In this document: positions 1 through 64,000 of the stretch, one piece after another | Layout of the letters: each line of letters starts with the position of its first letter | Numbering within the stretch: the stretch's first letter is position 1 | Origin: Burkholderiaceae bacterium | Lineage (GTDB): Bacteria; Pseudomonadota; Gammaproteobacteria; Burkholderiales; Burkholderiaceae_C | Direction: 5' to 3' | NCBI GenBank assembly: GCA_031253955.1 | Contig: JAIRVJ010000126.1 | Span: forward strand, 20,342 to 84,341 | Length of the DNA stretch: 64,000 nucleotides | Program-made: the position numbers and the translations under genes | The notes under the pieces: generated by a model | The model's database searches: none | Seen by the model: the letters and a program-made list of their open reading frames with translations, nothing else | Told to the model about the DNA's origin: nothing

Positions 1-1020
1 CACCGGCCATCCCTGCAAATGCCGCTGCGCGATTTGCGTCAGCGCGGCAATCCAGGCAGGAGAGTCGTTCAGACAGGGGACGGCGTGCAGTTCGCGTCCG
101 CCGGCGGCCTGAAACGCGGCGCGCGCTTGCAGGCCGATTTCTTCCAGCGTTTCCAGACAATCGCTGACGAAGCCGGGGCACGCCACATCGACCCGGCTCG
201 CGCCCTGCCGCGCCAGCCGCTCCAGCGTGGGCTGCGTGGCCGGTTCCAGCCAGCGGGCGCGGCCCATGCGCGACTGGAAGGCCAGCTGCCAGCGGCTTTC
301 TTCCAATTCCAGGCGCGCGGCCAGCAGGCGGGCGGTCTGGCGGCATTGTTCGGGGTACGGATCGCCCAGCCGGGCGGCGCGCTCGGGCAGGCCGTGAAAG
401 CTCATCACCAGATGGTCCGGCCGGCCATGCTCTTGCCAATAGCCGCGAATGCGCGCGGCCAGCGCTGCGATGTAACCCGCGTCGTCATGAAACTGGTTGA
501 CCAGGCGCAGCTCCGGCAGGCGGCGCTGCCGGGCCGCCCAGGCGCTCACCGCGTCCACCGCGCTGGCCGTGGTGCTGGCGGCGTACTGCGGATACAAAGG
601 CAAAATCAGTATGTGCTGGCAGCCGCGCGCCTTCAATTCGTCCAGCCCGCTGGCGATGGAAGGCTGACCGTAGCGCATGGCCGCGCGCACATGCACTTTG
701 GCTCCAAGCTCGCCAAGATAGCCGCGCAGCAGCACGGCCTGCCGGGCGCTCCACACCGCCAGCGGTGAGCCGTCCGCCGTCCACACCTTGGCGTACTTGG
801 CTGCCGAGCGCGCCGGGCGGGTGCGCAAAATCACCCCGTGCAAAATAAGCAGCCAGAGCAGGCGCGGCCACTCCACCACGCGCGGATCGCTCAAAAATTC
901 GGCCAGATAGTGCCGCACGGCGGCGGTGGCGGGAGCTTGCGGGGTGCCCAGGTTGACCAGCAACACGCCTACACACGGCCCTTGGTCCTGCTCCACCGCC
1001 GGTTCATCCTGAAAACGCAT
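1..1020 (-). CDS. hemH: Ferrochelatase (3' end just outside the window)
   Basis: Manual translation from ATG at 1020: MRFQDE...GVLLVNLGTP...YLAEFLSDPRVVE; near position 1 reads CPGFVSDCLETLEEIG...PCLND. Not in the ORF track because no stop falls in the window. Confidence 0.95.
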   Translation of the reverse strand, partial: MRFQDEPAVEQDQGPCVGVLLVNLGTPQAPATAAVRHYLAEFLSDPRVVEWPRLLWLLILHGVILRTRPARSAAKYAKVWTADGSPLAVWSARQAVLLRGYLGELGAKVHVRAAMRYGQPSIASGLDELKARGCQHILILPLYPQYAASTTASAVDAVSAWAARQRRLPELRLVNQFHDDAGYIAALAARIRGYWQEHGRPDHLVMSFHGLPERAARLGDPYPEQCRQTARLLAARLELEESRWQLAFQSRMGRARWLEPATQPTLERLARQGASRVDVACPGFVSDCLETLEEIGLQARAAFQAAGGRELHAVPCLNDSPAWIAALTQIAQRHLQGWPV

Positions 1021-1129
1021 GGCGCTATTGTGAGGCACACGCGCAATGCTCCACCTTATCCGCAACGACAGCGCGACCGCGCCGGCCCCTGTCTTCAAAG
1101 CTCCTGTCTGTTTCTCCAACTTGCCATGA

Positions 1130-1157
1130 TCGACATATGCAAAACATATGCTATCAT
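1130..1157 (+). promoter_or_regulatory. Putative vapBC promoter with two operator-like boxes
   Basis: TCGACA (1130-35), 16 bp, extended -10 TGcTATCAT (1149-57); ACATATGC at 1133-40 and 1144-51. Confidence 0.55.
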
Positions 1158-1189
1158 GGCGCCATCGCACCAGCCCAAGAGGTTCCGTC

Positions 1190-1426
1190 ATGCGCACCGT
1201 TTCAATTTTCATAAACAACAGAAATCAGGCAGTACGTATTCCGAGAGAACTGGAATTCAAAGGAATTTCCGAGCTGGAAATACTCAAAGAAGGCAATTGC
1301 CTGATTCTTCGTCCGGTGCGTTCGTCGTGGCGTTCGCTGCTTGACGAGCCGAAAGCGGATGCGGATTTTTTGACAGAGCGCCCTGCCGTCATTGATGAAA
1401 CCCGCTTCCTGAAAGGCTTTGAATGA
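1190..1426 (+). CDS. vapB: VapB antitoxin (AbrB/MazE-type)
   Basis: MRTVSIF...NQAVRIPRELEF...LILRPVRSSW; ATGA overlap with a PIN toxin gene. Confidence 0.9.
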   Translation: MRTVSIFINNRNQAVRIPRELEFKGISELEILKEGNCLILRPVRSSWRSLLDEPKADADFLTERPAVIDETRFLKGFE

Positions 1427-1839
1427 AAGCCTACATGCTGGACACAAATATTTGTTCTTTTATCATGCGGGAACATTCGGCGTCGGTTATCCAGCATCTT
1501 GAAGCGGCCGTGAAAGCTCGGTTCAGGATCGTTATTTCAGCCATCACCTACGCTGAAATGCGCTATGGAGCGGCCAGCCCCAAGGCACCGAAAAAAATAG
1601 AAAGCATGGTCAGCAGTTTCATAAATCGCCTCGATGACATTTTGCCGTGGAATGCCGAGGCGGTGGATATGAGCGTGCAAATCCGCAAAGAGCTGGCCCG
1701 CCGGGGAACGCCCATCGGCGAAAATGATGCGGCCATTGCAGGCCACGCCCTGTCTGCAAACTGCATCCTGGTGACCAACAATACACGGGAGTTTGCCAGG
1801 GTGGACGGCCTTCAGATCGTGGACTGGCGGAATGGCTGA
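1423..1839 (+). CDS. vapC: VapC PIN-domain toxin
   Basis: YMLDTNICSFIM, ISAITYAE, GENDAAIAGHA, LVTNNTREF. Confidence 0.93.
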   Translation: MKAYMLDTNICSFIMREHSASVIQHLEAAVKARFRIVISAITYAEMRYGAASPKAPKKIESMVSSFINRLDDILPWNAEAVDMSVQIRKELARRGTPIGENDAAIAGHALSANCILVTNNTREFARVDGLQIVDWRNG

Positions 1840-1906
1840 ACACTTTCGCCCCGCAAAAATCTTATCCGCCCGCTGAAAATCAGTTTCATCTGCGCTATCC
1901 GCCGAC

Positions 1907-2773
1907 ATGCCGCCCGAACTGACCGCCTCTTTCCAATCCCTGCAACAGATGAGCCGCGCCTTCGCCGCCCTGCTGCCCAATTTGATCATCGCCGCGCTGG
2001 TGCTGCTGCTGATGCACGTGGCCGCCCTCGGCGCTGACCGGGGCGTGCGGCGTATCGCCGAAAAAACCGACCGGCCCACCAAGGTGGCGCTGGTGCTGGG
2101 GCGGCTGGCGCGCTGGGCCGTGATGGTGCTGGGTCTGCTGGTGGCCGCCACCATCGCCGTGCCGTCCTTTCATGCCAGCGCGCTGCTGGGCGCGCTGGGT
2201 ATTGGCGGCGTGGCCATCGGCTTTGCCTTCAAGGACATTTTCCAGAACCTGGCCGCCGGCCTGCTGCTGCTGCTCACGCGCCCGTTTCACATCGGCGATG
2301 TGATCGTCAGCGACCCGCACGAAGGCACGGTGGAAGACATCCAGATGCGCGCCACGCTGGTGCGCGCCTACGACAACCGGCTGATCGTCATCCCCAACAG
2401 CGATCTGTACACCGCCCGCGTGATCGTGCTCACCTCCAAACCCACGCGGCGCGGCGAAGTGACGCTAGGCATCGGCCACGGCGCGGATATCGAGCAGGTC
2501 AAGCAAATCATCACAGGGGCCATCGCCGATCTGCCGCAACTGGAGCGCGAACCGGCGCCCGGCGTGTATGCCACCGGGCTAAACCCGTCCAGCATCATGC
2601 TGTCGGTGCGCTTCTGGATCGACACCGCCGGCGGCAGCGCCCGCAACATGGTGACCGCCACCGACGCGGTCATCGTCGCCGTCAAAAACGCGCTGGACGC
2701 GGCGCACATCGAGATCGCCTACCCCACCCACGTCATGCTGCGCAACCCGCAGACCGGCGGTCAGCCGGACTGA
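1907..2773 (+). CDS. Small-conductance mechanosensitive channel family protein
   Basis: Three TM segments, GFAFKDIFQNLAAG, PFHIGDVI, IPNS, EIAYPT. Confidence 0.88.
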   Translation: MPPELTASFQSLQQMSRAFAALLPNLIIAALVLLLMHVAALGADRGVRRIAEKTDRPTKVALVLGRLARWAVMVLGLLVAATIAVPSFHASALLGALGIGGVAIGFAFKDIFQNLAAGLLLLLTRPFHIGDVIVSDPHEGTVEDIQMRATLVRAYDNRLIVIPNSDLYTARVIVLTSKPTRRGEVTLGIGHGADIEQVKQIITGAIADLPQLEREPAPGVYATGLNPSSIMLSVRFWIDTAGGSARNMVTATDAVIVAVKNALDAAHIEIAYPTHVMLRNPQTGGQPD

Positions 2774-2880
2774 AAGCCACCGCATTTCAGAACAAAACAG
2801 CCTGAACACCTTGTTATATAAGGGTTGCAAGCTATCAACAACGTAGCAACCGAGCGATGGATCGTTTGGACGCAAAATTT

Positions 2881-3043
2881 GGGAACTGCATACTTGACTT
2901 TTCCATCGTCATTCCCGCGAAGGCGGGAATCCATCGAGGTTGGGTTTCGGCTCATGGGTTCCTATAAAAGGTGACGCTCATGGATTCCCGCCTACGCGGG
3001 AATGACGGAAAAGAATGCAGGGAAAGTCAAGTATGTAGTTCCC
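2881..3043. repeat. Family A REP doublet with outer inverted repeats (spacer class 1)
   Basis: GTCATTCCCGCGAAGGCGGGAATCCA 2908-2933 and inverted copy 2981-3006; outer IR GGGAACTRCATACTTGACTTT at 2881 and ending 3043. Confidence 0.9.
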
Positions 3044-3060
3044 AAAAATTGCACCGTGCA

Positions 3061-3816
3061 TCAAGCGAATAACTCTTTTTCGATCCGCATCATGTATTTG
3101 TTTGTATAGAAAAGATCCGGTTCATGCCTGGATGGGCGAACCAGAATGCGGAAATCTGGATTAGCCGGCTTTGTTGCGTCAAAGGTGACGAGACCGATAC
3201 CGAAGATTTGGCAAAGTGAATCCAGCCGTGAAATTTCATCATCAGCTGACTGCCCAGGCACTACCAAATAAGCCTTGTGACTGAACAGCTTATAGGCGCA
3301 AGCTTGGCCGAATGCAGTGATGAGTTGATTGGAATCGGTTTTTATTTCGGCCGAGACGATCTCGGTTGGCCCCTTGATAACATCGCTGCGCCGGGACTCT
3401 TTTTTGCCGACAACATCCGGCGTGCCCCATTTGTCCTTGAATATATTACCGCCCAAGGGAATAGCGTGGGTCACATCCTCAATTTCATTTTTCAGCCAAT
3501 CGGCGAACGGGGCATAGAAATCTTCTTCCTTGATCTTGCTAGCCGCCAGCGCCAAAGATCCTGGCGTCGCTGGCGCGCCCTGCTCTTGATTCTTGAACGC
3601 CAGCAACCTGAACAGGCCCTTGGACGGTTTATAAACCTTGTCAGGAAACGCAATCTCCAGATTCCAGATCGAGCCATTGATGGTATTGCCATTAAAGGCG
3701 GGATCGAACTCCTGGATTTTATTGCGCAGCTCTGAATAACGAAGCCCTTCAGGATGCTGCTGCAACAGCTCGAATGCCTTGTCTTTGATCCGCTCTGTCA
3801 CTTTCTTCGATTGCAT
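3061..3816 (-). CDS. Putative N-terminal HTH plus C-terminal PD-(D/E)xK nuclease-like protein
   Basis: ATG at 3816 after AAGGAGAG, 14 bp downstream of res; GTPDVVG...SAEIK...FGQACAY motifs. Function inferred. Confidence 0.7.
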   Translation of the reverse strand: MQSKKVTERIKDKAFELLQQHPEGLRYSELRNKIQEFDPAFNGNTINGSIWNLEIAFPDKVYKPSKGLFRLLAFKNQEQGAPATPGSLALAASKIKEEDFYAPFADWLKNEIEDVTHAIPLGGNIFKDKWGTPDVVGKKESRRSDVIKGPTEIVSAEIKTDSNQLITAFGQACAYKLFSHKAYLVVPGQSADDEISRLDSLCQIFGIGLVTFDATKPANPDFRILVRPSRHEPDLFYTNKYMMRIEKELFA

Positions 3817-3830
3817 ATTGCCTCTCCTTT

Positions 3831-6539
3831 TCACGCCAGCTTGTCTGCGATCTGCCTGAACACATTGCGCCCCTGATCGTCGCGCTTGACGGCAAACAGG
3901 AACAGGCAGCGTCCGCCGCTTGTTTGTTCCCATTGATGCCCAACCTGCTGCTTCTCGCGCGAGTCATCGTTGGTCTTGTAAGGCTCTCCTTTGTATTCGA
4001 CAACCAGAACCCGGTCATCTTCCAGTTCGGCCACGAAATCAGGGTAAAAATAGTCGGTAGATGTCGGCAACCAGAACGAGAATTTCTCCTGCCGTTCAAT
4101 GTTGCGCACCCACCGCTTGACCTTGGGGCAACCTTCAATCGCCGTTGCACAAATGAATTCTTCGGAGTCCTGGCCCGCCTGTGTTTTCTCGCGCAGGTCG
4201 TGGATGACCGGATAGAAGTGCTTCTTGAACTCAAAGCCGCCCTGGTAAGGTTGCCGCGCCGGATATTGACCCGGTCGGAAGTGGAAGCTGTAATGCGCCA
4301 CTTGTTCCACCGTCGGCACTGCCATATCAACTAACCGCAACTGGAAACCCTTGGCCATCGCTATCTGGCGCAGTCTGGCGATTTCCTGCCGCAAGGCCTG
4401 CGCCAATTGAAACTTGGCCCGCACCAGCGCCGTCAGCGACAAGCCACGATCCGCCGTAAGGTGCGTCACCATCTTGACCAGATAGGCCTGCATCTGATTC
4501 TGGCCGATGTCGGTCTGACGCAATTCACCGTCGAGCCACCGCACCAGATCCTGCTGGCTGATTTGACTGTTCACCTCGTTCAGATGAAGTTGCTGCGCAT
4601 CGATGTGACGGTACTTGACTTTCTCGCCGTTCACGTCGATCTCGAAGGTGTTGACAGTCTCGGTAATGTCGAAGCGGGCAAGTTGCACCGGTTGATCCAG
4701 CAAGTTCCAATCGCCCAGGCTGGACAGCGTCTCGCGCTCCACGACTTCCAGATATCCGTCCAGTTCCAGACAAAGCTGCGGAACCGGCGCGAAGCTCAAG
4801 CCGAGTTGGGCCGGCGCCCGCATGGCCTGCCGGATGGCGCGGTGAGCATCGAATTGTTCTTTGACCTTGGCGCGTTCCTTGGGCGGCAGTGCCTGGCTGA
4901 TGCACGCTTCAGCCTGTTGCAGTGTTTCGCTGCTGACATCGCCGGACAGCAGCGCCGTCGCGCCCTGGCTGGTTTGCCTGATCCGCACCACGGCTTTGAT
5001 CTGGGCGGGCCAGTGCTCAGTATCGGGCGCGGCAGGCAGATCAATGTGGCAATCCGGCAGCGGCGCGGACGTAGCGGCAGCGCCTGCTTGTGGGCTGGAT
5101 GAAGCGGCTGCCTCGCCTCCTCCTGCCAGAGGCAGGAGCTGCTGGGGCACGATCATCGTGGCCGTTTCCAGCTTTTCAAAGCCCATGTTCTGAACCATGC
5201 GGTCCTTCAACGCCGCCGCCGCCTGCGCGAAGTTCTCCGCGACGATGTGGGCATAGGCGCGGTTCAACTCCCCCTGGGTGCGGTTGCGGGCATAAGGCAT
5301 CCGCAGCACGCGGCCCAGCAACTGCTCTACATCCTTGGCCGATTTCACCGATTGCAGGCTGGCCAGCACGTAGGCAAACGAGCAGTCCCAGCCCTCCTTC
5401 AAAGCTTCAACCGTGATGACGAAGCGGATGGGACAAGCCGGATCGAACAGATTGATGCCGTCCAGTTCCTTTTGCGCACCGGTAGCCACGGCAATCTGGT
5501 TTTCAGGTATCCGTTCCTGCACGATCAAGTGCTGGCGCACGGCTTCAACCACAGCCTCGCCGCCCTTGGGCTGGGCTTGCACCAGCACGATGGGGCGCAT
5601 GTAATCCGGCTCTTTCTGTGCCAGCAGTTCCAGGCCAGCGCGGTGGAGCGCCGCGTCGCGCAAGCACTCGCGCCAGCCTTGGGGATGCTCGGCCAGCACG
5701 ATGGGCAGTTTGATCATCTGCTCGGCCTTCAACTCCGTCGCGGCCACGTGATACAGCACGTTGTTGCCGGGAACTGGCGTGGCCGTCAATTCGATGATGC
5801 AGCCTGGATTCACACGCCCCAGTGTTTTAAAAAAGCGGTCGGTGCGGTTGTTGTGGGCTTCATCCACAATCACAATGGGGCGTTGCAAGTGCAGCCAGTT
5901 TGCCACTGAATACTTCACGCGCCCGAGGTCTTTGGCCGTCAGATAGGATTGCGCCGCCAAGTCGCTTTCGCCAACCGTCTCCAAGCCCGGCGTCAGGTAC
6001 GGCGGCAAACCGTCGAAGTGCGGCGCCAGTTCCTCGAAAAACGAATAGACGTTGCGTTTGGCGGTGTCCGTAACGTTGAACGCCTGAATGGTGGCAACCA
6101 CCACGATGGCGGCCTTGCCCACATCGTGCGGGCTGATGGTCTGCAAACTCTCCAGATCGCACACCCGCACCCGATCCCCAAAATAATGCGCCAGGGCCTG
6201 CCGGTACGGATGCCGGGCGTTGTCCAAAGCCTCGATGGTCTGCGCCCGCACCGTATCCGAGGGCGTAAGCCACAGAGCTACAGGGGCGTCGGTATCCAGC
6301 GCCGTCTTGCCGGCCAGCGCCACCGCGTGTGCAGCCATGATGGTTTTGCCGCCGCCCGTGGGCACCCGCAGACAGACCGCTGGCGTATCGCCAAACAGGG
6401 CTTGATACGGCTCGCCGGCGCGCCCTTGCCGGACCAGCAATGCAGCATAAGCTTCGGCCACGGGCTTGCTGCGGCAAGCGGTCAGGAACTCCGCCAAGAT
6501 CTCCAGCGCGGTCTGCTGATAGGTCTTCAAGGTCAACAT
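3831..6539 (-). CDS. res: Type III restriction enzyme Res subunit (SF2 helicase plus nuclease)
   Basis: VPTGGGKT, DEAH, ALKEGWD, QLLGRVLR, C-terminal YPDFV...VEYKG; directly downstream of mod. Confidence 0.9.
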   Translation of the reverse strand: MLTLKTYQQTALEILAEFLTACRSKPVAEAYAALLVRQGRAGEPYQALFGDTPAVCLRVPTGGGKTIMAAHAVALAGKTALDTDAPVALWLTPSDTVRAQTIEALDNARHPYRQALAHYFGDRVRVCDLESLQTISPHDVGKAAIVVVATIQAFNVTDTAKRNVYSFFEELAPHFDGLPPYLTPGLETVGESDLAAQSYLTAKDLGRVKYSVANWLHLQRPIVIVDEAHNNRTDRFFKTLGRVNPGCIIELTATPVPGNNVLYHVAATELKAEQMIKLPIVLAEHPQGWRECLRDAALHRAGLELLAQKEPDYMRPIVLVQAQPKGGEAVVEAVRQHLIVQERIPENQIAVATGAQKELDGINLFDPACPIRFVITVEALKEGWDCSFAYVLASLQSVKSAKDVEQLLGRVLRMPYARNRTQGELNRAYAHIVAENFAQAAAALKDRMVQNMGFEKLETATMIVPQQLLPLAGGGEAAASSSPQAGAAATSAPLPDCHIDLPAAPDTEHWPAQIKAVVRIRQTSQGATALLSGDVSSETLQQAEACISQALPPKERAKVKEQFDAHRAIRQAMRAPAQLGLSFAPVPQLCLELDGYLEVVERETLSSLGDWNLLDQPVQLARFDITETVNTFEIDVNGEKVKYRHIDAQQLHLNEVNSQISQQDLVRWLDGELRQTDIGQNQMQAYLVKMVTHLTADRGLSLTALVRAKFQLAQALRQEIARLRQIAMAKGFQLRLVDMAVPTVEQVAHYSFHFRPGQYPARQPYQGGFEFKKHFYPVIHDLREKTQAGQDSEEFICATAIEGCPKVKRWVRNIERQEKFSFWLPTSTDYFYPDFVAELEDDRVLVVEYKGEPYKTNDDSREKQQVGHQWEQTSGGRCLFLFAVKRDDQGRNVFRQIADKLA

Positions 6540-6560
6540 CTTCTTTTTCTCTCCCTGGAT

Positions 6561-8096
6561 TCAGCGCATCTTGATGTCGTAGGGCATCTGCTTGAACGTG
6601 ATGCCCTCCGCCGCCAGCCGCGCCGCGCCTAAGCGCGACACCTCGCCATAAACCACGCGCCGCCCCTCGTGCGGCAACACCGTCTTGATGGCTTGCAGCA
6701 CCTGATGCGTGAGCACATTTCCGCCCGCTGGCCTGCGGTCACCCAGAATGCCGTTGAACAGCAGGTAATAGGCAATGCCGTTGTGCACGCCCAGCAGCGG
6801 CGAATCGAAAACCTGGCGGCCCGGCTCGCCGGTCTCGAAGTGCCAGAGATAGGCAGCCAAGGTAGCGAACTTCACTTGGCTATTGATGCGGCCATCGGCG
6901 TCAAAAGCCGCGTTGCCCAGCGTGCAAAAACGAAAGCCCCCGCCGCCATGCCAGTCAACAGCTTGACTGATGCCGCCCTGCTCGCCTTCAATCACTTTTT
7001 GCAAACGCGGCAGGCAATGGGTGCGAGCATGATCGCCCATTTCGATGCCGATGTAGCGGCGGCCCATTTTGTGAGCAACGGCGGCGGTGGTGCCGGAACC
7101 AAGAAATGAATCAAGAACGAGATCATCAGGGTTGGTGGAAATCTGCATAACCGTTTGAATTAATCGTTCAGGTTTTGGAGTAGAAAATTTGTCCACTCCA
7201 AAAAGCGCCAGCATTTCTTTAGCAGCTTCTTGGGTATGCCCTGCAAGGGTATGTTTCCAAAACGACATAGGCATCATGCCTTGTTGAATTTCAGAAAAAA
7301 AATTCTTTAGACGAGGTACCGATTGAGTCCCCTTTGCACCCCACCAAATCCGGTTCTCACGAACATTTCGCTCATGTATTTCTCTGGACATTGCCCAAAC
7401 ACGAGTTCTCTTCGGCCATATTTCTTCCCCAGTTTTAGGTTGAAGGATTGAGTAAAAAAGATTTGGGCGCTCATCAGCAGTGTAACGGCATGTATAATCC
7501 ATTGATTGCCATGGGCCGCGAAAATCATCATCTGGATTTTTATAACGACCAGATTGATCTTCTGTCAATGGTAATAATTTTCTAACAAATATTGATGTTT
7601 TTCTATACACTAAAATATGATCATGAACGTAACCAAAATCTTTCGTATCTGGTGGTGGAGAAAATCTTTTCTCCCAAGCAATATCACATAAAAAGTTTAC
7701 CCGCCCAAACACCTCATCACACAACACCTTCAGATACTGTGCCTCATTATCGTCAATAGTGATCCAAACACTCCCATCTTCAGCCAGCAAATCGCGCAGC
7801 AAAACCAGTCTGGGATACATCATTGACAGCCATTGGCTGTGTTCGAGCTTGTCGTCGTAGTGCTCGAAGGCGCTTTGCGTGTTATAGGGCGGGTCGATAA
7901 AGACGCACTTGACCTGCCCGGCGTAAAACGGAATCAGCGCCTTTAGCGCCAGCAGGTTGTCGCCCTGAATCAGCAGGTTGCCGGCATTCCCGCCGCTTAC
8001 ATCGCCATGCGACGCCTCATGCTTGAGCAAGTGGTAGGGAACTGTCCTAGCGGCCCCCTTGGCCTGGTTCTTGTTCACCCAGTCGAGAAACGGCAT
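6561..8096 (-). CDS. mod: Type III DNA adenine methyltransferase Mod (beta class)
   Basis: IDPPYN (motif IV), then a variable region, then DSFLGSGTT (motif I); TPKPERL. Confidence 0.9.
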   Translation of the reverse strand: MPFLDWVNKNQAKGAARTVPYHLLKHEASHGDVSGGNAGNLLIQGDNLLALKALIPFYAGQVKCVFIDPPYNTQSAFEHYDDKLEHSQWLSMMYPRLVLLRDLLAEDGSVWITIDDNEAQYLKVLCDEVFGRVNFLCDIAWEKRFSPPPDTKDFGYVHDHILVYRKTSIFVRKLLPLTEDQSGRYKNPDDDFRGPWQSMDYTCRYTADERPNLFYSILQPKTGEEIWPKRTRVWAMSREIHERNVRENRIWWGAKGTQSVPRLKNFFSEIQQGMMPMSFWKHTLAGHTQEAAKEMLALFGVDKFSTPKPERLIQTVMQISTNPDDLVLDSFLGSGTTAAVAHKMGRRYIGIEMGDHARTHCLPRLQKVIEGEQGGISQAVDWHGGGGFRFCTLGNAAFDADGRINSQVKFATLAAYLWHFETGEPGRQVFDSPLLGVHNGIAYYLLFNGILGDRRPAGGNVLTHQVLQAIKTVLPHEGRRVVYGEVSRLGAARLAAEGITFKQMPYDIKMR

Positions 8097-8354
8097 GGCT
8101 TGTTCTTGTCCTTCACGATTGATCGGTAATTTTGCCTGTCAGTCCCAACAAAATTTCCAGCTATTTTGCCCTGATTGCTGTCGCCTCGATGATGCACGCA
8201 TTGGCAGCCGATCTGCGGGCGATCAAAATGGAATCCGCTCATGGGCCGAGTGTGCTGCTGCGGTGTTGGTTCTTATTTTAAGCTTTTTTGGCCGTTATTC
8301 CAGGCCCATTTTTGGGTGTCAGCTCCTTTTTACATAGCAACCAGCAGAGGTTTT

Positions 8355-9281
8355 TCACCCTCGCGGATGATGCTTTGCATGCAGTACCTTCAGCCGCTCG
8401 CGGGCGATGTGGGTGTAGATGGTGGTGGTGGAAATGTCGGCGTGGCCCAGCAGCATTTGCACGGCGCGCAAATCGGCGCCGTGGTTGAGCAGGTGGGTGG
8501 CAAAGGCGTGGCGCAGTGTGTGGGGCGAAAGCGGCGTGCGCACGCCGGCCTGGAGCGCGTAGCGTTTGACCAGTTGCCAGAACATCACGCGCGACATGGC
8601 GGTGCCGGGTTTGCGCCCGGCGCTGGTGACAAACAAATCTTGCGTCTGGCGCGCACCGAGCAGGGCCGGGCGGCTTTCGGCAAGGTAGCGTTCGAGCCAG
8701 TCGCCGGCCTGCTCGCCGAAGGGCGTCAGGCGCTCTTTGCGGCCTTTGCCGAGCACGCGCAGCACGCCTTCGGCCTGGCCGAGGTGGAAGATTTTGAGCG
8801 TGACCAGCTCGCTCACGCGCAGGCCGCTGGCGTACATCAGCTCCAGCATGGCGCGGTCGCGCAGGCCCAGCGGGGTGTTGGTGTCGGGCGCGTCCAACAG
8901 GGCGTCCACCTGCGCCTCGGAAAGCGTTTTGGGCACGCGCAGCGGCTGTTTGGCGGTGAGCAGGCGCAGCGTGGGATCGGCGGGCAGCAGGCGCTCGCGC
9001 AGCGCCCAGCGGAAGTAGCGTTTGAACACGGTGAGCCGGCGGTTGGCCGATGTGGCCTTGCCAGCCGCGCGGGCGGCAAAGTAGGCTTGCAGGTGGCGCT
9101 CTTGCGTTTGTGGCAGCGCTAGGCCGTGCTCGGTGCGCAGCCAGACAGCGTACAGCTGCAAGTCGCGCCGGTAGGCAGCCAGGGTGTTGGGGGCCAGGCC
9201 ATCTTCCAGCCACAGGGCGTCGATGAAAGGGTCGATCAGCGCATCGGCCCCGGCGGTCGGCGGCGTTCCAGTCCGGCTCAT
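8355..9281 (-). CDS. xerD: Site-specific tyrosine recombinase XerD
   Basis: LYASGLRVSEL, GKGRKER, SPHTLRHAFATHLL, LLGHADISTTTIYTH, HHPRG C-terminus. Confidence 0.95.
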   Translation of the reverse strand: MSRTGTPPTAGADALIDPFIDALWLEDGLAPNTLAAYRRDLQLYAVWLRTEHGLALPQTQERHLQAYFAARAAGKATSANRRLTVFKRYFRWALRERLLPADPTLRLLTAKQPLRVPKTLSEAQVDALLDAPDTNTPLGLRDRAMLELMYASGLRVSELVTLKIFHLGQAEGVLRVLGKGRKERLTPFGEQAGDWLERYLAESRPALLGARQTQDLFVTSAGRKPGTAMSRVMFWQLVKRYALQAGVRTPLSPHTLRHAFATHLLNHGADLRAVQMLLGHADISTTTIYTHIARERLKVLHAKHHPRG

Positions 9282-10246
9282 TCCAGCTTCAGATGCTGCT
9301 TGGCCACCACCTCTTTATAGATGGCGAATTCGTCCTTGATCTGCTGGGCGAACTGCTCGGGCGTGTTGCCGATGATGAGCGACCCCGTTTCCTCGATGCG
9401 CTTGCGCACCGCCGGGTCTTCCAGCACCTTCATGGTGGCGGCGTGGAGTTTGTCGACGATCTCCTTGGGCGTGCCCTTGGGCGCCAGAATGCCGTAATAG
9501 GCCATGCGGTTGACCGGAGCCAGCCCCACTTCCTCGAAGGTGGGCACGTCAGGAATGTCAGCCAGGCGGTGCGGCGCGGCCACCACCATGGCCACGAGCT
9601 TGCCGGACTTGATGTAGGGCAGCGAGGAAGGCAGGTTGTCGATCATGATCGGCACGTGCCCGGCCACCACGTCCACCAGCGCCGGACCGGAGCCGCGGTA
9701 GGGAATGTGGGTGACGAACGCGCCGGTGCTGGTCTTCCACAGCTCCATCAGCAAATGGCCGATGCTGCCCGTGCCCATCGAAGCGTAGGAGTATTGGCCG
9801 GGACTCTTTTTCAGCAGCTCCGTGAAGCTCTTGTAGTCCTTGACCGGAAAGCCCGGATGCACCGTGATCACATTGGGCGTGGCCGCCATGTTGATGACCG
9901 GCACGAAATCGCTCACCGGGTCGTAGCCGATCCTGGAATTGATGGCCGGGTTGGCCGCCGTCGTGGAGACCGTGGCCACGCTGATCACGTAGCCGTCGGG
10001 CGCGGCGCGCGCGGCCTCGATCGCGCCAATAGCCCCGCCCGCACCGCCCCGGTTGTCCACCACCACGGTCTGCCCCAGCTGTTTGCCCAGTGGCTCGGCG
10101 ATCACGCGGGCAATGATGTCGGTCGTGCCGCCGGGCGCAAACGGCACGATCAGGCGGATTGACCTGTTCGGGTAATCGCTCTGCGCCGCCGCGCCCCCGC
10201 AAGCCACGGCCAGCGCCGCGGCCAAGAGAAGGTTTCGCCTTTGCAT
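9278..10246 (-). CDS. Bug/TctC tripartite tricarboxylate transporter substrate-binding protein
   Basis: Signal peptide, YPNRSIRLIVPFAPGGTTD, NRGGAGG; start at 10246 after AAAGGAGA. Confidence 0.9.
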   Translation of the reverse strand: MQRRNLLLAAALAVACGGAAAQSDYPNRSIRLIVPFAPGGTTDIIARVIAEPLGKQLGQTVVVDNRGGAGGAIGAIEAARAAPDGYVISVATVSTTAANPAINSRIGYDPVSDFVPVINMAATPNVITVHPGFPVKDYKSFTELLKKSPGQYSYASMGTGSIGHLLMELWKTSTGAFVTHIPYRGSGPALVDVVAGHVPIMIDNLPSSLPYIKSGKLVAMVVAAPHRLADIPDVPTFEEVGLAPVNRMAYYGILAPKGTPKEIVDKLHAATMKVLEDPAVRKRIEETGSLIIGNTPEQFAQQIKDEFAIYKEVVAKQHLKLE

Positions 10247-10353
10247 CAGAAGTCTCCTTTGCCAAATTTCCATGTGGGCGGCATGGTAGCACCGGACAGG
10301 CGCGCCCTGCATCCATCAAGGGTGTCGCAAAAGGGCCATCGCGTCCCCCTTTC

Positions 10354-10443
10354 GTCATTCCCGCGAAGGCGGGAATCCATTGAGCCTTGGTGATCGCCGG
10401 GCGGTGGATGCGCCGCATGGATTCCCGCCTTCGCGGGAATGAC
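10354..10443. repeat. Family A REP doublet (spacer class 2)
   Basis: Inverted 26-mers at 10354-79 and 10418-43. Confidence 0.9.
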
Positions 10444-10496
10444 GAAATCATGGTGGCGCGCCCTTAACTGAACCGCATGGTTCGAATCATGTGTCA

Positions 10497-10584
10497 GGGC
10501 GAAAAATCTTTCGCCTTTGGGCGTTTTCATAAGAACAGCTCTCTCCGATGATGCGCCGCAGGGCGAAAGATTTTTCGCCCCTAC
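10497..10584. repeat. Family B GTAG-type REP doublet
   Basis: GGGCGAAAAATCTTTCGCC and GCAGGGCGAAAGATTTTTCGCCCCTAC. Confidence 0.85.
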
Positions 10585-10617
10585 CGCATGTGTAGTTCAC
10601 GGTCGCACGGTTTTGCT

Positions 10618-10706
10618 CCCTCTCCCGCACGCGGGCGAGGGGAAAGAAAGGCAGGTGCCTATGCGCCTGCGCGGAGGCAGGCTCGTTCCCCTGTGGGCGG
10701 GGGAAA
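10618..10706. repeat. Degenerate family D hairpin arms with a CTATG|CGC junction
   Basis: CCCTCTCCCGCACGCGGGCGAGGG, then GCCTATG|CGCCTGCGCGGAGGCAGGCTC. Confidence 0.6.
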
Positions 10707-10732
10707 GAATGCTCCCCTTGGTCATTTCCCGG

Positions 10733-12238
10733 CTACATCCACCCCAGATATTTCCACCAGGTAAGCGCAAAAACAATCATCAGCACGAAGCCGATGACGG
10801 TCAGCCAGATGCCGATGCGGGCAAACTGGCGCGCGGTGAAGGTTTCCGTGCCCATGCACACCATGTTTTGCGGCGCGTTGGTCGGCAAGATGAAGCCGAA
10901 GCTGATGACGAAGGCCAGCAGCATGGACATTCCAGCGACGTTGACGATTCCCGCCGGGAGCTTGGTGAGCACGGTGATCATCACCGGCAGGAGCGAAGCC
11001 GTGAGCGCGGTGGCGCTGGCAAAACCCAGGTGGATGACGATGAGGAAGACGGCAAGAATGATGAAAATGGGCAGCGCCGAAAGGGTTTCCAGATGGAAGC
11101 TCCTGACCACGAGATCGGCCAGCCACTGGGCCGCGTGGGTATCGAGCAGCGCGCCGCCCAGACTGATGCCGATGGCGAACATGACGATGGTGCCCCAGGG
11201 CGCGCTCTTTTGAATTTGCTGCCAGTTCATCACCCCGATTCCGGGCAGCAGCATCAGCGACAAGCCGGCAATGGTGGTCGATGTGGTGCTGAAATCGTGC
11301 AGTTTTTTCTCGGTGGCCCAAAAGCAAAGCAAAACGATGGAAATAATGAGCAGGCGAATCTGCGCCGGGGTGATCGGCCCCAGTTTTTTCAATTCTTCGC
11401 GCAGCGATTCCTTGCCGCCGGCGATATGCTCGATTTCGGGCGGCATGATTTTGCGGACAACGAAGTAGAGGACGAAAGACATGATGACGGCCCACGGCGC
11501 GCCAGCCAATAGCCAGGCAAACCAGGTAATGCCGTGGCCGGGGCCGAGAATCTTGTCGATATAACCCTTGGATAAAAGGTTCTGCGCCGCCGCCGTTTGG
11601 ATGCCGATATTCCAGATACTGGTCGCCTGGGCGACGACGATCATCATGGAAGCGGCAAAGCGCGATTTTCCGTCGACCTTGAAGGCGGCGACGACGCCCA
11701 TCATGATCGGCACGACGCAAGCCACCCGCGCCGTGGCGCTGGGAACGATCAGACTGAGCAAAATGGTAACGACAATGGCACCGATGAGCACACTGCCGCT
11801 GGAAGCGCCGAGTTTGGACATGACGACCAGCGCGATGCGGCGATCCAGCCCGGTCACCGTCATCGCCACTGCGATGAAAGTGGCGGCTGCCACGAGAATG
11901 GCGGCGGAATTGGAAAAGCCCGCTAGCGCCCAGCCGAGTGCCTTGTCGGTGCCGATGATTCTGGAAGGGTCCTGAATGTCGGGAGCGGAGCCGACCAAAA
12001 AGATAATCAGCGCGCTGATGAGAATGGCGCTGACGGTGTAATCCATGACTTCGGTAATCCACACAATCACCGCGAAAACTAAAATAGCCAACATGTGCTG
12101 CCCGGCCACGGTAATGCCGGGCAGAGGTAAAAACTCCACGACGGCAGCGGCGGCAAGGGCAATCCACAGGCCGAGATACGGAATGGGCGATTTGCGTTCG
12201 GCATTCGCTCCGGGATGATTCATGGTGGGAGAAGACAT
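10733..12238 (-). CDS. DASS/SLC13 family anion (di/tricarboxylate or sulfate) symporter
   Basis: Many TM helices; IVPSATAR, NIGIQTAAAQN, FILPTNAPQN motifs. Confidence 0.88.
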   Translation of the reverse strand: MSSPTMNHPGANAERKSPIPYLGLWIALAAAAVVEFLPLPGITVAGQHMLAILVFAVIVWITEVMDYTVSAILISALIIFLVGSAPDIQDPSRIIGTDKALGWALAGFSNSAAILVAAATFIAVAMTVTGLDRRIALVVMSKLGASSGSVLIGAIVVTILLSLIVPSATARVACVVPIMMGVVAAFKVDGKSRFAASMMIVVAQATSIWNIGIQTAAAQNLLSKGYIDKILGPGHGITWFAWLLAGAPWAVIMSFVLYFVVRKIMPPEIEHIAGGKESLREELKKLGPITPAQIRLLIISIVLLCFWATEKKLHDFSTTSTTIAGLSLMLLPGIGVMNWQQIQKSAPWGTIVMFAIGISLGGALLDTHAAQWLADLVVRSFHLETLSALPIFIILAVFLIVIHLGFASATALTASLLPVMITVLTKLPAGIVNVAGMSMLLAFVISFGFILPTNAPQNMVCMGTETFTARQFARIGIWLTVIGFVLMIVFALTWWKYLGWM

Positions 12239-12375
12239 GAAGAACCTCCTTGCTGGAAAAAACCGTTTTCTGGGGACAAGGCATATCGTTCAAGCCCGGC
12301 TTGCCGCCGCGCCTGAAAATCCGGCAGCATGCACCGCTCAATCTCATGAAACATAGTACCTGAATTTCTGTCAGT

Positions 12376-12433
12376 GTGCAATTGCACGGCCCGACGATAG
12401 TTGTCGCAGATCAGAAAAGTTACTAAAAGTTAC
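12376..12433. promoter_or_regulatory. Candidate regulator sites upstream of the DASS gene
   Basis: Perfect palindrome GTGCAATTGCAC 12376-87; AAAAGTTAC direct repeat at 12415-23 and 12425-33. Confidence 0.4.
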
Positions 12434-12591
12434 AATTTTTCGGACCCAATCCAAAGTCTTGTCGATGAAAAATACCCGCAGCAAACGGTTGTCGAATGCT
12501 ACAGATACAAGAGCGCCAAGTCATTGCACCACCTTGACAAAATCCGAAAACCGCTTGATTAGGTAGCTATCTCAGACAGGGATAACCACCA

Positions 12592-12656
12592 CCGCGCGCT
12601 CCTTCCTTGCCCGTCATTCCCGCGCAGGCTGGAATGACGGGAAAGGAGCGCGCGGC
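12592..12656. repeat. Collapsed family A doublet in a GC hairpin
   Basis: GTCATTCC-cgcgcaggct-GGAATGAC 12613-38, flanked by CCGCGCGCTCCTT and AAGGAGCGCGCGG. Confidence 0.75.
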
Positions 12657-12803
12657 GGGGTTGTGCTTGTCTGGAGGTATGTACATAATCAAGCATGAGC
12701 ACATGGAAAGTCACACAGTCAAGCGCAACCAGCCATCAACTTTGATGCACTCAAAGTTTTATAAAACCACCTGACCCGCACCCTCCGCAACAACCAAATT
12801 TCA

Positions 12804-14618
12804 ATGCCTTCTCGTCTTGCGTTGCCCAAGCGCATCCTCTGGCTCGTCTGCCTGTGGCTGCTTTGCTTGGCCGCGCCCATGCAGGCGCAAGGCAGCATCA
12901 TTACGGGCGACCAGCTTACCCGCATCGAGCAACTCGGCGCCGACAACCAAACCATCGTTCTGGCCTACGACAGCCAAGGCAACCTGATCGAAAAACAAAG
13001 CGGGGCGCAAACCACCAGCTACCAGTGGGACGCCAACGACCGCCTCACAAGCGTCAGCCAGGACGGCACGCTGCTGGGCCAATACCGCAACAACGCGCAG
13101 GGCCTGCGCGTAGAAAAACACGCCAGCGACCCGCTCCACCCCGGCGCCCCGCCGCAAAAAACCACCTGGCTGTGGGACCAAGACACCCCCATCCAGGAAA
13201 GCAACGCAGCCGCCACCGTCGTAGCGCGCTACGAATTTGCGGGCCGGGAACCCATCGGGCTGTTGCACGCCCAAGACGGCGCGCAAAGCCTGCACCCCGA
13301 CGGGCTAGGCTCCATCGTGCTGACCACCGACACAGGCGGCAACATCCACCGCGAAACCATCTTTGACGCCTGGGGCAACACCATCGCCGAAAGCGGCCCG
13401 CCGGCCAACCGGCTGGGCTACACAGGCCACCAGATGGATCAGGAAAGCGGCCTGATCTACATGCAGGCGCGCTACTAAGACCCGCAGATCGGGCGGTTCC
13501 TGAGCATGGATCCGGCCGACGGAAGCATCGAAACGCCGGCCAGCTACCACCGCTACTTGTATGCGTATGGGAATCCGACGGTTTATATCGATCTGGATGG
13601 ACAAGAATCGGTCAGCACCATGATCGACAACGGCGCTGAACGCTGCGGCCCCTTGGGTTGCATGGGCTGGGCGCTGCTCAAAGGCGTGTACACCGTAGCG
13701 ACCCTGGGTTTCTCCACCGTTCACGACCCTGTACACGACGCCTACGACGAAGGCCGGGTCAGCGGCAAGCAATACGTCGGCTACGGCATCGGCGGCGGCC
13801 TGGCGGTCGTGGGCGTCAATGCCGTCACCGGGCGCGTAGGCGGCACGCTCATGGCCCGGGCCGGCGCACCGCTCATTGCCAAAGCCGCCGTGGGAGCGGC
13901 CACCGGTGCGGTAAGCGGCGCCATCAACGACGCGGGCACCCAAGCGGCGCACATTGGCGCCGGGATCCAGCAAGAATACGACACGACCCGCACGCTGGAT
14001 GCCATGAAAACCGGCGCGATCGTCGGCGGCCTGGTGCCGGTGGGCGCGCAAGCGGTGGTTAGCACTGAAGCGACAGTCAAGCAGGCGCTGGCCAGCCGGG
14101 CGGCAGCCAGACTGGAGACGGCCACCGGCCAGAGCACGCAAGTCACGCGAGCGGCCGCGCAACGCGAAACGCCCACGGCGGCGATCTCGGCGGGCAACCG
14201 CACCATCACGCAAGAAAGCGCGAGCACGGCGGGAGTGACGGCAGCGCCAGCAACCAGAGCAACCGTGGCGGCAGAGACCGGGGTGGCCAATGGTGGGAGA
14301 GCGGTGGTTCAAATAAGCAATGCGGCAAAGGGGGGAATGGAAACGACGACGGCTATCGGTCGCGTCAAAGATTTGCAGAACCTCTGCCCTGGCGAGAAGT
14401 CACTGCTTGACCGTTTGCCGAATCAAGGCAGCCCGAAGGCAAATTGGCAACAGAACTCAGGCGTCTTACGAGAAGAGATGCGTCTTGGTAATCCAATTCG
14501 TGATGCGTCGCCTGGTAATACGGCGGGTCAATTCCTCAACGCCGAGCGCAACTTGTTGATGGATCGAGGATGGACGTTTGATCCCAAGACTAACTATTGG
14601 ATGCCTCCTAAACCATGA
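12804..14618 (+). pseudogene. Shortened Rhs/YD-repeat toxin with signal peptide and in-frame nonsense codon
   Basis: The two tracked ORFs are one frame: ...GLIYMQARY-TAA(13476-78)-DPQIGRFLSMDP...NPTVYIDLDG, then a C-terminal toxin region. The hydrophobic N-terminus ends in PMQA. Confidence 0.85.
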
Positions 14619-15193
14619 AAAGGGATGTCGTGAACGCGCCCGATCGATCTCAGTTGCACTTTGTACAGAAGGTTCGGGAGTTCTTCTCGTTCCTTGTCGA
14701 TGAGGGCTTTACCGAAATTGAGGCGTCACCGACGCAGGTGATATATCGGAACGGTGGCATCGAAGTTGACGTCTATCATGAACGCCTGTCGTATGAAGTT
14801 GGAGGTGGCATTACCGTAGCTGGAATTTGCTATGCAATCTCAGAAATAGTGTGTGTCAGCGATCCTGAAGCGGCTTCGAATTATCGGAATGTTATGGCAA
14901 CAACGCCCAAGGTATTAGCGGCTGGCATAGAGAAGTTGAGTGTGCTGATGCAATGCTACGGCGCAGCGGCGTTACATGGTGATCCGCATTTCTTCTCAAT
15001 GCTCGAAGAACAGCGAAAGCAGTGGTCGCAAGAATTCGCCCTCGATGTCCTGGAACATCAGTTGCGACCGCAGGCCGAAGATGCGTTCCGTCGAAGAGAT
15101 TACTCGAAGGCGGCTGAGTTATATGGTTCCATCCGGGAGCGTCTTAGTCCTGCGGAGGCCAAAAAGCTGGCTTTAGCCGAAGCAAGGAAATAA
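14615..15193 (+). CDS. Putative cognate immunity protein
   Basis: ATGA overlap with the toxin tip, lower GC, 192 aa. Role inferred from position only. Confidence 0.65.
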   Translation: MKRDVVNAPDRSQLHFVQKVREFFSFLVDEGFTEIEASPTQVIYRNGGIEVDVYHERLSYEVGGGITVAGICYAISEIVCVSDPEAASNYRNVMATTPKVLAAGIEKLSVLMQCYGAAALHGDPHFFSMLEEQRKQWSQEFALDVLEHQLRPQAEDAFRRRDYSKAAELYGSIRERLSPAEAKKLALAEARK

Positions 15194-15208
15194 GAACCAA
15201 GAGCCGCT

Positions 15209-15796
15209 ATGGGTCTCTTTGTGTTTCTATCTTCCTACCGTTACTTGTCTCTTCCGAACGGCTGCACGGCTGTCCTAACGAAACCAACGGCGCAGAATCT
15301 GGCCAACGCAGCCAAGCAGGAACGTCCTCCGAATCCCGCCATCGTGACTGGGAAGAAGACGCCACTTGGCGTCACAGCAGAGCCACCACCAGCGCAGCAG
15401 GCAAGCGTAGTGGCGGAAACTGGGGTTGTTGCAAAGGAGGCAAAGGGAGGAACCGGGGCAAAGAGTACGATACAAGCGAATAACGCTGCTGGCAATGCGT
15501 TTGAGAAGCAGGTCGTTGGACAAGTCCAGCAAACCCATTCTGAGGTTGTACAACAAGTTACCCTCAAAACTGAAGGTGGGGTCAAAACATGTATGGATAT
15601 AATGGGGCGTGACGCAAATGGGAATATCGTTTACATTGAATGTAAAGCGTCTCCGACCGCACCGTTGACTAAAAACCAAACGGTCGCCTTTCCTGAAATC
15701 CAGAAATCAGGTGCAACAATCGTTGGTCAGGGTAAGCCGGGCTTTCCAGGAGGTACAAAAATACCTCCGACCACGGTCGATATAATCAGGCTGTAA
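15209..15796 (+). CDS. Orphan toxin C-terminal module, PD-(D/E)xK nuclease-like (true start uncertain)
   Basis: GNAFEKQV...MDIMGRD...IECKAS...NQ; no Rhs core; shares a junction peptide with the main gene. Confidence 0.7.
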   Translation: MGLFVFLSSYRYLSLPNGCTAVLTKPTAQNLANAAKQERPPNPAIVTGKKTPLGVTAEPPPAQQASVVAETGVVAKEAKGGTGAKSTIQANNAAGNAFEKQVVGQVQQTHSEVVQQVTLKTEGGVKTCMDIMGRDANGNIVYIECKASPTAPLTKNQTVAFPEIQKSGATIVGQGKPGFPGGTKIPPTTVDIIRL

Positions 15797-15810
15797 AAGG
15801 AGGTGGTGAA

Positions 15811-16137
15811 ATGTCCATAGACCAAACGAATGTAGTAGACATCATCGGGACTGATAACGAGACAAGAGATGTGGTGTTATTCATCACGGATCATCTCATG
15901 TGGTCAGAAAACCTTAATGAACACCTTCTGTTGCTACAAGAAAAACTCAATACCTATTTGAGTTTCGTTGAAAGCGGTGAGCTATTGGAGAGATACCCAA
16001 ACGCAAAAGATAGGGCTGTATTAATAGATGTTGTGTGCAAGTATCCGCCGAGTCAGCAGGCTCAAGGCTTCTGCAACCAAGCTGCGCAAATTATCGAAGG
16101 TGCCGGAATGAAACTCCGGTTCTCCCATCCGCATTAG
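15811..16137 (+). CDS. Putative immunity protein (DUF6572-like)
   Basis: RBS AAGGAGG; VVDIIG...LFITDHLMW...HLLLLQEKLNTYLSFVESGEL recalled as the DUF6572 pattern. Confidence 0.7.
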   Translation: MSIDQTNVVDIIGTDNETRDVVLFITDHLMWSENLNEHLLLLQEKLNTYLSFVESGELLERYPNAKDRAVLIDVVCKYPPSQQAQGFCNQAAQIIEGAGMKLRFSHPH

Positions 16138-16229
16138 CACGGCAGACTGGAATGAAACAAAGTGGAATCCCTGCACACACCGCCCGAAGCAGGGATTACG
16201 TTTCACTTCATCCCAGCCTGCCGTGCTAA
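16134..16229. repeat. ~95-bp imperfect inverted repeat (REP-doublet-like, possible terminator)
   Basis: TAGCACGGCAGACTGGAATGAA...AATCCCTG pairs with CAGGGATT...TTCATCCCAGCCTGCCGTGCTA; its first TAG is the upstream gene's stop. Confidence 0.75.
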
Positions 16230-16381
16230 TTTGATAGCGCCTAGCCTCATTCCATCACAGTTTTACATATTAAAACATCATTAAACACACACTAACCGCG
16301 GGCATTGTACTATTAATTTCGATACAAGAGAAGTTTTATAAAGCCACCTGACCCGCGCCGTCCGCAAGAAGCAACATCCCC

Positions 16382-16543
16382 ATGCGTTCCCCCCTTGCTC
16401 CGCTCAAGCACCTGCTTGTACTTGGCTGCATGGGAATGTTTTGCCTTGCGCCGCCCGCAAGGGCCAAGTTCGACGCCGACGCGAGCAACCGTTTGAGCAA
16501 CTTGGTGCGTGTCACTGACGCCAGCGGTCACGCCGTCAGCTAG
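16382..16543 (+). pseudogene. Second signal-peptide/YD-like gene start (53 codons)
   Basis: MRSPLAPLKHLLVLGCMGMFCLAPPARAK aligns with the leader at 12804; shared upstream 37-mer. Not in the ORF track. Confidence 0.65.
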
Positions 16544-16603
16544 AGCGATTTTGATCCAGTTGATGACATTTTTCTTCCAGGGGCGGGGAAAAAACCGCCG
16601 GAT

Positions 16604-16691
16604 GTAGGGGCGAAAAATCTTTCGCCCCCGCAATGAAAGAGCGCGGCACCTTGAATGATGCGCTGCTGGGCGAAAAATTTTTCGCCCCTAC
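16604..16691. repeat. Family B GTAG REP doublet
   Basis: GTAGGGGCGAAAAATCTTTCGCCC ... GGGCGAAAAATTTTTCGCCCCTAC. Confidence 0.85.
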
Positions 16692-16769
16692 AAGGTAACG
16701 CTTACCACGAATAGAAGTGTCAACACTTGAACCAAAACCGCTCTAACCGCCACCGCGCTTTCTTTCCCC

Positions 16770-16898
16770 GTCATTCCCGCGCAGGCGGGAATCCATTGAC
16801 GTTCCCACCCTGCATACCGTCAATGACCGGGCAGCGCCCGTGCGTTCCAGCGCCGGATGGAGGTGACGCTCATGAATTTCCGCCTGCGCGGGACTGAC
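16770..16898. repeat. Family A doublet (degenerate right copy)
   Basis: Copies at 16770-95 and 16873-98. Confidence 0.8.
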
Positions 16899-16913
16899 GA
16901 AGTTGAGGCAGGT

Positions 16914-17978
16914 TCAAACGCCCGCCCTGCCTTGTCCCAGCGCCCATTGCGCGTGCTCGCGCACGAGAGGGCTGGGGTGCTCCAGGCGGGCGGCCAGCGC
17001 CTGCCGCAATGCGGCGGCGTGAGTGTTGCCGGCGGGCAGGTGGGCTAGCGCGTTGCCGGCGGCTACGGCCACGTTGCGCAGCCAGCGTGGGTGGCCGATG
17101 CGGCGCAGCGGGCTGCCTTCGGTGCGGCGCAGAAATTCTGGCTCGCTCCAGCTCAGCGCGTGCGCCAGCGGCAGATCGCTCATACCGGCGCGGGTGTCGA
17201 AGTCGGGCAGCGCGCTGCGGCGGGCGTATTTGTTCCACGGGCAGACGAGCTGGCAATCGTCGCAGCCGTAAACGTGGTTGCCCATCAAGGGCCGCAGCGC
17301 CAAAGGAATCGGCCCGGCGTGTTCGATGCTCAGGTACGAGATGCAGCGCCGCGCATCCAGCCGGTAGGGAGCGACGATGGCGCGCGTGGGACAAGCCTCG
17401 ATGCAGGCGGTGCAACCGCCGCAGCGCGCGGCCACCGGCGGCGTGAAAGGCAGCGCCAGATCGACGTAAATTTCGCCCAGAAAGAACATGGAGCCGCCCT
17501 CGCGCGCCAGCACCAGCGTGTGCTTGCCGCGCCAGCCCTGGCCGCTGCGCGCGGCCAGTTCGGCTTCCAGCACCGGGGCGGAATCGGTGAACACGCGATG
17601 GCCGAACGGGCCGATTTCTTCCGCGATGCGCCCGGCCAGCTTCTGCAAGCGGCTGCGCAGCACCTTGTGGTAGTCGCGCCCGCGGGCATACAGGGAGATC
17701 ACGGCTTCATCGGGCAGCTGCAAGCGCGCCCGCTCCAGCACCTGCCAGTTCGCGGGCGTGCCTAGCGGCAGGTAGTCCATGCGCGCGGTCAGCACGCTTA
17801 CCGTGCCGGGCAGCAGTTCGGCGGGCCGGGCGCGCTTCATGCCGTGCGCGGCCATGTAATCCATGCCGCCATGAAAACCGCTGGCCAGCCAAGCGCGCAA
17901 GCCCGGCTCGGCGCTGGCCAGATCGACGCCCGCCGCGCCCAGCGCCGTGAACCCCAACGCCCGCGCCCAGCCGCACAT
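16914..17978 (-). CDS. queG: Epoxyqueuosine reductase (start approximate)
   Basis: YARGRDYH, DSAPVLE, FFLGEI, CGGCTACIEACPT, YGCDDCQLVCPWN. Confidence 0.93.
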   Translation of the reverse strand: MCGWARALGFTALGAAGVDLASAEPGLRAWLASGFHGGMDYMAAHGMKRARPAELLPGTVSVLTARMDYLPLGTPANWQVLERARLQLPDEAVISLYARGRDYHKVLRSRLQKLAGRIAEEIGPFGHRVFTDSAPVLEAELAARSGQGWRGKHTLVLAREGGSMFFLGEIYVDLALPFTPPVAARCGGCTACIEACPTRAIVAPYRLDARRCISYLSIEHAGPIPLALRPLMGNHVYGCDDCQLVCPWNKYARRSALPDFDTRAGMSDLPLAHALSWSEPEFLRRTEGSPLRRIGHPRWLRNVAVAAGNALAHLPAGNTHAAALRQALAARLEHPSPLVREHAQWALGQGRAGV

Positions 17979-18173
17979 GCGGGCAAACAGCGGCCCAGGG
18001 TCGAGGCCACGCTGAACCCGTCCGCCGCGGTTGCCGCAGCCCGGCTTGGGGGCGTTTGCCGCTGCGCCGCAAAGGCTCGCGCTACCATCGGGTGGCGTCG
18101 CGCTTTGCGCCTCGCAGCCCGTTCCGAACCCAGGCGCGCCCACGCGCGCGGACTTATTCAACGTCGCCTTGAT

Positions 18174-18680
18174 GTGAACACCTGCCCGAATCACGCGGGG
18201 ATTGTAGAAAGCGCCACCCTGCGCATGACGTGGGCGCGCGAGGCCGATACCGCCGCCTTCGCCCGCCGCCTGGCCGCGCTGCCCGGCACGCGCGGCGCTT
18301 TCATCGCCCTGCACGGCGATCTGGGCGCGGGCAAAACCGCTTTCGCGCGCCACCTGCTGCGCGCCCTGGGCGTGCGCGGGCGCATCAAAAGCCCGACCTA
18401 CACCGTGGTCGAGCCGTACCAGCCGCCGCGCGGTCTGCCGGTGTGGCATTTCGACTTCTACCGCTTCGCCGATCCGCGCGAGTGGGAAGACGCCGGCCTG
18501 CGCGAGCCGTTCGCGCAAGCGGGCCTGAAGCTGGCCGAATGGCCCGAAAAAGCCGCCGCCGCGCTGCCGCCCGCCGATTTGCGACTGTCCATCGACGTGC
18601 TGGCAGGCGGCCAGCGCGCCGCCCACATCACCGCCGAAACACCGCTGGGCCGCCAACTGCTGGAGGCGCTACGGGCATGA
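18174..18680 (+). CDS. tsaE: tRNA t6A biosynthesis ATPase TsaE (start GTG 18174 or ATG 18225)
   Basis: GDLGAGKT, SPTYT, HFDFYR, EW; sits between queG and amiC. Confidence 0.93.
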   Translation: MNTCPNHAGIVESATLRMTWAREADTAAFARRLAALPGTRGAFIALHGDLGAGKTAFARHLLRALGVRGRIKSPTYTVVEPYQPPRGLPVWHFDFYRFADPREWEDAGLREPFAQAGLKLAEWPEKAAAALPPADLRLSIDVLAGGQRAAHITAETPLGRQLLEALRA

Positions 18681-20074
18681 GACGGCGCGCCCTGCTGCAT
18701 CAGGCCGGCGCGCTGGCGCTGCTGCTGGGCGGCACGCAGATTGCGCGCGGGGCGGACATCGTGGCTGTGCGCGTGTGGCCCGCCGAGGACTACACGCGCG
18801 TGACCATCGAGTCCGACGCCGCCCTCAAAACCGCGCACCACATGCTCGAATCGCCCCCGCGCCTGTTCGTCGATATCGAGGGGCTGGAACTCAGCCCGGA
18901 ACTGCGCGAGCTGGTAGGCAAGATCAGGCCGGACGATCCCAACATCGCCGGTGTGCGCGTGGGCCAGAACGCCCCCGGCGTGGTGCGGCTGGTGCTTGAT
19001 CTGAAACACGCCACGCAGCCGCAGGTGTTCACGCTCGCCCCGGTCGCCGCCTACCAGCACCGGCTGGTGTTCGACCTGTACCCGGCCGAGCCGCCCGATC
19101 CGCTGGAGCAACTGATTGCCGGGCACAGCGACCCGTTGGAACAACTGATCGCCGAGCGCATCAAGGATTCAAACCGCCCAGCGCCCGTGCAACCGCCCAG
19201 CGCCCCCGGCGCGGCCGCCGCCCAGGGCGGCGCTGCAGAAGACCCCTTGGGCGATCTGATCGCCCAACAGATCGAGCGCGCCCGCCGCGGCGGCGCACCG
19301 GCCAGCGCGCCCGGTCAGGCCGCGCCCGCGCCGTTTGCCGGCGCGGGCGCGCGCCGCCTCATCATCGTCGCCCTCGATCCCGGTCACGGCGGCGAAGACC
19401 CCGGCGCCATCGGCCCCGCCGGCACGTATGAGAAAAACGTGGTGCTGCAAGTGGCCTTCAAACTGCGCGAGCGCATCAACAGCACCACCGCTGGCGGCAA
19501 CCCCATGCGCGCCTACCTCACGCGCGATGCCGATTTTTTCGTGCCCCTGGGCCAGCGGGTGGAAAAAGCGCGCCGCGTGGGGGCCGACCTGTTCGTGAGC
19601 CTCCATGCCGACGCCTTCACCACGCCCGAAGCGCAAGGCGCCAGCGTCTTCGCGCTGTCCGAGCACGGCGCTTCCAGCTCCACCGCCCGCTGGCTGGCCG
19701 AGAGCGAAAACCGGGCCGACCTGATCGGCGGCGTCAACGTCAACGCCAAGAATGCCCGCGTGCGCCGCGTGCTGCTGGACATGAGCACCGACGCGCAAAT
19801 CAAGGACAGCCTCCAACTGGGCGGCGCCGTGCTGCGCGAAATCGGCGCGGTCGGCAGCCTGCACAAAGGGCAAGTCGAACGCGCCGGCTTTGCCGTGCTC
19901 AAGGCGCCGGACATTCCCAGCGTGCTGGTGGAAACCGCCTTCATCAGCAACCCGCGCGAAGAAGCCAGGCTGCGCACCAGCGCCTACCAGAACAGCCTGG
20001 CCGACGCGCTCGTCAAAGGCATCCACCAATACTTCACCGCCAACCCGCCGCTGGGGCGCACCAAAGTGGTGTGA
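18677..20074 (+). CDS. amiC: N-acetylmuramoyl-L-alanine amidase with AMIN domain
   Basis: VRVWPAEDYTRVTIES, LDPGHGGEDPGA, FVSLHAD, LVETAFISN. Confidence 0.9.
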   Translation: MRRRALLHQAGALALLLGGTQIARGADIVAVRVWPAEDYTRVTIESDAALKTAHHMLESPPRLFVDIEGLELSPELRELVGKIRPDDPNIAGVRVGQNAPGVVRLVLDLKHATQPQVFTLAPVAAYQHRLVFDLYPAEPPDPLEQLIAGHSDPLEQLIAERIKDSNRPAPVQPPSAPGAAAAQGGAAEDPLGDLIAQQIERARRGGAPASAPGQAAPAPFAGAGARRLIIVALDPGHGGEDPGAIGPAGTYEKNVVLQVAFKLRERINSTTAGGNPMRAYLTRDADFFVPLGQRVEKARRVGADLFVSLHADAFTTPEAQGASVFALSEHGASSSTARWLAESENRADLIGGVNVNAKNARVRRVLLDMSTDAQIKDSLQLGGAVLREIGAVGSLHKGQVERAGFAVLKAPDIPSVLVETAFISNPREEARLRTSAYQNSLADALVKGIHQYFTANPPLGRTKVV

Positions 20075-20084
20075 ACGTTGGGAT

Positions 20085-20176
20085 GCAGGGGCGAAAAATC
20101 TTTCGCCCTTGCGACGGTAAAAACAGAACGGCGCGCTCAACGAGGCGTTGCAGGGCGAAAGATTTTTCGCCCCTAC
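20085..20176. repeat. Family B GTAG REP doublet
   Basis: Copies at 20085-108 and 20150-176. Confidence 0.85.
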
Positions 20177-20180
20177 CTTC

Positions 20181-20260
20181 GTCATTCCCGCCCAGGCGGA
20201 AATCCATGAACATTACCTCTTGCACCAACGCCCTTGGAGTCCCGCCTACGCGGGAATGAC
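20181..20260. repeat. Family A doublet (spacer class 3)
   Basis: Copies at 20181-206 and 20235-260. Confidence 0.85.
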
Positions 20261-20286
20261 GAAGAAAAATTCAAAATCCTGAATTA

Positions 20287-20367
20287 ATAGCTGATTGTCG
20301 TCAGTGTGGTACGCGTTTATGAAATAAATTAGTCGAAAATATATACCAATCAATGACATTAAGCTAT
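20287..20367. repeat. Family F AT-rich ~80-bp element
   Basis: ATAGCTGATTGTC ... GACATTAAGCTAT. Confidence 0.7.
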
Positions 20368-20398
20368 CGAAAGACAAGCATCCCTCAACGCCAAGCGC

Positions 20399-21037
20399 TC
20401 AACCTTCACCGCCCGACCGCCACGCGCCCACGATGGCGATGAGCGCGGGCACCAGCACCAAGGCCCAGATGATGAGGGAAAAATTGGCCTGTACCCACGG
20501 CAGGTTGCCGAAAAAGTAGCCCGTCATGCAAATGCCCAGCACCCAGATTAGCGCGCCGGTCAGGTTATAGGCGGTAAAGTGCGCGCGGCCCATTCGCGCC
20601 ACGCCGGCCACGAAGGGCACGAAGGTGCGGATGAACGGCATGAAGCGCGCCAGCACCACGGTGATGCCGCCATAGCGTTCGTAAAAGCGGTGCGCCTTGT
20701 CGAACGCGTCGCGGTTGAACCAGCGCGATTTTTCCCACCGGAACACGCGCGGCCCCAGGGCGCTGCCGAGGGTGTAGTTGGTCTGATCGCCCGCCACCGC
20801 CGCCGCCAGCAGCACCACGCACACCGCCGCGATGGACAAATGCCCCGCGCCCGCCAGCGCCCCAGCCACGAACAGCAGCGAATCGCCCGGTAAAAAGGGC
20901 ATCACCACCACGCCGGTTTCGACGAACACCACCACGAACAGCAGCGCATAAACCCACAACCCGTATTGCGCCACCAACGCCGCCAAGTGCCGGTCCACGT
21001 GCAAAACGAGGTCGGCCAGTTGCATCACGATTTCCAT
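20399..21037 (-). CDS. dedA: DedA/VTT family membrane protein
   Basis: FVETGVVVMPFLPGDSLLF, ARFMPFIRTFVPFVAG. Confidence 0.9.
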   Translation of the reverse strand: MEIVMQLADLVLHVDRHLAALVAQYGLWVYALLFVVVFVETGVVVMPFLPGDSLLFVAGALAGAGHLSIAAVCVVLLAAAVAGDQTNYTLGSALGPRVFRWEKSRWFNRDAFDKAHRFYERYGGITVVLARFMPFIRTFVPFVAGVARMGRAHFTAYNLTGALIWVLGICMTGYFFGNLPWVQANFSLIIWALVLVPALIAIVGAWRSGGEG

Positions 21038-21064
21038 GCGGGCCGATTATGCGTTGGGCTTACT

Positions 21065-21179
21065 CCTTGCCCCGCGAAGGCAGGGGTTGGAATGGGGGCA
21101 AGCGGCGCTTAATGAAGAGCCTTGCGCAAATGCAAGCGCGACTGCCCCGACACCTGCCACCCCCGCGCGTGGGGGAAGG
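21065..21179. repeat. Degenerate family D doublet
   Basis: Hairpin plus TTGGAATGGGGGC arm; inverted hairpin arm ending at 21179. Confidence 0.6.
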
Positions 21180-21190
21180 AGCAAGAAGCC

Positions 21191-21775
21191 CTACCCCGCC
21201 GGGGCCGAGGACTGGTACAGCGAATACAGCGTCGTTTCTTCGAGCTTGATGCGCTCCACCAAGGCCGCTCCAATGCCGGCGAGATCGCCGCCGAAGGTCG
21301 CGCGCAACTCCGGCTTTTTGTCCAGCAGGCGGTATTTGTTCAGAAAGCCCATCACGGCCTGGCCGATGGCGGCCATCGCATGGTGAATGTCGCGCACCGT
21401 GGCGCGGCTTTTCTTGCCGCCGTTGTCGGCGAGCACGTCTTCCAGATAAACGTAAAGCCCGATATCTTCCGTCAGCAGGTGTGCCTGAATGTCACTGGTG
21501 AACTTGCGCAGACCCGTGGCAGCGCGAGTCACGTCGCCCTTTGCGAAGGATTGGCTGATGTCGGTATACAGCGCCAACAGCCGCTGGTGCTCGATGTCCA
21601 ACTGGGCGACCAGATGAGCGTTGTACGGAATTTGCACCGCACTCGCACGGCGCCGCGCCGCGACGGGCAAGCTCTGCGGCACGGTGGCGCGCCAGCCTTG
21701 TGCCGGCGGCTGCCCAGTGCCCGGCGGCTTTTTTTCGCGCCCTTTGTCATCGAACAGTTTGGCAAAAAAACCCAT
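21191..21775 (-). CDS. Hemerythrin-like (HHE) domain protein
   Basis: EHQRL, AHLLTED.LY, ERIKLEETTLY helical pattern; start MGFFAKLF at 21775. Confidence 0.65.
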   Translation of the reverse strand: MGFFAKLFDDKGREKKPPGTGQPPAQGWRATVPQSLPVAARRRASAVQIPYNAHLVAQLDIEHQRLLALYTDISQSFAKGDVTRAATGLRKFTSDIQAHLLTEDIGLYVYLEDVLADNGGKKSRATVRDIHHAMAAIGQAVMGFLNKYRLLDKKPELRATFGGDLAGIGAALVERIKLEETTLYSLYQSSAPAG

Positions 21776-21902
21776 GGCGTCTCCACGCAAAAGCACGAAA
21801 GCGTAAGCGGACTGCGACAGGCGCTTACGGTCACATACTGTAAGCACCCAGATACACTTGAAGTCTTGAACTGCAACAACAAATTTCGGGTATTTTTTCT
21901 CC

Positions 21903-23303
21903 ATGCTCTATCAAATCTACGAGGCGCAACGTGCCTTGATCGAGCCGTTTGCCGACATGGCCGACGCCGCTGCCACGCTCTACGGCAACCCCCACACCCT
22001 GCCCGGCCAGATGCCGCTGGCGCAACGCACGGCGGCCATGTATGCCCTTTTTCACCGCTTGGGCAAGGACTACGAGAAGCCCGAATTCGGCATCCGGCGC
22101 GTGCAAATCGGCGGTGTGGAAGTGGCCATCGACGAGCGCATCGAGATGGACAAGCCCTTTTGCCAGTTGCGCCGCTTCAAGCGTTTTTCCGACGACCCGG
22201 CAACGCTGCGCAAGCTCAAAGGCCAGCCGCCGGTGCTCATCGTCGCGCCTCTGTCGGGCCACCACGCCACGCTGCTGCGCGACACCGTGCGCACCATGCT
22301 GCAAGACCACAAGGTTTACATCACCGACTGGAAAAACGCCCGCACGGTGCCTCTCACCGAAGGGCTGTTTCACCTGGATGACTACGTGCACTACGTGCAA
22401 GACTTCATCGCCCACCTGCAAGCCAAGTACGGCAACTGCCACCTCATCAGCGTGTGCCAGCCCACGGTGCCGGCGCTGGGGGCGGTCGCGCTCATGGCCA
22501 CGCGCGGCGCGAAAACACCCGTCACCATGACCATGATGGGCGGCCCCATCGACGCGCGCCGCTCGCCCACCGCCGTCAACAACCTGGCCATGCAGCGCAG
22601 CTTCCAATGGTTTGAAAACAACGTCATCTTCCGCGTGCCGCCCAACTACCCCGGCGCGGGCCGCCGCGTGTATCCGGGCTTCTTGCAGCACACCGGCTTC
22701 ATCGCCATGAACCCCAGCCGCCACGCCAGCAGCCATTACGACTACTTCACCGACCTGATCAAGGGCGACCAGTCCAGCGCCGAATCGCACCGCCGGTTTT
22801 ACGACGAGTACAACGCCGTGCTCGACATGGACGCCGCCTACTACCTGGAAACCATCAAGACCGTGTTCCAGGACTTCGCCCTGCCGGGCGGCACGTGGGA
22901 CGTGCGCGCGCCCGATGGCCAGTTGAAGCGCGTGCGCCCGCAAGACATCCGCCGCACTGCGCTGCTGACCATTGAAGGCGAGCTGGACGACATCTCCGGC
23001 TGCGGCCAAACCAGCGCCGCGCACGACCTGTGCACCGGCATCCCGCGCGGCGAGCGGCACCATCTGGAAATCAAGGACGCCGGTCACTACGGCATCTTCA
23101 GCGGCAGCCGCTGGCGCACCGTGGTCTATCCGCAAGTGCGCGACTTCATCGCCCGCCACGCCAGCAACCAGATCCACCGCGAAAAATGGGTGCCCTTGCA
23201 AGCAGGCATCAGCGGCGCGCTCGTATCCGCCTCATCGCTAAAACTAGCCCCGGCCTCCAAACCCAAGCGCGCCGCGCCAGCCAAAAAAACCGCCGGTCGG
23301 TAG
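21903..23303 (+). CDS. phaZ: Intracellular polyhydroxyalkanoate depolymerase
   Basis: APLSGHHATLLR, SVCQP, MGGPIDAR, EGELDDISG, GHYGIFSG. Confidence 0.92.
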   Translation: MLYQIYEAQRALIEPFADMADAAATLYGNPHTLPGQMPLAQRTAAMYALFHRLGKDYEKPEFGIRRVQIGGVEVAIDERIEMDKPFCQLRRFKRFSDDPATLRKLKGQPPVLIVAPLSGHHATLLRDTVRTMLQDHKVYITDWKNARTVPLTEGLFHLDDYVHYVQDFIAHLQAKYGNCHLISVCQPTVPALGAVALMATRGAKTPVTMTMMGGPIDARRSPTAVNNLAMQRSFQWFENNVIFRVPPNYPGAGRRVYPGFLQHTGFIAMNPSRHASSHYDYFTDLIKGDQSSAESHRRFYDEYNAVLDMDAAYYLETIKTVFQDFALPGGTWDVRAPDGQLKRVRPQDIRRTALLTIEGELDDISGCGQTSAAHDLCTGIPRGERHHLEIKDAGHYGIFSGSRWRTVVYPQVRDFIARHASNQIHREKWVPLQAGISGALVSASSLKLAPASKPKRAAPAKKTAGR

Positions 23304-23327
23304 GGGCGAAAAATCTTTCGCCCCTGC
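23300..23327. repeat. Family B REP supplying the phaZ stop codon
   Basis: GTAGGGGCGAAAAATCTTTCGCCCCTGC; TAG at 23301-03. Confidence 0.85.
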
Positions 23328-23393
23328 AAGGCAAACCCTGCCATGAATCGCATAGACAAGTGTCAGCACCTGAATAAAAAAGGGAACCACCTG

Positions 23394-23565
23394 CTTGACT
23401 TCCCTGCATTCGTTTTCCCGTCATTCCCGCGAAGGCGGGAATCCATGAGCGCCACCTCTTATAACGGCCTATGAGCTGAAACCAATCTTGATGGATTTCC
23501 TGTCATTCCCGCGCAGGCGGGAACTTCGCGGGAATGACGATGAAAAAGTCAAATACGCAGTTCCC
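23394..23565. repeat. Class-1 family A element (inverted homologue of 2881-3043) with a nested extra REP
   Basis: Spacer and flanks align with the reverse complement of 2881-3043; extra GTCATTCCCGCGCAGGCGGGAA at 23502-23523 lies inside the right copy. Confidence 0.85.
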
Positions 23566-23596
23566 ATAAAAAATGCTCCACAGAAACACGGCAGAG

Positions 23597-24253
23597 ATGG
23601 AAACCCTGGCCGCCCGCATACAAACCGCCCTGCCCCAAACCCAATGCACCCGCTGCGGCTTTGCCGACTGCGCCGCGTACACGCAAGCGGTGGCGGCAGG
23701 GCAAGCGCCCATCAATCAGTGCCCGCCCGGCGGCGCTGAAGGCGTGCGGCGGCTAGCCGCGCTCACCGGCCAGCCCGCCCTGCCCCTAGATCCCGCACGC
23801 GGCGCGGAGGCGCCGCGGCAAGTGGCCTGGATCGACGAAGCCTGGTGCATCGGCTGCACCCTGTGCATCAAAGCCTGTCCGGTCGATTGCATCATCGGCG
23901 CGCACAAACGCATGCACACTGTCATCGAGGAACAATGTACCGGCTGCGCCCTGTGCGCGCCCGCCTGCCCGGTCGATTGCATCATGCTGGAAAACGCAAG
24001 CGGCGCGCGCACCGGCTGGGATGCGTGGTCCGCCAGGCAAGCCGCTCAGGCCCGCGCCCGCTACGAATTTGCCAGCGCGCGCCGCCAGCGCACCGCCCAA
24101 GAACACGCCCAGCGGCTGCAAGAAAAAGCCGAGCACAAACTGGCTCACCTGCCCGAACTCACCAAAGGCGCCACCGGCGCTGAACTGGAGCGCAAACGCG
24201 CCGTCATCAAAGCGGCACTGGCACGGGCGCGGCAGCGGCGGGAAGGTTGTTGA
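23597..24253 (+). CDS. rsxB: Electron transport complex subunit RsxB/RnfB-like ferredoxin
   Basis: LPQTQCTRCG..DC, NQCPPGG, CIGCTLCIKACPVD, CTGCALCAPACPVDCI. Confidence 0.85.
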   Translation: METLAARIQTALPQTQCTRCGFADCAAYTQAVAAGQAPINQCPPGGAEGVRRLAALTGQPALPLDPARGAEAPRQVAWIDEAWCIGCTLCIKACPVDCIIGAHKRMHTVIEEQCTGCALCAPACPVDCIMLENASGARTGWDAWSARQAAQARARYEFASARRQRTAQEHAQRLQEKAEHKLAHLPELTKGATGAELERKRAVIKAALARARQRREGC

Positions 24254-24276
24254 GTGTTGAGCGTTGAGCGTTGAGC
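24249..24276 (+). repeat. 4 x 7-bp tandem repeat (GTTGAGY)
   Basis: gttgagt gttgagc gttgagc gttgagc, overlapping the rsxB stop. Confidence 0.8.
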
Positions 24277-24305
24277 AATCCTGTTCAGTCAAGACATTTC
24301 AAGCT

Positions 24306-24597
24306 GTAATTCCCGCGGAGGCGCATAGCCGCCAACTTGAGGTAAGTGCGCGGTTTTCTCCCTCCACCGCGGGCGGGGGAGGGCTGGGGTGGGGGCGCAC
24401 GGCGCTGAAAAAAGCACTGCGTTTACGATGCGCCGCTGCCCCCCATCCCTACCTTCCCCCGCAAGCGGGGGAAGGGGTAAAACGCCAGCGATTTGTCCTT
24501 AAGTTAGCGCCTATGCGCGAAAGCGGGAATCCACTGGGCCTTGGTCACCGCCGGGCGATGAACGCGCCGTATGGATTCCCGACTTCGCGGGAATGAC
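24306..24597. mobile_element. Class-2 family A doublet whose left REP is split by a 192-bp family D element (24324-24515)
   Basis: GTAATTCCCGCGGAGGCG | CATAGCCGCCAACTT ... AAGTTAGCGCCTATG | CGCGAAAGCGGGAATCCA. Confidence 0.75.
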
Positions 24598-24650
24598 GAA
24601 ATTCACTTGACTGAACTGTATCGGGGCGTTTGGGGGCATATTCAAAATTA

Positions 24651-24730
24651 ATAGCTGTTACCACGTACACAGCATGTATTTATGTCTGTTTTTTATCATA
24701 AATACATATTTTGCATTGGTAATAAGCTAT
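24651..24730. repeat. Family F AT-rich element
   Basis: ATAGCTGTTACCA ... TGGTAATAAGCTAT; internal ATGTATTTATG/CATAAATACAT palindrome. Confidence 0.75.
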
Positions 24731-24750
24731 CAAAATTAGCTCTTTGCCTT

Positions 24751-24839
24751 GTAGGGGTGAAAAATCTTTCGCCCTGCGGCGTCTCGTTCAAAGCACTGTT
24801 CTTCTTTTGATGCAAGGGCAAAAAATCTTTCGCCCCCAC
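24751..24839. repeat. Family B REP pair
   Basis: Copies at 24751-77 and 24812-39. Confidence 0.8.
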
Positions 24840-24853
24840 CGTGGCAGCCCGTA

Positions 24854-26515
<1,662 letters not shown>

Positions 26516-26648
26516 GCGGCGAACTTTCTCTTCTCGTGCGAAGCAAAGTCATGGATGGTAACCAAGCGCGCCCTAGTCCCCTCTGGCGTTTCCGGCCAAA
26601 AAGGACTAAATTTGCTGCTGCAACCTCCCAAACCCAAAGGAACCCATC

Positions 26649-27734
26649 ATGCAAGAAGTCAATGCGTATGGCGCTTACATGGGCGACAAACTGCTCGAAC
26701 CCATGCGCATCACCCGCCGCGCGCCCGGCGCGCACGATGTGCAGATCGACATCGCTTTCTGCGGCGTCTGCCATTCGGACTTGCACCAGGTGCGCGCCGA
26801 ATGGGCGGGCACGCATTTTCCGTGCGTGCCCGGCCATGAAATCGTCGGGCGCGTGTCGGCGGCCGGCGCGCAGGTGTCGGGTTTCAAGCCCGGCGATCTG
26901 GTCGGCGTCGGCTGCATCGTTGATAGCTGCAAGCACTGCCCCGAATGCGAGGCCGGGCTGGAAAATTACTGCGACCACATGGTCGGCACCTACAACGGCC
27001 CGACGCCGGATGCGCCCGGCTGGACGCTGGGCGGCTACTCGCAGAAGATCGTCGTGCACCAGCGCTACGTGCTGCGCATCCGCCACCCGCAAGAGCAGCT
27101 TGCCGCCGTCGCGCCGCTGCTGTGCGCGGGCATCACCACCTACTCGCCGCTGCGCCACTGGCATGTGGGGCCGGGCATGAAGGTCGGCGTGGTCGGCATC
27201 GGCGGGCTGGGGCACATGGGTATCAAGCTGGCGCACGCGATGGGCGCGCATGTGGTGGCCTTCACCACGTCCGAATCCAAGCGCGCGGCGGCCAGGGCGC
27301 TGGGCGCCGATGATGTGGTCGTCTCGCGCAACGCCGGGGAAATGGCGGCCCATGCCAACAGCTTCGACTTCATTCTCGACACCGTGGCCGCGCCGCACAG
27401 CCTGGACGCCCTGCTGGCCCTGCTCAAGCGCGACGGCGCGCTAACGCTGGTGGGCGCGCCGGCGGCGCCGCACCCGTCGCCCGAAGTTTTCAACCTGATC
27501 TTCAAACGCCGCACGATTGCCGGTTCGCTGATCGGCGGCATCCCCGAAACGCAGGAAATGCTCGATTTCTGCGCCGAGCGCGGCATCGTCGCCGACATTG
27601 AACTGATCCGCGCCGACCAGATCAACACCGCCTACGAGCGAATGCTCAAAAGCGACGTCAAGTACCGCTTCGTGATCGACAACGCGAGCCTGGCCGCACT
27701 CGCACCCGTGGCGGGCAAGCCACATGGCGCATAA
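26649..27734 (+). CDS. Zn-dependent NAD(P) alcohol dehydrogenase (cinnamyl-ADH/YahK-like)
   Basis: CGVCHSD, GHEIVG, CKHCPEC...C, GIGGLGH, YRFVID. Confidence 0.9.
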   Translation: MQEVNAYGAYMGDKLLEPMRITRRAPGAHDVQIDIAFCGVCHSDLHQVRAEWAGTHFPCVPGHEIVGRVSAAGAQVSGFKPGDLVGVGCIVDSCKHCPECEAGLENYCDHMVGTYNGPTPDAPGWTLGGYSQKIVVHQRYVLRIRHPQEQLAAVAPLLCAGITTYSPLRHWHVGPGMKVGVVGIGGLGHMGIKLAHAMGAHVVAFTTSESKRAAARALGADDVVVSRNAGEMAAHANSFDFILDTVAAPHSLDALLALLKRDGALTLVGAPAAPHPSPEVFNLIFKRRTIAGSLIGGIPETQEMLDFCAERGIVADIELIRADQINTAYERMLKSDVKYRFVIDNASLAALAPVAGKPHGA

Positions 27735-27969
27735 ATTCTTTCGCGCCGCCGCGCTTTGCGTCGAACGCCCGTGCCATAATAGCCCCCGCCTGCGAGACCC
27801 CAGTGTGCTCGCAGCGTCAGCGTTCTTGCTGGGGATGATGCGGCCCGTTTCAACGGCGCGCTCTCCCGCTTTCCAACCCGATGGGTCTTGACAACTGGCG
27901 GCCGGCCATGCGCTCGGCCGGCAGGCCCATCGCCATGCGCCGCATTGTTAATTTCCGGCGCCACCGTTG

Positions 27970-29745
27970 ATGAACTTTGAAGAACTGAACTTGGCCGCGC
28001 CCATCCTGCAAGCCGTGCAAGAGCAGGGTTACACGCACCCTACCCCCATCCAGCAGCAGGCGATTCCCGCCATCCTCGAAGGCCACGATTTGCTGGCCGG
28101 CGCGCAGACGGGCACCGGCAAAACCGCCGCCTTCACCCTGCCCATGCTGCAACTGCTCGGCGCGCGAGCGCCACGGCAAGACGGCGCCATTCGCAGCCTG
28201 GTGCTCACGCCCACGCGCGAGCTGGCCGCCCAGGTGGAAGAGGCCGTGCGCACCTACGGCAAGCACCTGCGCCTCACGTCCACCGTGATCTTCGGCGGCG
28301 TGGGGCAGAACCCGCAAGTCCAGCGCATCCGCCGGGGCGTGGATATTCTGGTGGCCACGCCGGGCCGCCTGCTCGATCTGGAGCAGCAAGATCACATCGA
28401 CCTCTCGCACGTCGAAATTCTGGTGCTCGACGAGGCCGACCGGATGCTCGATATGGGCTTTATCCACGACGTGAAAAAAGTGCTCGCACTGCTGCCCAGA
28501 AACAAGCAGAGCCTGCTGTTTTCCGCCACCTTCGGCGAAGACATCCGCGCGCTGGCCGCCGGCTTGCTCAATCAGCCGAAAAACATCCAGGTCACGCCCC
28601 CCAACAGCACCGTCGAGCGCATCGCGCAAGTCATCTACCCGGTAGGCCGCGAGCGCAAGAAAGACGTGCTGGCGCACCTGATCGAACAGAGCCAGTGGAG
28701 CCAGGTGCTGATCTTCACCCGCACCAAATTCGGCGCCAACAAAGTGGCCGACGACCTGTGCCGGCGCGGCATCAAGGCGATGGCGCTGCACGGCAACAAA
28801 AGCCAGACGGCGCGCACGCAGGCGCTGGGCGAATTCAAAAGCGGCGAGCTGCGCGCGCTGGTGGCCACCGACATCGCCGCGCGCGGCATCGACATCGACG
28901 AGCTGCCGCACGTCGTCAACTACGACATTCCCAATGTGCCGGAAGACTATGTGCACCGCATCGGCCGCACCGGGCGCGCCGGCGCCAGCGGCGAAGCCGT
29001 GAGCCTGGTCTGCATGGACGAAGAAGGCTTCATGCACGCCATCGAAAAATTCACCCGCCAGCAAATCCCCGTGCGCATCCTCGACGGCTACGGCCCCGCC
29101 GAAGGCGAGCACGCCCTGCCCATCGCCATGGGCCGCCAAACCCTGTGGGGCGGCCTGGGCCAGCCGCCTGGCCGCGAGGTGATGCAAGCCGCCGCCCGCG
29201 CCGCGCGGCAGGAGATGATGCAGCGCATCCGCGAGGGTAAACCCCGTCAGAGCCAAGACGCCCGCCCCGGCGGGCGCGCCCGTTTTGACGCCAGCGAGCC
29301 GCCGCGCCAGAGCGCCCAAGACCTCCCGGCCAATGAAAACGCCCTGCCCGCCGGCGCTGAAGGATCTGGCGCGCCGGGCGAAGACCGCAACAACCGGCCC
29401 CGCCCTCGGCGCCGCCGCATCGGCCGTCTGGGCGGCGATCTCCTGGGCAGCGCCGGGCAAGCGCGCAACCAGGCCGCGCAGCAGCGCCGCGAGCAGCGCC
29501 GCGGCGACCAGAACAACGGCGACCGCGACCGCGACGACGACCGCGAACCCGACCATCTGCCGCGCCATATCGACCCGCTGCAAACCAACCTGCACGGACG
29601 CCGCAACGCCCCGCGCAACCCCGGCTACGGCGGCGCCCCCGGCCAGCCCGACCCCATGCGCACCAGCATCGACATGATGGGCGGCGGCAAGCGCAAACGC
29701 GGCAATGGCGACGGCGGCAACCGGCGCGGCGGCTTTTCAAGGTGA
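27970..29745 (+). CDS. rhlE: DEAD-box RNA helicase (RhlE-like) with long low-complexity tail
   Basis: [38 protein letters not shown]. Confidence 0.85.
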
Positions 29746-29749
29746 TCCC

Positions 29750-30166
29750 ATGAGACTGCTGCACACCATGCTGCGCGTGGGCCATCTGGAACGCTCGATC
29801 ACCTTCTACACCAAGGTGCTCGGCATGGAGTTGCTGCGCCGCTCCGAGAACCCGGAATACGAATACTCGCTGGCCTTCCTTGGCTATGCAGGCGGCAACC
29901 CCGCGCAGGCCGAAATCGAACTGACCTACAACTGGGGCACCCACCGCTATGGGCTTGGCACTGCCTACGGCCACATCGCCATCGGCGTGCCGGACATCCA
30001 CGCCGCCTGCGCAAAAATCAAGGCCGCCGGCGGCAACGTGACGCGCGAGCCAGGCCCGGTCAAGGGCGGCGCCACCATCATCGCCTTCATCACCGACCCC
30101 GACGGCTACAAAATCGAACTGATCGAGCGCCCCGACGACGCCAGCGAAGGCCAGGGTTTGCGTTAG
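29750..30166 (+). CDS. gloA: Lactoylglutathione lyase
   Basis: [39 protein letters not shown]. Confidence 0.95.
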
Positions 30167-30192
30167 CGTGGTAGCGCGTCACTAGAAAATTC

Positions 30193-30273
30193 ATAGCTTC
30201 ATGCCAAGGTATTGTATGCATCTATAGCGTATTTTTACAGAAATATGTATACAAGACCTTGGCATATAGCTAT
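30193..30273. repeat. Family F AT-rich element
   Basis: ATAGCTTCATGCCAAGG ... CCTTGGCATATAGCTAT. Confidence 0.8.
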
Positions 30274-30284
30274 CAAATTCAATT

Positions 30285-30827
30285 TTATTCCAGCGTGACT
30301 TCCACGCGGCGCGCCTGGGGAGTGTCGGCGCTGCCGGCAGCGGCGGCCGGCTTCGGGCGCAGTTCAAGCTTGTCCGGGCCGATGCCTAGCGCCGTGAGCG
30401 CGCTCTGCACGGCCAGCGCACGTTGCCTTGGCAAATCCCCGGCGGGATCGTTGGCAAGGCTGCCCTGCTCACTGCCGATGACCGCCTTTTTACCGGCGGC
30501 CACGCCCATCACGATCCCACCCAGCGCCTCGGCGGCGCCCTCTGGCAATTCCGCGCTGCCGTTGGCAAAGTAGAACGCGACGGCCTCGCCTTCGGTCTCC
30601 ACATGCGCGGCCTCGGACACGAAAACGTCGGCAACGCTCTTGGGGAAGAGATTCGCGGCGGCGCCCGGCTCCAGATCAGGCGGCGGCGTCATGACGGTTG
30701 CCTCTCGCAAGCCGCTTTCGACCGGCCCCACGCCCAGCGCCACGGCGACGGCCAGCAAAATGGCGCCGAGCGCCACGCCGGGCCACGCGATTCGGCTGCT
30801 GTTGGAGTCGTGGTGGTTGGCGGGCAT
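30285..30827 (-). CDS. Membrane-anchored OmpA-like domain protein
   Basis: One TM segment, FYFANGSAEL, RALAVQSAL, ARRVEV. Confidence 0.65.
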   Translation of the reverse strand: MPANHHDSNSSRIAWPGVALGAILLAVAVALGVGPVESGLREATVMTPPPDLEPGAAANLFPKSVADVFVSEAAHVETEGEAVAFYFANGSAELPEGAAEALGGIVMGVAAGKKAVIGSEQGSLANDPAGDLPRQRALAVQSALTALGIGPDKLELRPKPAAAAGSADTPQARRVEVTLE

Positions 30828-30962
30828 GTTTCGTTTTGTCGGAAGGAAGCGCAAGGATTGTAAAAGGCGACGCACGACAGGTTCGCCCTAAACGTGCGAG
30901 ACGCCGCTTGCCGCAGAGAGGTTTTCACGCCAAACGCGGAACGCTCAACCTATACTGCCCGC

Positions 30963-31601
30963 ATGAATCCGCAAATCGCCCAATTGCGCAAGAGCTACGA
31001 GCGCGCCGAGTTGTCCGAGCAAGCCTCGCACGCCGATCCGCTGCGGCAGTTCGCCCAATGGTTCGACGAGGCCCGCGCGGGCGAAGTGCCTGAACCCAAC
31101 GCCATGACGCTGGCCACGGTGGGCGGCGACCTGCGGCCTTCCACCCGCGTCGTGCTCATCAAGGATTTCGACGGGCGCGGCATCGTCTGGTACACCAACT
31201 ACGACAGCCGCAAGGGGCTGGAACTGGCGGGCAACCCGTATGCGGCGCTGCAATTTCACTGGGTGGAGCTGGAGCGCCTGGTGCGCATCGAAGGCGTGGC
31301 CGAAAAAATCAGCGAGGCCGAAAGCGATGAATACTACGCCAGCCGCCCGCTCGATAGCCGCATCGGCGCCTGGGCCAGCCCGCAAAGCCAGCCGATTGCC
31401 GGACGTACGTGGCTGATGACCGAAGCGGCGCGCTATGGCGCGAAATTTTTGCTCGACCCGCCGCGCCCGCCGCACTGGGGCGGCTACCTTCTGAAACCCG
31501 ACCGCTGGGAATTCTGGCAAGGCCGCAAAAGCCGTTTGCACGACCGGCTGTGCTACCGGCTAGACGGCGGCGCGTGGGTACGCGAGCGGCTGGCGCCGTG
31601 A
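30963..31601 (+). CDS. pdxH: Pyridoxamine 5'-phosphate oxidase
   Basis: [38 protein letters not shown]. Confidence 0.95.
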
Positions 31602-31667
31602 GGGGCGGTTTTGCATGTTACCAGCGGATAATCCGCTGCTTCCCCGTCCGACCCCCGAAAGTCTCTC

Positions 31668-32855
31668 ATGAACGCGCCTTTGTCCCGCAACGCCCTGACT
31701 CCTGCCGGTGCCGTGGCGCAGCCGCCCGCGCCCATTGCCAGCGTGGAAGAAATCGTCGCCGAGCTGCGCGCGGGCCGCATGGCGATTCTGGTGGATGCGC
31801 AAGACCGCGAAAACGAGGGCGATCTGATTCTGGCCGCCGATTACGTCACGCCGGAGGCGATCAACTTCATGGCCCGTTTCGGGCGCGGGCTGATCTGCCT
31901 GTCGCTCTCGCGCGAGCGTTGCGAGCGTCTGCGCCTGCCGCCGATGACGGCCCACAACCGCACGCGCATGGGCACGGCGTTCACCGTGAGCATCGAGGCC
32001 GCCGAGGGTGTGACCACCGGTATTTCCGCCGCCGACCGCGCCCGCACGGTGCAAGCCGCTGTCGCGCCGCGCGCGCGCGCCGAGGATCTGGTGCAGCCCG
32101 GCCACATCTTTCCGCTGCAAGCCGTCGATGGCGGCGTGCTGGCGCGCGCCGGGCACACCGAGGCCGGGTGCGACTTGGCGGCCATGGCCGGCTGCACGCC
32201 CGCCGCCGTGATCTGCGAGGTGATGAAAGACGACGGCACCATGGCCCGCCTGCCGGACTTGCAGCTTTTCGCCGCCGAGCATGGCCTGAAGATCGGCGCC
32301 ATCGCCGATCTGATCGAATACCGCAGCCGCACCGAAACGCTGATCGCGTGCGTGGCCGAGCGCCCGCTGCGCACCGCGCTGGGCACGTTCACGGCCCGCG
32401 CCTACCGCGACAAGACCAACGGCGCGCTGCACCTGGCGCTGGCGCTGGGCGCGTGGCAGCCGGGCGACGTGGTGCCGGTGCGCGTGCACGAGCCGCTGTC
32501 GGTGCTGGATGTGCTCGACCAAGACCGCGCCGCGCACACCTGGAGCCTGGATACGGCGCTGGCGCACATCCAGCAGGCCGGGCGCGGCGTGGCGGTGCTG
32601 CTCAACTGCGGCGAAAGCGCCGATCAACTGCTGGCGCAGTTCCAGAACAAACCGCACGCCCTGCCAGCCGCCCCGCACGGCCTGACCGATCTGCGCCGCT
32701 ACGGCATCGGCGCGCAAATTCTGCGCGACCACGGCGTGCGCCGTATGCAGGTGCTGGGCGCGCCGCTGCGGTTGCCGGGCATGGCCGGCGGCTACGGGCT
32801 GGAGGTGACGGGCTATCTGGCCCAGCCCGCCGGCGCGGGCGAAACAGAAAGATAA
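31668..32855 (+). CDS. ribB: DHBP synthase fused to a degenerate GTP cyclohydrolase II-like domain
   Basis: [31 protein letters not shown]-domain has [11 protein letters not shown] without the Zn-binding cysteines. Confidence 0.9.
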
Positions 32856-32868
32856 AGAAGCACACGGC

Positions 32869-33336
32869 ATGAAAACCACTGGTCCCAAAACCGCCCCGCC
32901 GCCTGATGGCCGCGGCCTGCGCATCGGCATCGTGCAGGCGCGCTTTCACACCGAGGTGACGAACGCGCTGCTGGCCGCCTGCCTGCACGAGCTGCGCGAG
33001 CTGGGCGTGGCCGAGGCCGGCATCACCCACGTCACCGTGCCCGGCGCGCTGGAAATTGCGCTGGCGCTGCAAACCCTGGCCGACAGCCAGACTTGCGACG
33101 CGCTGATCGCGCTGGGCTGCGTCATCCGGGGCGAGACGTATCACTTCGAGCTGGTCGCGGGTGAATCGGCCGCCGGCATCACGCGCGTAGCGCTGGAGCG
33201 CCGCATTCCGGTCGCCAACGCCATTTTGACCACCGAAAACCTCGAACAGGCCATGGCTCGCCAAAGCGAAAAAGGGCGTGACGCGGCGTGCACGGCGGTG
33301 GAAATGGCGCGGCTGATCGCGGGGCTGCTGCCATGA
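32869..33336 (+). CDS. ribH: Lumazine synthase
   Basis: [28 protein letters not shown]. Confidence 0.95.
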
Positions 33337-33857
33337 ACGAACCGGCAACACAGGCCGGCAGCCCGCACCGGCCCGCCGGAGGAGGCGCGCGCAAGTCGTC
33401 GGCCAAATCGCCGCGCGCGCGCGCGCGCGAATTCGCGCTGCAAGGACTGTATCAGTACATCGTCGGTGGCAACGACGCGGATAGCGTGGACGCCTTCACG
33501 CGCGATCTGCAAGGCTTTGCCAAAGCCGACGCCGTGTTTTACGACACGCTGCTGCGCAGCTGCATCGAACTCCATGCCGATCTGGACGCGCTGATCGTGC
33601 CGCTGCTGGACCGTCCGCTGGCGCAAATTTCGCCCATCGAGCGCGGGTGCCTGTGGATCGGCGCGTATGAGCTGCTGCGCTGCCCCGACATCCCCTGGCG
33701 CGTGGCACTCAACGAAAGCATCGAACTGGCCAAGGACTTCGGCGGCGCCGATGGGCACAAATACGTCAACGCGGTGCTCAACGGCGTGGCCGGAAAAACG
33801 CGCGCGGCGGAAATGGCCGACGGGAGCAAGGCGGCCAGGCAACACCAGAATGTATAG
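33333..33857 (+). CDS. nusB: Transcription antitermination factor NusB
   Basis: [20 protein letters not shown]-like motif, [18 protein letters not shown]. Confidence 0.95.
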
Positions 33858-33885
33858 AAATTTGTTTCTGGGCGCGGTATGTGAT

Positions 33886-33999
33886 TTTTCCCTCTCCCCT
33901 TTTGGGAAGAGGGTTAAGGAAAGGGGATGCGCAGCGCAAACGTTGTCACTCCAACCGGCGCCGCTGGCCCTCTCCCGCGAGCGGGAGAGGGAGAAAACC
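33886..33999. repeat. Family D variant doublet (CCCTCTCCC hairpins)
   Basis: Hairpins at 33890-913 and 33968-991, ending GAGAAAACC. Confidence 0.65.
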
Positions 34000-34066
34000 C
34001 GCCGGTTTGGGAAATCGTCATTCCCGCACACCTCACGCCGAGATCGTAAACACGTTCTAAGGGCCA

Positions 34067-34234
34067 ATCGCTGGCGTTTTGCCCCTTCCCCCGTTTGCGG
34101 GGGAAGGTTGGGATGGGGGCAGCAGCGCATCGCAAACGCGGTGTTTGTTGCAGCGCCGTGCGCCCCCACCCCAGCCCTCCCCCGCGCGCGGGGGAGGGAG
34201 AAAACCGCGCACTTGCCCCAGGTTAGCGCCTATG
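34067..34234. mobile_element. Family D element (inverted near-copy of the 24.35-kb element)
   Basis: About 150 bp align with the reverse complement of 24345-24495; ends AGGTTAGCGCCTATG|CGC. Confidence 0.8.
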
Positions 34235-34255
34235 CGCGCGAGCGGCCATGACGGA

Positions 34256-34711
34256 ATGATTTTCTCGATGCGACGTTCTTTCCCCTCCCCGCTCGCCAGC
34301 GCCCAAGCGCCGGTCGCATTCACGCTGCCGGTGCGCATTTATTGGGAAGACACCGATGCCGGCGGTATTGTGTTCTATGCCAATTACCTCAAGTTCTTCG
34401 AGCGCGCCCGCACCGAATGGCTGCGCGGCCTAGGCGTGGGCCAGCAAACGCTGCACGAGCGCAGCGGCGGCATGTTCGTGGTGAGCGAGGCGGCCCTCAA
34501 ATACCACCGCCCGGCGCGGCTGGACGATGAACTTGCCGTTACCGTCCGGCTCCAGCACACCGGCCAGGCCAGCCTGCTGCTCGCGCAGGAGGCGCTGCTG
34601 TGCGGCCAACAGTTGTGCTGCGAGGCCAGCATCCGCATCGGCTGGATCGACGCCGCGCGGATGAAGCCGGCGCGCATTCCGCCAGACGTTCTTCGCCTTG
34701 TTTGCCCATGA
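34256..34711 (+). CDS. ybgC: Tol-Pal-associated acyl-CoA thioesterase (start approximate)
   Basis: VRIYWEDTDAGGIVFYANYLKFFERARTEWLR. Confidence 0.92.
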   Translation: MIFSMRRSFPSPLASAQAPVAFTLPVRIYWEDTDAGGIVFYANYLKFFERARTEWLRGLGVGQQTLHERSGGMFVVSEAALKYHRPARLDDELAVTVRLQHTGQASLLLAQEALLCGQQLCCEASIRIGWIDAARMKPARIPPDVLRLVCP

Positions 34712-35418
34712 ATCAAAACCTCTCCATCGTTCAACTCGTGCTGCACGCCAGCTTTCTGGTGCAGGGCGTATTGCTGCTGCTGGTCATCATCTCGGTGGCA
34801 AGCTGGGCCATCATGTTCAGCAAGCGGCGCTCTTTCCGGCGCATGAAAACGCTCAATGAAGCGTTCGAGCGCGATTTCTGGTCCGGCGCCACCCTCAACG
34901 ATCTGTACGCCACCGCCGCCAAAAACGCCCAGGTGTCCGGGCCGATGGAGCGCATCTTCGCCAGCGGCATGCGCGAATACCAGAAACTGCGCGAGCGCCG
35001 CATTCAGGATGCCGCCACGCTGCTCGACGGCGCGCGCCGCGCCATGCGCGCGAGCTTTCAGCGCGAGATAGACATGGCCGAGTCGCACCTGTCGTTCCTG
35101 GCCTCGGTCGGCTCGGTCAGCCCCTACGTGGGGTTGTTCGGCACCGTCTGGGGCATCATGCACGCTTTCGTCGGCCTGGCCGGGTTGCAGCAGGTCACGC
35201 TGGCCAGCGTGGCGCCGGGCATCGCCGAGGCGCTGGTGACCACCGCCGTCGGCCTGTTCGCCGCCATCCCCGCCGTGGTGGCCTACAACAGCTTCGCGCG
35301 CGAGCTGGACCGCCTGGGGATTCATCAGGAGACCTTCATCGAGGAGTTCTCCAACATCCTGCAACGCAACCTGGGCGTGCAGCAATACCCGCAAAACGCC
35401 ATGCCCGCCGGATACTGA
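34708..35418 (+). CDS. tolQ: TolQ
   Basis: SPYVGLFGTVWGIM, APGIAEALVTTAVGLFAAIPA. Confidence 0.93.
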   Translation: MNQNLSIVQLVLHASFLVQGVLLLLVIISVASWAIMFSKRRSFRRMKTLNEAFERDFWSGATLNDLYATAAKNAQVSGPMERIFASGMREYQKLRERRIQDAATLLDGARRAMRASFQREIDMAESHLSFLASVGSVSPYVGLFGTVWGIMHAFVGLAGLQQVTLASVAPGIAEALVTTAVGLFAAIPAVVAYNSFARELDRLGIHQETFIEEFSNILQRNLGVQQYPQNAMPAGY

Positions 35419-35434
35419 ACGCCCAGGTCAAATC

Positions 35435-35854
35435 ATGCCCGCCGTCATACACCGCGGCCGCCGCCGCGCCATCAACGAAATCAACATGGTGCCCTTCATC
35501 GACGTGATGCTGGTGCTGCTCATCATCTTCATGGTCACTGCCACCGTCATCACGCCCGGCGTCATCAACGTGCCCAGCGCGGGCCAATCGTCCCTGCCGC
35601 CCGACAACTACATCACCGTCTCCGTCTATGCGGGCCGCCAACTGGGCAGCGACACCGGCAAAAACACCCCGGAGCAAAGCGCCGCCAGCCAGGCGGAACT
35701 GATCCGCCACGTCAGGCAGGCGCTGCAGCCGGCGCCCGACATGCCCGTGCTCATCGCCGCCGACAAGGACCTGCCCTACCACCAGGTCATCACCCTCATG
35801 AGCAAGCTGCGCGACGAAGCGGGCGCGCGGCGCATCGCTCTGCGGGTGAAATGA
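35435..35854 (+). CDS. tolR: TolR/ExbD
   Basis: EINMVPFIDVMLVLLIIFMVTA, IAADK. Confidence 0.9.
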   Translation: MPAVIHRGRRRAINEINMVPFIDVMLVLLIIFMVTATVITPGVINVPSAGQSSLPPDNYITVSVYAGRQLGSDTGKNTPEQSAASQAELIRHVRQALQPAPDMPVLIAADKDLPYHQVITLMSKLRDEAGARRIALRVK

Positions 35855-35994
35855 GGTTGAGCGTTCGGCATGAAAATGTTTGCTCTGGTATTTATAGCCT
35901 ATACCCAATGCTGCGCATGGATTTTCAAATGTTTTATCCTGATTGGCGACATACCTCCGATGGAATTGAAGGAAAGCAGCATGACTTTCCTTTC

Positions 35995-36084
35995 GCCATT
36001 CCCGCGAAGGCGGGAATCCATGCAGCGCATCCACCGCCAGGCGATAACCAAGGCCCAGTGGATTCCCGCCTGCGCGGGAATGAC
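35995..36084. repeat. Family A doublet (class 2, inverted relative to 10354)
   Basis: Spacer is the reverse complement of the 10380-10417 type; lies inside the tol operon. Confidence 0.88.
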
Positions 36085-36139
36085 GGCTTGAAACGCCTTC
36101 ACTGAACCGTATTGCGCTAAACGCTCGACGCCAAACCTC

Positions 36140-37003
36140 ATGCCCCCGCCCGCCCCGCGCAACGAATTCGCCCCGCCGCCGCCCGGCGGCATGGCCAGCG
36201 CCCTGATGCTGGCGCTGCTGGCGCACCTGCTGCTGGTGCTGGCGCTGGCCTGGGGTTTGAACTGGCGGCAGCAATCGAGCGACCAGAACATCCAGGCCGA
36301 ACTGTGGTCCGCCCCGCCGCCACCTCCGCCCGTACAGCCGCCAGAGCCACCGCCAAAACCGGAACCAAAACCAGAGCCGGAACCCAAACCTGCCGCCCAG
36401 ACCCGTCAGGCCGACCTCGTGCTGGAGCAAAAAAAGAAAGAAGAAACCGAACGCCGCGCCGCCGAAGAAGCCGCCCGGCGCGTCAAAGCCGAATTTGAAC
36501 GCCAGCGCCAGCAAGCCGCCGAGCAGGAACGGCTGAAACAGGAGGCCGAAAAGAAAGTCGCCGCCGAACGCGAACGGCGCAAGGAAGAAGCGGCCCGGCA
36601 GGAAGCCGAGGCCGACCGGCGCCATGCCGCCGAAATGGACCGCCTGCGCCGGCAAGCTGGCCGCGACAGCGCCACCGCCGCCGCGGCCAACGCAGCGCCT
36701 TCCGCCGGGTACGGCGACAAGGTGCGCGCCGCCGTGTACCCCAACGTCGTGTTCCCCAATCAAATCGAGGGCAACCCGCTGGCCGAAGTCGAAGTGCGCA
36801 CCGCCCCGGACGGCGCCATCACCAGCCGGCGCCTGCTCAAATCCAGCGGCGTCAAGAGCTGGGACGAAGCCGTGCTGCGCGCCATCGACAAAACCCAGAC
36901 CATCCCCCGCGATACCGACGGGCGCGTCCCCCCGTCCATCATCATCGAGTTCCGCCCGCGCGACCGCAGCACTTTGGCAGAACCGAAAATCCTGAATCGA
37001 TAG
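36140..37003 (+). CDS. tolA: TolA
   Basis: TM anchor, Pro-rich linker, E/K/A/R helix, TonB-like C-domain (SGVKSWDEAVLRAI). Confidence 0.88.
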   Translation: MPPPAPRNEFAPPPPGGMASALMLALLAHLLLVLALAWGLNWRQQSSDQNIQAELWSAPPPPPPVQPPEPPPKPEPKPEPEPKPAAQTRQADLVLEQKKKEETERRAAEEAARRVKAEFERQRQQAAEQERLKQEAEKKVAAERERRKEEAARQEAEADRRHAAEMDRLRRQAGRDSATAAAANAAPSAGYGDKVRAAVYPNVVFPNQIEGNPLAEVEVRTAPDGAITSRRLLKSSGVKSWDEAVLRAIDKTQTIPRDTDGRVPPSIIIEFRPRDRSTLAEPKILNR

Positions 37004-37080
37004 CTGTTTTCCTTTGCGTGTCATGTGTTTAATGCATGAAAAATTAAAAAAACACAGACTACTTATTGGCAAATAGCTAT
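37000..37080. repeat. Family F element supplying the tolA stop codon
   Basis: ATAGCT starts at 37000 (TAG 37001-03) ... TTGGCAAATAGCTAT. Confidence 0.75.
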
Positions 37081-37103
37081 TATTTTTTGAACTAGTCATC
37101 CAT

Positions 37104-37227
37104 TTTTGCTCCCTCCCCCGCCTGCGGGGGAGGGTTGGGGTGGGGGCGCACGGCGCTGAAATAAACACCGGATTTGCGATGCGCCGCCGGCACCCATCCG
37201 ACCCTTCCCACCGCATACGGGGGAAGG
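37104..37227. mobile_element. Family D element
   Basis: Same arms and GCGCACGGCGCTGAAA...CGATGCGCCGC spacer as the 24.35-kb and 34.07-kb copies. Confidence 0.8.
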
Positions 37228-37249
37228 AGGACAAGCCAAGGCCGCGTAT

Positions 37250-37272
37250 TTGTCCGTACAAATGTATAAAAT
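37250..37272 (+). promoter_or_regulatory. Candidate GntR/HutC-type operator next to a -10-like element
   Basis: TTGT-CCGT-ACAA at 37250-61, followed by TATAAAAT, about 45 bp upstream of the MaoC gene. Confidence 0.45.
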
Positions 37273-37305
37273 GAGCAAAGTTGTTCTGAACAGGAGACGC
37301 AGGCA

Positions 37306-37815
37306 ATGGACGTGAAACGAGAGCAGGCCCAACCGGCGCGCCGCATCCGCGCCAGTTACGGGCGCTATCTGGAAGACTTCCAGATCGGGGACATCTACGA
37401 GCACCGCCCTGGGCGCACGATCACGGAGACCGACAACATCCACTTCTCGCTTCTGACGATGAACTCGCATCCGATGCATTGCGACACCGCCTATGCGGCC
37501 AAGAGCGAGTTCGGCCAGTTGCTAGTCAACAGCGGCCTGTCGCTGGCGATCGTGCTAGGCATGACCGTCAACGACGTCAGCGCCAAGGCCATCGCCAACC
37601 TGGGCTGGAAAGACATCAAGCTGACCGCGCCGGTTTTCTGCGGCGACACGCTGTACGCGGAATCGGAAGTGCTCGAAAAGCGCGAGTCCAGGAGCCGCCC
37701 CACCCAGGGCATCGTCACCACGCGCACGCGCAGCTTCAAGCAGGACGGCACTCTCGTGATGGAGTTCATCCGCATGTCGCTGATCCCTAGGCGCGGGCAC
37801 GGCGTCGGCGACTGA
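37306..37815 (+). CDS. MaoC-family (hotdog) acyl-CoA hydratase/dehydratase
   Basis: GRYLEDF..G...HRPGRTITETDN..F..LTMN.HP.H.D. Confidence 0.88.
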   Translation: MDVKREQAQPARRIRASYGRYLEDFQIGDIYEHRPGRTITETDNIHFSLLTMNSHPMHCDTAYAAKSEFGQLLVNSGLSLAIVLGMTVNDVSAKAIANLGWKDIKLTAPVFCGDTLYAESEVLEKRESRSRPTQGIVTTRTRSFKQDGTLVMEFIRMSLIPRRGHGVGD

Positions 37816-37856
37816 CGCCCGGCGGCTTTTCTCGCTGAATGGCGGCGGAGACAAAC

Positions 37857-38066
37857 ATGTCCAACGCAAGCTCCATGGATCCGACCAAGGCGACGCAGGC
37901 GCCGACGGAGTTGTCAGGCTCGGAAACGGCGTATGCCGCTTCGCTGGTTGAAGCGGCGCAAGCCACCGCGCAAGCGGTGGCCGATGCCGCGCAAGCGCTC
38001 GACTGGCTGGAAACCGACACCTTCACGCATGCGCTGCGAGCGCTGGAGCCTGGCCATGCGCGCTGA
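37857..38066 (+). CDS. Small 69-aa protein overlapping the amidase start
   Basis: GGAG RBS; Ala-rich helix; ends LDWLETDTFTHALRALEPGHAR; 11-nt overlap with the amidase. Confidence 0.5.
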   Translation: MSNASSMDPTKATQAPTELSGSETAYAASLVEAAQATAQAVADAAQALDWLETDTFTHALRALEPGHAR

Positions 38067-39453
38067 AACGCCTTCTGCGCCAAAGCAAACCTGCCAGTCG
38101 CGCACGGCAGCCGCGTTGCGCGAGGCGGCGCGCGCCGGCGTGCGGGGCGGTTTCGTGCGTTTGCGCGAGGAGGCCGCCTTGACGCAAGCGCGTGCGGTGG
38201 ACCAGCAACGCGCCGCTGGCTTGCCTGCGGGCCGCTTGCAAGGCGCGCCGCTGGCGCACAAGGACATGTTTTTTCGCACCGGTGAACTCAGCGAATGCGG
38301 CAGTCGCATCCTCGCGGGCCATCGTGCGTCGCATACGGCGACGGTGCTGCAACGTCTGGACGCGGCCGGCGCCATTGATCTCGGTGCGCTGCATATGGCT
38401 GAATTCGCCATGAGTCCCACGGGCTTGAACGCGCATCTCGGCCACGGACGCAATGCGTGGTCCGAAGCGCATGTGAGCGGCGGTTCGTCCAGCGGCAGCG
38501 GCATCGCGGTGGCGCTCGGGCTTGTTGCGGGTGCGCTGGGTTCCGATACGGGTGGCTCGGTGCGCCTTCCCGCCGCGGCCAACGGCGTCACGGGGATCAA
38601 GCCCACGCAGCATGCCATTTCGACGCATGGCGTGATGCCGCTGTCGCCGAGTCTGGATTGCGTCGGCGTGCTTGCGCGCACCGCGCAGGATGCCGCCTCC
38701 ATACTGCAAGCCTTATGGGGCGCCGATCCTGCCGATCCGCGCTGCCTTGCATCCGGCCCGCGCGATTTCGAGCGCGCGATCGAACCGCCGTTGACGCGCG
38801 GCGACATCCTTGCCGTGCCCGATCTCAACGGCGATGCGCCGGCATCAAGTGAAGTGCGCGCGGCGGTGCGGCGCGCGGCCCAGTCGCTGGCCGATTGCGG
38901 CGCGACGATTTGCAAGGTGGAAACGCCCGATCTGCGCGAAACGGGCGCGTTGGCCACGCTGATGCTCGGCGCGGAAGCCGCCTCGATCCACGCGAAATGG
39001 CTGCGCGAGCGCCGCGGCGACTATGGCGGGCAGGTGCTGCGCCGTCTGGAGCGCGGCCTGCTGTATCCGGCCACGCGCTACGTCGATGCGCTGCGCTTGC
39101 GCTCGCGCTGCATGACGCGGTTTGTCGAACGCTACCTTGGCAATGCCCAGGCCTTGCTGCTGCCGGCGCTGCCCTGCGCGGTCCCGACGATTGAGGAAAC
39201 GCTCGCGGGCGATGCTAGCGAAATCGAGCGGCGCCTGGGCAACTTCTCGTACTGGACGCGCGGCATCAACTATCTCGGCTTGCCGGCCATCAGCATCCCC
39301 GCAGGCAAGAGTGGCAACGGCATGCCGGCAGGCGTGCAACTGATCGGGCGCGCGTGGGGCGAAGGCGCGCTGCTGCGCCTGGCCCACCAGTTGCAGCGGG
39401 GTACCGACTGGCATCTGCCGTCGCTACTTTCAAATCACCCTGCCGCCGCCTGA
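38056..39453 (+). CDS. Amidase-signature family enzyme
   Basis: PLAHKD, GGSSSGSG, GSDTGGSVRLPA, GIKPT. Confidence 0.9.
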   Translation: MRAETPSAPKQTCQSRTAAALREAARAGVRGGFVRLREEAALTQARAVDQQRAAGLPAGRLQGAPLAHKDMFFRTGELSECGSRILAGHRASHTATVLQRLDAAGAIDLGALHMAEFAMSPTGLNAHLGHGRNAWSEAHVSGGSSSGSGIAVALGLVAGALGSDTGGSVRLPAAANGVTGIKPTQHAISTHGVMPLSPSLDCVGVLARTAQDAASILQALWGADPADPRCLASGPRDFERAIEPPLTRGDILAVPDLNGDAPASSEVRAAVRRAAQSLADCGATICKVETPDLRETGALATLMLGAEAASIHAKWLRERRGDYGGQVLRRLERGLLYPATRYVDALRLRSRCMTRFVERYLGNAQALLLPALPCAVPTIEETLAGDASEIERRLGNFSYWTRGINYLGLPAISIPAGKSGNGMPAGVQLIGRAWGEGALLRLAHQLQRGTDWHLPSLLSNHPAAA

Positions 39454-39492
39454 AGCGTGGCAACGGTTTTTCAATACTCAGGAGACAACCCC

Positions 39493-40881
39493 ATGAATGC
39501 TTCATCCGTCAACGCTGGCGCCCGGCTGGATCGACTGCCGCTGGCGCGCTTTCACTGGAAGATTCTCGGTCTGATCGGCGGCGGCGCGCTGCTCGATGCC
39601 TTCGATGTCTACCTCGCGGCGGGCGTGGTCGCGGCAATGGTGAAAGAAGGCTTTGCGACGCTTGCGAGCGGTTCCGTGTTTATTTCGTCCACCTTCCTGG
39701 GCATGCTGATCGGTGCGGGGCTGGCCGGCTGGGTGGGAGATCGCTTTGGCCGCCGCTATTCGTATCAGGTCAATCTCGCCATCTTCGGCATCGCTTCGCT
39801 GCTGGCCTGCTTTGCGCCGAACATCGAAACACTGATCGGACTGCGCTTTCTCATGGGCCTGGGCCTGGGCGCCGAACTGGTGGTCGCCGCCGGCACGCTG
39901 GGCGAATTCGTACCGCCTGCATATCGGGGCCGGTGGGTTTCACTGTTGGGAATGATGATCAATTCGGGCCTTCTGGTCGCCACGCTTGTGGGCTACGTGG
40001 TGATCCCCTCCCTGGGCTGGCGCTGGATGTTCGCGATCGCCGGCGCGGGCGCGATGGTGATCTGGATCATGCGCAAGCGCATGCCGGAATCACCGCGCTG
40101 GCTGGAGTCGGTCGGACGCACCGCCGAAGCCGAGGCGGAGCTGGCCGATATCGAAGCGCAGGTCGAGCGCGAAACCGGCGAGTTGCCGCCGGTGTTTGGC
40201 GTACAAACCGCCGTGGCGCCACGCCGTTTGCCGCTTTCGGTGCTGTTCTCGCGTCCGATCATAGGCCGCACGCTGGTCGCGGCGCTGGTCGTGATAGCGG
40301 TCAACGTCTCGGTCTACGGCTTCGTGGCCTGGCTGCCAACCTTCTTCGTCAAGCAGGGGCTGACCATCGTGCAGTCGCTGGGTTTCGTCACGCTGATGTC
40401 GTTCGGCTCCACTGCCGGCGCGGTGGTCGGTTTTCTGCTGGGTGATCGTGTCGGGCGGCGGCACGGGTTGATTGCGTTTTCCGCCGCGACGATCATTTTG
40501 GGCTTCATCTACCCGCACATGCGCGATCCCGTCGCAATCGCGGCAGTCGGTTTTGCGCTGGTGACATCCATCTACGTCTTTGTGACACTGGGTTTGTACG
40601 CCTACGTTCCCGAACTGTTCCCGACGGCATTCCGCCTGCGCGGGACGGGCTTTGCGGGCATGTGTGGCCGCGCCGCGTCGATCGGCACGCCCTATGCGGC
40701 GGTGGCGCTGTTCCAGAACTTTGGCGTCACCGGCGTGCTCATGATGGTTAGCAGCATCCTCATGCTGCTGATCATTGCGCTGCTGGCACTGCGCGTCGAA
40801 ACCAGGGGGCGATCGCTTGAAGAAATTGGCACTGCGGTCGAAGAACACGTTGCAAGCGTGGCGGCAATGCAAAAGAGCTAA
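39493..40881 (+). CDS. MFS transporter (aromatic acid/sugar porter-like)
   Basis: RLDRLP, DAFD, GDRFGRR, PESPRWL, ELFPTAFRLRG. Confidence 0.88.
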   Translation: MNASSVNAGARLDRLPLARFHWKILGLIGGGALLDAFDVYLAAGVVAAMVKEGFATLASGSVFISSTFLGMLIGAGLAGWVGDRFGRRYSYQVNLAIFGIASLLACFAPNIETLIGLRFLMGLGLGAELVVAAGTLGEFVPPAYRGRWVSLLGMMINSGLLVATLVGYVVIPSLGWRWMFAIAGAGAMVIWIMRKRMPESPRWLESVGRTAEAEAELADIEAQVERETGELPPVFGVQTAVAPRRLPLSVLFSRPIIGRTLVAALVVIAVNVSVYGFVAWLPTFFVKQGLTIVQSLGFVTLMSFGSTAGAVVGFLLGDRVGRRHGLIAFSAATIILGFIYPHMRDPVAIAAVGFALVTSIYVFVTLGLYAYVPELFPTAFRLRGTGFAGMCGRAASIGTPYAAVALFQNFGVTGVLMMVSSILMLLIIALLALRVETRGRSLEEIGTAVEEHVASVAAMQKS

Positions 40882-40931
40882 TTTCACCCAGTTGGCGCCG
40901 CGCCGGCGCCAGCGCAGATACAGGAAACGAC

Positions 40932-42380
40932 ATGAACACTCAGGCTTTACACCAGGACGGTCCGAAGGCAAACGCGGCGGCAGCCGGCATTGCGGGAACG
41001 CTTGCGCAATTCGCGCTCGAGTTGAAGCTCCAGGCCGTGCCCGCCCAAGTGCGCGAGCGAGCCAAACATCTGCTGCTCGACGCGATCGGCATCGGGTATG
41101 CAGCGCACGGCAGCGATTTCGCGCGCGCCACGCTGGAGGGCCTGTCGGTGCTCGGCAAGGGAGACGCCACCGTGATCGGTTACGGCCGCGTGCTGGCCGC
41201 GCGCGATGCGATGGTGATGAACGGCGTGCTCGCGCACGGCCTGGATTTCGACGACACCCATTCGCGCGGCGTGATTCATGCCACGGCAAGCCTGCTGCCC
41301 TGCGTATTCGGCGTGACCGATGGGCGGCCCCTGGACGGGGCGCAGACCCTGGCCGCTTATATCGCCGGGATGGAAGCCGCCACACGTCTAGGTTCGGTGG
41401 CACAAGGCGGTTTTCACCAGGTCGGTTTTCACCCGACCGGCATGGTCGGCATTTTCGGTTGCACATTGGCCGCCGCACGTTTGCTCGGTTTGACCAGACG
41501 CCAGGCGGAAATGGCTCAGGGCATCGCGCTTTCGATGGCCAGCGGCAGCCTCGAATTCCTGCAAGACGGCGCGTGGAACAAGCGCATGCATCCGGGCTGG
41601 GCGGCGCAAGCGGCCTACACGGCGGCGGCGCTCGCCTTGGGCGGCTTCATCGGCGCTTCGGCGCCTTACGAAGGGCGCTTCGGCCTTTTCTCCAGCTATC
41701 TGGGCGAGCAGCGCGGCAACGCCGATCTGTCGCTGGCAACGACGGGGCTGGGCGAAAAATGGGAGATCGAAGAAGTCGCCATCAAGCCCGTGCCGGCCTG
41801 CCATTTCACGCACGCAGTCGCCGACGCGGGCGCGGCGCTGCATCGCCAGTGGCAGCAGCGCGGCTATAAACTGACCGAGTTGCCCGACCGGATCCAGCGC
41901 ATTCGCGCGAAGGTGCCCGAGGGCGTCGTGAAAACGGTTTGCGAGCCGATGGCCAACAAGCGCCGCCCGGCCAACGCTTACGACGCGCAGTTCAGCGTGC
42001 CGTATGTCACGGCGAGCGCGCTGGTCAAGGGGCGCTTTACGCTCGAAGAGCTGGAACCCGCCGCGCTGCGCGACGAGACGGTGCTGGCGCTGGCGGCCAA
42101 GGTCGATTATGAAATCGACCCCAACAGCACGTTCCCGCGCCACTACACCGGCGAGGTCTGTCTGGAACTGACCAACGGCGAAACTTTGTCACACCGCGAA
42201 GCGATCAATCGCGGCAGCGCCGATAGGCCGCTTGGCAACGGCGAGATCGTCGAAAAGTATCGCGCCAACGCGCGCCGCGCGTTGCCGCAGGCGCGCGTCG
42301 AGAAGATCCGCGAAACCGTGCTCGCCCTCGACCAACTGCCGGCGGGCGCCTGGCATACGGTGCTGGGCGAGGTTGTCTGA
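40932..42380 (+). CDS. MmgE/PrpD family protein
   Basis: LLDAIG, HGLDFDDTH, GFHPT, KRMHPG, IKPVPACHFTH. Confidence 0.9.
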   Translation: MNTQALHQDGPKANAAAAGIAGTLAQFALELKLQAVPAQVRERAKHLLLDAIGIGYAAHGSDFARATLEGLSVLGKGDATVIGYGRVLAARDAMVMNGVLAHGLDFDDTHSRGVIHATASLLPCVFGVTDGRPLDGAQTLAAYIAGMEAATRLGSVAQGGFHQVGFHPTGMVGIFGCTLAAARLLGLTRRQAEMAQGIALSMASGSLEFLQDGAWNKRMHPGWAAQAAYTAAALALGGFIGASAPYEGRFGLFSSYLGEQRGNADLSLATTGLGEKWEIEEVAIKPVPACHFTHAVADAGAALHRQWQQRGYKLTELPDRIQRIRAKVPEGVVKTVCEPMANKRRPANAYDAQFSVPYVTASALVKGRFTLEELEPAALRDETVLALAAKVDYEIDPNSTFPRHYTGEVCLELTNGETLSHREAINRGSADRPLGNGEIVEKYRANARRALPQARVEKIRETVLALDQLPAGAWHTVLGEVV

Positions 42381-42425
42381 AACGACGGGTAGCAATCCAT
42401 TCAATTGGCAATCTGGAGCAATCTG

Positions 42426-43598
42426 ATGTCTCAAATCACTGACAACACGGCAGAGCAGGTCGAAAACGACATGCTGATGCTCGACATGCTGGACCGGTTC
42501 CTCAAAACCGAAGTCAAGCCCTACGTGCACGCGCTGGAAAAAGCCGACGAATACCCTTCCGAGATTGTCGAAAAAATGAAGGAAATGGGTTTGTTCGGAT
42601 GTCTGATCGACACGGAATACGGCGGCCTCGGGCTTTCGGCACGCACCTATGCGCGCATCGTGGAGCGCATGGCGGCGGTCTGGATGTCGCTCAGCGGCAT
42701 CGTCAACTCGCATCTGATCATGGCGATGACTGTGCAGCGCAACGGCACGGCGGCACAGAAAGCGCATTTCCTGCCGCGCTTTGCCACGGGCGAGCTGCGC
42801 GGCGGCATCGGCCTGACCGAACCCGATTGCGGCACCGACTTGCAGGCCATCCGCACAGTGGCCAGGCGCGAGAACGGCCATTACGTGGTCAACGGAACCA
42901 AGATGTGGATCACCAACAGCCTTTACGGCAACTGCATCGCGCTGCTGGTGAAAACCGATCCGTCCGCGCAGCCGCGGCACAAGGGCATGAGCCTGCTGCT
43001 GGCGGAAAAGGGGCCGGGCTTCGAGGTCAGCCGCAAACTGGAAAAGCTCGGCTACAAGGGCATCGATACCTGCGAGCTTAGATTCGATAACTACCGCGTG
43101 CCGGGTGAGCGCCTGATCGGCGGCGTGGAAGGCCGCGGCCTGCAACAGATTCTGGGCGGGCTGGAACTGGGCCGCATCAACGTGGCCGCGCGCGGGCTGG
43201 GCATCGCGGTGGCGGCGCTTGATGCGTCCGTGGCCTACAGCCAGCTGCGCAAGACCTTCGGCAAGCCGATTTGCGAGCACCAGGCCATTCAGTTGAAGCT
43301 TGGCGAAATGGCCACGCGCGTCCACGCATCGCGCCTGCTCATCGACGCGGCGGCGCAAGCCTATGACCGGGGCGAACGCTGCGACATGGAAGCGGGCATG
43401 GCCAAATACTTCGCCACCGAAGCAGGCATGGAAAACAGCGCGGAAGCCATGCGCATCCACGGCGCTTACGGCTATTCGAAGGAGTTTGAAATCGAGCGGC
43501 TGTACCGCGACGCGCCGCTGCTGGTGATCGGCGAAGGCACCAACGAGTTGCAGCGCATGATCATCGCCAAACAGTTGATCGAGAGAAATCCGGCATGA
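42426..43598 (+). CDS. Acyl-CoA dehydrogenase
   Basis: GLTEPDCGTD, NGTKMWITN, GRINVAAR, HGAYGY, IGEGTNE. Confidence 0.92.
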   Translation: MSQITDNTAEQVENDMLMLDMLDRFLKTEVKPYVHALEKADEYPSEIVEKMKEMGLFGCLIDTEYGGLGLSARTYARIVERMAAVWMSLSGIVNSHLIMAMTVQRNGTAAQKAHFLPRFATGELRGGIGLTEPDCGTDLQAIRTVARRENGHYVVNGTKMWITNSLYGNCIALLVKTDPSAQPRHKGMSLLLAEKGPGFEVSRKLEKLGYKGIDTCELRFDNYRVPGERLIGGVEGRGLQQILGGLELGRINVAARGLGIAVAALDASVAYSQLRKTFGKPICEHQAIQLKLGEMATRVHASRLLIDAAAQAYDRGERCDMEAGMAKYFATEAGMENSAEAMRIHGAYGYSKEFEIERLYRDAPLLVIGEGTNELQRMIIAKQLIERNPA

Positions 43599-44809
43599 AC
43601 GCGCCCGAACCCAACGCCGCGCCGGGCGCGCCATTGCTGCTGGCGGGCTTGCGCGTCATCGCCGTGGAGCAATACGGCGCCGGCCCGTTCGGCACGCAGC
43701 ACCTGGCCGATTTGGGCGCGGAGGTCATCAAGGTCGAAAACCCGCACGACGGCGGCGACGTGGGCCGCAGCGTCGGCCCGTACTTCTTCGGTCCCGGCGA
43801 CAGCCACTTCCACCAATCCTTCAACCGCAACAAGAAAAGCATCACGCTGGACCTGAAAAAGCCCGAAGGCCGGGAGGCGCTGCGCCGGCTCGCGCGCGAA
43901 GCCGACGCGGTGTTCAACAACCTGCGCGGCGACCTGCCGGCCAAGCTGGGCCTGACCTACGAGCAGTTGAAAGACGCCAACCCGAAAATCGTGTGCTGCC
44001 ACCTCTCAGCCTATGGCCGCACCGGTTCGCGCGCCGCCTGGCCCGGCTACGACTACTTGATGCAGGCCGAGGCGGGCTACCTGTCCGTGACCGGCGAACC
44101 CGACGGGCCGCCAGCGCGCATGGGCCTGTCCATCGTCGATCTGATGACCGGCGCCACCGCCGCCATGGGCATGCTGGCCGGCGTGCTCAGCGCGCGCAGT
44201 TGCGGCGCCGGGCGCGACATCGACGTGAGCCTGTTCGACGTGGCGCTGCACAACCTGTGCTACGTGGGCGCCTGGTACCTCAACGCTGGCAAGACCACTG
44301 TCCGCGAAAAGCGCTCCTCGCACCCCTCGCTCACGCCCAGCCAGTTGTACAAGACCCGCGATGGCTGGATATTCATCATGTGCAACAAGGAAAAATTCTG
44401 GGGCGTGCTGTGCGAACACATCGGCAAACCCGAATGGGCCGAGGCGCCCGAATACCGCACCTTCAAGGACCGCCTGGCCCACCGCGACCGCCTGACTGAA
44501 GAACTCGACGCCGTGCTGCAAACACGCACCACCGAAGCATGGATGAAGCGCTTTGCCGGCAAAGTGCCCGCCGCGCCGGTATACGACGTGGCCCAAGCGC
44601 TGGACAACGGCTTCGTCGCCGAACAGAAGCTGGTGCGGGAATTCGACCACCCCTCCGGCCCGGTGCGCATGGTCGCTTCACCCGTGCGTGCCGGCCCCCA
44701 CCCGACGCGGCCAGCCCCGGCGATGGGCGAGCACACGGCGGAAGTCTTGCGACAGGCCGGATACACCGACACCCAGATCGGCAAGCTGCGCGACGCTGGC
44801 GTAATCTGA
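43595..44809 (+). CDS. CaiB/BaiF (family III) CoA-transferase
   Basis: AGPFGT..LADLGAEVIKVE, NRNKKSITLDL, PGYDYLMQAEAG. Confidence 0.92.
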   Translation: MNAPEPNAAPGAPLLLAGLRVIAVEQYGAGPFGTQHLADLGAEVIKVENPHDGGDVGRSVGPYFFGPGDSHFHQSFNRNKKSITLDLKKPEGREALRRLAREADAVFNNLRGDLPAKLGLTYEQLKDANPKIVCCHLSAYGRTGSRAAWPGYDYLMQAEAGYLSVTGEPDGPPARMGLSIVDLMTGATAAMGMLAGVLSARSCGAGRDIDVSLFDVALHNLCYVGAWYLNAGKTTVREKRSSHPSLTPSQLYKTRDGWIFIMCNKEKFWGVLCEHIGKPEWAEAPEYRTFKDRLAHRDRLTEELDAVLQTRTTEAWMKRFAGKVPAAPVYDVAQALDNGFVAEQKLVREFDHPSGPVRMVASPVRAGPHPTRPAPAMGEHTAEVLRQAGYTDTQIGKLRDAGVI

Positions 44810-44867
44810 GCGAAAGCAGACGTGCGCGCGGTTTGCCGCATCTCACGATTGCCGAAATGCAAAGTTG

Positions 44868-44947
44868 ATAGCTACATGCCAATATAAATTCTGTATTTCA
44901 GACTAAAAAATATCGAAAATACATATAAAACATTGGCAAACAGCTAT
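44868..44947. repeat. Family F AT-rich element
   Basis: ATAGCTACATGCCAAT ... ATTGGCAAACAGCTAT. Confidence 0.8.
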
Positions 44948-45084
44948 TAGTTTAATAATCGCACAGAAGCACAGATGTCTCACCCGCAAAGGTAGCGCGT
45001 GGGCGAGTGGCGGGCCAGACGCCCGCGCTGGCGGCTATCAAAATAGCAGTGTTCTTTTTCAGCCGATCAAGCAAAATTCCGCCC

Positions 45085-45882
45085 ATGCCAGCAAAAAACC
45101 CGGCTTCTATTTCCCGCGCCCGCCCGCTGGCGCTTGTTGCTGGGCAGCCGCGCTACCTTCAGCTTGCGCAGACCCTGCTCAACGAGATCGAGGCGGGCAA
45201 GCATCCGGTCGGCTCGCAGTTGCCCACCGAGCTTGCATTGTGCGAGCAGTTCGGCGTCAGCCGCGCGACGGCGCGCGAGGCCGTCAAACGGCTGGTGCAA
45301 ATGGGGCTGGTGGTGCGCCAGCCGCGCGTGGGCAGCACGGTGCGGGCGCAGACGGCGAGCACCGTTTATCGCCAGAACATGGCCGACGTGGACGATCTGT
45401 ACCAGTACGCGCAAGACACAACGCTGGTGATTGAGTCCAGCCAAACACGCGAGATCGACGCCGCCCAGGCCGCGCTGCTGGAAGCCGCGCCCGGCGAGAC
45501 CTGGCTGCACATGAAGGGCCGCCGTCACACTAGGGCAACACCCGACCCGATCTGCCTGACCGAGCTGTGGCTGCATCCGGCCTTCCGCTCTATTCAGGGC
45601 ATCGCCGGCCCGCTTGGGCAGGCCGTGCACTCGGCCGTTGAGCAGCAGTTCGGCGAGGTCATCGCCAAGGTGGAGCAGGAAATCCGCGCCGTGGCGCTGG
45701 GCCGCGCCCAGGCGCGGCTGCTCGGCGTCGCGCCCCGCAGCCCGGCGCTGTGGGTCTGCCGCAAGTACCGCAACCGCCTGGACCAGCTTGTGGAGCTGGC
45801 CATGAGCACGCACCCCGCCGGCCGCTTCAGCTACAGCACCGTGCTGCGGCGCGAATGGGGCGCGCAGGAGCTTGCGCGATGA
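45085..45882 (+). CDS. GntR-family regulator (HutC/UTRA type)
   Basis: RYLQLA..L...I...G..LPTE..L..QFGVSR.T.REA; UTRA-like C-terminus. Confidence 0.9.
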   Translation: MPAKNPASISRARPLALVAGQPRYLQLAQTLLNEIEAGKHPVGSQLPTELALCEQFGVSRATAREAVKRLVQMGLVVRQPRVGSTVRAQTASTVYRQNMADVDDLYQYAQDTTLVIESSQTREIDAAQAALLEAAPGETWLHMKGRRHTRATPDPICLTELWLHPAFRSIQGIAGPLGQAVHSAVEQQFGEVIAKVEQEIRAVALGRAQARLLGVAPRSPALWVCRKYRNRLDQLVELAMSTHPAGRFSYSTVLRREWGAQELAR

Positions 45883-47060
45883 CCGGCGGCCCCTGGCGGC
45901 CTCTGGCCATCACCCTGGCCATTCAGGCGCTGGTTTCGATGGCGCTGATTACCGTGCCGGTAATGGCGCCAGTGCTGGCCCAGGCGATGGGCGTGTCCGT
46001 GGCGTGGCTGGGTATTTACGTGGGCGTGGTTTATGCGTCGGCGATGTGCGCGAGCCTCATGGCTGGGGCCGCCGTCGCGCGCCATGGCGCGATCCGCGTG
46101 AGCCAGGCGGGGCTGCTGCTGTGCGCCGCCGGGCTGGCCTGCTCGGCGCTCGGCTGGCCCGCGGCGATGATGGCCGGGGCCGTGCTGATCGGCCTGGGCT
46201 ACGGCCCTGTAACGCCCGCCAGCTCGCACCTGCTGGCGCGCACCACGCGGGCCGATCGCATGTCGCTGGTGTTTTCCATCAAGCAGACCGGCGTTCCGCT
46301 GGGCGGCGTGCTCGCGGGCGCGCTGGTGCCGGCGTTGCTGGCGCTGGGTTGGCGCGGCGCGCTGCTCGCGGTAGCGGCAGCCAACGTCGCCTGTGCCCTG
46401 GCGGCGCAGCCGTTGCGTGCGCCGCTGGATGCCGACCGCGAGCCGGGCCGCCCACTGGCGCTGGGCAGTCTGGCCCAGCCGATCCGCATCGTGCTCGCCA
46501 ACCCGGCGCTGCGGCTGCTGGCCGGCTGCTCTTTCCTGTTTTCGATTGCCCAACTCTCGCTCACCACCTACCTGGTCACCTACTTGCACGACGCGCTGGC
46601 CTACAGCCTCGTGGCGGCGGGCTTGGCAATGTCAGTGACGCAAACAGGCGGCGTTCTGGGCCGCATGGTGTGGGGCTATGTAGCCGACCGCTGGCTGGGC
46701 GCGCGCCGTATGCTGGCGGCGCTGGCGGGGCTGGTGAGCGTGTCGGCCCTGCTCACCGCTGGTCTGCATGGCGGCCTCCCGATCCTGCCGGTGCTGGCCC
46801 TGCTGGCTTTGTTCGGCGCCTCGGCCATCGGCTGGAACGGCGTGTACCTGGCCGAAGTCGCGCGCCAGGCGCCTGCCGGCCAAGCCAGCGTGGCCACCGG
46901 CGGCACGCTGGCGATTACCTTTTTGGGCGTGGTCATCGGCCCGCCCGCCTTCGGCGCTTTCTCCGGGGCCACCGGCAGCTATCACGGCGGATTTATGGCC
47001 GTGGCGCTGATCCTCCTCGTGTGTATCTTCCCTTTGTTGCGACAGCGGAGCACCCCATGA
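45879..47060 (+). CDS. MFS transporter
   Basis: About 12 TM segments; FSIKQTGVPLGG, IGWNGVYLAEVAR. Confidence 0.85.
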   Translation: MTGGPWRPLAITLAIQALVSMALITVPVMAPVLAQAMGVSVAWLGIYVGVVYASAMCASLMAGAAVARHGAIRVSQAGLLLCAAGLACSALGWPAAMMAGAVLIGLGYGPVTPASSHLLARTTRADRMSLVFSIKQTGVPLGGVLAGALVPALLALGWRGALLAVAAANVACALAAQPLRAPLDADREPGRPLALGSLAQPIRIVLANPALRLLAGCSFLFSIAQLSLTTYLVTYLHDALAYSLVAAGLAMSVTQTGGVLGRMVWGYVADRWLGARRMLAALAGLVSVSALLTAGLHGGLPILPVLALLALFGASAIGWNGVYLAEVARQAPAGQASVATGGTLAITFLGVVIGPPAFGAFSGATGSYHGGFMAVALILLVCIFPLLRQRSTP

Positions 47061-47866
47061 AACCCATTCCCCGCAGTTATCTGTTCGTGCCCGGTGACCG
47101 GCCCGAGCGGTTCGACAAGGCGCTGGCCGCTGGCGCGCACGCCGTCATCCTCGATCTGGAAGACGCGGTGCTGCCGGAGCGCAAAACCCAGGCCCGCGCC
47201 GCCATCGCGCAATGGCTGGCGGGCGCTCAAACTTCAGTGTTCTTGCGCATCAATCCCGCCGGCACGCCATGGCATCTGGAAGACTGCGCGCTGCTGGCCG
47301 CCGCATCCGTGCGCGGCGTGATGGCGCCCAAGGCGGAAGATGCGCCAACGCTACAAGCCATCGCCGCGCGCCTGCGCCAAGATCAGGAACTGATTCCCCT
47401 GGTCGAAACCGTAGCCGGCCATTTCGAGGCGCTGGCGCTGGCGCGCGTGCCGCGCGTGAGCCGGCTGGCCTTCGGTTCCGTTGATTTCATGACCGATTCC
47501 GGCATCGAGGGCGACGCGGCGGAATTGGACGCAGTACGCACCCATCTGGTGCTGGTCTCGCGCCAGGCCGGGCTGCAAGCGCCCATCGACGGGGTGTCGC
47601 TGGTCATCGACGATGCGCGGCAGGTGGAAGACGACGCCCGCCGCAGCCGACGCCTGGGGCTGGGCGCCAAGCTGTGCATCCATCCCCGGCAGGTGGCGCC
47701 AGTGCATGCCGCGTTCGCCCCGTCGCCGGCGGAAATTGCGTGGGCGCGGCGCGTGCTGGAGGCGCTCGCCAGCGGCCCGCTGGGCGCGATTGCCGTGGAC
47801 GGCAAACTGGTCGATAAACCCGTCGCCCTGCGCGCGCAAGGCATTCTGGAGCAGCTGGCTCAGTAA
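47057..47866 (+). CDS. CitE-like (HpcH/HpaI) acyl-CoA lyase
   Basis: RSYLFVPGDRPERF, ILDLEDAV, FGSVDF, KLCIHPRQV, GKLVDKP. Confidence 0.9.
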   Translation: MKPIPRSYLFVPGDRPERFDKALAAGAHAVILDLEDAVLPERKTQARAAIAQWLAGAQTSVFLRINPAGTPWHLEDCALLAAASVRGVMAPKAEDAPTLQAIAARLRQDQELIPLVETVAGHFEALALARVPRVSRLAFGSVDFMTDSGIEGDAAELDAVRTHLVLVSRQAGLQAPIDGVSLVIDDARQVEDDARRSRRLGLGAKLCIHPRQVAPVHAAFAPSPAEIAWARRVLEALASGPLGAIAVDGKLVDKPVALRAQGILEQLAQ

Positions 47867-48402
47867 TCAAACCGCGCCGCGCTTGCAAGCAGCCACTGGG
47901 CCAGTTGCTCGGCGGCTTCGGGGGCGAAAACGGGCAGTTGGGTGGGCTGGGGCAGCGCGGCGGGGTGGGCGGTGACGAGAGCGACCACGCGCGCATCGTG
48001 CGGGTACAGGCACCCGGGCGCGGAGGCGTTGTGCGCGGGCGATTCGGGCGGGGCGGCGCGCCAGACTTCGATTTTGGGCAGGCCGGCGTGTTTGTAGCCT
48101 TCCACCAGCACCCAATCGGCGCGGCGGTCCAGCTCGGCCAGCAGGGCGTCGATGCCGGGCGATTCGGGCGGATCCAGCTCGCGCATCAGCGCCAGCCGCT
48201 GCGCGGAGGCCACGAGCACCTCGAACGCGCCCGCGCGGCGGTGCCGCCAACTGTCTTTGCCCTGGTGGTCGATGTCAAAACCGTGGTGCGCGTGCTTGAC
48301 CACCGACGCGCGCTGCCCCTGCCGCCGCAGCGCGGGAATCAGCCGCTCGATCAGCGTAGTCTTGCCCGCGCCGGAATAGCCGGCGAAACCGATGACTTTC
48401 AT
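47860..48402 (-). CDS. mobB: Molybdopterin-guanine dinucleotide biosynthesis protein B
   Basis: GYSGAGKTTL, KHAHHGFDID, LVEGYK. Confidence 0.92.
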   Translation of the reverse strand: MKVIGFAGYSGAGKTTLIERLIPALRRQGQRASVVKHAHHGFDIDHQGKDSWRHRRAGAFEVLVASAQRLALMRELDPPESPGIDALLAELDRRADWVLVEGYKHAGLPKIEVWRAAPPESPAHNASAPGCLYPHDARVVALVTAHPAALPQPTQLPVFAPEAAEQLAQWLLASAARFDY

Positions 48403-49829
48403 GGGTTGCAGTGCGTAACGATGTAGTCTTTGACCGCCCGCGCGTCGGCCAACAGCCGGGTCACGCGGCGGGGCAGTTGCTCGATGCCGGCAAAACGCGC
48501 CGGGCGCTCTGGCAGGCGGCCCAGGGCTTCTTCGATGGCGGCGGCGAATTTGATGGGCAGCGCCGTCTCCAACACGATCATGGGCGCGCCGGCACGCATA
48601 AAAGAGCCTGCCACTTTCACGCCATCGGCGGTGTGGGTGTCGATCATCGCGCCGTATTGCTGGTACACCGCGCGGATGGTGGCCAGCCGGTCGGCGTGGG
48701 TGCTTTTGCCGCTGACAAAGCCGTAGCGCCCGCGCGCCTGGGCAAAGGCGGGATCGGCGCTCAGGTCAAACTGGCCACTGCGCGCCAGCGCGTCGTGGAA
48801 CAGGGCGCGGGTGCGGGCGGCGTCGCGCCCGAGCAGGTCGAACACGAAACGCTCGAAGTTGCTGGCCTTGCTGATGTCCATGCTGGGGCTGCTGGTCTCG
48901 AGCGTGTCGGCGGCGGCGCGCACGCGATAAACGCCGGTGCGGAAGAACTCGTCGAGCACGTCGTTTTCGTTGGTGGCGATCACCAGTTGGCCGATGGGCA
49001 GCCCCATCTGCCGCGCCACGTGGCCCGCGCAGATGTTGCCGAAGTTGCCGCTGGGGACGGTGAAGTCCACTTGCTCGTCATCGTTCTCTGTCAATTGGAA
49101 GTAGCCCGCAAAGTAGTACACCACCTGCGCCAGCAGCCGCGCCCAGTTGATGCTGTTGACGGTGCCGATCTTGTACTGACGCTTGAACGCCAGATCGTTG
49201 CTCACGGCTTTGACGATGTCCTGACAGTCGTCGAACACGCCTTCAATGGCCAGGTTGTGAATGTTGGCGTCTTGCAGGCTGTACATCTGCGCCTGCTGAA
49301 ACGCGCTCATGCGCCCGTGCGGGCTGAGCATGAACACGCGAATGCCCTGCTTGCCGCGCATGGCATATTCGGCGGCGCTGCCGGTGTCGCCGCTGGTGGC
49401 GCCCAGAATGTTGAGCTGCTCGCCGCGCCGCGCCAGTTCGTACTCGAACAGATTGCCCAGCAATTGCATCGCCATGTCCTTGAAGGCGAGCGTGGGGCCG
49501 TTGGAGAGGGCTTGCAAATAAAAGCCTTTTTTCAGTTTTTTAAGCAGCGCGATTTCGCGTGTGCCGAACACAGCGGGCGTGTACGTGCGCTCGCACAGGG
49601 CAGCCAAGTCGGTGGCGGGAATGTCGTCAATGTAGAGCGACAAAATCTCAAACGCCAGCGCCGCGTAGCCTCGGCCAGCGTAAACGCCGCGCAGTTCGGC
49701 CAGGCAGGCGCGGTCGATTTGCGGGTAGCTCTCCGGCAGATACAGCCCGCCATCGGGCGCTAGACCTTCAAGCAGGATTTCGCAGAATTTGCGCGGCGTG
49801 CGATCGCCCCGGGTGGAGAGATAGTTCAT
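48399..49829 (-). CDS. thrC: Threonine synthase
   Basis: YLSTRG, GPTLAFKD, ATSGDTG, NSINWAR, VPSGNFGN. Confidence 0.95.
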   Translation of the reverse strand: MNYLSTRGDRTPRKFCEILLEGLAPDGGLYLPESYPQIDRACLAELRGVYAGRGYAALAFEILSLYIDDIPATDLAALCERTYTPAVFGTREIALLKKLKKGFYLQALSNGPTLAFKDMAMQLLGNLFEYELARRGEQLNILGATSGDTGSAAEYAMRGKQGIRVFMLSPHGRMSAFQQAQMYSLQDANIHNLAIEGVFDDCQDIVKAVSNDLAFKRQYKIGTVNSINWARLLAQVVYYFAGYFQLTENDDEQVDFTVPSGNFGNICAGHVARQMGLPIGQLVIATNENDVLDEFFRTGVYRVRAAADTLETSSPSMDISKASNFERFVFDLLGRDAARTRALFHDALARSGQFDLSADPAFAQARGRYGFVSGKSTHADRLATIRAVYQQYGAMIDTHTADGVKVAGSFMRAGAPMIVLETALPIKFAAAIEEALGRLPERPARFAGIEQLPRRVTRLLADARAVKDYIVTHCNP

Positions 49830-49840
49830 ACAAATTTTCC

Positions 49841-49920
49841 GTCATTCCCGCGCAAGCCGGAATCCATAAGCGTTGTTGCAAGAGATGGCGTTGATGGATT
49901 CCCGCCTGCGCGGGAATGAC
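49841..49920. repeat. Family A doublet (class 3, inverted relative to 20181)
   Basis: Copies at 49841-66 and 49895-920; spacer GCGTTGTTGCAAGAG matches the reverse complement of the 20207-34 spacer. Confidence 0.85.
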
Positions 49921-50002
49921 GAAAGTGAAAGCAAGCGGGGTAGAAAAGAAGCGGGAGACCAGGCAATTTTACGACGATGCCGGTGCATCCGGGCTAGGCC
50001 AC

Positions 50003-50023
50003 ATAAACAAAATTGTTTATAAT
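50003..50023 (+). promoter_or_regulatory. hicAB operator palindrome overlapping a consensus -10
   Basis: ATAAACAA-aa-TTGTTTAT (50003-20); TATAAT at 50018-23. Confidence 0.7.
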
Positions 50024-50030
50024 GAATACC

Positions 50031-50210
50031 ATGAACAGCAAGGAATTCAAGCGATGGCTGGCCGACCAAGGCGCGACCTTCGGCAAGATGAAAGGCTCGC
50101 ATCTGAAGGTCTATGCCGCTGGCAAACAGGCCATCGTCCCGATGCACAACGCCGACCTCAAGAAAGGCACGGTCGAAGGCATCAAAAAACAACTTGGCCT
50201 GAAGAAATAA
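50031..50210 (+). CDS. hicA: HicA mRNA interferase toxin
   Basis: MNSKEFKRWL..QGA.F...KGSHLKV....VPMH..DL.KGT...IKKQLG. Confidence 0.92.
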   Translation: MNSKEFKRWLADQGATFGKMKGSHLKVYAAGKQAIVPMHNADLKKGTVEGIKKQLGLKK

Positions 50211-50228
50211 CCGGCAACGAGGTTCACC

Positions 50229-50648
50229 ATGAAATTCCCCGTCACCCTGACCCCTGACGAAACCGATGGCGGCTTCGTCGTCACCTTCCCCGACATTCCC
50301 GAAGCCATCACCCAGGGAGAAACCCAGGAAGAAGCCTTGGCCATGGCGCAAGAGGCGCTGGAAGCCGCACTGGAGTTCTATTTCGAGGACAAGCGCGCCG
50401 TCCCCACGCCGTCCAAGCCCAAGCGCGGCCAGCCCACCGTCGAGCTATCGGCCAGTCTGTCGGCCAAGGTTCTGTTGCTGGGCGAGATGGTAAAGCAAAA
50501 CATCCGCCCGGCAGAACTGGCACGGCGTTTGAGAACAACACCGCAAGAAGTTAACCGCCTGACCAATCTACGGCACACTACCCGCATAGACGGCATTGAC
50601 TCCGCCTTGCGTGCTCTTGGCTGCCATCTGGAACTGCGGCTGGCCTGA
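50229..50648 (+). CDS. hicB: HicB antitoxin with C-terminal HTH
   Basis: GFVVTFPDIPEAITQGET.EEAL; AELARRL.TTPQEVNRL. Confidence 0.92.
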   Translation: MKFPVTLTPDETDGGFVVTFPDIPEAITQGETQEEALAMAQEALEAALEFYFEDKRAVPTPSKPKRGQPTVELSASLSAKVLLLGEMVKQNIRPAELARRLRTTPQEVNRLTNLRHTTRIDGIDSALRALGCHLELRLA

Positions 50649-50694
50649 TGGTGTTCTTGCGTTGCTGCGCCTGCCATCCGTGCCGTGCCCAAAA

Positions 50695-50925
50695 TCAGCG
50701 CAAGGCCGCCACCGCCGCGTCGATCTCGGCCAGACCTTCCTAGGCAGTTGCATCGGCATACGCCTCTGCAACCTGCCCGCTCAACGCATCAAAGCGATTC
50801 CGCATGCACCGGATACGGGCAAACAACCCAGCATCCACCAAAACCGCAACCGACTTTGGGTCAAGCGCGAGCTTGATGATATTGTTCGCGTTCTTTGCCC
50901 CAGTAGCAGGAAAAATCCGCCTCAA
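50695..50925 (-). pseudogene. Phd/YefM-like antitoxin remnant
   Basis: IFPATGAKNA...SVAVLVDAGLFARIR...YADATA-TAG(50740-42)-EGLAEIDAAVAALR-stop; no good start codon. Confidence 0.5.
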
Positions 50926-52244
50926 GCCAGTTCCTCCTTGCGCAGCCGCACGATGGGCGCTAGCACCGACGGCAGCGCCTGCACCTTGGCGAGCGCGTCG
51001 TCGAGCGTGCCTTCGCGCGTGTCGTGGGTGAGCACGATCAGGTCGGTCTGCGTGGAGCCTTCGCCGCCCACTTCGTCGGCCTCGCGTTGCAGCACGGCGT
51101 CGATGCTGATGCCGGCCTCGGCCAGCAGCATGGCCACACGGGCGAGCACGCCGGCTTCGTCGGCCACGCGCAGGCGCAGGTAGTAGCTGGTCGTCACCTC
51201 GCGCATCGTCAGCACGCGCAAATCGCTCATCGCGTCGGGGCGGAAGGCCAGCGATGGCACACGGTGTTCGGGATCGGCGGTGTGCAGGCGGGTGATGTCC
51301 ACCAGATCGGCGATCACGGCGCTGGCGGTCGGCTCACTGCCCGCGCCTTTGCCGTAGTAAAGCGTGGTGCCCACGGCATCGCCGTGCACCATCACGGCGT
51401 TCATCGCGCCTTCCACATTGGCGATCAGCCGCCGGGCGGGCACCAGGCTGGGATGCACGCGCAGCTCGATGCCTTCTGGCGTGCGCTTGGTAATGCCCAG
51501 CAGCTTGATGCGGTAGCCCAGTTGCTCGGCGTATTTGATGTCTTGCGCCGCCAGCCCGGTAATACCTTCCACGTAAGCTTTGCCGAATTGCACCGGAATG
51601 CCGAAGGCAATCGCGCTCATGATGGTGGCCTTGTGCGCGGCGTCGATGCCTTCGATGTCGAACGTCGGGTCCGCCTCGGCGTAGCCTAGGCGCTGCGCGT
51701 CTTTCAGCGCGGCGGCAAAGTCCAGCCCCCGGTCGCGCATTTCCGACAGGATGAAGTTGGTCGTGCCATTGATGATGCCCGCGATCCATTCGATGCGGTT
51801 GGCCGTCAGCCCTTCGCGCAGCGCCTTGATGATGGGGATGCCGCCGGCCACCGCCGCTTCAAAGGCCACCGTTACGCCCTTGGCGTGCGCCGCCGCGAAA
51901 ATTTCGCTTCCATGCACCGCCAGCAGCGCCTTGTTGGCCGTGACCACGTGTTTGCCCGCCGCAATCGCTTCCAGCACCAGTTGCCGGGCAATGCCATAGC
52001 CGCCGATCAGCTCGATCACGATGTCGATGGCCGGGTTGGCGATCACCGCCCGCGCGTCGCTCACCACCTGCGCGCGGCCCGTGACAATTTGCTGGGCACG
52101 CGCCACGTTCAAATCGGCCACCATCGTGATTTCGATGCCGCGCCCCGCGCGGCGGCGGATTTCTTCCTGATTGCGCGCCAGCACCTCGAAGGCGCCGCCG
52201 CCCACGGTGCCGATGCCCAGCAGGCCGACTTGAATGGGTTTCAT
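50922..52244 (-). CDS. hom: Homoserine dehydrogenase
   Basis: GLLGIGTVGGG, VTANKALLA, FEAAVAGGIP, INGTTNFIL, C-terminal ACT domain. Confidence 0.95.
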   Translation of the reverse strand: MKPIQVGLLGIGTVGGGAFEVLARNQEEIRRRAGRGIEITMVADLNVARAQQIVTGRAQVVSDARAVIANPAIDIVIELIGGYGIARQLVLEAIAAGKHVVTANKALLAVHGSEIFAAAHAKGVTVAFEAAVAGGIPIIKALREGLTANRIEWIAGIINGTTNFILSEMRDRGLDFAAALKDAQRLGYAEADPTFDIEGIDAAHKATIMSAIAFGIPVQFGKAYVEGITGLAAQDIKYAEQLGYRIKLLGITKRTPEGIELRVHPSLVPARRLIANVEGAMNAVMVHGDAVGTTLYYGKGAGSEPTASAVIADLVDITRLHTADPEHRVPSLAFRPDAMSDLRVLTMREVTTSYYLRLRVADEAGVLARVAMLLAEAGISIDAVLQREADEVGGEGSTQTDLIVLTHDTREGTLDDALAKVQALPSVLAPIVRLRKEELA

Positions 52245-52302
52245 GGTTATGAGAGTGGAGGGTTTCATGATTTTGTAAAAAAAGCCCGCAAACGCCCGCC
52301 CG

Positions 52303-53577
52303 TCATGCGCTAGCAGCTTCTTTTTTTGTAGCAATGCTGACCACTGGCGCGGCCCGCGCGTGGCGGGCGCGGTACTGCGCCAGGAATTTCGCCAGCCGCC
52401 CGATGGCCTCGCGCAGATCGTCCTCGTGCGGCAGAAAGACGATGCGGAAGTGCTGGTTGTCCGGGTAGTTGAAGCCCGATCCCTGCACCAGCATCACGCG
52501 CGTGGCGCGCAGCACTTCCATGAAGAATTGGCGGTCGTCGGCTATTGGGTACACCTTGGGATCGAGCCGCGGGAACATGTACAGCGTGGCTTGCGGTTTG
52601 ACGCAGGTGACGCCGGGAATGGCCGTAATCAGCTCGTAGGCCAGGTCGCGCTGGTGGCGCAGGCGTCCGCCTTCCTTGATGAGGTCGTTGATGCTCTGGT
52701 AGCCGCCCAGCGCGGTCTGGATCGCCCACTGGCCCGGCACGTTGGAGCCGAGCTTGAGGTTGGCCAGCATGTTCAGCCCTTCGATGAAGTCGCTCGCATC
52801 ATCCTTGGGGCCGGACACCACCATCCAGCCGGCGCGGTAGCCGCAGGAGCGATAGGCTTTGGACAGGGAGTTGAAGGTCAGCGTCAGCACGTCGGTGGAC
52901 AGGCTCGCCAGCGCCGTGTGCCGTGCGCCGTCATACAGCACCTTGTCGTACACCTCATCGACCAGCAGCACCAGGCCACGCTCGCGGGCGATTTGCACGA
53001 TGCCGCGCAGCACTTCGTCCGAATACAGCGCGCCGGTCGGGTTGTTGGGGTTGATGACGACGATGCCGCGCGTGCGCGGGGTAATCTTGGCGCGCATGTC
53101 ATCCAGATCGGGCATCCAGCCGTTTTCCTCGCGGCAGATGTAATGCACCGGCTTACCCCCGGCCAGGCTGATGACGGCGGTCCACAGCGGATAGTCGGGC
53201 GAAGGCGCCAGCAACTCGTCGCCCTCGTTGAGCAGCGCGTTGGTCGCCATCTGAATCAGCTCGCTGGCGCCGTTGCCCAGGTAGATGTCTTCCAGCGTCA
53301 CGCCCGCGATGCCCTGCTGCTGCGTGTAGTGCATCACCGCCTTGCGCGCGGCAAAGATGCCCTTGCTGTCGGAATAACCCGCCGAATTGGGCAGGTTGCG
53401 GATCATGTCCTGCTGGATTTCCTCCGGCGGATCGAAGCCGAACGGCGCCATGTTGCCGATATTCAGCTTGATGATCTTCTGGCCCTCGTCCTCCATCTGC
53501 CGGGCGGCGTCCACGATCGGCCCGCGCACGTCGTAGAGCACGTTGACCAGCTTGGCCGATTTGCGGATGGGCTTCAT
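52303..53577 (-). CDS. alaA: PLP-dependent aminotransferase (AlaA-like)
   Basis: YDVRGP, GYSDSKG, GNGASEL, NPNNPTG, DEVYD, SLSKAYR. Confidence 0.85.
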   Translation of the reverse strand: MKPIRKSAKLVNVLYDVRGPIVDAARQMEDEGQKIIKLNIGNMAPFGFDPPEEIQQDMIRNLPNSAGYSDSKGIFAARKAVMHYTQQQGIAGVTLEDIYLGNGASELIQMATNALLNEGDELLAPSPDYPLWTAVISLAGGKPVHYICREENGWMPDLDDMRAKITPRTRGIVVINPNNPTGALYSDEVLRGIVQIARERGLVLLVDEVYDKVLYDGARHTALASLSTDVLTLTFNSLSKAYRSCGYRAGWMVVSGPKDDASDFIEGLNMLANLKLGSNVPGQWAIQTALGGYQSINDLIKEGGRLRHQRDLAYELITAIPGVTCVKPQATLYMFPRLDPKVYPIADDRQFFMEVLRATRVMLVQGSGFNYPDNQHFRIVFLPHEDDLREAIGRLAKFLAQYRARHARAAPVVSIATKKEAASA

Positions 53578-53659
53578 CACATCACCTCTGAAATGGATTG
53601 ATTGGCAGCGAAATTTAGAATTGGAACACATCTACCCGCAATTTCTCTCTCAGGGCGCG

Positions 53660-54052
53660 ATGAAATTCCAACTTGAAACCTCCAGCCTGCCCGTCATCAA
53701 AGGCCACGGGCCGGGCTGGATCGCCTTGGGCGGCCAGCGCATCACCCACAGCGTGCTGATCGACCCGGCCGGCCGCCCCCAGCCCTGGGGCGCCGCCGCG
53801 TTCGAGGCGCTGGGCGCGCACCACTTCGCCGCGCTGGCGCTGCCGCAAGAAAGCGCCCCGGCGGCGGAACTGGTGCTGCTGGGCAGCGGCGCGCGGCTGC
53901 GCTTTCCGCCGCCCGCGTGGCTGCGTCCGCTCATCGAAGCAGGTATCGGCATCGAAACCATGAGCACCCCCGCCGCCTGCCGCACCTGGAACATCCTCTC
54001 CAGCGAAGGCCGCCGCGTGCTGGCGGCGCTGGTGATCGAGCCGGCTGTATAA
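53660..54052 (+). CDS. Mth938-like domain protein
   Basis: LLGSGARLRFP, GIETMSTPAACRTWNILSSEGRRV. Confidence 0.85.
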   Translation: MKFQLETSSLPVIKGHGPGWIALGGQRITHSVLIDPAGRPQPWGAAAFEALGAHHFAALALPQESAPAAELVLLGSGARLRFPPPAWLRPLIEAGIGIETMSTPAACRTWNILSSEGRRVLAALVIEPAV

Positions 54053-54125
54053 ACGGACGTCGCGGCCCCAAACCCATGTTCAGCCAGTTCGACACTTCCA
54101 GCGTTGCCTGGCCCAGGGATCCGGG

Positions 54126-54869
54126 ATGAATCCCCTGCCCTATTCCGATTTCGTGGTGTTCGTGGACGAAAGCGGCGACCACAGCCTGGAGTCCATCAAC
54201 CCGCGTTACCCGATGTTCGTGCTGTCGTTCTGCGTGTTCCGCAAAGCGGTTTACAACCATCAAGTGGCCCCGGCGTTGCGCGCGCTGAAATTCGCCGCTT
54301 TCGGCCACGACATGGTGGTGTTGCACGAATCCGAAATGCGCCGCGGCAAGGGCGGTTTTCTGCACATGCCCCTGACCGTGCGCCAACCTTTCATGGCGGG
54401 GCTGACCGGGATCATCGCGGCGGCTGATTTCCAGTTGATCGCCGTGGCTATTGACAAGCGGCGCCTCTCGCAAACTCGGGAGCCGCAGCGCCACGCCTAT
54501 CACTTCGCGATGGAGCATGGCCTGCGCAGCCTGTTTGCCTTGCTCTCCGAGGCGGAGCAACACGGCACACTGACGCATGTGGTATGCGAAGCGCGCGGCG
54601 CACACGAGGACATGGCGCTTGAACTGGAGTTTCGCCGCATGTGCGACCGCGCGGCTTACGTCCGGCAGGGCATCAACCTGGAGATCGTGATCGCCGACAA
54701 AAAGACCAACTCCGAGGGCCTGCAACTGGCGGATTTGACGGCCCGGCCCATCGGCCTGTCGGTATTGCGCCCCGGTCAGCCCAATCGCGCCATGGAGGTG
54801 CTGGAGAGCAAGCTCTACCGCGATAAGCGCGGCGGCAAACCCGGCGCGGGGTTGTGGGTGCTGCCATGA
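54126..54869 (+). CDS. DUF3800-family protein
   Basis: N-terminal FVDESGD and C-terminal GLQLAD (QxxD) motifs. Confidence 0.8.
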   Translation: MNPLPYSDFVVFVDESGDHSLESINPRYPMFVLSFCVFRKAVYNHQVAPALRALKFAAFGHDMVVLHESEMRRGKGGFLHMPLTVRQPFMAGLTGIIAAADFQLIAVAIDKRRLSQTREPQRHAYHFAMEHGLRSLFALLSEAEQHGTLTHVVCEARGAHEDMALELEFRRMCDRAAYVRQGINLEIVIADKKTNSEGLQLADLTARPIGLSVLRPGQPNRAMEVLESKLYRDKRGGKPGAGLWVLP

Positions 54870-54879
54870 AGTCGAAACA

Positions 54880-54956
54880 CAGCACGCCAGAAAGCCGAAG
54901 GGCCTCCGGAAAGTCCCGGAAGCCCAGCGCCGGTGGCACAGTCGCAACCCATTTGT
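54880..54956 (-). ncRNA. Candidate structured RNA convergent on the DUF3800 gene
   Basis: Minus-strand extended -10 TGcTAGAAT (54970-62); hairpin 54900-25 followed by TTCGGCTTTCT. Inferred only. Confidence 0.45.
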
Positions 54957-55193
54957 AGACAATTCTAGCAAATTGAAGCCGCGGTGCGCAGCCCGCCGCG
55001 TCACCGCGCCAGCGGATCGGCCTAACCGGGCCGCGCGCCAATCGGTTAAAATGCGCGGTTACAACGGTTTGAGCCAAGAGGAGACGGCTGGGCGGCGCCG
55101 GTTGCGGGTGGTACCTCGCGCGGTTTGCCTGTCGGCCACAGTTTGTCTTCGCTCCCCCGTTTTCGCACCCGTCACCGAAGTAGAAGTTCTCTT

Positions 55194-55673
55194 ATGGCGA
55201 TCGTCATCCACAAACCTCTCCCGGAATTCGAGGCCGTCGCTACCGGCGCTACCGGTGTTAGCAACACCTCACACCTCGGACATTCCCTGGTGCTCTACTT
55301 CTACCCAAAGGACAACACCCCCGGCTGCACCACCGAGGCGATGCAGTTCCGCGACAAGTACAAGGACTTCGTCAAGGCCGGCGCGGTGGTGTTCGGCGTC
55401 AGCCGCGACAACATGAAGTCGCACGAAGACTTCAAGGCCAAGCTGGAGTTGCCCTTCGAGCTGATCGCCGACACCGAAGAAAAAATGTGCCACATGTTCG
55501 GCGTGGTCAAGAACAAGATCATGTACGGCAAGAAGGTCAAGGGCATCGAGCGCAGCACGTTCCTGATCGCCGCCGACGGCACGCTGGCGCAGGAATGGCG
55601 CGGCCTGAAGGTGCCAGGCCACGTGGAGCAGGTGCTCAAGTCCGTCAAGGCGCTCAACAGAAAAGCGGCTTGA
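55194..55673 (+). CDS. bcp: Peroxiredoxin (Bcp-type)
   Basis: LYFYPKDNTPGCTTEA, GIERSTFLI, VPGHVEQVL. Confidence 0.88.
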   Translation: MAIVIHKPLPEFEAVATGATGVSNTSHLGHSLVLYFYPKDNTPGCTTEAMQFRDKYKDFVKAGAVVFGVSRDNMKSHEDFKAKLELPFELIADTEEKMCHMFGVVKNKIMYGKKVKGIERSTFLIAADGTLAQEWRGLKVPGHVEQVLKSVKALNRKAA

Positions 55674-55705
55674 ATGCCGCGAAATGAAGCGCCCGCTTTT
55701 CTTGC

Positions 55706-55803
55706 GTCATTCCCGCGCAGGCGGGAATCCAGGAACCTTGCCTTGATCAGGCGTTTGCCCTGTGGCGATCCCGCCCGTGGATTTCCGCCCGCGCGGGGAT
55801 GAC
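55706..55803. repeat. Family A doublet
   Basis: Copies at 55706-31 and 55778-803. Confidence 0.82.
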
Positions 55804-55869
55804 GAGAGGAAGTTTTGTGCGATTGAAGGCCAATTCGTCATAGCGCCGTCATAGGCGCGCTCTATCCCC

Positions 55870-57534
55870 ATGCCTCTGCCTCCCCCGCCCACCCGCCGCG
55901 CCGGTAAGCTGGCTCCCGAAAACTTCGAGGCCGCGCACAGCGCGCGCCGCCAGCCTGCCGTCAAGCCGCTCTCCGCGCCGCCTTCCCCGCCGCGCAAAGC
56001 CGCCGCGCTGGTTCGGGCAACGCCCGCGGCGGCTCAGGCCAGCGCGCAGCCCCTGCCCGCCCCGGCGCTTTCCGCAGCGCCCGCGGCGGCCACTCCCGCA
56101 CAGCCGCGCAAGCGCGCCGCCGCCGGCCCGGCCAGACTGTTCGTGCTCGATACCAACGTGCTGCTGCACGACCCGATGGCGCTGTTTCGCTTCAAGGAGC
56201 ACGACATCTTCCTGCCCATGATCGTGCTGGAAGAACTCGACGCCCACAAGCGCGGCATGAGCGAAGTGGCCCGCAACGGCCGCCAGAGCAGCCGCCTGCT
56301 CGACGCGCTGGCCGCCGTCAATGGCTCCGACATCGCCAAGGGCCTGCCGCTGGCCTCCACCGGCCACGTGGAAGCCGGCGGCAAGCTGTACCTGCAAACC
56401 GAGCCGCTGCAAGCGGACATGCCCGCCGCGCTGCCGCAGGGCAAGGCCGACAACCAGATTCTGGGCGTGCTGGCCGCGCTGCAAAAGCGCCACGCAAGCG
56501 ATGGCCAAGCCGCCACCCGCCAGGCGGTGCTGGTCACCAAGGACATCAACATGCGCGTGAAAGCGCGCGCCCTGGGCCTGGCCGCCGAAGATTACGAAAA
56601 CGACAAAACCCTAGCCGACGGCGACCTGCTCTACACCGGCAGCCTGGCGCTGCCGCCCGATTTCTGGACCCGCCAGAGCCGGGCCGTGGAAAGCTGGCCA
56701 AGCGGCGGTTCCACTTGCTACCGCATCGGCGGCCCCATCGCGGCGCAACTGCTCATCAACCAGTTCGTTTACTTCGAGGCGCCCGGCGAACCCAGCCTGT
56801 ACGCCCGCGTGACCGAGCTGCGCGAGCAAACGGCGGTGCTCAAAACGCTCAAGGACTACACCCACCTCAAAAACGCCGTCTGGGGCGTGGCCGCGCGCAA
56901 CCGCGAGCAGAACTTTGCGCTCAACCTGCTGATGGACCCGGAGGTCGATTTCGTCACCCTCACCGGCACGGCGGGCACCGGCAAAACCCTGCTGGCGCTG
57001 GCCGCGGGCCTCACGCAAGTGCTCGACGAGCGCCGCTACACCGAAATCATCATGACCCGCGCCACCGTCAACGTGGGCGAAGACATCGGCTTTCTGCCCG
57101 GCACCGAAGAAGAAAAAATGGGCCCCTGGATGGGCGCGCTCGACGACAACCTCGAATTCCTCGCCAAAGGCGACGCCACCGGCGCCGGCGAATGGGGGCG
57201 CGCGGCCACGCACGACCTGATCCGCGCCCGCATCAAGATCAAGAGCATGAACTTCATGCGCGGGCGCACATTCATGAACAAGTGGGTCATCATCGACGAG
57301 GCGCAAAACCTCACCCCAAAGCAGATGAAAACGCTGATTACCCGCGCCGGCCCCGGCGCCAAGATCATCTGCACCGGCAACCTCGCGCAAATCGACACGC
57401 CCTACCTCACCGAAGGCTCCAGCGGCCTCACTTACGCGGTGGACCGCTTCAAGGGCTGGCCGCACGGCGGCCAAATCGCCCTGGCGCGCGGCGAACGCTC
57501 GCGGCTGGCCGACTTCGCCAGCGACGTGCTGTAA
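55870..57534 (+). CDS. PIN-PhoH family protein
   Basis: FVLDTNVLLHDP, GTAGTGKT, FMRGRT, IIDEAQN, RSRLA. Confidence 0.9.
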   Translation: MPLPPPPTRRAGKLAPENFEAAHSARRQPAVKPLSAPPSPPRKAAALVRATPAAAQASAQPLPAPALSAAPAAATPAQPRKRAAAGPARLFVLDTNVLLHDPMALFRFKEHDIFLPMIVLEELDAHKRGMSEVARNGRQSSRLLDALAAVNGSDIAKGLPLASTGHVEAGGKLYLQTEPLQADMPAALPQGKADNQILGVLAALQKRHASDGQAATRQAVLVTKDINMRVKARALGLAAEDYENDKTLADGDLLYTGSLALPPDFWTRQSRAVESWPSGGSTCYRIGGPIAAQLLINQFVYFEAPGEPSLYARVTELREQTAVLKTLKDYTHLKNAVWGVAARNREQNFALNLLMDPEVDFVTLTGTAGTGKTLLALAAGLTQVLDERRYTEIIMTRATVNVGEDIGFLPGTEEEKMGPWMGALDDNLEFLAKGDATGAGEWGRAATHDLIRARIKIKSMNFMRGRTFMNKWVIIDEAQNLTPKQMKTLITRAGPGAKIICTGNLAQIDTPYLTEGSSGLTYAVDRFKGWPHGGQIALARGERSRLADFASDVL

Positions 57535-57569
57535 TCCCCATTCGTTTCAACCCAAGGAGACCGTTGTCC

Positions 57570-57878
57570 ATGATCCACGTCGTCGCCGTCATCACCGCCC
57601 ACCCCGGCCAGCGCGCCAAGATACTGGCCGCCTTCGCCGCCAACCGCGGCAAGGTGCTGGCCGAAGCCGGCTGCATCGAATACGCCGCCACCATCGACGC
57701 AACGGGCCAGCCGCCCTCGCGCGGCACGTTTGGCGAAGACACCGTCGTCATCCTCGAAAAGTGGGAATCCCTAGCCGCCTTGCAGGCCCACGCCGCATCC
57801 GCGCACATGGCCGACTATTCCGCCAAAACGCGCGAATTCACCGCCAAGCGCACGATCCATGTGCTTGAGCCGGTATGA
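57570..57878 (+). CDS. ABM-domain protein (putative quinol monooxygenase)
   Basis: RBS AAGGAG; EAGCIEY, EKWESLAALQAHAASAHM. Confidence 0.8.
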   Translation: MIHVVAVITAHPGQRAKILAAFAANRGKVLAEAGCIEYAATIDATGQPPSRGTFGEDTVVILEKWESLAALQAHAASAHMADYSAKTREFTAKRTIHVLEPV

Positions 57879-57946
57879 ACGAAACACGTTGGGCGTTAGG
57901 CGTTGGGTGTTTGTAAGGGTGAAAAATTTTCTCTTCTACAAAATTA

Positions 57947-58026
57947 ATAGCTATTTGCCAATGTATTGTATGTGTTTTATCATATTTTATATAGAAAACA
58001 CATGTAAATCATTTGCATAGAGCTAG
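57947..58026. repeat. Family F AT-rich element
   Basis: ATAGCTATTTGCCAATG ... CATTTGCATAGAGCTAG. Confidence 0.75.
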
Positions 58027-58169
58027 AAAAATAGTAGTTTTCCTGTTCCGGTGCAAGCGACAGGTGGATTTCGTGATTGACAATAATTAGTTCCGAGCTT
58101 CAGGCGTTTTTCGTTGAGCGCCAGCCCGCATTTTTGGAACTTTTCATTTCCCGATCCATCTTCTGCCGC

Positions 58170-59651
58170 ATGTTCAAATTTCTTCGCTTTTCCTGCGCCG
58201 CCGCGTGGCTGACCGCGCTGTTGGGTGGTGGGCTGGGCGGTTGCGCCTTGCCCGCTTCGACCCATACCGAGGCCGACCGCAGGCCGGGATGGAGCGAAAC
58301 GCAATCCCAGCAATTCCAGCCCTCCGCCCCGCAGCAGTTCCAACTCGCCAACGGCCTGACGGTCATCGTCAAGCCTGACCACCGCTCCCCCACGGCGGTG
58401 CATATGCTGTGGCTGCGCGTGGGCGCTTATGACGAGGTGGACGGCACGAGCGGCGTGGCGCACGCGCTGGAGCACATGATGTTCAAGGGCAGCGACAAGC
58501 TGGGGCCGGGCGAGTTCTCGCGCCAGGTGGCGCTGCTGGGCGGGCGCGAGAACGCTTTCACCAGTTTCGACTACACCGCCTATTTCCAGCAAGTGCCGGT
58601 GGCCCATTTGCCCGACGTGATGGCACTGGAGGCCGAGCGCTTTGCGCATAGCCAATGGCCCGACGAGGAGTTCGCCAGGGAGCTGGAAGTCATCAAGGAA
58701 GAGCGCCGTATGCGCACCGAGGACAACCCGCGCGCCCTGCTGCGCGAGCAGTTGAACGCCGCCGCTTTCGTCGCCTCGCCCTACCGCCGCCCAGTGATCG
58801 GCTGGATGGGCGACCTGGAGGCATTGCAGGCCGATGACGTGCGCGCCTTCTGGCAACGCTGGTACGTGCCGGCCAACGCCGCGCTGGTGGTGGCCGGCGA
58901 CGTGGAGGCGGCGCAAGTGCTGGCCTGGGCGCAAAAGTATTACGGAAACATTCCCGCGCGCGCCGTGCCCGCGCGCAAGCCCCACACTGAGCCGGCGCAG
59001 ATAGGCTCGCGCCGGGTGGAAGTGAAAGCGCCGGCGGAGCAGGCGGCGGTGTATCTGGCCTTCCAGGCGCCGCGCCTCACGGGCGTAGAGCCTTCGCCTG
59101 ACAACGACGATGCGCTGGCGCTCACCGTGCTGGCCGCCGTGCTCGACGGCTACCAGGGCGCGCGTCTTGAACAGGCGCTCACGCAAGGGCCGGACCGCGT
59201 GGCCGACAGCGCCGACGCTGGCAACGGGCTGGTGGGGCGCGGGCCGCAACTGTTCATGCTCACCGGCGTGCCCGCGCAAGGCAAAACCGCCGCGCAGGTG
59301 GAAGCGGCGCTGCGCGCGCAAGTCAAGAAGGTAGCCGACGAAGGCGTGAACGAGGCCGAGCTGGCCCGCGTGAAAACGCAGTGGGTCGCCAGCCAGGTCT
59401 ATGAGCGCGATTCGCTCATGGCGCAGGCGATGAACCTGGGCAGCAACTGGGCGCAGAGCCTGCCGCTGAATCTGGACGACCGGCTGATCGAGCGGCTCAA
59501 AACCATCACCGCCGCGCAAGTACAGGCGGTGGCCCGCAAGTATTTCGGCGACGACCAGCTCACCGTGGCCACGCTGCTGCCGCAGCCGCGCGACCCCAAC
59601 GCGCCCCGGCGCAAACCGGCTGCGGGCGCGCGCATGGGAGATGTGCAATGA
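58170..59651 (+). CDS. M16 zinc peptidase, catalytic subunit (probable lipoprotein)
   Basis: LGGC lipobox, HALEH (HxxEH), NAFTS.DYT.Y. Confidence 0.9.
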   Translation: MFKFLRFSCAAAWLTALLGGGLGGCALPASTHTEADRRPGWSETQSQQFQPSAPQQFQLANGLTVIVKPDHRSPTAVHMLWLRVGAYDEVDGTSGVAHALEHMMFKGSDKLGPGEFSRQVALLGGRENAFTSFDYTAYFQQVPVAHLPDVMALEAERFAHSQWPDEEFARELEVIKEERRMRTEDNPRALLREQLNAAAFVASPYRRPVIGWMGDLEALQADDVRAFWQRWYVPANAALVVAGDVEAAQVLAWAQKYYGNIPARAVPARKPHTEPAQIGSRRVEVKAPAEQAAVYLAFQAPRLTGVEPSPDNDDALALTVLAAVLDGYQGARLEQALTQGPDRVADSADAGNGLVGRGPQLFMLTGVPAQGKTAAQVEAALRAQVKKVADEGVNEAELARVKTQWVASQVYERDSLMAQAMNLGSNWAQSLPLNLDDRLIERLKTITAAQVQAVARKYFGDDQLTVATLLPQPRDPNAPRRKPAAGARMGDVQ

Positions 59652-61045
59652 ACAAGGTTGTGCGTTTGACGTTGAGCGTTTTTTCTCCCTCTCCCACTTG
59701 CGGGAGAGGGGCAAGAAAACGAGCCATCGCCCTGGCCCTTCTAGCCAGCGCCGGCTTGGCGCAAGCCGCCCCGCCCATCCAGCACTGGACACAACCCAGC
59801 GGCGCGCGGGTGTATCTGGTGGAGAGCGCCGGCATTCCGATGCTGGACGTGCGCATCGACTTCGACGCCGGCGCGCGGCGCGACCCGCCGCCCCAAGCCG
59901 GCCTTGCCAGCGCCACCGCGCTAATGGCCGGCAAGGGCGTGGCCGCCCAAAGCGATGCGCCCGCGCTGGACGAAAACCAGCTTGGCGCGGCCTGGGCTGA
60001 TCTGGGCGCAAGCTTCGACGCCGACGCGGGCAACGAGCGCATGAGCTTTCACCTGCGCACGCTCACCGACCCCGCGCTGCTGCCGCAAAGCGTGGCGCTG
60101 GCCGCGCGCCAGTTGGCCGCGCCGGGCTTTCCCGCCGAAGTGTGGCAGCGCGAGCGCGAACGCCTGTCGGCGGCCATCCGCGAATCGCGCACGCGCCCCG
60201 GCACGGTGGCGGCCATCGCCTACGACCGCGCCGTGTACGGCCAGCACCCCTACGGCGACGAGACCACGCCCGAAACGCTGGCGGCCATTTCCGCGCCGGA
60301 CATGCAACGCTTTTACGCCGCGCACATCCAGCCCTGCCGCGCCAGGATGACGCTGGTAGGCGCCGTCACGCGCGCGCAGGCCGACGCGCTGGCGCGCCAA
60401 CTGCTGGCCGGCCTGCCCGCGCAGCAAACAGCCTGCCCGCCGCTGCCGGCGGTGCAGCCGGTGCAGCCGCTGGCGGCGGCGCGGGAAATCGACATCCCTT
60501 TTGATTCCGCCCAGGCTCATGTGCTGATGGGCCAGCCCGGTTACCGGCGCGCCGACCCCGATCACTTCGCGCTCTACGTGGGCAACTACATTCTGGGCGG
60601 CGGCGGCTTCGTCTCGCGCCTGACCGAAGAGGTGCGCGAAAAGCGCGGCCTGTCTTACAGCGTGTACAGCAACTTCGCGCCGGGGCTGGATGCGGGCGCC
60701 TTCACCATCGGCCTGCAAACCCGGCCCGACCAAGCCGCGCAAGCCTTGGCCCTGACGCGGCAGGTGCTGGCCGACTTTGTCGCTCATGGCCCGACGGACG
60801 CGGAAGTTAAAGCCGCGCAAGACAACCTCGTCAACGGCTTTGCCCTGCTGCTCGATTCCAACGCCAAGCTGCTGGGCAACGTCGCCAACATCGCCTGGAA
60901 CGATCTGCCGCTGGACTACCTGGACACCTGGAGCGAGCATGTGCGCCGCGTCACCGCCGCCGACGTGAAAGCCGCCTTCGCACGCAAAATCGACCCGGCG
61001 CGGCTGGTAACGGTGGTGGTGGGCGCGCAGGCCGGGGAGCGTTGA
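59648..61045 (+). CDS. M16 peptidase, non-catalytic partner
   Basis: ATGA overlap; lacks HxxEH; GGGGFVSRL.EEVREKRGLSY. Confidence 0.88.
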   Translation: MNKVVRLTLSVFSPSPTCGRGARKRAIALALLASAGLAQAAPPIQHWTQPSGARVYLVESAGIPMLDVRIDFDAGARRDPPPQAGLASATALMAGKGVAAQSDAPALDENQLGAAWADLGASFDADAGNERMSFHLRTLTDPALLPQSVALAARQLAAPGFPAEVWQRERERLSAAIRESRTRPGTVAAIAYDRAVYGQHPYGDETTPETLAAISAPDMQRFYAAHIQPCRARMTLVGAVTRAQADALARQLLAGLPAQQTACPPLPAVQPVQPLAAAREIDIPFDSAQAHVLMGQPGYRRADPDHFALYVGNYILGGGGFVSRLTEEVREKRGLSYSVYSNFAPGLDAGAFTIGLQTRPDQAAQALALTRQVLADFVAHGPTDAEVKAAQDNLVNGFALLLDSNAKLLGNVANIAWNDLPLDYLDTWSEHVRRVTAADVKAAFARKIDPARLVTVVVGAQAGER

Positions 61046-61051
61046 TTAGCT

Positions 61052-61667
61052 CCTTCCCCCGCACGCGGGGGAAGGTTGGGATGGGGGCGCGAACGGCGCT
61101 CGATAACGTCAAAGCACTCTCAAAATATCCGCAAGCACATCCTCTGTTTTCCCCAACACATCATTGTTCCAGTAGCGCAAGACGCGCCACCCGTCACGTT
61201 CAAACCAGGCATTGCGACTGGAATCGGCTGTTGGATTGTGCTGTCCGCCGTCGATTTCAACGATAAGCCGCTTTTCAATGCAGGCAAAGTCGGCAATGAA
61301 CGGACCGACGGGATGCTGCCTGCGGAATCTGCAATTGGCCAGTTGATGCTGGCGAAGGTGCCGCCACAACTGCTGTTCTGCATCCGTCATGTTGGCGCGC
61401 AATTTGCGCGCGAATTCTTTCTTGGCACCTTCGCGCATTCGGCTTGCCCCTGTTTCGGGTTTTCCCAAAGCCCACCCCCCCGCCTTCGCGGGGGCAGGCT
61501 CTTCTCTCACACGCGGGGAAAGAAAAAAGACAGTGGGTGGCTTTTCTCCCTCCTCCGCTTGCGGGGGAGGGCTGGGGTGGGGGCAGCGCAACGCTTGCAC
61601 CTGCGCAAGATTTTTAATCGAGTGCCGTTGGCCCCCATCCCCACCTTCCCCCGCGTGCGGGGGAAGG
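61052..61667. mobile_element. Candidate DUF559 element: arm-gene-arm followed by an arm-spacer-arm doublet
   Basis: Arms at 61052-88, 61470-522 (interrupted), 61548-84 and 61631-67. Confidence 0.6.
61109..61438 (-). CDS. DUF559 / Vsr-like endonuclease domain protein
   Basis: ARKLRANMTDAEQQLWRHLR, FRRQHPVGPFIADF.C, IEIDGGQH-like, GWRVLRYWN. Confidence 0.88.
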   Translation of the reverse strand: MREGAKKEFARKLRANMTDAEQQLWRHLRQHQLANCRFRRQHPVGPFIADFACIEKRLIVEIDGGQHNPTADSSRNAWFERDGWRVLRYWNNDVLGKTEDVLADILRVL

Positions 61668-61680
61668 AGAAAGACAGTTA

Positions 61681-62160
61681 TCAGCGCGGAACAAACCGCG
61701 CGCGGCAGCCGCGGCTGACCCAGAGGTTGCCGCGCCGGTCGGTGCCCCAGCTTTCGCCCTTGCGGCAGGTGGTTGAGGACAGTTGCTCGGCCAGCCGGGG
61801 CGTCCCACGGCGCGAATCCCACGAGCAGGTCACAGTGCGCTGGTCGTTGCTTTCGCAGACCACGCTGTAGTTACCGGGCCGGCCGGCTTCGGCAAATTCG
61901 CCCCGGCAGCCCTTGTCAACCCAGACCTTGCCGCCGCGCTGACCCCAGGTGCGGCCTTCCACGCACGAGGCATCGGAGACTTGACGCACAAGTTCAACCC
62001 GCTTGGCGGACGCGGGCATCCGGCATTCGTGGTATCTGCCGTCCTGGCTTTCACACAGCACGGAACGGGCGCGCGGACCTTGGGCCAAGGCGTATGGAGC
62101 AGCCAGCAGCGCACCGGTCGCGGCGGCGGTCAGCAACAGGGCGGAGAACAGTCGTTTCAT
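61681..62160 (-). CDS. Secreted DUF3011-like protein
   Basis: Signal peptide plus two repeats of CES...C...L..Q.S...C..G.TWG....WV..GCR..F. Confidence 0.75.
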   Translation of the reverse strand: MKRLFSALLLTAAATGALLAAPYALAQGPRARSVLCESQDGRYHECRMPASAKRVELVRQVSDASCVEGRTWGQRGGKVWVDKGCRGEFAEAGRPGNYSVVCESNDQRTVTCSWDSRRGTPRLAEQLSSTTCRKGESWGTDRRGNLWVSRGCRARFVPR

Positions 62161-62282
62161 GGTGGAAATTCCCTCGTAAAAAATGAGAATGGGCGCAGCG
62201 CGTCCAGTATGCAATGGTACACATCCCAGCCATTGCCGCCAAGCGCGCATATTGGAACAATCAAGCGCATTTTGCGCCGCTC

Positions 62283-62373
62283 GCCCCCACCCCAACCCTC
62301 CCCCGCACGCGGGGGAGGGAGAAAACCGCGCACTTACCCCAAGTTAGCGCCTATGCGCCTTCGCGGGGATGAC
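62283..62373. repeat. Single family D arm with terminal AAGTTAGCGCCTATG joined to a half family A REP
   Basis: Hairpin arm 62283-335; AAGTTAGCGCCTATG|CGCCTTCGCGGGGATGAC. Confidence 0.75.
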
Positions 62374-62413
62374 GATAAATTTGATGCAGGTTCCTGAGCA
62401 GGAGAAATTCATA

Positions 62414-64000
62414 TCAACGCCCGCCTTTGAGCTTGGCGAAAGCCGAGGCCATTGCCGTGGGCGCGGGCCGTTGCGGGCGGCTTGCGCGCGGGGCGCGGGC
62501 GGGCGCGCCGGCGGCATCCAGGGGCGCATCGAGCTTCATGCTCAGGGTGATGCGTTTGCGCGGCGCATCGACTTCCAGCACCTTGACTTTCACGATCTGG
62601 CCGGTCTTGACGATCTCGCGCGCGTCGGCGACGAACTTGCGCGCCAACTGGCTCACGTGCACCAGCCCGTCCTGGTGCACGCCCAGATCGACGAAGGCGC
62701 CGAACTGGGCCACGTTGCTCACGGTGCCTTGCAGCACCATGCCCGGTTGCAGGTCGGCGATGTCTTGCACGTCTTCATTGAAACGCGCCACCTGAAAGCC
62801 GGGGCGCGGATCGCGTCCGGGTTTTTCCAGCTCCAGCAGAATGTCGCGCACGGTGACGGGGCCGAACCGGGCGTCGGCAAATTGTTCCGGCTTGAGGGGT
62901 CTGAGCAGTTCGGCGCGGCCCATCAACTGCTCGATGGGCTGACCGGTCTTGAGGATGATCTGCTCGACCACCGGATAGGTTTCGGGGTGCACGCCGGTCA
63001 TGTCCAGCGGGTTGTCGCCGTCGCGGATGCGCAGGAAACCGGCGCTTTGCTCGAAGGTTTTCGGCCCCAGACCACTCACTTGCAGCAACTGGCGCCGGTT
63101 GCCGAACGCGCCGTGCGCCTCGCGCCAGCGCACCAGCGTCTGCGCCACGGCGGGCGTGAGGCCCGAAACGCGCGCCAGCAGCGGCACGCTGGCGGTGTTC
63201 AGGTCGGCGCCGACGCGGTTGACACAGTCTTCCACCACGGCGTCCAGCGTGCGCGCCAGCGCGCTCTGGTTCACGTCGTGCTGATACTGGCCGACGCCGA
63301 TGCTCTTGGGGTCGATCTTCACCAGCTCGGCCAGGGGGTCTTGCAGCCGACGCGCGATGCTGACGGCCCCGCGCAAGCTCACGTCAAGCTCCGGCAACTC
63401 TTGGCTGGCGTATTCGCTGGCCGAATAAACGGACGCACCGGCTTCGCTGATAACTATTTTTTCAATAGCTATTTGCCCTGATACATTCTGTGTTTTCGCC
63501 TGTTTTTGCATCAACTTGATGAGGTCGCCCGCCAGCTTGTCGGTCTCGCGGCTGGCGGTGCCGTTGCCGATGGCGATCAGTTGCACGCCGTGCCGGGCCA
63601 CCAGCGCGGCCAGGGTGCGCAGCGCGCCTTCCCAATCGCGGCGCGGTTCGTGGGGATAGACGGTGGCGGTGGCGAGCAGCTTGCCGGTGGCATCGACCAC
63701 GGCAGCTTTCACGCCGGTGCGGATACCCGGATCCAGCCCCAGCACCGCCCGTGCGCCGGCGGGCGCGGCCAGCAGCAGATCGCGCAGGTTGTCGGCAAAG
63801 ACCTGAATGGCGACCTGCTCGGCCTGCTCGCGCAGGCGGGCGAGCAGATCGCGCTCGGTACTTAGCGAGAGCTTCACGCGCCAGGCCCAGGCCACGCACT
63901 TGCGCAGCAGATCGTCAGCAGCCCGCCCTTGGTGCGACCAGCCCAGATGCCGCGCGATGCGGCCTTCGGCCAGGGACGCAACCGCACCCTGCCCTTCCGG
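62414..64000 (-). CDS. tex: Tex RNA-binding transcriptional accessory protein (5' end outside the window)
   Basis: [42 protein letters not shown]1 domain; frame stays open to 64000. Confidence 0.95.

What the first reader, a model, noticed from the sequence alone, without database searches (positions are those of the whole stretch)
12804..13560. Mini-Rhs with a Sec-type signal peptide, inactivated by one nonsense codon in the ARYYDP motif
Seen: a 28-aa hydrophobic leader ending PMQA is fused directly to only the last few YD repeats and the Rhs core. TAC-TAA-GAC replaces Tyr-Tyr-Asp, and the frame continues intact for about 380 codons. Known: proteobacterial Rhs toxins are usually over 1000 aa and are delivered by T6SS via PAAR/VgrG; signal-peptide Rhs/WapA proteins use other export routes. 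Inference: either a deletion relic of a Sec-exported Rhs or a naturally miniature class, recently silenced. A sequencing error is also possible.
Basis: partly seen in the sequence, partly recalled or inferred. Interest (0 to 1): 0.62.

Follow-up and report, generated by a model that had tools for sequence, protein, structure and literature searches.

The report
Short signal-peptide Rhs toxin, one stop codon
This is a short, self-contained bacterial "Rhs" toxin gene with an export signal and its own antidote gene, apparently switched off by a single stop codon; intact genes of the same short design occur in other bacteria, so the design is natural and not a one-off wreck.

Summary
A 604-codon frame (12804-14618) opens with a 28-aa Sec-type leader. 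It runs through about 190 aa of YD repeats into the Rhs core, and it is broken once, by TAA at 13476-78. That codon falls at position 38 of the 76-position Rhs core profile; 379 open codons follow.

Intact proteins with the same layout exist. They have a leader, 140-230 aa of YD repeats, the core and a variable toxin, 530-640 aa in total. One family is in Tahibacter and several others are in metagenomes. Three such genes were checked and stand alone with an immunity gene. The short form is therefore a natural, recurring architecture.

The window's YD/core is most similar (50-68%) to the C-terminal ends of about 3,450-aa signal-peptide Rhs proteins. Its nearest relative has a homologous leader and 228 more residues of repeats, so this copy probably shrank by repeat loss.

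A model gives a 16-strand sheet, about a fifth of an Rhs cocoon. It corresponds to the conserved C-terminal plug and autoprotease module.

The 90-aa toxin tip is widespread and unassigned. The next gene is its cognate immunity.

The genome has a type II secretion system. No type VI secretion system or TcB was found.

Verdict: a probable recent pseudogene of an under-described Rhs variant.

The parts
12583..12660 (.). REP-like hairpin at the left edge of the islet
   Evidence: Inverted repeats I5 and I10, and direct repeats D3 and D6 shared with 16744-16792.
12735..12797 (+). Conserved 5' untranslated segment, copy A
   Evidence: 79% identical to 16312-16374, which precedes the second leader (D1). 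No sigma-70 consensus match was found.
12804..12887 (+). Sec-type leader, 28 aa, ending PMQA
   Evidence: Has n, h and c regions. Predicted helix at residues 9-21. Similar to leader B (0 of 1000 shuffles reach the score) and to the leader of P0002 (2 of 1000).
12888..13475 (+). YD-repeat beta-sheet (16 strands) and the first half of the Rhs core
   Evidence: PF05593, TIGR01643 and TIGR03696 positions 1-37. AlphaFold2 pLDDT above 90 over residues 50-230. Foldseek matches Rhs cocoons at about E 1e-11, with TM-score relative to the target of 0.17-0.20.
13476..13478 (+). In-frame TAA at the second Tyr of the ARYYDP core motif
   Evidence: It falls at profile position 38 of TIGR03696. Intact homologues have Tyr at this position.
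13479..13604 (+). Second half of the Rhs core, up to the P-x4-D-x-x-G cleavage motif (PTVYIDLDGQ)
   Evidence: TIGR03696 positions 39-76. 68% identical to P0002 with no gaps. The conserved core aspartates all lie downstream of the stop.
13605..14063 (+). Gly/Ala-rich, mildly hydrophobic pre-toxin region (aa 268-420)
   Evidence: 34% Gly+Ala and three hydrophobic segments. The region is conserved in P0003 to P0006, which carry different tips. No Pfam match.
14064..14345 (+). Ala/Thr/Gln-rich linker ending in the AKGG junction
   Evidence: Composition. The junction motif is repeated ahead of the orphan tip (D7).
14346..14618 (+). 90-aa toxin tip of an unassigned family, plus the stop codon
   Evidence: 45-86% identical to the C-termini of 74 Rhs and CdiA/DUF637 proteins. 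Invariant residues are G, W, N, R, IR, S and AER. The AlphaFold2 model has pLDDT 80.8 and a small alpha/beta fold. No PDB match; best E 0.44.
14615..15193 (+). Cognate immunity gene, 192 aa, overlapping the toxin's stop (ATGA)
   Evidence: 60% identical to the ORF that immediately follows a CdiA-type protein carrying the same tip in a Zoogloea MAG. Low GC.
15209..15796 (+). Orphan linker-plus-tip fragment without an Rhs core
   Evidence: ORF. Shares the AKGG junction with the main gene (D7). No Pfam match. A D...E-x-K motif suggests a nuclease; this is inference only.
15811..16137 (+). DUF6572 gene, the presumed immunity for the orphan tip
   Evidence: PF20212 at E 5.6e-37. GC 45-49%.
16312..16543 (+). 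Second copy of the 5' segment, leader and first YD unit, cut off after 53 codons
   Evidence: D1. The leader alignment scores 55, a score reached by 0 of 1000 shuffles.
16744..16900 (.). REP-like hairpins at the right edge of the islet
   Evidence: I2, I3, I6, D3, D6.

Best explanation
The locus is a small, low-GC toxin/immunity islet flanked by REP elements, lying between a transporter gene and queG.

Its main gene is a short-form Rhs polymorphic toxin. A Sec leader is fused to only the conserved C-terminal part of the Rhs fold. That part is about 16 beta-strands plus the Rhs core that carries the aspartyl autoprotease. A Gly/Ala-rich pre-toxin region, a linker and a 90-aa toxin tip follow. 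The overlapping next gene is the cognate immunity.

Proposed working mode (inferred). The leader takes the protein across the inner membrane. Release to the outside would use a route other than type VI secretion, for example the type II system the genome encodes. The Rhs core cleaves off the toxin-bearing C-terminus. No closed cocoon forms, because the sheet is about one fifth of one.

This copy carries one nonsense codon just ahead of the conserved aspartates. It can therefore make only a 224-aa leader-plus-sheet stub. The islet now probably supplies immunity only.

The short form is a natural, recurring design. This copy most likely reached its length by in-frame loss of internal YD repeats from a longer gene with the same leader.
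For: Shown:
- The stop falls exactly at core profile position 38, with homology on both sides.
- The leader has n, h and c regions and is homologous to two other leaders.
- Intact proteins with the same layout exist: the Tahibacter family, 574-641 aa with 100% coverage including the leader, and P0032, P0037, P0039, P0040, P0033 and P0024. Pfam toxin domains are precomputed for P0032, P0037, P0040 and P0024.
- Three independent contexts show a stand-alone gene plus immunity, with no large rhs or T6SS genes nearby.
- The AlphaFold2 model has pLDDT 84.7 and 16 strands. It matches Rhs cocoons at about E 1e-11 and covers about 17-20% of the target.
- PMC8765631 describes a conserved C-terminal region of Rhs proteins that seals the cocoon and holds the aspartyl autoprotease, whose cleavage is needed for toxicity.
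- The tip and immunity pair is conserved across Rhs and CdiA carriers.
- The own genome has GspD twice. No TssC, PAAR, Hcp or TcB was found.
- P0002 has a homologous leader plus 228 extra residues of repeats.
- dN/dS is about 0.07-0.12 on both sides of the stop.

Inferred: the export route, cleavage without a cocoon, the role of the pre-toxin region, and that the stop is a true mutation.
Against: - The reads could not be inspected, so the stop may be an assembly error or a minority allele.
- No near-identical allele exists in public data for comparison.
- No short signal-peptide Rhs has been tested experimentally in any paper I found. The only paper that mentions short Rhs proteins treats them as probably unexpressed recombination cassettes.
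- The core region of the model is poorly predicted, with pLDDT about 50 after residue 240. Whether the autoprotease folds without a cocoon is therefore open.
- SignalP was not run.
- The MAG is 96.85% complete, so absence of a T6SS is not proven.
Confidence: 0.6

Rival explanations
1. One-off deletion relic. A longer Sec-exported Rhs gene lost most of its repeats by an accidental in-frame deletion, was non-functional from that moment, and the stop codon is simply further decay.
For: - The nearest relative, P0002, has 228 more residues between a homologous leader and the shared 234-aa block.
- The closest sequence relatives of the YD/core are the ends of about 3,450-aa signal-peptide Rhs proteins and their orphans.
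- The sheet cannot enclose a 335-aa cargo.
- The islet shows other debris: an orphan tip and a 53-codon leader stub.
- The genome's own giant Rhs also ends without a core.
Against: - The same short layout is intact and conserved in several unrelated families, with the leader joined at or within about 20 residues of the same repeat position. The three genes checked for context have their own immunity genes.
- In this copy only one defect is visible in 604 codons.
- The tip is 70-86% identical to its closest homologues.
Confidence: 0.2
2. The stop is not in the organism. It is an assembly or consensus error, or a minority variant fixed by the assembler, and the gene is intact and active in the population.
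For: - The genome is a MAG of 167 contigs with 4.77% contamination.
- A single third-position change is all that separates the codon from the Tyr found in all homologues.
- Everything else in the gene is intact.
Against: - Substitution errors are rare in short-read consensus. The exact 119-nt overlap between the ends of contigs C132 and C124 points to a de Bruijn short-read assembly; this is an inference.
- No 25-mer of the region is repeated in the genome.
- Loss of toxin genes with retention of immunity is common. This rests on general knowledge of polymorphic toxin loci.
Confidence: 0.15
3. It is an ordinary orphan Rhs C-terminal cassette left by C-terminal displacement, and the 'leader' is a chance hydrophobic ORF start.
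For: - Short Rhs genes with truncated repeat regions are usually such cassettes.
- Many of the closest homologues are orphans: P0008 lies downstream of a 3,461-aa Rhs, and P0020 and P0021 begin inside the repeats.
Against: - No rhs gene lies upstream. The neighbour is a divergently oriented transporter gene.
- The leader and its 63-nt upstream segment are duplicated at 16312-16543.
- The leader is significantly similar to those of stub B and P0002.
- Independent families have canonical leaders in the same place.
Confidence: 0.03

Closest known systems
T6SS-delivered Rhs effectors with solved cocoons (RhsA of Pseudomonas protegens 7Q97, RhsP 8H8B, Tse15 8UXT, Tse5 8CP6)
   Same: YD-repeat beta-sheet, the Rhs-associated core with the aspartyl-autoprotease motif region, a polymorphic C-terminal toxin and an adjacent immunity gene. 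The model matches these structures at about E 1e-11.
   Different: Only about 190 aa of repeats, against about 1,000. That is roughly a fifth of a cocoon and no closed container. There is no PAAR, VgrG-binding or prePAAR/TMD N-terminus; a Sec leader takes its place. No T6SS genes were found in the genome.
Sec/T2SS-type polymorphic toxins with RHS repeats (Zhang et al. 2012, PMC3482391), including giant signal-peptide + transglutaminase + RHS proteins
   Same: A signal peptide as the only trafficking signal, RHS repeats and a variable toxin tip. The window's YD/core is 50-57% identical to the ends of such ~3,450-aa proteins and their orphans in Oxalobacteraceae.
   Different: The transglutaminase, DUF6531 and about 2,800 aa of repeats are missing. 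The protein is about one sixth of their length.
Short Rhs proteins noted in bioRxiv 10.1101/2024.02.26.582050 (43 proteins under 100 kDa, with 2-16 YD repeats)
   Same: [quoted passage not shown] AlphaFold2 shows an incomplete container.
   Different: Those proteins came from a T6SS-centred list and were judged to be unexpressed recombination cassettes. The passages retrieved with the search term 'signal peptide' do not link one to these proteins. The gene here, and its intact analogues, have their own leader and their own immunity gene, and no parent rhs nearby.
Orphan Rhs-CT/immunity cassettes (C-terminal displacement; Jackson et al. 2009 PMC2935791; Steele et al. 2017 PMC5727410)
   Same: A truncated repeat region with an intact core, toxin and immunity. 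The fragment at 15209-16137 in this islet is a true orphan of this kind.
   Different: The main gene has its own start, leader and conserved 5' segment, and it is not downstream of a full-length rhs.
WapA of Bacillus subtilis and Streptococcus suis (Sec-exported YD-repeat toxins; PMC12704120)
   Same: Sec signal, YD repeats, polymorphic toxin and immunity, with no T6SS involved.
   Different: By general knowledge, WapA is a large, wall-anchored Gram-positive protein with a long repeat region. The gene here is short, lies in a Gram-negative genome (type II secretin genes) and has no wall-binding repeats.

Membership tests
Rhs / YD-repeat polymorphic toxins | YD (RHS) repeats | tested here: met
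   PF05593 at E 8.6e-8 and TIGR01643 at E 3.8e-7. The model shows a 16-strand hairpin sheet that matches Rhs cocoons.
Rhs / YD-repeat polymorphic toxins | Rhs-associated core (TIGR03696) with the PxxxxDPxG[LWF] cleavage motif | tested here: inconclusive
   The core scores 74.2 bits, over the cut-off, when the stop is read through. As encoded it is split at position 38. The motif reads PTVYIDLDGQ, so the Pro and the final Leu/Trp/Phe of the consensus are not kept. P0002 has PTIYIDPDGQ.
Rhs / YD-repeat polymorphic toxins | Closed beta-cocoon that encapsulates the toxin | tested here: not met
   About 190 aa of repeats. The TM-score relative to ~1,000-aa Rhs targets is 0.17-0.20.
Rhs / YD-repeat polymorphic toxins | Variable C-terminal toxin with an adjacent cognate immunity gene | tested here: met
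   The tip is shared with 74 Rhs and CdiA proteins. The downstream ORF is 60% identical to the ORF that follows the same tip in a CdiA locus.
T6SS Rhs effectors | PAAR, VgrG-linked or clade N-terminal domain, and a T6SS in the genome | tested here: not met
   The N-terminus is a 28-aa leader. TssC, PAAR and Hcp were not found in the 96.85%-complete MAG.
Tc toxin TcC subunits | A TcB partner that completes the cocoon | tested here: not met
   TcdB_toxin_midN was not found in the genome. No partner gene lies in the islet.
Sec/T2SS-type polymorphic toxins (Zhang 2012) | N-terminal signal peptide as the sole trafficking domain | tested here: inconclusive
   n, h and c regions are present, and candidate cleavage sites lie after residues 23, 24 and 30. 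The PMQA end has Met at -3, which is atypical. The leader is homologous to those of stub B and P0002, which end ARA and AQA. SignalP and an export assay were not available.
Sec/T2SS-type polymorphic toxins (Zhang 2012) | A general secretory or type II pathway in the host | tested here: met
   Two GspD matches over the curated cut-off.
Orphan Rhs-CT cassettes | Located downstream of a full-length rhs and lacking its own start or secretion signal | tested here: not met
   The upstream neighbour is a divergently oriented transporter gene. The gene has its own ATG, leader and conserved 5' segment.
Functional gene (any family) | Uninterrupted reading frame | tested here: not met
   TAA at 13476-78. 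The reads were not available.

The most novel reading that the evidence does not exclude
Signal-peptide 'mini-Rhs' proteins may be a functional, T6SS-independent toxin class. In them, the conserved C-terminal plug and aspartyl-autoprotease module of Rhs works on its own, without a cocoon. It would act as a self-cleaving carrier that releases a membrane-active pre-toxin and toxin after Sec export. The module spreads as a two-gene cassette with its immunity gene. The window holds a recently silenced member that arose from a giant Sec-type Rhs lineage by repeat loss.
Probability: 0.35. Interest if true: 0.6.

Novelty: new variant of a known kind. Interest (0 to 1): 0.4.

Why it matters
Rhs toxins are usually pictured as roughly 1,000-residue cocoons fired by the type VI system. 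Short Rhs genes are usually dismissed as silent spare parts.

This locus led to intact, conserved, stand-alone short Rhs genes that have their own export signal and their own immunity gene. Their existence suggests that the last fifth of the Rhs fold, the plug and autoprotease, may work as an independent delivery or processing module in bacteria without a type VI system. If so, annotation of short "RHS repeat-associated core" genes should change, and a compact self-cleaving carrier becomes available for study.

The copy in this window is probably dead, so its own biological weight is small. It mainly illustrates loss of a toxin with retention of immunity.

Tried and rejected
- Sibling alleles. 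An exact scan of metagenome contigs for a 36-mer spanning the stop, with the third codon base left free, found nothing. The protein clusters of both halves have one member each.
- A 94%-identical sibling of the immunity protein (P0453, on a 2.7-kb contig) was seen.
- Same-genus genomes. 36 were searched and none has a close homologue; the best identity is 36%. Synteny could therefore not date the stop.
- The genome-contig scan returned only Undibacterium orphans and did not name the window's own organism. The taxon remains unnamed. Relatives and gene content point to Burkholderiales, which is inference.
- Toxin tip. There was no Pfam or NCBIfam match. The PDB sequence search gave only a spurious weak hit. 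The fold search had a best E of 0.44; the botulinum and COP9 hits there are noise at TM below 0.3.
- Promoter scan. No sigma-70-like site lies in the conserved 5' segment.
- Recoding or an alternative genetic code was rejected, because the neighbouring genes end in TAA.
- Assembly chimera at the leader/repeat junction was rejected, because the region shares no 25-mer with any other part of the assembly.

Full report
**1. What is in the sequence**

The frame that opens at ATG 12804 runs for 604 codons, to TGA at 14616-18. It has one interruption, TAA at 13476-78, in the context TAC-TAA-GAC.

The first 28 residues, MPSRLALPKRILWLVCLWLLCLAAPMQA, have three basic residues, a strongly hydrophobic core and a small-residue end.

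Pfam and NCBIfam find RHS/YD repeats in the upstream piece. They also split the 76-position Rhs-associated core profile cleanly. Positions 1-37 end the upstream piece and positions 39-76 begin the downstream piece. The stop therefore sits exactly where the second Tyr of ARYYDP belongs.

Read through, the core scores 74.2 bits against a cut-off of 32.5.

**2. Anatomy of the whole gene and islet**

After the core, which ends PTVYIDLDGQ, three regions follow:
- A 150-aa Gly/Ala-rich, mildly hydrophobic region. It is conserved in relatives that carry other tips.
- An Ala/Thr/Gln-rich linker.
- A 90-aa tip.

The tip is 45-86% identical to the C-termini of 74 Rhs and CdiA/DUF637 proteins from many bacteria, and it has no Pfam family. 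Its AlphaFold2 model (pLDDT 80.8) is a small alpha/beta fold with no significant PDB match.

The next gene, 14615-15193, overlaps the toxin's stop. It is 60% identical to the ORF that immediately follows a CdiA-type protein with the same tip in a Zoogloea MAG. It is therefore the cognate immunity.

Three further elements follow:
- An orphan linker-plus-tip fragment at 15209-15796.
- A DUF6572 gene at 15811-16137.
- A second diverged copy of the 5' segment, leader and first YD unit at 16312-16543, which stops after 53 codons.

REP-like hairpins flank the whole 4.3-kb stretch. GC falls to 45-55% over the tips and immunity genes, against 62-73% over the flanking genes.

**3. Is the leader really part of the gene?**

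Yes, on three grounds:
- It is contiguous and in frame with the repeats.
- Its 63-nt upstream segment is 79% identical to the segment ahead of the second leader.
- The two leaders align with a score that none of 1000 composition-preserving shuffles reaches. The leader of the nearest homologue, P0002, aligns with a score that 2 of 1000 reach.

**4. Relic or natural short form?**

Two lines of evidence bear on this question.

*(a) Sequence relatives.* Residues 36-269 are 68% identical, without a gap, to residues 251-484 of P0002. P0002 is a 707-aa metagenomic protein with a homologous leader and 228 extra residues of YD repeats between the leader and the shared block.

The next relatives (50-57%) are of two kinds. 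Some are the last ~190 residues before the core of about 3,450-aa proteins, the four inspected of which have signal peptides; P0008's neighbour also carries transglutaminase and DUF6531 matches. Others are orphan cassettes downstream of such proteins in Duganella, Massilia and Undibacterium.

Residues 1-35 align with none of the giants. This copy therefore belongs to a Sec-type Rhs lineage in which the number of repeats varies greatly. It most likely became short by in-frame repeat loss.

*(b) Architecture relatives.* A 596-aa protein, P0200, aligned from residue 11 of the query. A search with it uncovered a family of about 17 proteins of 568-641 aa, plus two shorter fragments, including proteins from Tahibacter caeni and T. 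aquaticus. They are 47-88% identical over the leader, repeats and core, with diverging C-termini.

Their leaders join the repeats at the same NQLT position as in the window. A script over all fetched proteins found further independent examples (P0024, P0032, P0033, P0037, P0039, P0040). These have leaders and only 140-230 aa ahead of the core. Pfam toxin domains are precomputed for four of them: PF14411 (LHH, named), PF14021, PF20551 and PF15633.

Three contexts were examined:
- T. aquaticus: the gene plus an overlapping 128-aa gene.
- An LHH + SUKH pair among housekeeping genes.
- A gene with an SMI1_KNR4 neighbour next to Tn7-type TniB/TniQ genes.

None has a large rhs or T6SS genes within the flanks shown, 4-8 kb on each side.

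The short signal-peptide form is therefore a natural, recurring two-gene module.

**5. What the short Rhs part is**

The model of residues 1-275, with X at the stop and a 57-sequence alignment, has pLDDT 84.7. It shows a leader helix and 16 beta-strands. It matches solved Rhs cocoons (RhsA, RhsP, the Salmonella bongori Rhs, Tse15, Tse5) at about E 1e-11. The TM-score is 0.57-0.64 relative to the query for those five structures (0.47 for the teneurin at rank 10) and 0.13-0.20 relative to the targets, or about a fifth of a cocoon.

Guenther et al. (PMC8765631) describe a conserved C-terminal region in all Rhs proteins. Its repeats spiral inward, seal the cocoon and carry the aspartyl autoprotease, and its cleavage is required for killing.

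The short form keeps this module and nothing else of the shell. The core itself is poorly modelled (pLDDT about 50), so whether it folds and cleaves without a cocoon is open.

**6. Likely mechanism**

Shown: the domain order, the cognate immunity, the presence of two type II secretins, and no TssC, PAAR, Hcp or TcB found in the 96.85%-complete MAG.

Inferred: Sec export, autoproteolytic release of the C-terminal cargo, a membrane-entry role for the Gly/Ala-rich region, and exit by type II secretion, vesicles or lysis.

In this copy the stop precedes all conserved core aspartates. Only a 224-aa leader-plus-sheet stub can be made. The internal ATG at 13506 would give a protein without a leader or a complete autoprotease.

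**7. Is the stop real?**

The reads could not be examined. No near-identical allele exists in public proteins or metagenome contigs.

Indirect points favour a real and recent mutation:
- It is a substitution, not an indel.
- The assembly looks like a short-read de Bruijn assembly, given the exact 119-nt overlap between contig ends.
- The region shares no 25-mer with any other part of the assembly.
- Only one defect is visible in the gene.
- Long-term dN/dS against P0002 is about 0.07-0.12 on both sides of the stop.
- The locus and the genome show other Rhs decay. These are the leader stub, the orphan tip, a giant signal-peptide Rhs on C132/C124 that ends without a core, and two core fragments on C112.

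I put a true nonsense mutation at about 75% and an error or minority allele at about 15%.

**8. Comparison with the literature**

Signal peptide plus RHS repeats is a listed trafficking mode for polymorphic toxins (PMC3482391).

Short Rhs proteins with incomplete containers were noted in a T6SS-centred survey. That survey judged them to be probably unexpressed cassettes (bioRxiv 10.1101/2024.02.26.582050). Orphan cassettes are well described (PMC5727410).

Three literature searches found no description of conserved, stand-alone, signal-peptide short Rhs genes.

**9. Verdict**

The finding is real. Its interpretation is largely right, but the either/or was a false choice.

The gene is a probably dead member of an under-described short, signal-peptide variant of Rhs toxins. 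Interest is moderate. It comes from the class this locus points to, not from this copy itself.

Noticed in passing
window 15209-16137: An orphan toxin fragment and a DUF6572 gene. The fragment shares only the short AKGG junction with the main gene (14319-14337 against 15434-15452). Tip swapping in this lineage may therefore happen at the linker/tip boundary and not in the Rhs core. The fragment has a D...E-x-K pattern that resembles PD-(D/E)xK nucleases.
   Followed up: partly
own genome, C132:16216 to the contig end, plus C124:2-1843: A giant protein with a signal peptide, Ig-like repeats and Rhs repeats, about 3,080 aa of open frame. It is split over two contigs whose ends overlap by exactly 119 nt. 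It ends without an Rhs core or a toxin, just before an efflux-pump gene, so it may also be truncated.
   Followed up: partly
own genome, C112:7577-8665 and C112:9015-9869: Two further Rhs core-plus-toxin fragments, with open frames of 363 and 285 aa. They lie downstream of a regulator-like ORF, and no full-length rhs lies upstream.
   Followed up: no
window 13605-14063, and P0003 to P0006: A conserved Gly/Ala-rich, glycine-zipper-like region of about 150 aa lies directly after the Rhs cleavage motif. It is shared by relatives with different toxin tips, which makes it a candidate membrane-entry or translocation domain. It has no Pfam family.
   Followed up: partly
locus L027 (Logan SRR24075711 contig), 565-7236: A short signal-peptide Rhs gene and an SMI1_KNR4 immunity gene lie directly after Tn7-type TniB/TniQ genes and next to BREX-like genes. 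They may be transposon cargo.
   Followed up: no
window 14346-14615, and proteins P0378 to P0451: The 90-aa toxin tip (consensus TTVIGRVKDL..L.PGE.SLLDRLP..GSPKANW.QNSGVLRQEM..G.PIRDAS.GD..GQFLNAERNLL.DRGWTFD) is a widespread, highly conserved toxin domain on both Rhs and CdiA carriers. It has no Pfam model and no structural match.
   Followed up: partly
window 12583-12660 and 16744-16900: REP-like hairpins of the CGTCATTCCCGCGCAGGC type bracket the toxin islet on both sides.
   Followed up: no

Follow-up and report, generated by a model that had tools for sequence, protein, structure and literature searches.

REPs are documented targets of insertion sequences of the IS3, IS110, IS4, IS256 and IS5 families (PMC1525189). 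In the IS4 family, all copies of ISRm22 (IS4Sa subgroup) of Sinorhizobium meliloti lie in REPs, inserted at the axis of the palindrome (PMC1525189; PMC2266710). The IS231 subgroup of the same family, to which IS231A/MIC231 of the Bacillus cereus group belong, is characterized by ends of the form CAT-------AA--TAA, direct repeats of 10-12 bp, a length of 1450-5400 bp (De Palmenaer et al., PMC2266710) and target specificity (PMC2266710). The IS231A/MIC231 system includes non-autonomous derivatives with the same ends. The target consensus of IS231A, worked out by Hallet et al. in 1994, is reportedly GGG-N5-CCC. REPs also serve as landing pads, broken at one fixed position, for ISPpu9/10, ISPa11 and IS621 of the IS110 family, and dRS3 does so for the Nf prophage, the recombinase of which targets it (PMC1797815; PMC7058167).

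dRS3 is contained in the Neisseria NTS sequence CGTCATTCCCGCGMAVGCGGGAATCYRG (PMC11893778) and is identical with the CGTC-1 family of REPs, which has an 8-bp stem and a 4-nt loop and occurs mostly as head-to-head dimers (Di Nocera et al., PMC3733652). The SsnA GIY-YIG nuclease is a frequent but not obligatory partner of NTS-type REPs. In the Neisseria NIMEs, repeats of 50-200 bp, some of them with short inverted ends, lie between REP copies (PMC1797815). Whole 20-bp dRS3 copies flank these RS elements, and the proposed mechanism is site-specific recombination.

Here we describe a repeat family, family D, in a 64,000-nucleotide stretch of DNA (the window) from a Burkholderiaceae bacterium. The preliminary description of the window had proposed that this family uses a REP family as a landing pad and enters it at a fixed position. 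Our analysis indicates that family D is, with high probability, a non-autonomous MITE derived from an IS4-family insertion sequence with the ends CATAGGCGCTAACTTAAG, and that it entered the REP by cut-and-paste transposition with a 10-bp duplication.

The window sequence contains the 192-bp insert with 15-bp terminal inverted repeats (13/15 matching), as previously described, and REP core is present on both of its sides, 10 nt in each case (Table 1). The order of the parts is GTAATTCC-CGCGGAGGCG / CATAGCCGCCAACTT...192 bp...AAGTTAGCGCCTATG / CGCGAAAGCG-GGAATCCAC, and the right side also reads CGCGAAAGCG-GGAATCC. Each flank holds a part of one 20-bp palindromic REP, and the two parts share exactly 10 nt (CGC-N4-GCG); the overlap has the same length at all the family D copies that could be paired by their ends in the genome. 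The REP that carries the insert is the left member of a convergent doublet, and the partner REP is intact.

Table 1. Positions of the split REP, its doublet partner and the family D copies in the window
Feature	Position	Strand	Basis or remark
Split REP, left arm GTAATTCC	24306..24313	+	Window sequence; CGTC tag degenerated to TGTA
Target-site duplication, copy 1, CGCGGAGGCG	24314..24323	+	REP core: 3-nt stem, 4-nt loop, 3-nt stem
Family D element, 192 bp, non-coding, very probably an IS4-family (IS231/ISH8-like) MITE	24324..24515		Paired copies; ends common to transposase-bearing elements
Left terminal inverted repeat CATAGCCGCCAACTT	24324..24338	+	Window sequence and terminus search
MITE interior, inverted hairpin-arm pair (CCCTCC..GGGGAGGG and TGGGGTGGGGG)	24345..24495		Genome BLAST of the element
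Right terminal inverted repeat AAGTTAGCGCCTATG	24501..24515	+	Window sequence and terminus search
Target-site duplication, copy 2, CGCGAAAGCG	24516..24525	+	Window sequence
Split REP, right arm GGAATCCAC (CC-side arm)	24526..24534	+	Window sequence
Spacer of the REP doublet	24535..24572		Window sequence
Intact partner REP of the doublet, GGATTCCCGACTTCGCGGGAATGACG	24573..24598	- (opposite orientation)	Window sequence
One-ended family D copy	34058..34234	-	Terminus AGGTTAGCGCCTATG (34220-34234) adjoins REP remainder CGCGCGAGCGGCCATGACG (34235-34253)
Truncated family D copy	62274..62355	-	Terminus (62341-62355) adjoins REP remainder CGCCTTCGCGGGGATGACG (62356-62374)
Degenerate D-like terminus (10/15) and partial REP remainder, weak member	10649..10681	+	Sequence inspection

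With up to three mismatches, the terminus has five matches in the window, where 0.88 are expected by chance, and none of 100 shuffles reached five. The CTATG/CGC junction had been reported to recur at three further places in the window. The junctions at 34234/35 and 62355/56 belong to real copies, each of which has only one end; in the former, a different module stands in place of the opposite terminus. The site at 10663/64 is only a weak relic, where the REP remainder stops after CGCCTGCGCGG, and a BLAST search of the genome with the 192-bp element gave no match at this site. In the same search, element positions from about 35 to 160 matched many loci, and positions 1-192 matched few. The interior of the MITE is a separate repeat family, far commoner than family D, which is found without D ends at about a hundred loci.

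The genome from which the window was taken (G000; 2.60 Mb, 64% GC, 167 contigs) was then searched for the terminus with up to two mismatches. In 43 of the 48 termini, CGC-N4-GCGGGAAT comes next, always at offset 0 and never at another, and the background of this template is 6e-4 per position. Three of the remaining termini adjoin a REP remainder that is degenerate or has an internal deletion, and two look like chance matches. Thus, the terminus is not mostly found beside non-REP sequence, and the position of the junction does not wander. The same terminus and CGC junction are present in two sister species (G005 and G012). The use of the REP as a fixed-position landing pad by another repeat family therefore holds genome-wide, in both sister species and in the autonomous relatives described below.

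Pairing of the termini in G000 gave 20 complete copies of 100-243 bp and not a single long pair, which means that the assembly contains no autonomous copy; tblastn and a profile search of the assembly found no cognate transposase either. BLAST gave an identity of about 85-91% between the D copies and the one in the window. We considered the identity of the direct repeats as a test of target duplication in this genome and found it uninformative: two randomly chosen REPs have all 10 core bases in common in 24% of pairs and at least nine in 68%, and the 10-mers on the two sides of a D copy resemble each other no more closely than do the cores of two random REPs. For this reason, the duplication in G000 rests on the constant 10-nt overlap of the REP halves and on the relatives of the element.

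The split REP is the commonest hairpin repeat of the genome, a 20-bp palindrome ATTCCCGC-N4-GCGGGAAT. About 345 copies gave the consensus CGTC-ATTCCCGC-N4-GCGGGAAT-CC, and with GMAG as the loop this equals the Neisseria NTS; 203 copies are oriented CGTC/CC, and only 22 of the 345 are symmetric (CGTC/CGTC). About half of all the REPs sit in convergent doublets, namely 170 REPs in 85 pairs with the CGTC sides outward and with discrete spacer classes, and one divergent pair was found. In 45 of the 85 pairs, the two loops are identical as reverse complements, where 30% would be expected by chance. By its sequence, the repeat belongs to the CGTC-1/dRS3/NTS type, with which it shares the stem ATTCCCGC, the 4-nt loop, the CGTC tag and the head-to-head dimers. 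No small SsnA-like GIY-YIG gene (about 94 aa) was found in the genome, where the sole Pfam GIY-YIG match lies in a 738-aa frame. SsnA cleavage was also considered as the source of the junction and was rejected, as the cut was mapped upstream of the palindrome in the published work and not inside it. A different compound, a 'REP inside a REP' (CGTCATTCCCGCG(A/C)AG-TTCCCGCCTGCGCGGGAATGAC-AGGGAATCC; - strand of the window at 23493-23538), occurs in 36 conserved copies in the genome. Here, a reverse-oriented REP of 22-23 nt lies directly 3' of the loop of another REP. It looks like the insertion of a REP into a REP with a junction unlike that of family D, and might bear on the movement of CGTC REPs.

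To identify the source of the ends, we scanned one genome per prokaryotic species (596 Gb in total) for the exact 15-mer AAGTTRGCGCCTATG and obtained at least 120 loci. By chance alone, 596 Gb should contain a given 15-mer thousands of times, and single matches are therefore meaningless; pairing of inverted termini gave 41 elements among the matches listed, to which all the counts in this paragraph refer. The hosts are Acidobacteriota, Verrucomicrobiota, Chloroflexota, Alpha-, Beta- and Deltaproteobacteria and members of other phyla. Thirty-five of the 41 listed elements are not of autonomous size: 32 measure 88-614 bp, and three looser pairings are of 1.9 kb, of 2.4 kb and a 300-bp nested duplicate. 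The other six (L084, L096, L111, L128, L135 from Rhizobium rhizogenes NBRC 13257, and L137) are 1327-1400 bp long, and all six have perfect 11-bp direct repeats. A direct repeat with at most one mismatch was found in 28 of the 41 listed elements (11 bp in 24, 10 bp in three and 12 bp in one). The targets of the listed elements exceed random positions of the same loci in palindromic character, with 8.0 of 15 symmetric pairs against 5.5 (control sd 1.5), and the duplicated sites are GC-clamped, many of them being terminator-like or REP-like hairpins. As a separate observation, hairpins much like the interior of D are targets of the same IS lineage in other phyla (L039, L109 and L121).

At both ends of the six long elements, the first 15 bases (CATAGGCGCTAACTT) are the same, or almost the same, across phyla, and the identity extends to 17-18 bases in L111 and L135. 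The transposases of L084, L096, L111 and L135 have a mutual identity of only 29-62%. We examined these four and that of L128, each a single ORF of 361-395 aa. The L128 ORF used (395 aa, + strand), where the longest frame lies on the opposite strand, gave no BLASTP match to the other transposases at E <1e-5. Pfam DDE_Tnp_1 (PF01609) scored above the cut-off in all five. The NCBIfam model NF033592 (IS4 family transposase; cut-off 115) gave 144-150 bits for L084, L096 and the G001 copy described below, and 110.5-110.7 bits, 4-5 bits below the cut-off, for L111 and L135. In the alignment of the transposases, Y299, R302, E306 and K313 are invariant, which is the signature Y(2)R(3)E(6)K of the IS4 family (PMC2266710). 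Family D itself is short, non-coding and multicopy, and has the terminal inverted repeats and the target duplication of a transposase-bearing element. The duplication amounts to about one helical turn (about 10 bp), with 10-12 bp across the relatives among the matches listed and 10 bp in G001.

The consensus end CATAGGCGCTAACTTAAG has CAT at positions 1-3, AA at 11-12 and TAA at 15-17, which is the signature of the IS231 subgroup, and the long elements, at 1327-1400 bp, fall just under the size range of this subgroup. A home in the ISH8 subgroup (CAT ends, 10-bp repeats, proteobacteria) is equally possible, judged by the ends and the size. A search for the name of the IS through annotated plasmids found 'transposase' as the sole annotation. 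The lineage resembles IS231A/MIC231 in its ends, in its 10-12-bp repeats (PMC2266710) and in having non-autonomous derivatives with the same ends. The GGG-N5-CCC target reported for IS231A also resembles the S-rich clamps of the D relatives among the matches listed. Unlike IS231, the D lineage occurs in Proteobacteria, Acidobacteriota and other phyla and not in Firmicutes, its autonomous copies are 1.33-1.40 kb long instead of 1.45-5.4 kb, and the preferred target here is a genomic REP. We also tried to delimit the element differently, by assigning 18 bp to the end and taking the 4-bp loop as the duplication. This fails because the three bases adjacent to the end co-vary with the REP of the host: in G001 they are GCC and not GCG, in keeping with the REP variant found there, and other phyla have unrelated bases at these positions.

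Forty-nine genomes of the genus were searched with a profile of the five transposases. Nothing was found in G000, G005 or G012. In G001, we found three full copies, each of 1389 bp and with the ends CATATGCGCTAACGT (13/15 to D). They sit in the local REP variant ATTCCGGC-N4-GCCGGAAT, between ATTCC and GGC, and all three have a perfect 10-bp duplication (GGCTTTCGCC twice and GGCTTGCGCC once) within unrelated outer flanks. These copies show the 10-bp duplication directly, and at the same position of the REP. The longer, recombinase-encoding element with these termini that had been suggested as something to look for thus exists in G001 and, among the matches listed, in other phyla, but is absent from the assembly of G000.

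It should be considered whether family D and its flanking half-REPs form one composite, NIME-like unit that was spread by homologous recombination, gene conversion or segmental duplication. Three of the copies (C104:29313, C50:1930 and C8:2384), all with CGTC-side arms on both flanks, share at least 30 bp of outer flank beyond the REP halves and thus evidently spread as a larger duplicated segment, and the Neisseria NIME arrays have been described as dynamic substrates of recombination (PMC1797815). Between species, moreover, the whole mosaic of REP and D is present or absent as a block. When the flanks of 10 loci were queried, four were syntenic; at three of these (C100, C23 and C75), the relatives have short intergenic regions with neither REP nor D, and no alignment was obtained for the region at the fourth (C150:17104). 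The genes that flank the window locus lie on different contigs in G005 and G012, and the comparison of filled and empty sites with these two sister species recovered no empty site with an intact REP. On the other side, the outer flanks are unrelated for most copies, the same ends occur in other phyla beside wholly different targets with perfect direct repeats (matches listed), and the autonomous copies in G001 made 10-bp duplications de novo in three REPs with different flanks. A composite unit is therefore an unlikely source of the arrangement as a whole; it explains the secondary spread of some copies and not the origin of the junction.

We return to transposition of an IS4-family MITE and to the way in which its ends were joined to the REP. 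Two mechanisms had been put forward, staggered cuts around the hairpin loop and core-type recombination. The cognate elements encode IS4-family DDE transposases and have perfect 10-11-bp direct repeats, so that the first is right and the second, of the kind used by IS110 elements or in phage integration, is not supported. In its explicit form, the second would have an IS110/Piv-type DEDD recombinase or a tyrosine recombinase integrate D conservatively at a core in the REP loop. Enzymes of the IS110 type are known to target REPs and dRS3 (PMC1525189; PMC7058167), and the genome has two genes for DEDD transposases (C58:55499 and C13:21546), but no D terminus lies near either of them. IS110/Piv elements combine a DEDD enzyme with ends that are not inverted and a core duplication of 0-2 bp, and D shows none of these features. 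REP-targeting IS110 elements and the Nf prophage depend on an RNA-guided DEDD recombinase, leave a duplication of 0-2 bp and have no terminal inverted repeats, whereas D has inverted repeats of 15-18 bp, is flanked by 10 nt of REP on both sides, in contrast to the 0-2 bp of DEDD or tyrosine enzymes, and shares its ends with elements that encode DDE transposases of the IS4 family. We consider this mechanism very improbable.

The REP hairpin might also have been recognized by a Y1/HUH enzyme (of the RAYT or IS200/IS605 type) that moved D as single-stranded DNA. Genes for Y1_Tnp proteins are present in the genome and one of them is flanked by REPs, but these are of a different family (GTTGGGG..CCCCAAC), and Y1 elements have neither terminal inverted repeats nor target duplications. 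Strand-specific insertion 3' of a fixed tetranucleotide with no duplication was not seen for D. This is the least probable of the explanations considered, and we give it almost no weight. The RAYT-like gene in question (C13:23020-23560) has the REP GTTGGGG-N-AGCC.TAGGCGAACCCCAAC on both sides, and an IS110-type transposase gene (C13:21489-22601) lies about 500 bp upstream of it. Identical fragments of a Y1 transposase are found at contig ends (C17:6-104, C141:6-104 and C61:114-290), which suggests a multicopy element of the IS200/IS605 type that breaks the assembly.

For the insertion of D as an IS4-family MITE, we propose the following course. A DDE transposase with the Y-2-R-3-E-6-K signature would cut the two target strands about one helical turn apart and join the ends of the element to them, and repair of the gaps would produce the 10-11-bp duplication. 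The lineage prefers short GC-clamped palindromes and would centre the staggered cuts on the dyad. In the REP, a pair of enzyme molecules would attack at symmetric positions, ATTCC/CGC in either strand, which lie 10 bp from each other about the dyad, and CGC-N4-GCG would so be left on both sides. An even palindrome with a 4-nt loop would yield 10 bp, and the odd-loop hairpins of other hosts 11 bp. As the most abundant GC-clamped palindrome of G000 is the 20-bp REP, the element always enters between ATTCC and CGC on each strand. The steps of symmetric attack and gap repair are drawn from standard DDE chemistry and from the observed junctions. The copies in G000 may have arisen by means of a transposase that was supplied in trans and has since been lost. 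With an identity of only about 85-91% and no cognate transposase in the assembly, the D copies are probably old and no longer mobile.

A second IS4-family element was found in G000 itself. It lies at C112:758-2062 (1305 bp), has perfect 19-bp inverted ends (CACTGCTGTCCGGAATAAA) of the IS4Sa type (CA------T), and encodes a protein with DUF4372 and DDE_Tnp_1 domains (NF033592, 205 bits). This element splits a REP at the identical position as D (GGATTCCCGCCTTCGCG / IS / CGCCTGCGCGGGAATGACG), and the two copies of the 10-bp duplication match at nine of 10 positions. A derivative of about 290 bp, again a MITE, occupies the same REP position at C158:1728-2018, inside the inner REP of a nested REP. 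The C112-type and D-type transposases have common sequence only in the C-terminal YREK region; two different IS4 lineages thus converge on the same two phosphodiester bonds of the REP. With its IS4Sa-type ends and its insertion in a REP, the C112 element is like ISRm22. Family D is like ISRm22 in belonging to the IS4 family, in lying within REPs and in inserting at the palindrome axis (PMC1525189; PMC2266710), but ISRm22 makes 6-bp repeats (PMC1525189) instead of 10-bp ones, has different ends, and is an autonomous element and not a MITE family.

It had been stated that the insert splits a single REP. About nine of the 20 complete copies are flanked by a CGTC side and a CC side (CGTC/CC), as expected for this, and for about half of the complete copies the statement stands. 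The other half carry CGTC-side arms on both flanks (CGTC/CGTC, about 10 copies), and no copy is flanked by two CC sides. In eight of the 10 CGTC/CGTC-flanked copies, the loop is in its native orientation on each flank, and two pairs have rare loops that are reverse complements of each other (GTAG/CTAC and GAAA/TTTC). We infer that these copies are collapsed REP doublets. The element would have been inserted into one REP of a convergent doublet, and the hairpin-forming interior (the inner arms and the spacer) would then have been deleted, either by hairpin-promoted deletion between CGC triplets or by recombination between two insertions. Since the doublets always have their CGTC sides outward, only CGTC/CGTC products can arise from such a collapse, and the loops of doublets are correlated, as shown above. 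Two other origins were rejected. A foldback origin does not agree with the two subterminal arms, which are of different types, and an inversion through recombination of one D copy with another should have produced equally many CC/CC-flanked copies, of which none was seen. Among the matches listed, three MITEs of the same lineage as D (L060, L086 from Reyranella and L142 from Azospirillum sp. SYSU D00513) have flanks that are inverted copies of each other at 12-13 of 14 positions and lack a direct repeat. The REP that holds L142 is of the CGTC type (CGTCACCCCCGC-GAAG-GCG / ... / CGC-TTTC-GCGGGGATGACG), and the CGTC/CGTC pattern is that seen in G000.

The mosaic of G000 resembles the Neisseria NIMEs in the type of REP, CGTC-1 being dRS3 (PMC3733652) and part of NTS CGTCATTCCCGCGMAVGCGGGAATCYRG (PMC11893778), and in the presence of short repeats, some with short inverted ends, between REP copies (PMC1797815). 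Unlike the RS elements between their whole dRS3 copies, family D is a MITE flanked by two 15-nt parts of a REP that overlap by 10 nt, which is a signature of DDE transposition. The insertion of D in the REP clearly exemplifies what insertion sequences were already known to do; notable in this case are the NTS/dRS3 repeat as the target, the convergence of two lineages, the deep conservation of the ends, and the putative route through doublet collapse to NIME-like units. The dRS3/NTS hairpins, which a phage recombinase and the Ssn nuclease were previously known to target, join the REPs that serve DDE transposases as safe landing sites. A 'repeat inside a repeat' becomes annotatable as a MITE, a target duplication and a REP doublet, and reading it as a MITE in a REP accounts for much of the mosaic in the intergenic regions of the genome. 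Because the 17-18-bp end has been kept across several phyla and across transposases that are about 29-62% identical, it is a handy probe for this IS lineage.

A more general view is speculative, and we regard it as rather doubtful at present: at least two unrelated IS4 lineages (the D type and the C112 type) might read the dRS3/NTS dyad as a generic hot spot defined by structure, and insertion followed by doublet collapse might generate units in which a repeat is flanked by inverted dRS3 arms. If true, this would provide a concrete transpositional origin for NIME-like arrays, perhaps including the unexplained RS elements of Neisseria.

Other short repeats were noticed near the D loci and elsewhere in the genome. 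Tandem short GTTGAGCG(T) repeats (gttgagtgttgagcgttgagcgttgagc) lie at 24252-24279 of the window and begin where the upstream ORF (23573-24253) has its stop codon, and such tandem repeats also occur in the flanks of several other D loci. In addition, the motif acgctcaacgc is repeated across many intergenic regions of the genome.

What the first reader, a model, noticed from the sequence alone, without database searches (positions are those of the whole stretch)
37306..47866. Catabolic island resembling itaconate/C5-dicarboxylate pathways but with an added amidase
Seen: co-oriented MaoC hydratase, small ORF, amidase, MFS, MmgE/PrpD, acyl-CoA dehydrogenase, family III CoA-transferase, GntR, MFS and CitE-like lyase. 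Known: CoA-transferase + hydratase + CitE-like lyase is the itaconate route (Ict/Ich/Ccl; Yersinia RipABC), and the Pseudomonas aeruginosa cluster also has acyl-CoA dehydrogenase and PrpD genes. Inference: the amidase and two transporters suggest an amide or ring-opened N-heterocycle of a branched dicarboxylate feeds this route. The substrate cannot be determined from sequence.
Basis: partly seen in the sequence, partly recalled or inferred. Interest (0 to 1): 0.6.

Follow-up and report, generated by a model that had tools for sequence, protein, structure and literature searches.

The report
Amidase-fed branched-diacid CoA catabolic operon
This is a real ten-gene operon, shared by several soil bacteria, that probably strips the nitrogen from a small acid-amide and burns the remaining branched diacid through CoA esters; it copies the design of the known itaconate/methylsuccinate pathway with different enzymes, and its substrate is still unknown.

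Summary
All ten genes exist at 37306-47866, co-oriented and partly overlapping. With the amidase pair included, the block recurs in Pandoraea, Paraburkholderia, Cupriavidus and metagenomes.

A palindrome (ATTTGTCCGTACAAAT) precedes the first gene in six of these loci and is unique in this genome, which fits control by the HutC-type GntR.

The small ORF is real. It is predicted to bind the amidase (0.83; best control 0.00), like AtzG/AtzE or GatC/GatA.

The resemblance to itaconate clusters holds only at family level. Against Pseudomonas aeruginosa PA0878-0883 the identities are 30% (Ict), 33% (Mcd), 28% (Msi, whose catalytic Tyr is Gln here), none (Ich) and 43% (Ccl). The same genome also carries genes of the canonical type on another contig (Mcd 81%, Ict 68%).

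The host looks Ottowia-like, and none of 25 sampled congeners has a close PrpD or amidase match.

Best reading: a half-amide of a 2-substituted succinate is deamidated and then degraded to acetyl-CoA plus a 2-oxoacid.

This scan noted the same architecture before on other DNA.

Verdict: a new variant of a known kind, of moderate interest.

The parts
37248..37263 (.). Operator-like palindrome ATTTGTCCGTACAAAT, 43 nt upstream of the MaoC start; probable binding site of the GntR/HutC regulator
   Evidence: TTGTCCG(T/A/G)ACAA-type sites (one mismatch in each of the two alphaproteobacterial copies) lie upstream of MaoC in Pandoraea (L011), P. franconis (L118), metagenome L253, Azospirillum (L224) and Pseudosulfitobacter (L226). 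TTGTNCGNACAA occurs once in the whole 2.6-Mb genome, at this place. Binding by the regulator is inferred.
37306..37815 (+). Single hot-dog MaoC (R)-specific enoyl-CoA hydratase, 169 aa, RipB/mesaconyl-CoA-hydratase-like
   Evidence: PF19315 1.3e-24 and PF01575 5.4e-22. NF038241 RipB_Ich 214 bits (cut-off 340); best solved relatives are beta-methylmalyl-CoA dehydratase 8hgn and 4e3e; no real similarity to P. aeruginosa Ich.
37857..38066 (+). Small ORF (69 aa from ATG 37857; 75 aa from 37839), putative non-catalytic amidase subunit (AtzG/GatC-like by position)
   Evidence: ORF present, and its stop overlaps the amidase ATG; conserved upstream of the amidase in P. franconis (55% id), Pandoraea (35%) and C. 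necator H850 (20%); predicted complex with the amidase scores 0.83 against a best control of 0.00; no Pfam, NCBIfam or PDB match.
38056..39453 (+). Amidase-signature amidase, 465 aa, AtzE/GatA-like
   Evidence: PF01425 2.8e-86; best NCBIfam is the AtzE family, 260 bits (cut-off 461). GatA 4wj3 1.5e-65 and AtzE 6c62 4.1e-48. K69, S144 and S168 are invariant in 20 orthologues.
39493..40881 (+). MFS transporter 1, aromatic-acid/H+ symporter-like (ORF open from 39457)
   Evidence: MFS_1 1.4e-43 and Sugar_tr 1.2e-42. TIGR00895 177 bits, below cut-off. Conserved at this position in L011, L012, L118 and L253.
40932..42380 (+). MmgE/PrpD-family protein, 482 aa, of an uncharacterised subfamily (motif GGFHQVGFHPT)
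   Evidence: both PrpD domains; best solved relatives are cis-aconitate decarboxylase (1.7e-32) and IDS epimerase (1.2e-30); 28% identity to P. aeruginosa Msi. H102, D105, H116, H167, K217 and K285 are kept, and Msi Tyr148 is Gln163 here and in most of the 14 relatives at 50% identity or more (never Tyr).
42426..43598 (+). Acyl-CoA dehydrogenase, about 390 aa (ORF open from 42405)
   Evidence: all three ACAD domains; nearest models are AcrC (312 bits) and non-decarboxylating glutaryl-CoA DH (256 bits), both below cut-off; 33% identity to P. aeruginosa Mcd. It is the most conserved gene of the cluster, at 80-89%.
43595..44809 (+). Family III CoA-transferase, 404 aa
   Evidence: PF02515 3.1e-118; nearest models are succinate-glutarate (250 bits) and succinyl-CoA:mesaconate (239 bits) CoA-transferases, below cut-off. 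SUGCT-like solved relatives; 30% identity to P. aeruginosa Ict.
45085..45882 (+). GntR-family regulator with UTRA effector domain (HutC subfamily), about 265 aa
   Evidence: GntR 2.5e-17 and UTRA 1.6e-12. ATG at 45085 is in frame. Present between the CoA-transferase and the lyase in all window-type loci.
45879..47060 (+). MFS transporter 2, about 393 aa, anion:cation-symporter-like
   Evidence: MFS_1 8.3e-33. Same position in metagenome locus L253 (66% id). A 43-44% copy lies upstream of MaoC in L012 and L254.
47057..47866 (+). CitE/HpcH-type acyl-CoA lyase, 269 aa, citramalyl-CoA-lyase-like
   Evidence: PF03328 about 3e-27. NF038242 RipC_Ccl 147 bits (cut-off 375); best solved relative is 8khl/9nzb, 1.4e-48; 43% identity to P. 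aeruginosa Ccl.

Best explanation
This is a horizontally acquired operon, probably repressed by its own GntR/HutC regulator, for using a small carboxy-amide. The most likely substrate is the half-amide of a 2-substituted succinate, that is, a branched C5-type dicarboxylate or a close homologue.

Proposed order of steps. Only the gene content and its conservation are shown; every step below is inferred.
1. One MFS transporter imports the amide and the other imports the free diacid.
2. A two-subunit amidase hydrolyses the terminal amide to the diacid plus ammonia. It consists of an AtzE/GatA-like catalytic chain and the 69-aa subunit translated just before it.
3. The MmgE/PrpD protein acts on the free diacid through an enolate. 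Because it lacks the Tyr of methylsuccinate isomerase, it is probably a one-base isomerase or decarboxylase-type enzyme, not a two-base epimerase.
4. The family III CoA-transferase makes the CoA ester, probably from succinyl-CoA.
5. The acyl-CoA dehydrogenase introduces the double bond.
6. The RipB-like MaoC hydratase adds water.
7. The Ccl-like lyase releases acetyl-CoA and a 2-oxoacid, which would be pyruvate if the substituent is methyl.

The pathway runs in parallel with the Ich-Mcd-Ict genes of the canonical type that the same genome carries elsewhere.
For: Gene content and limits. Four gene pairs overlap: small ORF/amidase by 11 nt, and ACAD/CoA-transferase, GntR/MFS2 and MFS2/lyase by ATGA.

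Co-conservation:
- Same gene order: Pandoraea sp. XY-2, C. necator H850, P. franconis and two metagenome contigs.
- Rearranged, with the amidase pair still attached: Azospirillum plasmids and genome G410, which has a TRAP system with two binding proteins.
- Core without the amidase: Pseudosulfitobacter pSMR1-4.
- The cluster-linked Burkholderiales amidases fall in one well-supported clade (support 99).

Regulation: the palindrome upstream of MaoC is shared by six loci, with and without the amidase, and is unique in this genome.

Two-subunit amidase:
- The predicted complex scores 0.83, and the best of 3 controls scores 0.00. That mark was reached by 58 of 80 solved complexes and 2 of 110 mismatched pairs. 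The runs agree in at least 75% of contacts, and the partner's pLDDT is at least 72.
- GatCA and AtzEG complexes are solved, so the pass may only show likeness to them.
- AtzG is an obligate non-catalytic partner of AtzE (PMC6219798).

Chemistry:
- The hydratase is nearest to RipB and to mesaconyl-CoA or beta-methylmalyl-CoA hydratases.
- The lyase is 43% identical to P. aeruginosa (S)-citramalyl-CoA lyase.
- The CoA-transferase is nearest to dicarboxylate-specific enzymes.
- All known MmgE/PrpD substrates share a C4 1,4-dicarboxylate backbone (PMC12290011), and the six residues that bind it are kept.
Against: - No substrate has been identified, and no enzyme reaches a curated equivalog cut-off.
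- The nearest models for the ACAD and the CoA-transferase include glutaryl-CoA and glutarate enzymes, so a linear C5 route is not excluded.
- The window-type small ORF has no detectable sequence similarity to the small-ORF family of related amidases (E 0.03-3.4) or to any PDB chain.
- Three members of the amidase clade sit in unrelated contexts. The Azospirillum amidase lies outside the clade, so the amidases may not all act on the same amide.
- No ring-opening enzyme is present in the operon or under the same operator.
- Operator binding and co-transcription are inferred.
Confidence: 0.55

Rival explanations
1. Tricarboxylate route. The MmgE/PrpD protein is a cis-aconitate-decarboxylase-like enzyme, or a dehydratase, that acts on an aconitate-, citrate- or tricarballylate-type acid released by the amidase. 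The CoA module then handles the resulting itaconate-type or citryl-type ester, ending in acetyl-CoA plus pyruvate or oxaloacetate.
For: - The best solved relatives of the PrpD protein are cis-aconitate decarboxylases.
- The second-base Tyr of the epimerases is absent, as expected for a one-base enzyme.
- CitE lyases also cleave citryl-CoA (established family knowledge).
- TctC-type tricarboxylate binding proteins sit in or beside the cluster in L012 and L253.
- A class I SAM methyltransferase follows the lyase in Pseudosulfitobacter.
Against: - Identity to the decarboxylases is low (E about 1e-32), about as distant as the 28% match to Msi.
- The ACAD is the most conserved gene of the cluster, and it has no role in a pure aconitate-to-itaconate route.
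- TctC binding proteins are very common in Burkholderiales and are not specific.
Confidence: 0.15
2. The amidase pair is not a feeder for the CoA module. It hydrolyses an unrelated amide for nitrogen scavenging, and it travels with the cluster by hitch-hiking or shared regulation only.
For: - Relatives of the amidase at 50-65% identity occur beside hydantoinase A/B, isochorismatase or peptide ABC transporter genes, or alone.
- The core cluster exists without the amidase.
Against: - The pair sits inside the operon, between the hydratase and the transporter, with overlapping or closely spaced reading frames.
- It stays linked to the core in three gene orders and two proteobacterial classes.
- The same operator type fronts clusters with and without the amidase.
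Confidence: 0.1
3. Redundant second copy. The operon degrades the same acids as the canonical cluster (itaconate, methylsuccinate, mesaconate), and the amidase adds little. C. necator likewise keeps several functional Ict, Ich and Ccl homologues.
For: - The hydratase is RipB-like and the lyase Ccl-like.
- C. necator H16 uses multiple homologous sets cumulatively (PMC13491972 abstract).
Against: - The enzymes are only 28-33% identical to Mcd, Msi and Ict, and the Msi catalytic Tyr is replaced.
- The genome already has Mcd (81%), Ict (68%) and Ich (44-47%) homologues on contig C106.
- The amidase pair is conserved in the operon.
Confidence: 0.12
4. Linear C5 route. Glutaramate, for example from glutarimide, is hydrolysed to glutarate, which is then converted to glutaryl-CoA, glutaconyl-CoA and 3-hydroxyglutaryl-CoA and cleaved.
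For: The best NCBIfam model for the CoA-transferase is succinate-glutarate CoA-transferase (250 bits), and the second-best for the ACAD is the non-decarboxylating glutaryl-CoA dehydrogenase (256 bits).
Against: - Both scores are far below the model cut-offs.
- Known CitE-type lyases cleave esters whose hydroxyl carbon carries a carboxylate (malyl-, citramalyl-, citryl-CoA), not 3-hydroxyglutaryl-CoA (established family knowledge).
- An MmgE/PrpD enzyme has no obvious role in this route.
Confidence: 0.05

Closest known systems
Itaconate/methylsuccinate degradation cluster of Pseudomonas aeruginosa PA0878-PA0883 and Cupriavidus necator (Ich, Mcd, Msi, Ict, Ccl; PMC12290011, PMC9875883)
   Same: The same five protein families occur in one operon: a hot-dog hydratase, an ACAD, an MmgE/PrpD protein, a family III CoA-transferase and a CitE lyase. 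The implied logic is also the same: activate a branched diacid, dehydrogenate it, hydrate it, then cleave it to acetyl-CoA plus a 2-oxoacid. The lyase is 43% identical.
   Different: - The genes are not orthologous: Ict 30%, Mcd 33%, Msi 28%, Ich no real similarity.
- Msi Tyr148 is replaced by Gln.
- The gene order differs.
- Regulation is by GntR/HutC instead of LysR.
- An amidase pair and MFS transporters are added.
- Ich, Mcd and Ict genes of the canonical type coexist in the same genome.
Yersinia/Salmonella RipABC itaconate operon
   Same: The hydratase is nearest to RipB (NF038241, 214 bits), and the lyase also matches RipC (NF038242, 147 bits).
   Different: Both scores are below the equivalog cut-offs (340 and 375). 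RipA belongs to another CoA-transferase family that is absent here. RipABC has no ACAD, PrpD protein or amidase.
AtzE-AtzG 1-carboxybiuret hydrolase of Pseudomonas sp. ADP, itself derived from GatCA (PMC6219798)
   Same: An amidase-signature catalytic chain is nearest to the AtzE and GatA models. A small gene lies immediately upstream and overlaps it, and the two products are predicted to form a complex.
   Different: The amidase scores below the AtzE family cut-off (260 against 461 bits). The small protein has no detectable sequence similarity to anything catalogued. There is no atzH, atzD or atzF. The context is a CoA-dependent carbon pathway, not ureide or triazine breakdown.
Cyclic-imide metabolism (imidase plus 'half-amidase' acting on succinamate or maleamate-type half-amides; Blastobacter sp. 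A17p-4, recalled from my own knowledge, not retrieved here)
   Same: The proposed reaction type is the same: hydrolysis of the half-amide of a dicarboxylate to the diacid plus ammonia.
   Different: No imidase is present in the operon or under its operator. The relationship between the half-amidase and this enzyme was not tested. The downstream route there is the TCA cycle, not a dedicated CoA module.

Membership tests
P. aeruginosa-type itaconate/methylsuccinate cluster | Itaconate CoA-transferase orthologous to PA0882 (C. necator Ict is 60% identical to it, PMC12290011) | tested here: not met
   30% identity over 399 aa. A 68% homologue sits elsewhere in the genome.
P. aeruginosa-type itaconate/methylsuccinate cluster | (S)-(R)-methylsuccinate isomerase with the catalytic pair His102/Tyr148 and carboxylate binders H88, E91, H152, K202, K266 | tested here: not met
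   28% identity. The binders and His are kept (H102, D105, H116, H167, K217, K285). Tyr148 aligns with Gln163 here and is never Tyr in the 14 relatives at 50% identity or more.
P. aeruginosa-type itaconate/methylsuccinate cluster | (RS)-methylsuccinyl-C4-CoA dehydrogenase orthologous to PA0879, adjacent to the MmgE/PrpD gene | tested here: inconclusive
   Adjacency is met. Identity is only 33%, while an 81% homologue lies on contig C106. Substrate not testable here.
P. aeruginosa-type itaconate/methylsuccinate cluster | PA0878-type itaconyl-CoA hydratase (275 aa, FAS1_DH_region) | tested here: not met
   best local match is 15/52 residues, E 0.001. The window enzyme is a 169-aa single hot-dog of the RipB type.
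P. aeruginosa-type itaconate/methylsuccinate cluster | (S)-citramalyl-CoA lyase orthologous to PA0883 | tested here: inconclusive
   43% identity over the full length; best PDB relative. Activity untested.
Yersinia RipABC | RipB and RipC equivalogs by NCBIfam cut-off, and a RipA-type CoA-transferase | tested here: not met
   214 bits against cut-off 340, and 147 bits against cut-off 375. The CoA-transferase is family III, not RipA-type.
AtzE/AtzG-type two-subunit amidase | Amidase-signature fold with the Lys / cis-Ser / Ser triad | tested here: met
   PF01425 2.8e-86. K69, S144 (GGSSSGS) and S168 (GGSVR) are invariant in 20 orthologues.
AtzE/AtzG-type two-subunit amidase | Membership of the AtzE family by curated score | tested here: not met
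   NF006631 260.6 bits (cut-off 461) and TIGR02715 252.9 bits (cut-off 425.75).
AtzE/AtzG-type two-subunit amidase | Small non-catalytic partner encoded immediately upstream that binds the amidase | tested here: inconclusive
   Position and overlap are met. The predicted complex scores 0.83 against a best control of 0.00, possibly from likeness to solved GatCA/AtzEG complexes. There is no sequence match to a PDB chain or to any family. Physical binding is untested.
AtzE/AtzG-type two-subunit amidase | atzH (DUF3225) neighbour, as in the atzG-atzE-atzH clusters | tested here: not met
   Pfam scans of all cluster ORFs show no such domain.
GntR family, HutC subfamily | N-terminal GntR winged helix plus C-terminal UTRA domain | tested here: met
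   PF00392 2.5e-17 and PF07702 1.6e-12.

The most novel reading that the evidence does not exclude
This operon and its relatives encode an undescribed pathway for half-amides of alkyl-substituted succinates or maleates. Such compounds could arise by ring opening of natural cyclic imides or other small N-heterocycles. The pathway would use a GatCA-derived amidase whose small subunit belongs to an uncatalogued protein family, and a Tyr-less MmgE/PrpD enzyme that catalyses a reaction not yet known in that family.
Probability: 0.3. Interest if true: 0.7.

Novelty: new variant of a known kind. Interest (0 to 1): 0.5.

Why it matters
The itaconate/methylsuccinate pathway was completed only in 2025. 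This operon shows a second, non-orthologous assembly of the same five enzyme families, coupled to a two-subunit amidase, and it recurs in soil and rhizosphere Proteobacteria.

Finding its substrate would achieve three things:
- It would add a new entry route for nitrogen-containing organic acids into central metabolism.
- It would assign a function to a new MmgE/PrpD subfamily.
- It would extend the AtzEG/GatCA 'vestigial complex' idea to carbon catabolism.

It also gives a defined operator and regulator pair that could be used as a biosensor in a ligand screen.

Tried and rejected
- The search for related loci with the amidase alignment picked generic amidase-signature motifs. It returned mostly relatives of about 45% identity in other contexts. 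These served only as an outgroup and for the small-ORF survey.
- An order-wide search with NF038242 found only stand-alone CitE genes, not canonical clusters.
- Plasmid hits to the PrpD protein at 33-45% identity (Diaphorobacter, Azotobacter, Sodalis) lie in unrelated contexts and were dropped.
- Other PrpD paralogues of P. franconis are not next to ACAD genes.
- A profile of the small ORFs found upstream of related amidases did not hit AtzG or GatC in the PDB, nor any Pfam or NCBIfam family. Homology of the small proteins to AtzG therefore remains unshown.
- jackhmmer and HMM tests did not link the window-type small ORF to that family.
- The supplements of PMC12290011 hold no mention of this cluster type or of a pathway amidase.
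- A paper search for half-amidase and for methylsuccinamate, itaconamate, citraconamate or mesaconamate found nothing relevant.
- Attempts to reach the metagenome record behind L232 failed. The P. aeruginosa reference was obtained instead by exact look-up of its Ict.
- The sigma-70 promoter scan found nothing, and the terminator-like hits were not above background in any useful way.
- The synteny check around mobB in five congeners showed a conserved mobB-thrC-hom block, but no tolA and no island genes next to it. The exact insertion site therefore cannot be reconstructed.

Full report
**Observation.** The window is GC-rich (about 64%). Between 37306 and 47866 all large ORFs with coding-type GC3 lie on the + strand. 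Pfam and NCBIfam identify, in order:
- a 169-aa MaoC hydratase;
- an amidase-signature amidase;
- an MFS transporter;
- an MmgE/PrpD protein;
- an acyl-CoA dehydrogenase;
- a family III CoA-transferase;
- a GntR/UTRA regulator;
- a second MFS transporter;
- a CitE/HpcH lyase.

The 'small ORF' is real. It runs from 37857 (or 37839) to 38066, and its stop overlaps an in-frame ATG of the amidase at 38056. Refined gene limits are given under parts. ACAD/CoA-transferase, GntR/MFS2 and MFS2/lyase overlap by ATGA. Two long ORFs are frame artefacts: the 664-aa ORF at 45872-47866, and the 656-aa antisense ORF at 35336-37306, which has no Pfam hit.

The flanks are housekeeping genes. Upstream lie ribBA, ribH, nusB, ybgC and tolQ, tolR, tolA. 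Downstream lie mobB, thrC and hom on the opposite strand.

**Conservation.** Amidase homologues at 57-84% identity come from Paraburkholderia, Caballeronia, Pandoraea, Castellaniella, Candidimonas, Cupriavidus and many metagenomes. Where the neighbourhood could be read, the whole block recurs:

| Locus | Source | Notes |
|---|---|---|
| L011 | Pandoraea sp. XY-2 chromosome | same order |
| L012 | C. necator H850 contig | extra TctC and MFS upstream |
| L018/L118 | P. franconis | same order |
| L253 | metagenome contig | same order as the window, second MFS included; beside an integrase, Ku and a ligase |
| L254 | metagenome contig | same order |

Two rearranged versions keep the amidase pair with the core. 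In Azospirillum plasmids the order is lyase (opposite strand), then MaoC, PrpD, ACAD, CoA-transferase, GntR, small ORF, amidase and TRAP permease genes.

Pseudosulfitobacter plasmid pSMR1-4 has the core (CoA-transferase, MaoC, PrpD, ACAD, GntR, lyase) with a TRAP system and no amidase. A Caballeronia plasmid has a succinate-dehydrogenase-type flavoprotein in place of the ACAD.

Amidase relatives at 55% identity or less lie in other contexts, beside hydantoinase A/B, isochorismatase or a peptide ABC transporter. One at 65% over 85% of the query stands without the core genes. In a quick maximum-likelihood tree the cluster-linked Burkholderiales amidases form one clade (SH-aLRT 99), together with three members that have moved elsewhere. 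The Azospirillum enzyme lies outside it.

**Regulation.** A palindrome, ATTTGTCCGTACAAAT (37248-37263), lies 43 nt upstream of MaoC. Close variants occupy the same place in Pandoraea, P. franconis, L253, Azospirillum and Pseudosulfitobacter. The relaxed pattern TTGTNCGNACAA occurs once in the whole 2.6-Mb assembly. This fits an operator for the cluster's own HutC-type GntR. It also suggests that clusters with and without the amidase answer to the same kind of effector. Binding is inferred, not shown.

**The amidase pair.** The catalytic chain is nearest to the AtzE-family and GatA models, but below their cut-offs. Its best solved relatives are GatA and AtzE. The Lys/Ser/Ser triad positions are invariant in 20 orthologues.

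AtzE needs the small non-catalytic AtzG, and the pair derives from GatCA (PMC6219798).

In the window, the small ORF is conserved in position and partly in sequence: 55% identity in P. franconis, 35% in Pandoraea and 20% in H850.

A complex prediction with controls gave 0.83, with the best of 3 controls at 0.00. That mark was reached by 58 of 80 solved complexes and 2 of 110 mismatched pairs. The runs agree in at least 75% of contacts, and the partner's pLDDT is at least 72. Because GatCA and AtzEG complexes are solved, the pass may only reflect likeness.

Looking wider, about 50 amidase relatives at 39-50% identity each have a 56-90-aa ORF ending at the amidase start. These ORFs carry a shared C-terminal motif, L-x-F-[DE]-[DE]-E-P-x-x-F. 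That family is absent from Pfam and NCBIfam and matches no PDB chain. The window-type small ORFs do not score against it.

[quoted passage not shown] I fetched a P. aeruginosa-type reference locus using a primer-derived pattern from PMC9875883 and an exact look-up of its Ict. Pairwise results:

| Window protein | Reference | Identity |
|---|---|---|
| CoA-transferase | Ict | 30% |
| ACAD | Mcd | 33% |
| PrpD protein | Msi | 28% |
| MaoC hydratase | Ich | no real similarity (E 0.001) |
| CitE lyase | Ccl | 43% |

The six residues that bind the C4-dicarboxylate and stabilise the enolate are kept. The proposed second base of Msi, Tyr148, aligns with Gln163. The motif GGFHQVGFHPT is shared, with variation at the two middle residues, by relatives at 50% identity or more, and none has Tyr there.

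The hydratase is instead RipB-like (214 bits, cut-off 340), and the lyase also matches RipC (147 bits, cut-off 375).

The same genome carries Ich (44-47%), Mcd (81%) and Ict (68%) homologues of the P. aeruginosa type on contig C106, which ends just after Ict. The window operon is therefore a parallel pathway built from the same families, not a diverged copy of the known one.

**Island status.** ThrC is 82-88% identical to Ottowia sp. proteins, so the host is probably an Ottowia-like member of the Comamonadaceae. Among the sampled congeners:
- no amidase match exceeds 39% identity in 24 genomes;
- the best PrpD match in 25 genomes is 52% identical and partial;
- none of 10 same-family genomes has a PrpD match.

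By contrast, the 5' genes are 82-89% identical to P. franconis. The 3' genes (CoA-transferase, GntR, MFS2, lyase) are closest to metagenome locus L253, at 81, 74, 66 and 71%, against 70, 52, none and 54% for P. franconis. The operon is thus a mosaic of two lineages of the same cluster type. In five congeners, mobB-thrC-hom is conserved, but neither tolA nor any island gene lies beside it.

**Mechanism.** The best-supported reading has these steps:
1. The amide is imported.
2. The two-subunit amidase removes the nitrogen.
3. The PrpD-type enzyme acts on the free diacid.
4. The CoA-transferase, ACAD, RipB-like hydratase and Ccl-like lyase act in turn and yield acetyl-CoA plus a 2-oxoacid.

The hydratase and lyase affinities, and the rule that MmgE/PrpD substrates have a C4 1,4-dicarboxylate backbone (PMC12290011), favour a 2-substituted succinate. 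Methyl is the simplest substituent. The existence of Ich, Mcd and Ict genes of the canonical type in the same genome, and the Tyr-less PrpD protein, suggest a different or wider substrate. No ring-opening enzyme belongs to this operon or its operator, so an N-heterocycle origin is possible but unsupported here.

**Earlier notes of this scan.** Notes on other genomes describe the same architecture (e1-4259463, e1-4259465) and larger clusters that join an itaconate-type CoA module to ring-opening and amide-cleaving enzymes (e1-3868886, e1-5193897, e1-5186530). These are unchecked leads. They agree with the reading here but are not independent evidence.

**Verdict.** This is a conserved but uncharacterised variant of a known pathway type, of moderate interest.

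Noticed in passing
window 30259-30275, 37066-37082, 44933-44949, 57945-57961 (-): An AT-rich intergenic repeat with core TTGGCAAAYAGCTATTA occurs four times in the window, against 0 expected by chance. One copy lies at the left edge of the island. Another lies inside it, just before the GntR gene, and there about 80 nt align. Its nature is unknown; it could be a promoter module or a small mobile element.
   Followed up: partly
window 37096-37150: A G-rich hairpin-like repeat (GCTCCCTCCCCCGCCTGCGGGGGAGGGTTGGGGTGGGGG) sits between tolA and the island. It looks like the G-rich 'triplex/BoxC-like' repeat family described for this genome in note e1-5271855.
   Followed up: no
G000 contig C106 (L257: 6750-10323): The same genome has Ich (44-47%), Mcd (81%) and Ict (68%) homologues of the P. 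aeruginosa type on another contig, which ends 1.1 kb after Ict. Whether Msi and Ccl follow is unknown.
   Followed up: partly
L002, L003, L010, L015, L019-L077 (small ORFs ending at the amidase start; alignment A2): About 50 AtzE/GatA-like amidases from Alpha- and Betaproteobacteria and Chloroflexota are each preceded by an overlapping 56-90-aa ORF. These ORFs share a C-terminal motif, L-x-F-[DE]-[DE]-E-P-x-x-F. The family is absent from Pfam and NCBIfam and has no PDB match. It is a likely uncatalogued AtzG-like subunit family.
   Followed up: partly
L254: 6948-7538 and 17366-20324: In one metagenome version of the cluster, an isochorismatase-family gene lies upstream. A PEP-mutase/isocitrate-lyase-family gene and aconitase-type large and small subunit genes follow the lyase. 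These may be extra steps for related branched acids.
   Followed up: no
L225 (Caballeronia sp. SBC1 plasmid pSBC1_2): 4882-12757: This variant of the core has a succinate-dehydrogenase/fumarate-reductase-type flavoprotein where the ACAD normally is, followed by MaoC, MFS, PrpD (57%) and a CoA-transferase. It has no amidase.
   Followed up: no
L253: 2710-8685: The metagenome copy closest to the window's 3' half lies next to a phage-type integrase, Ku and a DNA-ligase fragment. This fits a mobile context.
   Followed up: no
window 47860-47866: The lyase gene and the convergent mobB gene overlap by 7 nt at their 3' ends, so there is no spacer or terminator between the island and the housekeeping block.
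   Followed up: no

Follow-up and report, generated by a model that had tools for sequence, protein, structure and literature searches.

Repeats of the BoxC/PIT/TM type – TM denoting a G/C-rich intrastrand triplex motif – have been known since the 1990s. RAYTs, the enzymes of REP/REPIN systems, are mostly inherited vertically, while homing endonucleases are either free-standing or borne by an element and include PD-(D/E)XK enzymes such as I-Ssp6803I. DUF559 is a very widespread family of small proteins, E. coli YcjD among them, for which we know of no established function. The triplex motif of E. coli, TM_ECO, has the consensus CCCTCNCCC-N3-6-GGGNGAGGG-N3-GGGNGAGGG (Holder et al. 2015, PMC4666352): its inverted pairs always join two subtypes, A and B, and mobility functions were never found near it by Holder et al. 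(PMC4666352). The one DUF559 protein for which we found experimental work is VsrA of Caulobacter: it elicits an SOS response when a cytosine methyltransferase is lacking, which signals DNA damage in vivo and which the authors read as mismatch repair; that work ties VsrA to the methylation of cytosine and to SOS induction and draws no connection with repeats (PMC12907096). DUF559 also figures among the annotations enriched for predicted inversions (PMC9881135). In the literature mentioning DUF559 we found no link to triplex repeats, and the association of repeat and nuclease reported here appears to be undescribed; the local cassette is a further, partly decayed, member of it.

The window analysed is a single stretch of 64,000 nucleotides from a Burkholderiaceae assembly of 2.6 Mb (64% G+C, 167 contigs); no Rfam family was found in these 64 kb. 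Between an M16 peptidase gene (59648-61045, + strand) and a DUF3011 gene (61681-62163, - strand), the latter followed by a long ORF (62414-64000, - strand), lies a DUF559 gene (61109-61438, - strand) that is single-copy in the genome and encodes a predicted nuclease of 109 amino acids. The gene is flanked by inward-facing arms, as the initial annotation had claimed and as sequence reading and pattern searches bear out. The arm past the stop codon, previously placed at 61052-61088, spans 61050-61088 (+ strand): it is an intact A-type triplex-motif arm with the hairpin CCTTCCCCCGC-AC-GCGGGGGAAGG, the loop TTG and a G-rich third block, GGATGGGGGC (the sequence after the hairpin being TTGGGATGGGGGC); 20 bp separate it from the stop codon, and its tail is directed at the gene. 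On the other side, a leader (61439-61469, - strand; ..GGCAAGCCGAATG) that is conserved with the cassettes of the closest relatives runs from the upstream arm to the ATG. This second arm had been described as interrupted, at 61470-61522; alignment to L049, L050 and L051, together with folding, places an arm at 61470-61498 (- strand) and shows it to be decayed: about 10 nt are deleted relative to intact relatives, fusing blocks 2 and 3, and the remainder is not significantly structured (z -1.4).

Moving upstream from the start codon, the decayed arm is followed by a degenerate hairpin with its flank (61500-61534, no strand assigned; ..GGGGAAAGAAAAAAGACAGT) and then by a complete gene-less unit (61542-61672, no strand assigned). 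The latter consists of a G-type arm (61548-61584, + strand), a 46-bp spacer and an A-type arm (61631-61667, - strand), and its outer end (61645-61678) is the sequence of which the degenerate hairpin and flank are a 76% direct repeat. The segment 61050-61534 holds a widespread cassette, about 0.45 kb long, in a single copy: a DUF559 gene lies between two inward-facing arms and occupies the exact place that a spacer of 40-49 bp takes in a gene-less unit.

Gene-less pairs had been reported at four sites in the window, and all four were recovered by the triplex-motif finder (24360-24474, 34084-34197, 37111-37226 and 61548-61666). Apart from the unit beside the cassette, these are an A+G pair at 24360-24475, an A+G pair at 34084-34198 that forms the centre of a longer palindromic mosaic ('fam2'), and a G+A pair at 37111-37226 whose second arm is degenerate; no strand is assigned to any of the three. 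Degenerate copies had also been claimed near 21.1, 33.9 and 62.3 kb. Pieces are indeed present at 21087-21179 (+ strand; a tail at 21087-21099 and a hairpin at 21156-21179) and at 33968-33991 (a hairpin of another, GGGAGAGGG-type, variant, no strand assigned), while the copy at 62.3 kb is a solo G-type arm (62283-62319) and, after it, the outer module of a 'fam2' mosaic element (AAGTTAGCGCCTATGCG..CGCGGGGATGACGA), the two together spanning 62283-62378 on the - strand.

The arms are far more frequent than expected. Within the window the hairpin pattern has 13 matches against 0.01 expected and the tail pattern nine against 0.69, and a generic triplex-motif finder recovers 10 arms. Genome-wide, the exact arm variant occurs 84 times in 2.6 Mb (the reversed pattern not once), and about 190 loose arms are found if three substitutions are allowed; the exact variant is essentially missing from the 40 relatives searched.

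Each arm is built of three blocks, CCYTCCCCC / GGGGGARGG / GGRTGGGGG, the first two of which enclose a GC-clamped 2-nt hairpin loop. If the second loop is taken to be YTG, all nine positions of block 3 are the mirror image of block 2, with A or T opposite each A of GGGGGARGG, as is required of an intrastrand triplex of the purine-motif type (class II). In the three blocks one position covaries, being C/G/G in 45 arms and T/A/A in 39, with three arms discordant; for blocks 2 and 3 alone the counts are 70 G/G, 58 A/A and three discordant. For the arm hairpin as ssDNA, a folding tool that models hairpins only gives -12.3 kcal/mol (z -3.4) and leaves the G-rich tail unpaired. The arms are without terminator geometry.

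Judged by this architecture, the arms are a sequence variant of the BoxC/PIT/TM triplex motif. They share with it the order in which a pyrimidine block is followed by its purine complement and, past a 3-nt loop, by a G-rich mirror block (the class II purine motif), and likewise an intergenic location in tens to hundreds of near-identical copies that often form inverted pairs of two subtypes. They differ in sequence, CCYTCCCCC / GGGGGARGG / GGRTGGGGG with the GC-clamped 2-nt hairpin loop standing against CCCTCNCCC / GGGNGAGGG, so that they do not match the E. coli TM_ECO consensus CCCTCNCCC..GGGNGAGGG..GGGNGAGGG; in that the local variant is essentially private to the source genome among 40 relatives; and in that published work reports neither a mobility function nor a partner gene for the repeats, whereas here the repeat brackets a nuclease gene. 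That the arms are a variant of an already described motif had been missed by the initial annotation.

The genome holds about 50 inward-facing pairs with spacers of 40-49 bp, and the complete unit at 61542-61672 self-folds as a whole (-45.8 kcal/mol, z -6.95). The pairs had been called identical; instead there are two covarying subtypes, and 44 of 51 inward pairs unite one A-type with one G-type arm. No A+A combination exists among the 51, whereas A+A is the composition of intact cassettes in the closest relatives. Within 1.5 kb, DUF559 is the sole gene bracketed by inward-facing arms in the source genome. A sequence shared between gene-bearing and gene-less copies, noted earlier, is present exactly at the edge of the arm (AGCGCCGT.CG), but the alignment of spacer with cassette interior is weak (P~0.18). 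The contrast of A+G units with A+A cassettes and the lack of significant similarity between spacer and cassette interior leave a simple relation between autonomous element and deleted derivative unsupported. The possibility that the gene-less spacer is a deletion derivative of the cassette interior was rejected, on the alignment (P~0.18, the best match abutting the arm) and on composition (A+G against A+A). Of the features of a MITE or other non-autonomous transposon, inverted arms are present, but no consistent target-site duplication was found at the ends of cassettes or units, and no transposase is associated with them.

The protein matches the Pfam profile DUF559 (PF04480) over positions 3-108 of 109 with E 4e-38 (130 bits against a cut-off of 20.6), and PDB entry 3HRL, an 'endonuclease-like protein' that is a solved DUF559 structure, with E 1.5e-26; there is no Pfam Vsr match, and the sole profile other than DUF559 is a sub-threshold MTES_1575. 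Among 34 homologues D50, E61, Q66 and H67 are invariant and D63 is nearly so, and all five residues are kept in the window protein, which is predicted to be a Vsr-fold nuclease (PD-(D/E)XK-type) with the active-site pattern D..ExD..QH. Against two of the closest homologues dN/dS is 0.09-0.10 at dS 0.8-0.9, a ratio by which the gene is under purifying selection; over the same comparison the arm stems are identical and the loops alone differ. A four-way alignment shows that the C-terminal tail of the relatives is absent here through a 1-nt insertion, and the exact window protein has no match in public assemblies. No sigma-70-like promoter was detected near the gene in a promoter scan, and no cytosine methyltransferase adjoins it. 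With one arm decayed and no recognisable promoter of its own, the local cassette may have lost its mobility, even if the protein has kept its activity.

The nearest DUF559 homologue whose source is named comes from an Azonexus MAG, by which the organism is probably a betaproteobacterium of Rhodocyclaceae type. The closest homologues (78-84% amino acid identity) lie in three other contexts: between hom and genes of the thrC region, between sucD and nadE, and beside ShlB. In all three the same A-type arm precedes the ATG by about 25 bp, and in two of the three an inverted arm directly follows the stop codon. The four-way alignment extends from one arm through leader and gene to the other arm, and nucleotide similarity is lost past their outer edges; the decayed arm of the window is homologous in position to the intact arm of L049, L050 and L051. 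These alignments support the arrangement of gene within arms as a conserved discrete cassette at non-syntenic sites, as would be expected of a gene-bearing partner to gene-less elements; in relatives the gene is neither syntenically fixed nor arm-less.

The M16 orthologue is single-copy and has no DUF559 gene nearby in 18 relative genomes and 80 metagenome loci, from which it follows that the insertion is derived. At the 80 metagenome loci DUF3011 is missing as well; DUF3011 is itself multi-copy and non-syntenic, and the downstream neighbor of the M16 gene varies (dnaX in G005, another gene in G002, an rsmD-like gene in L087). A clean empty site matching the cassette was obtained neither from the M16/DUF3011 loci of relatives nor from metagenome loci or E. 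coli.

The initial annotation had suggested testing the flanks of DUF559 genes for enrichment of arms, and enrichment is what we observe. The 40 relative genomes contain 15 full-length DUF559 genes: for 12 of these the generic finder places a TM within 70 bp, usually one per side with the tails facing the gene, and two more have a TM variant with a small hairpin in the second loop. As a control, RAYT or RAYT-like loci of the same genomes have a TM within 320 bp in one case out of 16 and are never bracketed (12/15 vs. 1/16, Fisher P=3.9e-5); in a second control, regions downstream of M16 genes, TMs occur in one or two of 32. In a sample of the phylum (301 genomes, 80 of them with DUF559), a TM lies within 150 bp at 24 of the 30 best-scoring DUF559 loci, which were those inspected, in genomes ranging from 37% to 72% G+C. 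Together these data show that the pairing of DUF559 with TMs is neither due to chance nor related to RAYTs.

The association extends to whole genomes. Within the genus DUF559 is present in 12 of 25 genomes, and 10 of 10 scorable DUF559-positive genomes are TM-rich compared to five of 14 DUF559-negative ones (P=0.002). Across the phylum 80 of 301 genomes carry DUF559, compared to 30 of 33 among the TM-rich ones (OR 44, P=1.4e-16). Genome-wide counts used the pattern GGRGRRGGNNNGGRKGRGG, which overlooks several variants (low-GC and loop-hairpin TMs and those whose third block has an A); 'TM-poor' genomes are therefore a mixed class and not TM-free, and the estimates of co-occurrence err on the conservative side one way and are uncertain the other way. 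In the genus, five TM-rich genomes, two of them about 99-100% complete, are without DUF559: the repeats can therefore persist without the nuclease gene.

Protein clades map to arm variants, a result that comes from essentially one genus: the variants are GGGGGARGG, GGGAGAGGG/GGGGTGAGG, GGGAGAGGGG/GGGGAGAGG and GGAGGGG-hairpin-GGGGTGG. In the two genomes with two paralogues (G015 and G031) a different arm variant surrounds each paralogue; as an exception, one arm variant is common to two DUF559 clades that are 45-50% identical. This link between clade and variant could also come from simple co-inheritance of the cassette. E. coli K-12 has 23 copies of TM_ECO and a single DUF559 gene, ycjD; a BoxC lies at a distance of 165 bp from this gene, and the ycjD stop codon has a partial hairpin. 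The ycjD segment is carried by 3,346 of 5,426 complete E. coli genomes. The fabI-sapF interval of E. coli holds either BoxC and ycjD or an unrelated island of 7.5 kb, and in strains without the ycjD segment near-identical BoxC copies are still present as extra BLAST places.

The organization of gene and repeats recalls REP/REPIN-RAYT systems: a single-copy enzyme gene is flanked by inverted short structured repeats, many gene-less inverted doublets exist, the repeat variant tracks the enzyme clade, and the repeats are genome-specific. The differences lie in the enzyme and in the repeat. The flanked gene is DUF559 and not a RAYT (NF047646/PF01797), and its product would be an unrelated hydrolytic enzyme of Vsr fold, not an HUH/Y1 transposase, and so would be unable to cut and rejoin DNA by RAYT chemistry; the local repeat has a third block, predicted to form a triplex; and the DUF559 gene is patchy and non-syntenic. 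With homing endonucleases the cassette shares a small nuclease gene at a defined position in a recurring sequence, a patchy distribution and – as proposed here – the need for host repair in copying; it differs in having no intron or intein, and in that the putative target is a dispersed repeat as opposed to a single conserved gene. The likeness to Vsr concerns the predicted fold and the pattern D..ExD..QH, while the locus departs from canonical Vsr in the missing Pfam Vsr match, in the missing neighboring C5-cytosine methyltransferase and in being embedded in repeats.

What might hold gene and arms together? We consider that a homing-type or REPIN/RAYT-like partnership, in which the nuclease acts on its own arms and relies on host repair, has an even chance of being correct. 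According to this hypothesis the nuclease would recognise either the arms or the unit composed of them, be it in duplex, hairpin, cruciform or triplex form, and would nick or cut at that place. Being hydrolytic and lacking strand-joining chemistry, such an enzyme would depend for its spread on host recombination and repair, which would copy from another copy of the element (homing or gene conversion) with the arms as homology. Copying of this kind would place the gene inside arm pairs, and may also keep the gene-less units uniform and multiplying. A nuclease acting on the arms would explain why the gene sits at the center of an arm pair, why it is the sole cargo seen and why TM-rich genomes carry it. 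One gene copy stands against about 50 potential target units in the genome, which indicates that efficient homing is not occurring now. A folded A+G unit necessarily contains T:G and A:C mismatches, and it is conceivable, if speculative, that these could be the feature read by a Vsr-like enzyme. More tentatively, and as a possibility that we think somewhat doubtful, enzymes of the DUF559/YcjD family would be the missing partners of BoxC/PIT/TM repeats across bacteria, responsible for recognition of arms, repair-dependent copying, homing and the upkeep of A+G units: a second, mechanistically independent, counterpart of REPIN-RAYT.

The same arrangement would arise if DUF559 were a repair or defence nuclease acting on other substrates (T:G mismatches, for example, as has been proposed for Caulobacter VsrA) and riding in a cassette recombined by the host, with TM pairs serving as portable homology for integration; this we regard as unlikely. 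Such a role is suggested by Caulobacter VsrA, which contains DUF559 and whose host mounts an SOS response upon deletion of a cytosine methyltransferase (PMC12907096), and it accords with the survival of TM families in genomes without DUF559; arms of 37-60 bp could support RecA-mediated integration, and a cassette inherited as a unit would by itself explain why protein clades follow arm variants. A passive carrier should, however, pick up genes of many kinds: within 1.5 kb, inward arms enclose no other gene in this genome, and DUF559 is the recurrent cargo across the phylum. Nor would a mere passenger be expected in as many as 30 of the 33 TM-rich genomes when the base rate is 27%, and no cytosine methyltransferase lies next to the gene here.

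Two further explanations do without the action of the nuclease on mobile arms. Strict structural covariation argues for selection on the fold, and could mean that the arms serve genome-wide as DNA or RNA elements with a structural or regulatory task (as insulators, as binding sites for proteins or in stabilising mRNA), which DUF559 binds in trans in the service of replication, repair or chromosome structure, its own gene being autoregulated through the flanking copies and no mobility being involved. That the arms are better conserved than the synonymous sites of the gene, and that the gene is single-copy and under purifying selection, agree with such a function, yet even close homologues have their cassettes in different, non-syntenic places, the gene is patchy (12 of 25 genomes in the genus), PIT/TM repeats showed no promoter, terminator or polymerase-blocking activity in published in vivo tests (PMC4666352), and here the arms have no terminator geometry and no sigma-70 promoter was detected: we judge a host function improbable. 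The remaining explanation, that the arms are ordinary REPs or REPINs mobilised by the RAYTs of the genome, with DUF559 between them by chance or through a hot spot, is barely credible. The initial annotation had stated that no RAYT gene is in the window, which is correct; two RAYT-family genes lie on other contigs (C13, 189 bits against NF047646, and C153, 88 bits), with one TM pair between the two, and strong RAYT matches within the genus are confined to TM-rich genomes. The C13 RAYT is nevertheless flanked by a different REP of its own, GGTTGGGGnnAGCCnnAGGCGAACCCCAAC, of which the genome has six copies, three of them around the gene; the TM pair near this RAYT belongs to a 300-bp mosaic element that ends before this REP. 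The RAYT of a relative is likewise flanked by a GTAG-type REP, a 245-aa RAYT-like gene is also found in TM-poor genomes, and RAYT-rich genomes outside the genus (G033 and G035) are without TMs. With separate REPs at the RAYTs, and a TM within 320 bp at one of 16 RAYT loci and bracketing none, RAYTs were rejected as mobilisers of the arms.

Returning to the hypothesis that the nuclease and its arms are partners, the link between DUF559 and TMs is phylum-wide and both physical and phylogenetic, which renders the hypothesis directly testable in E. coli K-12. If true, it would establish a second type of bacterial repeat-enzyme partnership, built on a catalytic fold other than that of RAYTs, and would provide an in vivo role for triplex- or hairpin-forming DNA. 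Even if the repeats are no target of the nuclease, the cassette accounts for repeat-derived peptides that have been called into the termini of DUF559 proteins, and its flanking inverted arms would explain the appearance of DUF559 among 'predicted inversion targets' (PMC9881135). In either case the DUF559 nuclease stands as a testable candidate partner for the triplex repeat.

[quoted passage not shown] Because of this insertion the ORF meets an early stop, and as a consequence the predicted nuclease lacks the C-terminal tail of about six residues (DSIECC) that lies past the Pfam domain. In the close homologue P0007 (L051:3001-3348) the ExD motif reads VEINGG, with N at the position of D63, a residue that is otherwise nearly invariant; judged from this substitution the protein may be catalytically impaired. 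Despite the change, intact arms still surround the P0007 gene. A single DUF559 clade, found at loci L006-L009 in four relatives (G022, G012, G001 and G007), is without the otherwise invariant W90-N91 and reads RFAADAPF or RFSSNEPF where RFWNNDVL is usual. This clade has the same arm variant as the window.

The arrangement of gene and repeats varies among loci. At L054, L056 and L067, from the phylum sample, the DUF559 gene terminates a tandem array of 4-9 triplex-motif (TM) units; these lie some 80-280 bp apart, an arrangement that differs from a simple bracket. DUF559 is absent downstream of the M16 peptidase gene at L087, the locus of the closest M16 orthologue (81% at the amino-acid level). 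That region (L087:3815-3975) holds an array of a loop-hairpin TM variant (AATTCCCCTCC..GGAGGGGTGCCCGAAGGGCGGGGTGG), and thus a different repeat family fills the same intergenic position. In the window, a hairpin of the other variant (CCCTCTCCCACTTGCGGGAGAGGG) is found at 59687-59710, directly past the junction of two M16 peptidase genes and within the longest ORF of the second. The N-terminal 'SPSPTCGRGARK' of that ORF probably represents repeat sequence read as protein, and the gene itself probably starts further downstream.

E. coli has two forms of the fabI-sapF interval (L001:4150-4830; L084/L085). BoxC, a TM repeat, together with the DUF559 gene ycjD occupies it in 3,346 of the 5,426 complete genomes; in the alternative form, for example that of UPEC 536, both are replaced by a 7.5-kb TetR/RND/OMF/MFS efflux island. 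Similarity between the two forms ends about 40 bp short of BoxC. K-12 also carries, between ycjD and BoxC, a duplicate of 45 nt from the 3' end of ycjD.

Outside the window, another contig of the same genome (C13:22893-23619) carries a genuine RAYT gene, whose 176-aa product scores 189 bits against profile NF047646. Around the gene lie three members of a small REP family of its own (GGTTGGGGnnAGCCnnAGGCGAACCCCAAC), which has only six copies in the whole genome. The end of this contig overlaps the start of C153, which there carries a second, 231-aa RAYT-like gene.

Some longer mosaic elements, themselves palindromic, have a TM pair at their centre, both in the window (33990-34290, the unit at C150:54423) and on other contigs. 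In the 'fam2' mosaic, which occurs in at least 10 copies, TCGTCATTCCCGCG.. and AAGTTAGCGCCTATGCG are the outer modules; 'fam1', about 300 bp long and present in six copies, is bounded by terminal inverted repeats (TAAGAACGTGTTTRCGATC). Given the central position of the TM pairs, these elements are palindromes nested within palindromes, and in this nesting 'fam1' and 'fam2' resemble BIMEs.
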